Part shown: positions 1 through 13,521 of the stretch, in pieces
Numbering within the stretch: position 1 is the first letter of the stretch
How the letters are laid out: each line of letters opens with the position of its first letter
IMG/VR virus record: IMGVR_UViG_2526164613_000010
Strand: one strand, 5' to 3'
DNA: 13,521 nucleotides
Origin: a virus
Taxonomy: Duplodnaviria; Heunggongvirae; Uroviricota; Caudoviricetes
The notes under the pieces: generated by a model
The model's input: the letters and a program-made list of their open reading frames with translations, nothing else
Told to the model about the DNA's origin: nothing
Databases searched by the model: none
Program-made: the position numbers and the translations under genes

Positions 1-1
1 G

Positions 2-628
2 GGCGGTGTCAAAATTCCGCACCTTTTCCCTGGTGATGATCTGAAACTACAGACTGCGCAGGATTCAGACAATGGATTTTCTGCGCTTGAACAGGCGCTG
101 CTGCGGTATATCGCCGCCGGTCTTGGCGTTTCCTACGAACAGTTGTCCCGTGATTACTCGAAGGTCAGTTACTCAAGTGCCCGCGCATCCGCCAATGAGC
201 CGTGGCGCTATTTTATGGGGCGGCGAAAATTTATTGCGGCCCGGCTGGCCACGCAGATGTTTTCCTGCTGGCTGGAAGAGGCACTTCTTCGGGGGATTAT
301 TCGTCCGCCACGGGCACGTTTTGATTTTTATCAGGCGCGATCAGCCTGGTCACGGGCAGAGTGGATTGGAGCCGGAAGAATGGCCATTGACGGGCTCAAG
401 GAAGTCCAGGAATCGGTGATGCGCATTGAGGCCGGACTGAGCACGTATGAGAAAGAGCTGGCGCTGATGGGCGAGGATTATCAGGACATTTTCCGCCAGC
501 AGGTCAGGGAATCTGCAGAGCGGGAAAAAGCCGGACTCTCACGTCCGGTGTGGATAGCGCAGGCGTATCAGCAGCAGATAGCGGAGAGTCGCAGGCCGGA
601 AGAGGAGACAACACCCCGTGAGACGTAA
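2..628 (+). CDS. B: Portal protein, 5'-partial (gene starts upstream of the window)
   Basis: Frame 2 is open from position 2 to TAA at 626-628. Translation (GGVKIPHLFPGDDLKLQTAQDSDNG...MAIDGLKEVQESVMRIEAGLSTYEKE...) matches the C-terminal third of lambda gpB as I recall it. The track ORF 143..628 is the internal-Met version of the same frame. Confidence 0.9.
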   Translation, partial: GGVKIPHLFPGDDLKLQTAQDSDNGFSALEQALLRYIAAGLGVSYEQLSRDYSKVSYSSARASANEPWRYFMGRRKFIAARLATQMFSCWLEEALLRGIIRPPRARFDFYQARSAWSRAEWIGAGRMAIDGLKEVQESVMRIEAGLSTYEKELALMGEDYQDIFRQQVRESAEREKAGLSRPVWIAQAYQQQIAESRRPEEETTPRET

Positions 629-926
629 TCTTTCACACATTATTGCCGCAGCATTCAATGAACCGCTGCTTCTGGAGCCCGCCTATGCGCGGGTTTTCTT
701 TTGCGCGCTCGGGCGCGAGATGGGGGCAGCAAGTCTTTCGGTACCACAGCAGCAGGTACAGCTTGATGCTCCCGGAATGCTGGCTGAAACGGACGAGTAC
801 ATGGCCGGAGGTAAACGACCGGCCCGTGTTTACCGGGTGGTGAACGGTATTGCTGTACTGCCGGTGACCGGCACGCTGGTGCACCGGCTGGGGGGATGCG
901 GCCATTTCCGGAATGACTGGCTATGA
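618..926 (+). CDS. C: Prohead protease/scaffold gpC, N-terminal segment in frame 0; frame is lost near the G6 run at 890-895
   Basis: GTG start at 618 overlaps the portal stop and follows GAGGAG at about 602-607. Translation RRNLSHIIAAAFNEPLLLEPAYARVFFCAL...NGIAVLPVTGTLV matches the lambda gpC N-terminus (NLPHIASMAFNEPLMLEPAYARVFFCAL...NGIAVLPVSGTLV). Homology then continues in frame +1, not frame 0. Confidence 0.75.
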   Translation: MRRNLSHIIAAAFNEPLLLEPAYARVFFCALGREMGAASLSVPQQQVQLDAPGMLAETDEYMAGGKRPARVYRVVNGIAVLPVTGTLVHRLGGCGHFRNDWL

Positions 927-1863
927 CGGCATTGTCGCCTGTCTTCAGCAGGCAATGGCAGATAGCCAGGTGCGGGGCGTACTGCTGGACATTGACAGTC
1001 CGGGCGGGCAGGCCGCCGGCGCGTTTGACTGCGCTGACATGATTTACCGCCTCCGTCAGCAGAAGCCGGTCTGGGCACTGTGCAATGACACGGCCTGTTC
1101 TGCAGCCATGCTGCTGGCGTCGGCCTGCTCCCGACGGCTGGTTACCCAGACATCCCGTATCGGCTCCATTGGCGTGATGATGAGCCATGTCAGCTATGCC
1201 GGTCATCTGGCGCAGGCCGGTGTGGATATCACGCTGATTTACTCAGGGGCGCACAAGGTGGATGGCAATCAGTTTGAAGCGTTGCCGGCAGAGGTTCGCC
1301 AGGACATGCAGCAGCGGATTGATGCGGCGCGCCGGATGTTTGCCGAAAAAGTGGCGATGTATACCGGGTTGTCTGTTGATGCCGTCACGGGAACAGAGGC
1401 CGCCGTTTTTGAAGGTCAGTCCGGCATTGAGGCCGGGCTGGCGGATGAATTAATCAATGCGTCGGATGCCATCAGTGTGATGGCCACGGCGCTGAACAGT
1501 AATGTCAGAGGAGGCACTATGCCGCAATTAACTGCAACGGAAGCCGCCGCGCAGGAGAACCAGCGAGTGATGGGGATCCTGACATGCCAGGAAGCGAAAG
1601 GACGTGAACAGCTTGCCACGATGCTGGCAGGACAACAGGGCATGAGCGTTGAACAGGCCCGGGCGATTCTGGCCGCGGCGGCACCGCAGCAGCCGGTGGC
1701 ATCCACGCAGAGTGAAGCCGATCGCATTATGGCGTGTGAAGAAGCGAACGGTCGTGAACAACTGGCGGCAACGCTGGCGGCGATGCCGGAGATGACGGTA
1801 GGAAAAAGTCCGCCCGATCCTGGCTGCTTCACCGCAGGCGGATGCCGGACCCTCACTCCGTGA
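913..1863 (+). CDS. C: Prohead protease gpC core (S49/ClpP-SppA-like serine peptidase) plus the start of the Nu3-like scaffold domain; frame-shifted relative to segments on both sides
   Basis: Translation MTGYDGIVACLQQ...GVLLDIDSPGGQAAGAFDCADMIYRLRQQKPVWALCNDTACSAAMLLASACSRRLVTQTSRIGSIGVMMSH...LIYSGAHKVDGN matches lambda gpC (MTGYNGIIARLQQ...ILLDMDTPGGMVAGAFDCAD...). Homology extends upstream of the ATG at 913 in this frame (GDAAISG), so the gene really begins at 618. Confidence 0.85.
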   Translation: MTGYDGIVACLQQAMADSQVRGVLLDIDSPGGQAAGAFDCADMIYRLRQQKPVWALCNDTACSAAMLLASACSRRLVTQTSRIGSIGVMMSHVSYAGHLAQAGVDITLIYSGAHKVDGNQFEALPAEVRQDMQQRIDAARRMFAEKVAMYTGLSVDAVTGTEAAVFEGQSGIEAGLADELINASDAISVMATALNSNVRGGTMPQLTATEAAAQENQRVMGILTCQEAKGREQLATMLAGQQGMSVEQARAILAAAAPQQPVASTQSEADRIMACEEANGREQLAATLAAMPEMTVGKSPPDPGCFTAGGCRTLTP

Positions 1864-1870
1864 TCAGATC

Positions 1871-2122
1871 ATGGCACTGGATGAGGCAAAAGGGGCTGAG
1901 GCGCAGGCTGAACAGCTGGCTGCCTGCCCGGGAATGACTGTGGAGAGCGCCCGGGCTGTGCTGGCTGCGGGATCAGGTAAGGCAGAACCGGTCTCTGCAT
2001 CCACAACCGCCCTGTTTGAACGCATCATGGCGAACCATTCACCGGCAGCGGTACAGGGTGGCGTGCCACAGACGTCAGCAGACGGTGATGCGGACGTGAA
2101 AATGCTCATGGCCATGCCATGA
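1871..2122 (+). CDS. nu3: C-terminal scaffold (Nu3-like) segment of the C gene, in a third frame
   Basis: Translation contains the motif EAKGAEAQAEQLAACPGMTVESARAVLAA, resembling the lambda C/Nu3 C-terminal motif CEEAHGREEQARVLAETPGMTVKTARRILAAAPQ. The frame is open upstream from about 1802 and continues the homology of the previous segment. Confidence 0.6.
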   Translation: MALDEAKGAEAQAEQLAACPGMTVESARAVLAAGSGKAEPVSASTTALFERIMANHSPAAVQGGVPQTSADGDADVKMLMAMP

Positions 2123-2158
2123 AGTCAGTGCTGATCATCAACAGGAGGTTTTTACAAT

Positions 2159-2506
2159 ATGGTAACGAAAACCATCACTGAACAGCGTGCGGAAGTACGT
2201 ATTTTTGCCGGTAATGATCCGGCTCATACCGCCACAGGCAGCAGCGGGATTTCCTCGCCAACACCGGCACTGACGCCCCTGATGCTGGATGAAGCTACCG
2301 GGAAACTGGTGGTCTGGGACGGACAGAAAGCCGGTAGTGCGGTTGGCATACTGGTACTGCCGCTTGAAGGCACAGAGACGGTACTGACGTATTACAAGTC
2401 GGGGACCTTTGCGACGGAGGCAATCCGCTGGCCTGACAGTGTGGATGAACACAAAAAGGCAAATGCCTTTGCCGGCAGTGCCCTGAGTCACGCGGCGCTG
2501 CCGTAA
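2159..2506 (+). CDS. D: Head decoration protein gpD
   Basis: AGGAGG at 2143-2148, ten nt upstream of the ATG. The 115-aa product (NDPAHTATGSS...TPLMLDEATGKLVVWDGQKAGSAVGIL...YYKSGTF...ANAFAGSA) closely matches lambda gpD. Confidence 0.92.
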   Translation: MVTKTITEQRAEVRIFAGNDPAHTATGSSGISSPTPALTPLMLDEATGKLVVWDGQKAGSAVGILVLPLEGTETVLTYYKSGTFATEAIRWPDSVDEHKKANAFAGSALSHAALP

Positions 2507-2514
2507 CACGTTAT

Positions 2515-2534
2515 CAGGCCACCGCGGTGGCCTG
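2515..2534. other. Perfect 20-bp palindrome CAGGCCACCGCGGTGGCCTG in the D-E spacer
   Basis: Read directly: the first 10 nt are the reverse complement of the last 10. It lies 9 nt after the D stop and 30 nt before the E start. No clear T-tract follows, so it is not a canonical intrinsic terminator. Confidence 0.4.
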
Positions 2535-2563
2535 ACTGATTTCTGAATGAAAGGAACTGATTT

Positions 2564-3592
2564 ATGGGATTGTTTACGACCCGCCAGTTACTCGGTTATA
2601 CCGAACAAAAAGTGAAATTTCGTGCGCTGTTTCTGGAGCTGTTTTTCCGCCGTACGGTGAATTTCCATACCGAAGAGGTGATGCTGGACAAAATTACCGG
2701 AAAAACGCCGGTGGCGGCCTATGTCTCCCCGGTTGTTGAAGGAAAAGTGCTGCGTCATCGCGGTGGTGAAACCCGCGTGTTACGTCCGGGCTACGTCAAG
2801 CCGAAACACGAATTTAATTACCAGCAGGCGGTTGAGCGCCTTCCTGGTGAAGATCCATCTCAACTGAATGATCCGGCTTACCGCCGTCTGCGTATCATTA
2901 CCGATAACCTCAAACAGGAAGAGCACGCGATTGTCCAGGTGGAAGAAATGCAGGCGGTAAATGCTGTGTTGTATGGCAAATACACGATGGAAGGAGACCA
3001 GTTCGAGAAAATTGAGGTCGATTTTGGCAGGTCGACGAAGAATAACATCACTCAGGGTAGTGGTAAGGAGTGGTCAAAACAGGATCGTGACACGTTCGAT
3101 CCTACACATGATATTGACCTCTACTGCGACCAGGCCAGCGGTCTTGTGAATATTGCCATTATGGACGGTACTGTCTGGCGTCTGCTGAATGGTTTTAAGC
3201 TGTTCCGCGAAAAACTGGATACCCGTCGCGGCTCAAATTCACAACTCGAAACGGCAGTGAAAGACCTGGGGGCGGTGGTGTCTTTCAAAGGGTATTACGG
3301 CGATCTGGCCATTGTGGTGGCGAAAACGTCTTATGTGGCAGAGGACGGTACCGAAAAACGTTATCTGCCGGAGGGCACGCTGGTCCTGGGAAATACGGCT
3401 GCAGATGGGATCCGTTGTTACGGTGCCATTCAGGATGCGCAGGCGTTGTCCGAAGGTGTGGTGGCTTCTTCCCGTTACCCGAAACACTGGCTGACCGTGG
3501 GCGATCCGGCCCGTGAATTTACCATGACGCAGTCCGCACCGCTGATGGTGCTGCCGGATCCGGATGAGTTTGTGGTGGTGCAGGTGAAATAA
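2564..3592 (+). CDS. E: Major capsid protein gpE
   Basis: AAGGA at 2551-2555 precedes the ATG. The 342-aa product (...GYVKPKHE...DPAYRRLRII...VEEMQAVNAVLYGKYTM...LDTRRGSNSQLETAVKDLG...TGDPAREFTMTQSAPLM.LPDPDEFV) is near-colinear with lambda gpE (341 aa). Confidence 0.95.
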   Translation: MGLFTTRQLLGYTEQKVKFRALFLELFFRRTVNFHTEEVMLDKITGKTPVAAYVSPVVEGKVLRHRGGETRVLRPGYVKPKHEFNYQQAVERLPGEDPSQLNDPAYRRLRIITDNLKQEEHAIVQVEEMQAVNAVLYGKYTMEGDQFEKIEVDFGRSTKNNITQGSGKEWSKQDRDTFDPTHDIDLYCDQASGLVNIAIMDGTVWRLLNGFKLFREKLDTRRGSNSQLETAVKDLGAVVSFKGYYGDLAIVVAKTSYVAEDGTEKRYLPEGTLVLGNTAADGIRCYGAIQDAQALSEGVVASSRYPKHWLTVGDPAREFTMTQSAPLMVLPDPDEFVVVQVK

Positions 3593-3597
3593 TCCGT

Positions 3598-3630
3598 GAG
3601 CGGGGGCGAAATGCCCCCGTGTCTTTTTTC
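3598..3630 (+). terminator. Candidate rho-independent terminator or attenuator directly after the major capsid gene
   Basis: GC-rich stem CGGGGGC (3601-3607) pairs with GCCCCCG (3613-3619) around loop GAAAT, followed by TGTCTTTTTTC with a T6 run at 3624-3629. Confidence 0.55.
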
Positions 3631-3643
3631 ACAGGGGGCTGAT

Positions 3644-4027
3644 ATGGCAACAAAAGAAGAAAATCAGAAACGTCTTCGTCAACTGGCTGGCCTGCTGGGG
3701 CGCGAGGCGGATATGTCGGGGAGTGCTGCGGATATTGCGCAACGTGTGTCTGAGTGGGAAGAGGAGCTTGCTGCTTCCCGGGAGGGCATTATGCCTGGTG
3801 ATGAGAGCGGGCCTGAGCAAAATCACACAGACGATGGTGAGCAGTTGCACAACACTGATGCTACGGATGATGTTAAAGCGGTCCGTGTGCGGAAATGCCT
3901 GCATGTGATGGGGTATTGCCCGGAGACAGGCCGTCCCGTTGAACTGACGTACCGGGGCATGCGTGTTCTGGTGCCATCACCACTGGCGACAGCCATGATA
4001 CAGCACGGAACGGCTGAGCATGCGTGA
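3644..4027 (+). CDS. FI: DNA-packaging / head completion protein gpFI
   Basis: ATG at 3644 follows a GGGGG Shine-Dalgarno-like run at 3634-3638. The acidic product MATKEENQKRLRQLAGLL... is similar in character and position to lambda gpFI. The track ORF starting at 3596 extends back through the terminator hairpin and is less likely. Confidence 0.8.
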   Translation: MATKEENQKRLRQLAGLLGREADMSGSAADIAQRVSEWEEELAASREGIMPGDESGPEQNHTDDGEQLHNTDATDDVKAVRVRKCLHVMGYCPETGRPVELTYRGMRVLVPSPLATAMIQHGTAEHA

Positions 4028-4373
4028 TTTTCAGAATGCCTTTGATGCTGCCCTCGCCGGGGTGGACAGCACGATTGTTGAAGTGATGGGGCTCTGTGCG
4101 CAGTTCACCTCGGGGGCACAGTGTGGCAGCGAAGTTCAGGGGGTTTTTGACGATCCGGAGTCGCTGGGGTTTGCCGGTGGCGGGGTCCGTATTGAAGGAA
4201 GCAGCCCGTCATTATTTGTGCGGACGGATACGGTTCGTGCCGTGCGGCGTGGTGACACGCTGACCATTAATGGTGAGATATTCTGGGTGGATCGTGTTTC
4301 TCCGGATGACGGGGGCAGCTGTTATCTCTGGCTCAACCGTGGTCAACCACCCGCAGTTAACCGGCGACGATAA
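4020..4373 (+). CDS. FII: Head-tail joining protein gpFII
   Basis: Product (...VFDDPESLGFAGGGVRIEGSSPSLFVRTD.VR..RRGDTLTI....FWVDRVSPDDGGSCYLWL.RG.PPAVNRRR) closely matches lambda gpFII. Overlaps the FI stop by 8 nt (ATGCGTGA). Confidence 0.92.
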   Translation: MRDFQNAFDAALAGVDSTIVEVMGLCAQFTSGAQCGSEVQGVFDDPESLGFAGGGVRIEGSSPSLFVRTDTVRAVRRGDTLTINGEIFWVDRVSPDDGGSCYLWLNRGQPPAVNRRR

Positions 4374-4388
4374 ACGCAGGGTGAAATT

Positions 4389-4922
4389 ATGGCGATAAAA
4401 GGGCTTGATCAGGCGATTGACAATCTGAGCCGGGTTCGTAAAAACGCCATTCCGGCGGCTTCAGCAATGGCCATTAACCGCGTGGCCACAACGGCGATTA
4501 ATCAGTCTTCATCACAGGTTGCCCGGGAGACCAGGGTGAGCCGGAAACTGGTTAAGGAACGGTCCAGACTGAAACGGGCGACGGTCAGAAATCCGAATGC
4601 CAGAATTATCGTTAACCGCGGTGATCTCCCTGTGATTAAGCTGGGGATCAGGATGCCGGGGCGTCGCCCGAACAGCATACTTAAAGCCGGTCAGCATCGG
4701 TATCAGCGGGCATTTATTCAGCGATTAAAAAATGGTCGCTGGCATGTCATGCAGCGTGTGGCCGGGAAAAACCGTTACCCCATTGATGTGGTGAAAATCC
4801 CGATGGCGGCCCCACTGAAACAGGCATTTGATGAGAATGTTGACCGTATCCGGCGTGAACGCCTGCCTAAAGAACTGGCATCCGCGCTGAAACAACAACT
4901 GAGGATTGCAATAAAACGATGA
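4389..4922 (+). CDS. Z: Minor tail protein gpZ (tail completion)
   Basis: MAIKGLDQAIDNLSR...AMAINRVA...QVARETRVSRKLVKERSRLKRATV.NP.ARI.VNRGDLPVIKLG...AFIQ.LKNGRWHVMQRVAGKNRYPIDVVKIPMA.PL...RIRRERLPKEL matches lambda gpZ. Confidence 0.92.
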   Translation: MAIKGLDQAIDNLSRVRKNAIPAASAMAINRVATTAINQSSSQVARETRVSRKLVKERSRLKRATVRNPNARIIVNRGDLPVIKLGIRMPGRRPNSILKAGQHRYQRAFIQRLKNGRWHVMQRVAGKNRYPIDVVKIPMAAPLKQAFDENVDRIRRERLPKELASALKQQLRIAIKR

Positions 4923-5314
4923 AACACACTGACATTCGTGCCGCAGTGCTGGATGCACTCGAGCAGCATGAACACGGGGCGACGCTGTTTGATGGTCGCC
5001 CCGTTGTTTTTGACGAAGAGGATTTCCCTGCGATCGCGGTTTATCTGACGGATGCAGAGTATACCGGTGAAGAGCTGGATGCAGATACCTGGCGGGCCAC
5101 GCTGCATATTGAGGTGTTTTTACCGGCACAGGTACCGGATTCAGAGCTTGATCAGTGGATGGAAAGCCGGATTTACCCGGCGATGACCGCGATCCCGGCA
5201 CTGGCAGGACTGATTACCACGATGGTTACGCAGGGCTATGAGTATCGTCGTGATGACGATATGGCGTTATGGAGTTCTGCAGATCTGACTTATTCCATTA
5301 CATACGAGATGTGA
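4919..5314 (+). CDS. U: Tail terminator protein gpU
   Basis: [93 protein letters not shown]...[13 protein letters not shown] matches lambda gpU. ATGA overlap with the Z stop. Confidence 0.93.
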
Positions 5315-5321
5315 GGACGAT

Positions 5322-7335
<2,014 letters not shown>

Positions 7336-7348
7336 ACGGAGGTCATAC

Positions 7349-7780
7349 ATGTTTCTGAAAACCGAACAATTTGAATATAACGGTGTGTCTGTCACGCTTT
7401 CCGAATTGTCTGCGCTGCAGCGTATTGAGCATCTTGCCCTCCTGAAACGGCGTGCAGAACAGGCAGAATCCAGCGGCAACCTGCAGGTAAGCGTGGAAGA
7501 TCTCGTCAGAACCGGCGCGTTTCTGGTGGCGATGTCCCTGTGGCATAACCATCCGCAGAAAACGGCATCACCGTCAATGAATGAGGCCGTGATGCAGATC
7601 GAACAGGAGGTGCTCACCACCTGGCCTGCGGATGCCATTGCCCGGGCGGAAGATGTGGTGTTGCGTCTGTCCGGGATGAGCGGGGCTGTTCATGCGGATA
7701 CTGATAGCACCGAAGTGGCGAAAAATAACGCGCTGACTGATGATGATTTTTCTGCGGGAAAGTCTTCGACGGCGAGCTGA
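7349..7780 (+). CDS. G: Tail assembly chaperone gpG
   Basis: GGAGG at 7337-7341 precedes the ATG at 7349. MFLKTEQFEYNGVSVTLSELSALQRIEHLAL.KR.AEQAES...VED..RTGAFLVAMSLWHNHPQKT..PSMNEAV.QIEQEVLTTWP matches lambda gpG. The track ORF start at 7277 overlaps V and is not used. Confidence 0.92.
   Translation: MFLKTEQFEYNGVSVTLSELSALQRIEHLALLKRRAEQAESSGNLQVSVEDLVRTGAFLVAMSLWHNHPQKTASPSMNEAVMQIEQEVLTTWPADAIARAEDVVLRLSGMSGAVHADTDSTEVAKNNALTDDDFSAGKSSTAS
7756..7762 (+). other. Programmed -1 frameshift slippery heptamer G GGA AAG producing the gpG-T fusion
   Basis: In the G frame the codons are GCG GGA AAG, five codons before the G stop. The -1 frame is open from here into the T ORF (GKVFDGELNFALRLAREMGRPDW...). 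Same heptamer and position as the lambda G-T shift. Confidence 0.85.
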
Positions 7781-7806
7781 ATTTTGCCCTCAGACTGGCG
7801 CGTGAG

Positions 7807-8220
7807 ATGGGGAGGCCTGACTGGCGCGCCATGCTTGCCGGGATGACATCCACCGAATATGCCGACTGGCGACATTTTTACCGTACGCATTATTTTCACG
7901 ATACCCAACTGGATATGCATTTTTCCGGGCTGACGTACGCCGTACTCAGCCTGTTTTTTTGCGATCCGGATATGCATCCCTCTGATTTCAGTCTGCTTGT
8001 CCCCCGGCATGAGGAAGAGCAGGTGGAGAGGCCGGATGAGGACAAAATGCTGATGCAGAAAGCGGCAGGACTTGCCGGAGGCGTCCGGTTCGGTGGGGAC
8101 GGAGGGCGCGATATTTTATCGTCTGCGGATGTGGCGGATGTCATGGTGGATGATGCCGCATTAATGATGGCTTCAGCGGGGATTCCGGGAGGTGTGAGAT
8201 ATGTCCCAGCCGGTTGGTGA
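7807..8220 (+). CDS. T: Tail assembly chaperone gpT ORF, expected to be expressed only as a G-T fusion (7349..7762 joined in the -1 frame to 7762..8220)
   Basis: REMGRPDWRAMLAGM.STEYADW..FY.THYFHD..LDMHFSGLTY.VLSLFF.DPDMHP.DFSLL...LMQKAAGLAGGVRFG.DG...ADVAD...DD..LM..S.GI.GGVRY matches lambda gpT. There is no independent RBS; the first in-frame Met is at 7807. Confidence 0.88.
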   Translation: MGRPDWRAMLAGMTSTEYADWRHFYRTHYFHDTQLDMHFSGLTYAVLSLFFCDPDMHPSDFSLLVPRHEEEQVERPDEDKMLMQKAAGLAGGVRFGGDGGRDILSSADVADVMVDDAALMMASAGIPGGVRYVPAGW

Positions 8221-10780
8221 TCTTGTTATTGACCTGAGTCTGGATGCGGTCCGTTTCGATGAGCAGATGAGCCGGGTAAGGCGTCATTTTTCAGGTCTGG
8301 ATACCGACGTCAGAAAAACCGCCAGTGCTGTTGAACAGGGCCTGAGCCGCCAGGCGCTGGCTGCACAAAAAGCCGGGATTTCCGTCGGGCAGTATAAAGC
8401 GGCCATGCGAACCCTGCCCGCACAGTTTACGGATATCGCCACGCAGCTTGCCGGTGGTCAGAATCCCTGGCTGATCCTGCTGCAACAGGGCGGTCAGGTG
8501 AAGGACTCCTTCGGCGGGATGATCCCCATGTTCAGGGGGCTTGCCGGTGCGATCACCCTGCCGATGGTCGGGGTCACCTCGCTGGCGGTGGCGACAGGTG
8601 CGCTGGTGTACGCCTGGTACCAGGGGGATTCCACGCTTTCAGCGTTTAATAAAACCCTGGTTCTTTCCGGTAATCAGTCCGGACTGACTGCCGATCGTAT
8701 GCTGACTCTCTCAAGAGCCGGGCAGGCAGCAGGGCTGACGTTTAACCAGGCGAGAGAGTCACTGGCAGCCCTGGTGAATGCCGGTGTGCGTGGTGGTGAA
8801 CAGTTTGATGCCATCAACCAGAGTGTCGCGCGTTTTGCGTCTGCATCCGGTGTGGAGGTGGATAAAGTCGCTGAAGCCTTCGGGAAGCTGACCACTGACC
8901 CGACGTCGGGACTGATGGCGATGGCGCGCCAGTTCCGTAACGTGACGGCAGAGCAGATTGCGTATGTTGCACAGCTGCAGCGTTCCGGAGACGAGGCCGG
9001 GGCATTGCAGGCGGCGAACGATATCGCCACGAAAGGCTTTGATGAGCAGACCCGTCGCCTGAAAGAAAACATGGGAACACTGGAGACCTGGGCGGATAAA
9101 ACAGGGAAGGCATTCAAATCGATGTGGGATGCCATTCTGGATATCGGTCGTCCTGAGTCCTCAGCGGATATGCTCGCCAGTGCACAGAAGGCATTTGATG
9201 AGGCGGATAAAAAATGGCAGTGGTACCAGAGCCGGAGCCAGCGCCGGGGAAAAACCGCCTCTTTCCGGGCCAACCTGCAGGGCGCATGGAATGACCGGGA
9301 AAATGCCCGTCTGGGGCTGGCAGCGGCCACGCTGCAGTCGGATATGGAAAAAGCCGGTGAACTGGCCGCCAGGGACCGGGCCGAACGGGACGCATCACAG
9401 CTGAAGTATACCGGAGAGGCGCAGAAGGCGTATGAGCGTCTGCTGACGCCGCTGGAGAAATATACCGCCCGTCAGGAAGAACTGAATAAGGCCCTGAAAG
9501 ACGGGAAAATCCTGCAGGCGGATTACAACACGCTGATGGCGGCGGCGAAAAAGGATTATGAATCGACGCTGAAAAAGCCGAAGTCGTCAGGAGTCAAAGT
9601 GTCAGCCGGTGAGCGTCAGGAAGACCAGGCGCATGCTGCCCTGCTGGCGCTTGAAACCGAGCTCCGGACGCTGGAAAAACACAGCGGTGCGAATGAGAAA
9701 ATCAGCCAGCAGCGTCGCGATTTATGGAAAGCGGAAAATCAGTATGCGGTCCTGAAAGAGGCAGCCACGAAACGGCAGTTATCTGAGCAGGAAAAATTCC
9801 TGCTGACCCATGAGAAAGAGACGCTGGAGTACAAACGCCAGCTGGCTGAGCTTGGCGACAAGGTTGAACACCAGAAACGGCTGAATGAGCTGGCACAGCA
9901 GGCGGCGCGGTTTGAACAGCAGCAGAGCGCGAAGCAGGCAGCCATCAGCGCAAAAGCCCGCGGCCTCACCGACCGTCAGGCGCAGCGGGAGTCGGAAGAG
10001 CAGCGCCTTCGTGACGTGTACGGTGATAATCCGGCTGCGCTGGCGAAGGCCACATCTGCACTGAAGAACACCTGGTCTGCGGAGGAGCAGCTTCGTGGAA
10101 GCTGGATGGCCGGGCTGAAGTCCGGCTGGGGCGAGTGGGCGGAAAGTGCGACGGACAGTTTTTCGCAGGTTAAAAGCGCGGCCACGCAGACCTTTGACGG
10201 TATTGCACAGAATATGGCGGGGATGCTGACCGGCAGCGAACAGAACTGGCGTGGTTTCACCCGTTCCGTGCTCTCCATGCTGACAGAGATTTTTCTGAAG
10301 CAGGCCATGGTGGGGATTGTCGGGAGTATTGGCAGCGCCATGGGTGGTGCTTTCGGTGGTGGGGCGTCTGCCTCCACGGGGACGGCCATTCAGGCTGCGG
10401 CGGCGAACTTCCATTTCGCGACCGGGGGATTTACGGGAACGGGGGGCAAATACGAACCTGCCGGTATTGTCCACCGCGGGGAGTTTGTCTTCACGAAGGA
10501 AGCAACCAGCCGGATTGGCGTCGGCAACCTGTACCGCCTGATGCGGGGCTATGCGGAAGGTGGTTATGTGGGCGGTGCCGGAAGTCCGGCGCAGATGCGG
10601 CGGACGGAAGGCATTAATTTTAATCAGAACAATCACGTGGTGATTCAGAACGACGGCTCCAACGGACAGGCGGGGCCGCAGCTGATGAAGGCGGTGTATG
10701 ACATGGCCCGCAAGGGGGCGCAGGATGAGATTCAGGCGCAGATGCGTGATGGCGGCGTCTTTTCCGGAGGCAGGCGATGA
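8201..10780 (+). CDS. H: Tail tape-measure protein gpH
   Basis: 859 aa against 853 for lambda gpH. Long colinear matches: M..PVGDLV.DLSLDA.RFDEQM.RVRRHFSG, AGISVGQYKAAMR.LPAQFTD.ATQLAGGQ.PWLILLQQGGQVKDSFGGMIPMFRGLAGAITLPMVG, and C-terminal ...GGFTGTGGKYEPAGIVHRGEFVFTKEATSRIGVGNLYRLMRGYA.GGYVG. Overlaps the T stop. Confidence 0.95.
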   Translation: MSQPVGDLVIDLSLDAVRFDEQMSRVRRHFSGLDTDVRKTASAVEQGLSRQALAAQKAGISVGQYKAAMRTLPAQFTDIATQLAGGQNPWLILLQQGGQVKDSFGGMIPMFRGLAGAITLPMVGVTSLAVATGALVYAWYQGDSTLSAFNKTLVLSGNQSGLTADRMLTLSRAGQAAGLTFNQARESLAALVNAGVRGGEQFDAINQSVARFASASGVEVDKVAEAFGKLTTDPTSGLMAMARQFRNVTAEQIAYVAQLQRSGDEAGALQAANDIATKGFDEQTRRLKENMGTLETWADKTGKAFKSMWDAILDIGRPESSADMLASAQKAFDEADKKWQWYQSRSQRRGKTASFRANLQGAWNDRENARLGLAAATLQSDMEKAGELAARDRAERDASQLKYTGEAQKAYERLLTPLEKYTARQEELNKALKDGKILQADYNTLMAAAKKDYESTLKKPKSSGVKVSAGERQEDQAHAALLALETELRTLEKHSGANEKISQQRRDLWKAENQYAVLKEAATKRQLSEQEKFLLTHEKETLEYKRQLAELGDKVEHQKRLNELAQQAARFEQQQSAKQAAISAKARGLTDRQAQRESEEQRLRDVYGDNPAALAKATSALKNTWSAEEQLRGSWMAGLKSGWGEWAESATDSFSQVKSAATQTFDGIAQNMAGMLTGSEQNWRGFTRSVLSMLTEIFLKQAMVGIVGSIGSAMGGAFGGGASASTGTAIQAAAANFHFATGGFTGTGGKYEPAGIVHRGEFVFTKEATSRIGVGNLYRLMRGYAEGGYVGGAGSPAQMRRTEGINFNQNNHVVIQNDGSNGQAGPQLMKAVYDMARKGAQDEIQAQMRDGGVFSGGRR

Positions 10781-11106
10781 AAACATTTCGCTGGAAAGTG
10801 AAGCCGGATATGGAGGTGAACTCGCAGCCATCGGTGCGTGAAGTGCGTTTTGGTGACGGGTATTCGCAGCGTATGGCGGCGGGGCTGAATGCTGACCTGA
10901 AAACATACCGTGTGACGCTTTCCGTGACCCGGGAGGAGGCCCGACATCTGGAGGCATTCCTGGCAGAGCACGGTGGCTGGAAGGCGTTTCTGTGGACACC
11001 GCCTTATGCCTGGCGGCAGATAAAGGTGACCTGTGCCGCCTGGTCATCACGGGTTCGCATGCTGCGGGTTGAATTCAGTGCCGAGTTTAAGCAGGTGGTG
11101 AACTGA
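10777..11106 (+). CDS. M: Minor tail protein gpM
   Basis: 109-aa ORF in the lambda M position, between H and L. ATGA overlap with the H stop at the 5' end and TGATG overlap with the L start at the 3' end. Confidence 0.85.
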   Translation: MKTFRWKVKPDMEVNSQPSVREVRFGDGYSQRMAAGLNADLKTYRVTLSVTREEARHLEAFLAEHGGWKAFLWTPPYAWRQIKVTCAAWSSRVRMLRVEFSAEFKQVVN

Positions 11107-11804
11107 TGCAGGATATTCACGAAGAAAGTCTGAACGAGTCGGTTAAATCAGAGCAGTCACCGCGGGTGGTACTCTGGGAAATCGACCTGACGGTACAGGG
11201 TGGTGAGCGGTATTTTTTCTGCAATGAGCTGAATGAAAAAGGGGAGGCGGTTACCTGGCAGGGGCGGCAATATCAGGCATACCCGATTGACGGCAGTGGC
11301 TTTGAGATGAACGGGAAGGGCAGCAGTGCCCGCCCGTCGCTGACGGTGTCCAATCTGTTCGGTCTGGTCACCGGAATGGCGGAGGACCTGCAGAGCCTGG
11401 TGGGGGCCACGGTGGTCCGCCGCCGGGTGTATGCCCGTTTTCTGGATGCGGTGAATTTTGTGGCGGGCAATCCGGAAGCGGACCCGGAGCAGGAGCTGAG
11501 CGACCGCTGGGTGGTGGAGCAGATGTCAGAGCTGACGGCCATGACAGCCTCGTTTGTGCTGGCAACACCGACGGAGACGGACGGAGCGCTGTTTCCCGGT
11601 CGCATCATGCTGGCGAACACCTGTATGTGGGATTACCGGGGAGATGAATGCGGGTATAACGGTCCTGCGGTGGCGGATGAGTTCGACAACCCCACCACGG
11701 ATATCCGTAAGGACAGATGCAGCAAGTGCATGCGCGGGTGTGAGATGCGCGGCATGGTGGCTAATTTTGGCGGTTTCCTTTCCATTAACAAACTTTCGCA
11801 GTAA
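11106..11804 (+). CDS. L: Minor tail protein gpL (tail tip; C-terminal cysteine cluster)
   Basis: MQDI..E.LNE....EQS..VVLWEIDLT..GGERYFFCNE.NEKGE.VTWQGRQYQ.YPI.GSGFE.NGKG.S.RP.LTVSNL.G.VTGMAED.QSLVG.TVVRR.VYARFLDAVNFV.GN..ADPEQE...RW..EQ.SEL...SASFVL.TPTETDGA.FPGRIMLANTC.W.YRGDECGY.GPAVADE.D.PT.DI.KD.CSKC...C......V.NFGGFLSINKLSQ matches lambda gpL. Confidence 0.93.
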   Translation: MQDIHEESLNESVKSEQSPRVVLWEIDLTVQGGERYFFCNELNEKGEAVTWQGRQYQAYPIDGSGFEMNGKGSSARPSLTVSNLFGLVTGMAEDLQSLVGATVVRRRVYARFLDAVNFVAGNPEADPEQELSDRWVVEQMSELTAMTASFVLATPTETDGALFPGRIMLANTCMWDYRGDECGYNGPAVADEFDNPTTDIRKDRCSKCMRGCEMRGMVANFGGFLSINKLSQ

Positions 11805-11809
11805 ATCCA

Positions 11810-12553
11810 ATGACACAGACAGAATCAGCGATTCTGGCGCATGCCCGGCGGTGTGTGCCTGCGGAGTCGTGGGGCTTCGTGGTGAGAACGCCGGAGGGGG
11901 AGCGGTATATCCCTTGTGTGAATATCTCTGCAGAGCCGGAGGCGTATTTTCGTATTGCACCGGAAGACTGGCTGCGGGCAGAGATGCAGGGGGAGATTGT
12001 GGCACTGGTCCACAGTCATCCCGGTGGTCTGCCCTGGCTGAGCGAGGCCGACCGGCGGCTGCAGATAAAAAGTGCACTGTCCTGGTGGCTGGTCTGCCGG
12101 GGGGACATTCATAAATTCCGCTGTGTGCCACATCTGACAGGACGGCTCTTTGAGCACGGGGTGACGGACTGTTACACGCTGTTCCGGGATGCATACCATC
12201 TGGCGGGAATTGATATGCCGGATTTTGAGCGTGAGGATGACTGGTGGCGCAATGGTCAGAACCTGTACCTGGACAATATGGAGGCGACTGGTTTTTACAG
12301 GATTTCCCTGCCTTCCGCACAGCCTGGCGATATCCTGCTGTGCTGCTTTGGCGCATCGGTGGCCAATCATGCCGCCATATACTGCGGCAACGGTGAACTG
12401 CTTCACCATCTGCCTGAACAACTGAGTAAACGGGAGAGGTATTCCGAAAAATGGCAACGACGAACGCATTCTGTCTGGCGTCACCGCCACTGGCACGCAT
12501 CTGCCTTCACGGGGATTTGCAACGATTTGGCCGCCGCCTCAGCCTGTATGTGA
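11810..12553 (+). CDS. K: Tail tip assembly protein gpK (JAB/MPN metalloprotease-like plus NlpC/P60 cysteine peptidase-like domains)
   Basis: MTQTESAILAHARRC.PAES.GFVV.TPEGERY.PCVNIS.EPEA...PEDWL.AEMQGEIVALVHSHPGGLPWLSEADRRLQ..S...WWLVCRG.IHKFRCVPHLTGR.FEHGVTDCYTLFRDAYHLAGI.MPDF.REDDWWRNGQNLYLDN.EATG.Y...L...QPGD.LLCCFG.SV.NHAAIYCG.GELLHH.PEQLSKRERY..KWQRRTHS.WRHR.W.ASAFTGI.NDL matches lambda gpK. JAMM-like HSHP...S..D and NlpC/P60-like Cys (DCYTL) and His (NHAAIY) are present. Confidence 0.93.
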   Translation: MTQTESAILAHARRCVPAESWGFVVRTPEGERYIPCVNISAEPEAYFRIAPEDWLRAEMQGEIVALVHSHPGGLPWLSEADRRLQIKSALSWWLVCRGDIHKFRCVPHLTGRLFEHGVTDCYTLFRDAYHLAGIDMPDFEREDDWWRNGQNLYLDNMEATGFYRISLPSAQPGDILLCCFGASVANHAAIYCGNGELLHHLPEQLSKRERYSEKWQRRTHSVWRHRHWHASAFTGICNDLAAASACM

Positions 12554-13131
12554 ACACGGCAGCGGAAGCCATCCGGGCGCTGTTGTTACAGGTGCCGGGA
12601 TTCCGCCGTCAGATGAACGAAGGCTGGTACCAGATACGTATTCGCGGTGAGGACACGGCACCGGAGGCGGTGTACGCCCGTCTTCACGAACCTCTGGGTG
12701 AGGGGGCGGTCATCCATATTGTGCCGCGACTGGCCGGAGCCGGAAAGGGCGGACTGCAGATTGTGCTGGGGGCGGCGGCCATCGTGGGGTCGTTCTTCAC
12801 GGCCGGGGCATCAATGGCGTTATGGGGTTCAGCCCTGGCAGCCGGTGGTTTTTCTGCCACCACGATGCTGTTTTCACTGGGGGCCAGCATGATTCTGGGT
12901 GGTGTGGCTCAGATGCTGGCCCCGAAGGCTAAAGTACCGGAGTACAAAAGCACGGATAACGGCAGACAGAACACGTACTTTTCGTCGCTGGATAACATGA
13001 TTGCCCAGGGGAACCCGATGCCGGTGCCTTACGGTGAAATGCTGGTTGGCTCCCGGCGAATCTCCCAGGACATCAGCACCCGTGATGAAGGCGGTGACGG
13101 GAAGGTGGTGGTTATCGGGCGGCAGGCATAA
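12451..13131 (+). CDS. I: Tail tip assembly protein gpI
   Basis: ...ARICL.GDLQRFGRR..L.V.T.AEAIRAL..Q.P.FR......GWYQ.RI.G.D........LHE.L..GAVIHIVPR.AGA..GG.FQIVLGAAAI.GSFFTAGA.....G.A..AGG......FSLGASM.LGGVAQMLAPKA..P....TDNG.QNTYFSSLDNM.AQGN..PV.YGEM.VGSR..SQ.IST.DEG.....VVVIGR matches lambda gpI. About 100 nt overlap with the 3' end of K, as in lambda. Confidence 0.9.
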   Translation: MATTNAFCLASPPLARICLHGDLQRFGRRLSLYVNTAAEAIRALLLQVPGFRRQMNEGWYQIRIRGEDTAPEAVYARLHEPLGEGAVIHIVPRLAGAGKGGLQIVLGAAAIVGSFFTAGASMALWGSALAAGGFSATTMLFSLGASMILGGVAQMLAPKAKVPEYKSTDNGRQNTYFSSLDNMIAQGNPMPVPYGEMLVGSRRISQDISTRDEGGDGKVVVIGRQA

Positions 13132-13142
13132 AACATAAAAAA

Positions 13143-13174
13143 TCCCGCAGTGCTCACGGACAGGAACTGCGGGA
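13143..13174 (-). other. Hairpin in the I-J spacer, terminator-like when read on the minus strand
   Basis: TCCCGCAGT (13143-13151) pairs with ACTGCGGGA (13166-13174) around a 14-nt loop. On the plus strand an A-rich tract AAACATAAAAAA at 13130-13141 precedes it, overlapping the last base or two of the I stop; on the minus strand that is a T-tract trailing the stem. The loop is large for an intrinsic terminator. Confidence 0.3.
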
Positions 13175-13304
13175 GAGTTACGAAGATTAACTATAGAGAG
13201 TTATTCTTATGTCACGACAAAAAACATTAACGCAGAGAAATTATTAGCGCCACAGTCAGTGTGTGAAAATGTGAAGATATTCAGAATTTTTATTCAGTCA
13301 TGAT

Positions 13305-13338
13305 ACAGGCATCCTCCGGGATGCCTGTTGTTTTTGTG
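13305..13338 (+). terminator. Strong rho-independent terminator-like hairpin in the I-J spacer, about 30 nt upstream of the J start
   Basis: 10-bp stem ACAGGCATCC (13305-13314) pairs with GGATGCCTGT (13319-13328) around loop TCCG, followed by TGTTTTTGTG. Confidence 0.55.
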
Positions 13339-13369
13339 CGTAACAGTTATCACAGTAAAGGGTGAGACA

Positions 13370-13521
13370 ATGGGCAAAGGTGGCGGCAAGGCGCACACGC
13401 CGGTAGAGGCAAAGGACAATCTTAAGTCCACGCAGATGATGAGCGTGATTGATGCCATTGGTGAAGGGCCGATTGAAGGTCCGGTGAAGGGGCTGCAGAG
13501 TATCCTGGTGAACAAAACCCG
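13370..13521 (+). CDS. J: Tail tip / host-specificity protein gpJ, 3'-partial (continues beyond the window)
   Basis: MGKGGGKAHTPVEAKDNLKSTQMMSVIDAIGEGPIEGPVKGLQSILVNKT matches the lambda gpJ N-terminus (MGKGSSKGHTPREAKDNLKSTQLLSVIDAISEGPIEGPV.GLKS.L.N.T). A GGGTGAG Shine-Dalgarno-like motif lies upstream. Confidence 0.92.
   Translation, partial: MGKGGGKAHTPVEAKDNLKSTQMMSVIDAIGEGPIEGPVKGLQSILVNKT

What the first reader, a model, noticed from the sequence alone, without database searches (positions are those of the whole stretch)
618..2122. Prohead protease/scaffold gene C/Nu3 is split across three reading frames by two indels at homopolymer runs
Homology to lambda gpC runs in frame 0 from 618 to about 893, in frame +1 from about 893 to about 1800, and in frame +2 from about 1802 to 2122. 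The first shift coincides with a G6 run at 890-895 (CTGGGGGGATG); deleting one G or adding two restores TLVHRLG(G)DAAISGMTGY, compared with lambda TLVSRTRALQPYSGMTGY. The second coincides with GGAAAAAG at 1801-1808; deleting one nt restores …PEMTVEKVRPILAASPQ…, continuing the conserved scaffold motif. Both need the same correction (minus 1 nt) and both sit in homopolymers. That is the signature of either sequencing indel errors or slipped-strand mutations in a decaying prophage. No programmed frameshift is known in lambda C.
Basis: seen in the sequence. Interest (0 to 1): 0.55.

Follow-up and report, generated by a model that had tools for sequence, protein, structure and literature searches.

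The report
Assembly indels split prophage protease gene
The phage head-protease gene looks broken into three frames because this 2012 draft contig has three single-base indels. The finished genome of the same E. coli strain has the gene intact, so this is almost certainly an assembly artefact and is biologically ordinary.

Summary
The window is the whole draft contig AIFR01000021.1 of E. coli O55:H7 DEC5B. It carries a phage-21/lambda-type head and tail module. The C-type gene (S49 prohead protease plus scaffold, 618-2122) is split over three frames, but by three single-base indels, not two:
- the G run at 890-895 is G6 (finished genome G7);
- the T run at 905-907 is T3 (finished genome T4);
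- there is an extra A at 1800 (GGT-A-GGAAAAAG), which is not inside a homopolymer.

The finished genome of the same strain (PacBio plus Illumina, CP038389) matches window 407-12471 exactly apart from these three indels. It encodes an intact 501-aa protein colinear with lambda gpC.

No copy of the gene in 5,426 complete E. coli genomes matches the window exactly across either indel site. That rules out the G6+T3 combination and, in this background, the extra A. All three indels lie in a 3.46-kb stretch present twice, identically, in DEC5B. The contig's 3' end is joined to a different prophage.

Best reading: consensus errors in a collapsed, chimeric draft contig (confidence about 0.85).

One item is unexplained. 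The same T4-to-T3 loss recurs in other low-quality assemblies, and G6+T3 recurs in one unrelated contig assembled from a public read run.

The parts
618..2122 (+). Phage-21 gp5 / lambda gpC-type gene (S49 prohead protease plus Nu3-like scaffold domain), read here as three out-of-frame pieces. The intact form is 1506 nt and 501 aa.
618..926 (+). ORF 1 (102 aa, EHV32398.1). It holds the N-terminal 93 residues of the real protein, then an out-of-frame tail CGHFRNDWL.
890..895 (+). Indel 1: G6 run. The same strain's finished genome has G7; other relatives have G7 or G6T.
905..907 (+). Indel 2: T3 run. The finished genome has T4, and no copy in a complete E. coli genome showed T3 in the two sequence backgrounds queried.
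913..1863 (+). ORF 2 (316 aa, EHV32399.1). It holds the S49 peptidase domain and the first scaffold repeats, and ends in an out-of-frame tail after 1800. This exact product is found only in this contig.
1800..1800 (+). Indel 3: an extra A between GGT and GGAAAAAG. It is absent from the finished DEC5B genome, and no copy in a complete genome matches the window exactly across it.
1871..2122 (+). ORF 3 (83 aa, EHV32400.1), the C-terminal end of the scaffold domain.
1..2986 (.). The part of the contig that corresponds to a 3.46-kb stretch present twice and identically in the finished DEC5B genome (copy 1 at 2.139 Mb, copy 2 at 4.236 Mb). All three indels fall here. Positions 1-406 also carry 10 SNPs that match neither copy.
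2987..12471 (.). The part specific to copy 1, including the ISEc31 insertion in the major tail gene (about 5604-6861). It has zero differences from the finished genome.
12472..13521 (.). Chimeric 3' end. Window 12440-13520 is 100% identical to a different DEC5B prophage (NZ_CP038389.1 2954740-2955820), not to the continuation of copy 1.

Best explanation
The three frame breaks are consensus errors of a 2012 draft assembly, not features of the DEC5B genome. The gene is a normal single ORF of 501 aa: an S49 prohead protease with a C-terminal scaffold domain, the homologue of lambda C/Nu3 and phage 21 gene 5.

The errors arose where the assembler merged reads from two identical copies of the portal-C-D region, and probably a third, diverged copy. 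The same contig is also wrongly joined to another prophage at its 3' end.

Shown here: the origin of the contig, the absence of the indels from the finished genome, the repeat structure, and the chimerism.

Inferred: that read errors or consensus errors, rather than real mutations in the DNA that was sequenced, produced the indels. The sequencing platform was not verified.
For: 1. The window is contig AIFR01000021.1 of GCA_000249515.2, E. coli DEC5B. The three ORF products are EHV32398, EHV32399 and EHV32400.
2. The finished genome of the same strain (PacBio RSII/HGAP3 plus MiSeq/Pilon; PMC9413875) has an intact 1506-nt gene. It matches window 407-12471 exactly except for the three indels, with no substitutions in 12,065 nt.
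3. Strain identity is independently shown. Window 12440-13520 matches only DEC5B at 99% or better among 3,064 matching records, and it does so in another prophage.
4. All three indels lie in the 3.46-kb stretch that is identical in DEC5B copies 1 and 2. The 9.5 kb specific to copy 1 has no error. The chance of three out of three falling there is (2580/12065)^3, about 0.01.
5. Census of complete genomes. No exact match to the G6+T3 site was found among 2,693 copies, and none to the +A site among 2,773 copies, in about 1,750 genomes. DEC5B's own three copies are included.
6. The 316-aa product, which is bounded by both breaks, occurs only in this contig. The product expected from the +A insertion alone is absent from a collection of 15 billion proteins.
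7. The intact reading is colinear with lambda gpC across site 1. All 17 closely related sequenced phages, including phage 21, ev017 and the PhiR12 phages, read as a fused gene through site 1.
8. The finished genome still keeps other prophage frameshifts: a 1-nt deletion in the copy-2 portal gene, and a frameshifted portal and tape-measure gene in the NleA prophage. Polishing therefore did not simply repair everything.
Against: 1. An unrelated contig assembled from a public read run (SRR26800242_1223) is 100% identical over 3,550 nt to strain MCJCHV-1 except for the same two deletions, G7 to G6 and T4 to T3. This pair of changes recurs and is not random noise.
2. T3 alone occurs in 54 blocks of the collection, on at least four local sequence versions.
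3. If the draft came from a de Bruijn assembler, reads carrying the indels must have existed.
4. The draft's platform could not be verified.
5. The two DEC5B assemblies may come from different laboratory stocks.
Confidence: 0.85

Rival explanations
1. The indels are real mutations. The DNA stock sequenced for the 2012 draft carried a copy-1 C gene inactivated by slipped-strand or other indels, within a prophage already crippled by ISEc31. The stock used for the finished genome lacks them.
For: The prophage is defective in both assemblies, because ISEc31 sits in the major tail gene. The G run really is polymorphic: G6 alone occurs in finished genomes where the annotation calls the gene frameshifted. 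Variants of the N-terminal product with G6, G8 or G7T occur in 137, 74 and 65 contigs, including megabase-size ones. G6+T3 was found again in an independent data set.
Against: This needs three independent indels within 911 nt and none, plus no substitution, in the other 11 kb. It also needs them to fall exactly in the repeat-collapsed part of a demonstrably chimeric contig. Neither T3 (in the backgrounds queried) nor the extra A was found in any of about 2,700 finished copies. After the first frameshift there would be no selection for the others.
Confidence: 0.1
2. The finished genome is the wrong one. Copy 1 truly carries the indels, but short-read polishing with reads that map equally well to the identical copy 2 made it look intact.
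For: Copies 1 and 2 are identical over 3.46 kb, and the finished genome was polished with Pilon.
Against: The long-read consensus is made first and copy by copy. A non-homopolymer insertion (+A) and a T3 run would survive it, and reads carrying them would map best to that copy. Other frameshifts were kept in this genome. The intact form agrees with all relatives.
Confidence: 0.03
3. This is a real unusual coding arrangement: programmed frameshifting, or a deliberately split protease gene.
For: Deletions of one base at this junction (G6 alone, or T3 alone) give a 99-aa ORF whose TGA stop overlaps the ATG of a 402-aa ORF in an ATGA motif. That layout is compatible with translational coupling.
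Against: The window's combination has net shifts of -2 and then +1. It gives neither the ATGA overlap nor any restoring frame. Orthologues in finished genomes and in isolated phages are single ORFs. No slippery site is conserved with this frame structure.
Confidence: 0.02

Closest known systems
Phage lambda gpC / Nu3 (S49 prohead protease with a nested scaffold protein)
   Same: Same position between the portal gene and the D and E genes. The repaired protein is 54% identical and colinear, and it has the PF01343 domain.
   Different: 501 aa against 439 aa. The extra length is in the C-terminal scaffold part, which by eye has three copies of a motif of about 45 aa where lambda has roughly one. 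In this window the gene is interrupted by three indels.
Phage 21 gene 5 (head-tail preconnector / capsid protease-scaffold) and related sequenced phages (ev017, 4A7, PhiR12)
   Same: 95.9-98% identity over the first 98 residues, and the same module order.
   Different: Across site 1, the only stretch compared, those phages read as a fused gene with no frame break. The rest of their gene was not examined.
Indel errors in draft assemblies of repeated lambdoid prophages
   Same: Single-base indels are confined to a collapsed repeat, the contig ends are chimeric, and the indels are absent from the finished genome of the same strain.
   Different: One of the three is not in a homopolymer, and two of them recur in other data sets. 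A purely random error model does not predict that.
Real G-run frameshift alleles of the same gene in finished E. coli genomes (for example 2013C-4991 and CRE287, where the annotation marks the gene as frameshifted)
   Same: Same G run, same G6 state.
   Different: Those carry G6 alone with T4 and no extra A, and they sit in long-read or hybrid finished assemblies.

Membership tests
Lambda gpC-type prohead protease/scaffold (Peptidase S49) | Peptidase_S49 domain (PF01343) above the curated cut-off | tested here: met
   122.9 bits against a cut-off of 24.9 in ORF 913-1863. 121.6 bits in the intact DEC5B protein.
Lambda gpC-type prohead protease/scaffold (Peptidase S49) | Colinear homology to lambda gpC, including the SGMTGY region | tested here: met
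   54% identity, E=1e-142. LGGMRPFSGMTGY aligns without gaps to RTRALQPYSGMTGY.
Lambda gpC-type prohead protease/scaffold (Peptidase S49) | Gene lies between the portal gene and the decoration and major capsid genes | tested here: met
   Portal 1-628, C 618-2122, D 2159-2506, E 2564-3592.
Lambda gpC-type prohead protease/scaffold (Peptidase S49) | Nested in-frame Nu3-like scaffold start, and catalytic Ser/Lys residues | not tested
   No start-site or active-site analysis was done.
Programmed ribosomal frameshift | The same frame structure is conserved in orthologues, with a slippery site | tested here: not met
   Every finished-genome copy fetched is a single 1506-nt ORF, apart from the two G6 alleles annotated as frameshifted. 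None of about 2,700 copies matches the window across either indel site. The 17 close phage relatives read as fused across site 1.
Real pseudogene formed by slipped-strand mutation | The indels are reproduced in independent sequencing of the same strain | tested here: not met
   Finished DEC5B genome: G7, T4 and no extra A in both identical copies.
Sequencing/assembly artefact | Absent from the finished genome of the same strain while the surrounding sequence is identical | tested here: met
   Zero other differences in 12,065 nt.
Sequencing/assembly artefact | Located in a collapsed repeat or a misassembled contig | tested here: met
   An exact two-copy repeat covers window-equivalent -478 to 2986. 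The 3' end is chimeric. The 5' 406 nt match no finished genome.
Sequencing/assembly artefact | Read-level evidence (allele fraction, strand bias, platform) | not testable with these tools
   No read access. The paper describing the draft (PMC3370608) is not held.

The most novel reading that the evidence does not exclude
The junction between the N-terminal domain of about 95 aa and the S49 protease domain (GGGGGGGATGCGGCCATTTTCCGGAATGAC) might be a real hot spot for indels. Deletions of one base there (G7 to G6, T4 to T3, or loss of the A before the T run) repeatedly create a two-ORF form of 99 aa plus 402 aa. The first ORF's TGA stop overlaps the second ORF's ATG in an ATGA motif, so the two could be translationally coupled. 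The window's G6+T3 would then be a further step in such a series rather than an error.
Probability: 0.06. Interest if true: 0.35.

Novelty: not a real feature. Interest (0 to 1): 0.05.

Why it matters
The value here is mainly annotation hygiene.
- Three GenBank proteins (EHV32398.1, EHV32399.1, EHV32400.1) are fragments of one normal gene.
- Counts of decaying prophage genes taken from draft assemblies of EHEC/EPEC genomes, which carry many prophages, will be inflated by such errors.
- The finished DEC5B genome should replace the draft for any prophage analysis.

There is no new biology in the finding itself.

Tried and rejected
1. A paralogous copy as donor of the indels. Rejected, because none of DEC5B's three copies, and no finished genome, carries G6+T3 or the extra A. 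Copy 2 is identical to copy 1 here.

2. Pyrosequencing flow artefacts: undercalling of G7 and of the next T4, and a carry-forward A at T-GG-AAAAA given the TACG flow order. This is attractive but was devised after seeing the data. There are 22 similar contexts in the 12 kb and only one carries an error. T3 also occurs where there is no preceding G7 and in contigs whose names indicate SPAdes or MEGAHIT assemblies, presumably Illumina. The platform of the draft could not be established: the sequencing centre used either 454/Celera or HiSeq/Velvet at that time, and the paper is not held.

3. T3 as an old, functional split allele. Not supported. None was found among about 2,700 finished copies in two sequence backgrounds, and none among 17 close phage relatives. 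Every contig carrying it is 16 kb or shorter. Two of the ten examined show several other split genes, and the two whose names give coverage have 3.5x and 4x.

4. A quasi-palindrome template switch (CATTTTCCGGAATG). This would remove two Ts, not one, so it was rejected by inspection.

5. Locating DEC5B's third, diverged copy to explain SNPs 1-406. Not achieved, because the search lists only the best place in each record.

Full report
**What is in the window.** ORF listing and three-frame translation confirm that 618-926, 913-1863 and 1871-2122 lie in three different frames. The middle ORF carries a Peptidase_S49 domain (PF01343, 122.9 bits). The surrounding genes are those of a lambda/phage-21 head and tail module: portal, C, D, E, FI, FII, Z, U, V, G/T, H, M, L, K, I. 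V is interrupted by an IS3-family ISEc31 element.

**How many indels, and where.** Alignment to the nearest intact genes shows three single-base differences.
- The G run at 890-895 is G6. Relatives have G7 or G6T.
- The T run at 905-907 is T3. Relatives have T4.
- There is an extra A at 1800. The window reads ACGGTAGGAAAAAG and relatives read ACGGTGGAAAAAG.

The intact gene is 1506 nt and the window's version is 1505 nt. The true reading is LGGMRPFSGMTGY, which aligns without gaps to lambda's RTRALQPYSGMTGY. Overall identity to lambda gpC is 54%, E=1e-142. The third indel sits two bases upstream of the A5 run, not inside a homopolymer.

**Where the window comes from.** An exact-product look-up shows that the window is the complete contig AIFR01000021.1 of GCA_000249515.2, the draft genome of E. 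coli DEC5B. The three ORFs were deposited as EHV32398.1, EHV32399.1 and EHV32400.1.

The same strain was later finished with PacBio RSII/HGAP3 and polished with MiSeq reads using Pilon (PMC9413875; NZ_CP038389.1). In that genome the gene is one 1506-nt ORF annotated as an S49 family peptidase.

From window 407 to 12471 the two assemblies are identical, ISEc31 insertion included, except for the three indels. There is no substitution in 12,065 nt.

**The contig is a repeat-collapsed chimera.**
- Window 12440-13520 is 100% identical to a different DEC5B prophage, an NleA-carrying prophage with an HK97-type head module at 2,954,740-2,955,820. DEC5B is the only record at 99% or better among 3,064 with a match. 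This proves both the strain identity and a misjoin at about 12472.
- Window 1-406 carries 10 SNPs that match no finished genome better than 99.5%.
- The finished genome holds two copies that encode the identical 501-aa protein, at 2.139 Mb and 4.236 Mb. The two copies are base-for-base identical over window-equivalent -478 to 2986.

All three indels lie in this exact repeat, and the 9.5 kb specific to copy 1 has no difference. By chance, three out of three would fall in the repeat with a probability of about 0.01.

**Census.**
- Using 74-nt queries, none of 2,693 copies of the site in about 1,750 complete E. coli genomes matches G6+T3. Eleven records differ from the window by a single gap. Two of these were checked directly and are G6 with T4, and a third (RM12275-C1) is implied to be G6-only by the product look-up. 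In both checked genomes the annotation marks the gene as frameshifted.
- None of 2,773 copies matches the window exactly across the insertion at 1800. The best match is DEC5B itself, with one gap.
- The 316-aa product bounded by both breaks exists only in this contig. The product expected from the extra A alone is absent from the collection.
- The 17 closely related sequenced phages all read as a fused gene across site 1.

**Homopolymer context.** In the 12-kb identical stretch there are two runs of 7 bases (G7 changed, T7 not changed), seven runs of 6 (none changed), 56 runs of 5 (none changed) and 115 runs of 4. Among the runs of 4, only the T4 that starts nine bases after the G7 run ends is changed.

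**What remains unexplained.**
- A contig assembled from a public read run, SRR26800242_1223, is identical over 3,550 nt to strain MCJCHV-1 except for the same G7-to-G6 and T4-to-T3 pair.
- T3 alone gives a 99-aa ORF ending MRPFPE whose stop overlaps the start of a 402-aa ORF in an ATGA motif. It occurs in 54 blocks of the collection on at least four local sequence versions, and one contig lacks the preceding A instead. Over about 2.1 kb the contigs differ by up to 158 substitutions.
- All these contigs are 16 kb or shorter. They include two drafts with several other split genes (LT-68, SRR035597). The two contigs whose names give coverage have 3.5x and 4x.
- No finished genome has T3 in either sequence background tested.

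I read this as a site that is prone to error in low-quality data. A real but rare mutational hot spot is not excluded.

**Mechanism of the artefact (inferred).** I could not verify the platform of the draft. The paper is not held. The same centre used 454 Titanium/Celera or HiSeq2000/Velvet at that time. A pyrosequencing explanation fits all three changes: undercalled G7 and T4, and a carry-forward A before GG-AAAAA. But it was devised after seeing the data, and T3 also appears in assemblies that look Illumina-based.

What is shown is that the errors are confined to the collapsed repeat of a chimeric contig. What is inferred is that consensus or read errors there produced them.

**Verdict.** The best explanation is a draft-assembly artefact (0.85). 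Real stock-specific mutations come second (0.10). An error in the finished genome (0.03) and an unusual coding arrangement (0.02) are unlikely. Novelty: not a real feature. Interest: low.

Noticed in passing
window 12472-13521: The contig switches from prophage copy 1 into a different DEC5B prophage, the NleA prophage at 2.955 Mb. In the finished genome, copy 1 continues with different K/I sequence, then sodC, then a J pseudogene. This is a draft misjoin.
   Followed up: yes
window 1-406: Ten SNPs relative to both identical DEC5B copies, with no finished genome above 99.5% identity. This is probably a mixed consensus with a third, diverged portal copy that I could not locate.
   Followed up: partly
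window about 5604-6861 (transposase ORFs on the minus strand, 5613-6826): An ISEc31 (IS3-family) element interrupts the major tail protein gene V (fragments 5322-5603 and 6862-7335). It is present identically in the finished genome, so this defect of the prophage is real.
   Followed up: yes
L011-L020 (site equivalent to window 885-915): A recurrent one-base deletion at CCATTTTCC (T4 to T3; in L012 the A is lost instead). It gives a 99-aa ORF and a 402-aa ORF overlapping in ATGA. It occurs on at least four local sequence versions, only in contigs of 16 kb or less, and never in finished genomes or isolated phages.
   Followed up: partly
L007 (SRR26800242_1223) 2630-2645: The same G6+T3 double deletion as the window, in a contig otherwise 100% identical to strain MCJCHV-1. 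The platform of the run is unknown. The coupling of the two deletions is unexplained.
   Followed up: partly
window 890-895 and homologous sites in L003 and L010: The G run varies in length across assemblies. G6 alone was confirmed in two finished genomes, among 11 that differ from the window by one gap. G6, G8 and G7T versions of the N-terminal product occur in 137, 74 and 65 contigs. This looks like a real slippage-prone tract.
   Followed up: partly
L024 about 8742 (window-equivalent -641), DEC5B copy 2: Relative to copy 1, the finished genome's second copy lacks one G in the portal gene, and no portal ORF is called there. This is a candidate real frameshift in the sister prophage.
   Followed up: no
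window about 1560-2010: The scaffold (Nu3-like) part contains three tandem copies of a motif of about 45 aa (Q/EEAxGREQLAxxLAxxxGMTVExARxILAA). Lambda gpC aligns to only the first. This accounts for most of the extra 62 aa.
   Followed up: no
window 7349-8220: ORFs for tail chaperones G (7349-7780) and T (7807-8220) are laid out as in lambda, where G-T is made by a programmed -1 frameshift. The slippery site was not examined.
   Followed up: no

What the first reader, a model, noticed from the sequence alone, without database searches (positions are those of the whole stretch)
13132..13369. Enlarged AT-rich I-J spacer with two opposed hairpins: possible small RNA locus or moron scar
Lambda has only about 60 bp between I and J as I recall; here the spacer is about 238 bp and visibly AT-rich against a GC-rich operon. 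It has a hairpin at 13143-13174 that looks terminator-like on the minus strand, and a strong plus-strand terminator-like hairpin at 13305-13338 just before the J RBS. No protein ORF fits; the longest is 12 codons. Inter-gene spacers in lambdoid tail operons are common sites for moron insertion, so this may encode a small RNA or be the remnant of a lost moron.
Basis: partly seen in the sequence, partly recalled or inferred. Interest (0 to 1): 0.45.

Follow-up and report, generated by a model that had tools for sequence, protein, structure and literature searches.

The report
Known prophage small RNA gene (PasB family)
The long AT-rich gap between tail genes I and J holds a divergent copy of PasB, a small regulatory RNA gene already found by experiment in pathogenic E. 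coli prophages, so the finding is real but mostly already known.

Summary
The I-J spacer is 238 nt (13132-13369) at 40% GC, against 60 bp in lambda, and it carries two strong hairpins.

The spacer aligns end to end with the I-J spacer of E. coli E2348/69 prophage PP6. There the 83-nt Hfq-dependent sRNA PasB was mapped and confirmed by Northern blot (Pearl Mizrahi 2021). PasB runs antisense to the tail operon and ends at the I-proximal hairpin. After correcting a coordinate offset, the Hfq-bound RNAs EcOnc22/23/24 of O157 Sakai (about 85 nt; Tree 2014) fall on the same element.

In the window the predicted gene lies on the minus strand:
- -35 at 13267-13262 and -10 at 13245-13240
- predicted start near 13233
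- terminator at 13174-13143 plus a U run ending near 13137

The RNA body is only about 58% identical to PasB, while the promoter block is 94% identical. So this is a divergent allele, not a copy.

The second hairpin (13305-13338) is a plus-strand terminator-like element. Lambda's short spacer has a hairpin in the same position. I found no promoter for a plus-strand RNA ending there.

Close relatives carry the sodC moron at the same junction.

Verdict: a new member of a known kind, of low to moderate interest.

The parts
12451..13131 (+). Tail assembly gene I. Its stop codon lies 5 nt before the predicted 3' end of the antisense sRNA.
   Evidence: ORF list; Pfam PF06805 Lambda_tail_I, E = 5e-15; annotated as tail assembly protein in relatives.
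13137..13233 (-). Predicted PasB-family sRNA, about 97 nt as a primary transcript. The 5' end reported for PasB in E2348/69 maps to about 13218, giving about 82 nt.
   Evidence: Colinear alignment with the E2348/69 PP6 spacer. PasB coordinates come from Table S6 of PMC8550237. The fold is -21.6 to -23.9 kcal/mol, z about -3.
13143..13174 (-). Rho-independent terminator hairpin of the sRNA (9-bp stem, 14-nt loop), followed on the minus strand by U6 at 13142-13137.
   Evidence: The 7 core stem pairs are invariant in 24 alleles while the loop varies.
13182..13191 (-). Conserved single-stranded motif GUUAAUCUUC in the sRNA. It is a candidate seed or Hfq-contact segment (inference).
   Evidence: Nearly invariant across 14 distinct sRNA alleles, while the flanking body varies.
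13240..13245 (-). -10 hexamer AATAAT of the sRNA promoter.
   Evidence: Promoter scan. The same position reads TATAAT, AATAAT or TATCAT in other alleles, and A at position 2 and T at position 6 never change.
13262..13267 (-). -35 hexamer TTCACA, 16-nt spacer to the -10.
   Evidence: Present in the window, E2348 and L039 allele types. It is degenerate (TTCTGT) in the L010 type.
13270..13285 (.). CRP-like box TGTGA-N6-TCAGA inside a nearly invariant 40-nt block (about 13262-13304).
   Evidence: One mismatch to TGTGA-N6-TCACA. The window has 3 such sites against 0.5 expected. The box is nearly invariant in 24 alleles. Its centre lies about 44.5 nt upstream of the predicted start, which is not a canonical CRP position.
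13305..13338 (+). Plus-strand terminator-like hairpin (10-bp stem, loop UCCG) plus the U-rich tract UGUUUUUGUG, 31 nt before the J start codon.
   Evidence: One stem pair covaries U-A to C-G in 10 alleles. Wobble variants fit the plus strand 4 to 1. Hairpins of unrelated sequence occupy the same position in lambda and in the 342-nt allele.
13370..13521 (+). 5' end of tail tip / host specificity gene J (MGKGGGKAHTP...).
   Evidence: Translation; annotated as J in relatives.

Best explanation
The spacer holds a self-contained, antisense-oriented small-RNA gene of the PasB / EcOnc22-24 family, inserted between tail genes I and J of a lambdoid prophage.

A sigma-70 promoter on the minus strand (-35 TTCACA at 13267-13262, -10 AATAAT at 13245-13240) starts transcription near G13233. 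The RNA runs toward gene I. It ends at the hairpin 13174-13143 and its U6 tail, a few bases past the I stop codon, giving an RNA of about 82-97 nt.

By homology with PasB and EcOnc22, it is expressed in the lysogen, stabilised by Hfq through the terminator-plus-U-tail module, and pairs in trans with host and prophage mRNAs. The conserved GUUAAUCUUC segment is my candidate for the pairing or Hfq-contact region.

The nearly invariant block upstream of the -35, with its CRP-like TGTGA-N6-TCAGA box, probably controls the promoter.

The second hairpin is a separate element. It is a plus-strand intrinsic terminator in front of J. Q-modified polymerase would read through it during lytic growth. In the lysogen it would stop stray rightward transcription from entering J.

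Shown here: homology, anatomy and conservation. Shown by others for homologous alleles: expression and Hfq dependence. Inferred: the start site, the seed, CRP control, and the insulator role of hairpin 2.
For: 1. Locus identity. PasB is listed at NC_011601 1466343-1466261, minus strand, 83 nt, between E2348C_1436 and E2348C_1437, Northern-validated and Hfq-dependent (PMC8550237). Those two genes are I and J. The window spacer aligns colinearly with that spacer at 90% mean column identity.

2. EHEC counterpart. EcOnc22/23/24 (about 85 nt, destabilised in delta-hfq; Tree 2014 Table S2) lie in the I-J spacers of Sakai Sp15, Sp14 and Sp11, on the strand antisense to the tail operon. Tree's coordinates run about 120-170 nt below NC_002695.2. 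Three controls show this: Esr41 and AgvB and the EcOnc42 homologue. With that offset the Hfq peaks fall on the PasB-equivalent segment.

3. Gene anatomy. The only promoter-like sites in 12900-13521 are on the minus strand, at the right distance from a minus-strand terminator.

4. Conservation. The -10 keeps A2 and T6 in all 24 alleles. The terminator stem is invariant and its loop is free to vary.

5. Folding. The sRNA and both hairpins fold better than shuffles, z = -2.7 to -5.4.

6. Insertion relative to lambda. Lambda has only 60 bp, containing just a plus-strand hairpin.

7. Expression pattern. PasB is higher in static overnight LB than in the virulence-activating growth condition, the opposite of Spot 42. 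This fits catabolite activation but does not prove it.
Against: - No expression data exist for this allele. Its body is only 52 of 89 aligned positions identical to PasB, so targets, and even stability, may differ.
- RNAalifold finds no conserved structure apart from the terminator, and the terminator shows no covariation because it never varies.
- My predicted start (13233) is about 15 nt upstream of the 5' end reported for PasB.
- The CRP-like box is centred near -44.5, not -41.5 or -61.5.
- The block's conservation could simply reflect recombination between phage modules.
- The EcOnc22 equivalence rests on an inferred coordinate offset. One calibrator (PasA/EcOnc51) was ambiguous.
- Rfam has no model for the family, so no independent family score is available.
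- The prophage in the window is defective, with an IS in gene V. This does not by itself affect the sRNA gene.
Confidence: 0.8

Rival explanations
1. Cis-antisense control of the tail operon. The RNA's main job is to pair with the perfectly complementary I-J junction of the late mRNA, triggering cleavage or blocking expression of I or J, much as lambda OOP RNA acts on cII mRNA. Trans targets would be secondary.
For: The RNA is fully complementary to about 97 nt of the late transcript and converges on gene I, ending about 5 nt past its stop codon. Every close relative keeps it at exactly this junction. The sRNA body varies freely, which a cis-antisense RNA tolerates automatically.
Against: The RNA does not overlap the I or J coding sequence or the J ribosome-binding site, which is about 130 nt away. 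RIL-seq found 37 trans interactions for PasB. A 10-nt motif is conserved across otherwise divergent alleles, which a purely cis-acting antisense RNA would not need.
Confidence: 0.12
2. Moron scar or recombination linker. The spacer is leftover DNA from exchange of the sodC moron and from recombination between I and J modules. Hairpin 1 is the old sodC-region terminator, and the conserved block persists only because it mediates homologous recombination. This allele makes no functional RNA.
For: 21 of 80 close relatives carry sodC on the minus strand at this junction, and that cassette shares window 13137-13238. The nearest whole-window relative, DEC5B at 99.5%, has the sodC form. The spacer is a mosaic of sharply different allele blocks.
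Against: The 238-nt form has its own promoter, with a -10 hexamer preserved in every allele. It also has an intact terminator with a U tail. Homologous alleles are expressed and Hfq-bound in two pathotypes. A scar would be expected to decay, yet no degraded copies appear among 24 alleles.
Confidence: 0.06
3. One reading: a plus-strand small RNA of 80-150 nt that ends at hairpin 2 (about 13338), made from a promoter inside the spacer or processed from the late transcript.
For: Hairpin 2 is a textbook plus-strand intrinsic terminator. It has one covarying pair, and its wobble variants favour the plus strand.
Against: No plus-strand promoter-like site is found in 12900-13521. Lambda's 60-bp spacer and the 342-nt allele have unrelated hairpins at the same position, so the hairpin belongs to the J upstream region, not to an inserted gene. 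No plus-sense Hfq peak is listed for these spacers in Sakai, and the EPEC tables held have no I-J intergenic entry besides pasB.
Confidence: 0.04

Closest known systems
PasB sRNA of EPEC E2348/69 prophage PP6 (Pearl Mizrahi et al. 2021, PMC8550237; Zhu, Shabalina and Storz 2026, bioRxiv 10.64898/2026.05.13.724894)
   Same: - Same slot between I and J, and same antisense orientation.
- Same terminator stem (CCCGCAG/CUGCGGG) and U tail next to the I stop.
- Same -35, and the -10 at the same position (AATAAT here, TATAAT in E2348/69).
- Same upstream conserved block (62 of 66 identical) and same second hairpin.
   Different: - The RNA body is only 52 of 89 identical.
- The terminator loop is 14 nt, against 11 nt in PasB.
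- The motif reads GUUAAUCUUC here and AUUGAUCUUC in PasB.
- Zhu et al. describe PasB variants as differing by only a few nucleotides, so this allele class may lie outside their set.
- There are no expression data for this allele.
EcOnc22/23/24, Hfq-bound RNAs of EHEC O157:H7 Sakai prophages Sp15, Sp14 and Sp11 (Tree et al. 2014, PMC4104026, Table S2)
   Same: They lie in I-J spacers, antisense to the tail operon. They are about 85 nt and destabilised without Hfq. The spacers align with the window.
   Different: This is another allele class (the L080 type). Neither Pas paper makes the link between EcOnc22-24 and PasB. That link is my inference, and it depends on a coordinate offset.
Lambda OOP RNA
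   Same: A short (77 nt) antisense RNA with its own promoter and intrinsic terminator, convergent with a phage gene. This comparison is from established knowledge, not tested here.
   Different: OOP overlaps the 3' end of the cII coding sequence and acts in cis through RNase III. The present RNA lies wholly in an intergenic spacer of the late operon, and its homologues are Hfq-dependent with trans partners.
sodC-F1/F2 morons of O157:H7 lambdoid prophages (D'Orazio et al. 2008, PMC2569942)
   Same: They occupy the same I-J junction on the same (antisense) strand in close relatives, and share window 13137-13238 downstream of sodC.
   Different: They encode a protein (Cu,Zn superoxide dismutase). 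They replace the sRNA promoter, the CRP-like box and hairpin 2. The window has no sodC.
Other prophage sRNAs at cargo sites (AgvB, AsxR, PasA/C/D, Esr41, DicF)
   Same: They are Hfq-dependent sRNAs carried by lambdoid prophages as small independent transcription units.
   Different: AgvB and AsxR lie in the moron site downstream of PR', and PasA, PasC and PasD lie beside the holin/lysozyme genes, not in the tail operon. They share no sequence similarity with this locus, and Rfam models for AgvB, AsxR, Esr41 and STnc100 do not hit the window.

Membership tests
PasB / EcOnc22-24 prophage sRNA | Gene sits in the spacer between tail genes I and J, transcribed antisense to the late operon. | tested here: met
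   PasB coordinates, flanking genes, colinear alignment with the window, and the Sakai loci.
PasB / EcOnc22-24 prophage sRNA | Sequence homology to PasB along the RNA itself. | tested here: inconclusive
   The terminator stem, U tail, 5' leader and a 10-nt motif are shared. Overall the body is only 52 of 89 identical, while the flanks are 94% identical. The pattern looks like allele replacement within a homologous locus.
PasB / EcOnc22-24 prophage sRNA | Rho-independent terminator with a U tail of at least 6, the Hfq-binding module of this class of sRNA. | tested here: met
   9-bp stem, -16.1 kcal/mol, z = -3.7, then U6. The stem is invariant in 24 alleles.
PasB / EcOnc22-24 prophage sRNA | Own promoter at a distance that gives an RNA of about 80-100 nt. 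| tested here: met
   TTCACA-16-AATAAT, 10 of 12 matches. The -10 is conserved as TATAAT, AATAAT or TATCAT. This is sequence evidence only.
PasB / EcOnc22-24 prophage sRNA | Expressed as a discrete RNA, bound and stabilised by Hfq. | not testable with these tools
   Shown for the E2348/69 and Sakai alleles in the literature, not for this allele.
Intrinsic (Rho-independent) terminator, hairpin 2, plus strand | GC-rich stem, short loop, U-rich tract immediately 3' of the stem. | tested here: met
   10-bp stem with 6 G-C pairs, 4-nt loop, then UGUUUUUGUG. Energy -19.3 kcal/mol, z = -5.4. One compensatory pair. Actual termination is not testable here.
CRP-activated promoter (class I or II) | TGTGA-N6-TCACA site. 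| tested here: met
   TGTGAAGATATTCAGA at 13270-13285, one mismatch. Nearly invariant in 24 alleles.
CRP-activated promoter (class I or II) | Site centred at -41.5 (class II), or at -61.5 and further helical-turn steps (class I), from the start site. | tested here: not met
   The centre at 13277.5 is 32.5 bp from the first base of the -10, about -44.5 from the predicted start. I therefore do not file this as a CRP promoter. CRP control remains only a hypothesis.
Rfam sRNA families | Score at or above a family's gathering threshold. | tested here: not met
   No hit in the spacer at gathering threshold. The best E-value hits (RT-9, ErsA, BTnc201) have E of 3-7, far below their cut-offs. E2348/69 PasB itself is also unmatched, so the family is simply not in Rfam 15.

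The most novel reading that the evidence does not exclude
The I-J junction may be a dedicated antisense cargo slot. In it, a conserved and possibly catabolite-responsive promoter block drives an sRNA whose body is swapped between phages as a cassette. At least six allele classes share only the 5' leader, GUUAAUCUUC and the terminator. This would retarget host regulation. The same RNA segment also forms the region downstream of the sodC-F moron, so PasB-type sRNAs and the sodC 3' region would have a common origin.
Probability: 0.2. Interest if true: 0.5.

Novelty: new member of a known kind. Interest (0 to 1): 0.25.

Why it matters
The locus is a regulatory RNA gene carried by many E. coli prophages. 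Sequence from this spacer matches about a third of complete E. coli genomes, including Stx-converting phages. Recognising this spacer as a PasB-type gene adds three things:
- It extends the family well beyond the near-identical variants catalogued so far.
- It links two independent experimental discoveries, PasB in EPEC and EcOnc22-24 in EHEC.
- It shows that the tail-operon I-J junction is a recurrent cargo site, holding either the sRNA or sodC.

None of this overturns current understanding. The function of PasB itself is still unknown.

Tried and rejected
- Rfam. Nothing in the spacer at gathering thresholds. The weak RT-9, ErsA and BTnc201 matches (E = 3-7) are chance. Related loci also gave nothing.
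- AgvB/AsxR. I first suspected these EHEC sRNAs, but they lie at the PR' moron site, not in the tail operon.
- Pattern scan of species-representative genomes for the terminator plus motif. It returned 42 stretches. I took all but two Escherichia albertii contigs as chance matches, judged from organism names only and not inspected individually. The pattern was too loose for 596 Gb.
- Alternative -10 (TGnGTTAAT, which would give a start at about 13219 and match the reported 83 nt). Rejected because position 2 of the hexamer is never A in any allele.
- CRP class II assignment. Rejected on spacing (about -44.5).
- Protein coding. ORFs of 21 and 26 codons exist. The ORF from ATG 13300 is open in all alleles, but it has no Shine-Dalgarno sequence, its end point varies from 14 to 41 codons, and its amino-acid changes follow hairpin pairing.
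- Taking Tree 2014 coordinates at face value. This put EcOnc22 on hairpin 2 on the antisense strand. Three calibrators showed the coordinates are shifted. A fourth calibrator (PasA/EcOnc51) was ambiguous.
- RIL-seq target tables. The part I read held PasA rows, not PasB rows, so I did not obtain the PasB target list.

Full report
**What is there**

The window is the head and tail morphogenesis region of a lambdoid E. coli prophage. Gene I (12451-13131; Pfam Lambda_tail_I) is followed by a 238-nt spacer (13132-13369) and then J (ATG 13370). The spacer is 39.9% GC, against 55-65% in the preceding blocks.

Both hairpins are real and far better than shuffled controls.
- Hairpin 1 (13143-13174): -16.1 kcal/mol on the minus strand, z = -3.7.
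- Hairpin 2 (13305-13328): -19.3 kcal/mol on the plus strand, z = -5.4.
- For both, 0 of 200 shuffles fold as well.

The consensus scan calls hairpin 1 a minus-strand terminator and hairpin 2 a plus-strand terminator. It finds promoter-like sites only on the minus strand: TTCACA-16-AATAAT at 13267-13240.

One detail of the finding is wrong. Mechanical ORFs of 26 and 21 codons exist in the spacer.

**Identification**

Rfam has nothing for the spacer. The literature does. Pearl Mizrahi et al. (PMC8550237) list PasB as an 83-nt Hfq-dependent, Northern-validated sRNA at NC_011601 1466343-1466261 on the minus strand, between E2348C_1436 and E2348C_1437. Those genes are the I and J homologues of prophage PP6, separated by 240 nt. 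The window spacer aligns with that spacer end to end. PasB maps to about window 13137-13218 on the minus strand and ends at hairpin 1.

Tree et al. (PMC4104026, Table S2) list EcOnc22/23/24 as homologous RNAs of about 85 nt that are destabilised in delta-hfq, in Sakai prophages Sp15, Sp14 and Sp11. All three lie in I-J spacers, on the strand antisense to the tail operon, and those spacers align with the window.

Taken at face value, their coordinates would place the Hfq peak on hairpin 2. Three controls show the published coordinates run about 120-170 nt below NC_002695.2:
- Esr41 at 1.42 Mb and AgvB at 1.94 Mb.
- The EcOnc42 homologue at 2.92 Mb, only 21 kb from EcOnc22.

With that shift the peaks fall on the PasB-equivalent segment. 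I therefore regard EcOnc22-24 and PasB as the same family. Neither Pas paper makes this link. A fourth calibrator, PasA/EcOnc51, was ambiguous.

**Comparative anatomy**

Among 80 IMG/VR loci whose I protein is at least 95% identical, every I-J spacer is at least 235 nt. There are 32 distinct versions in the full set, which also includes the window, its 100% genome match and E2348/69:
- 24 of 235-260 nt
- 2 of 342 nt
- 6 of 848-851 nt

Across the 24 short alleles the following are invariant or nearly so:
- the A/U run and the terminator stem CCCGCAG/CTGCGGG, whose loop is free to vary
- the motif GAAGATTAAC (GUUAAUCUUC in the RNA)
- a run of A (U in the RNA) near the 5' end
- the -10 position, which reads AATAAT, TATAAT or TATCAT with A2 and T6 never changing
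- a block of about 40 nt containing TGTGA-N6-TCAGA
- hairpin 2 with its U run

The RNA body between these anchors falls into at least six sharply different classes. Against E2348/69 PasB, the window's body is 52 of 89 identical, while the promoter block is 62 of 66 identical. RNAalifold recovers only the terminator as shared structure, with no covariation because the stem never varies. The window therefore carries a divergent allele of a homologous gene, not a copy of PasB.

**Promoter and start site**

The conserved -10 at 13245-13240 predicts a start near G13233 and a primary transcript of about 97 nt. That is about 15 nt longer than the approximate 5' end reported for PasB.

An alternative hexamer that would fit the reported end never has A at position 2, so I rejected it.

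In the L010 allele class the -35 is degenerate (TTCTGT), which suggests dependence on an activator. The box upstream has one mismatch to the CRP core. Three such sites occur in the window against 0.5 expected.

PasB is more abundant in static overnight LB than in the virulence-activating condition. Spot 42, which CRP represses, behaves the opposite way.

However, the box is centred about 44.5 nt upstream of the predicted start, which is not a canonical CRP position. The block's conservation could also reflect recombination between modules. CRP control is a hypothesis only.

**Hairpin 2**

This hairpin is not part of the known sRNA.
- One stem pair covaries U-A to C-G in 10 alleles. Single-sided changes give G-U pairs on the plus strand in four cases and on the minus strand in one.
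- Lambda's own 60-bp spacer holds an unrelated plus-strand hairpin with a U run.
- The 342-nt allele has a third, unrelated and very strong hairpin at the same place.

So a plus-strand terminator-like hairpin in front of J is a recurrent feature of the junction. The enlargement relative to lambda is essentially the sRNA unit, about 170 nt, inserted between the I stop and that hairpin.

I infer that hairpin 2 stops polymerase that has not been modified by Q from entering J in the lysogen. This is untested.

No plus-strand promoter is detectable. The held tables list no plus-sense Hfq-bound RNA for these spacers.

**Moron link**

The 848-851-nt spacers carry a Cu,Zn superoxide dismutase gene (Pfam Sod_Cu, E = 4e-32) on the minus strand. 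These are the prophage sodC-F genes known from O157:H7 (PMC2569942).

That cassette keeps window 13137-13238, which is the sRNA body up to the predicted start. It replaces the -10, the CRP-like box and hairpin 2.

The closest whole-window relative, O55:H7 DEC5B (99.5%), has the sodC form. The junction is thus a cargo site with alternative cassettes. The sRNA segment may also function as the 3' region of sodC transcripts.

**Distribution**

The spacer sequence matches 1766 of 5426 complete E. coli genomes (539 over at least 80% of the query) and 149 phage records, mostly Stx-converting phages. In a pattern scan of species-representative genomes, the only plausible true hits were two Escherichia albertii contigs. 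This agrees with the Escherichia/Shigella range reported by Zhu et al..

**Verdict**

The element belongs to a family already discovered experimentally, twice. The window adds a divergent allele. Its function, like that of PasB, is unknown beyond Hfq-dependent pairing with many mRNAs.

Noticed in passing
window 5610-6830: An IS3-family element (ISEc31; transposase 5614-6827, minus strand, programmed frameshift) splits the tail tube gene V into 5323-5604 and 6863-7336. This prophage therefore cannot make tails. Relatives lacking the IS cover 91% of the window.
   Followed up: partly
window 6672-6794 (-): A full-length, high-scoring match to Rfam isrC 'Hfq binding RNA' (150 bits, E = 3e-37) lies inside the 5' part of the ISEc31 transposase region. 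Here the isrC model appears to be hitting IS sequence rather than an independent sRNA gene.
   Followed up: partly
window 13300-13365 (+): An invariant ATG opens an ORF across hairpin 2 and its U run in all 24 alleles (M[IT]QA[SP]SG[MV]PVVF...). It is 14-41 codons long, and in one allele it is fused in frame to J. In the window it stops 4 nt before the J ATG. In the Sakai allele and in lambda an analogous ORF ends just past the J start. There is no Shine-Dalgarno sequence. It could be incidental, or a translation-coupled way to melt the terminator.
   Followed up: partly
L135 13323-13850 (O55:H7 DEC5B); IMG/VR loci such as L003, L037: The prophage sodC gene sits on the antisense strand in the I-J junction of close relatives. 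It shares the sRNA body (window 13137-13238) as its downstream region, after its own weak terminator-like hairpin.
   Followed up: partly
L133 868-895 (lambda 15467-15494): Lambda's 60-bp I-J spacer contains a plus-strand hairpin followed by UUUUGUCAUUU (-16.5 kcal/mol, z = -2.6). It is a terminator-like element in the middle of the late operon, and I did not find it discussed in the papers I read.
   Followed up: no
Tree et al. 2014 Table S2 versus NC_002695.2: The published EcOnc coordinates are about 120-170 nt lower than the current RefSeq Sakai record at 1.42, 1.94 and 2.92 Mb. Anyone mapping EcOnc sRNAs onto NC_002695.2 will misplace them.
   Followed up: yes
window 13278-13297: A direct repeat TATTCAG...TATTCAG, 13 nt apart, lies inside the conserved block, which also has a 13 of 19 resemblance to a Fur-box consensus. 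The resemblance was judged by eye from memory of the consensus and not tested.
   Followed up: no
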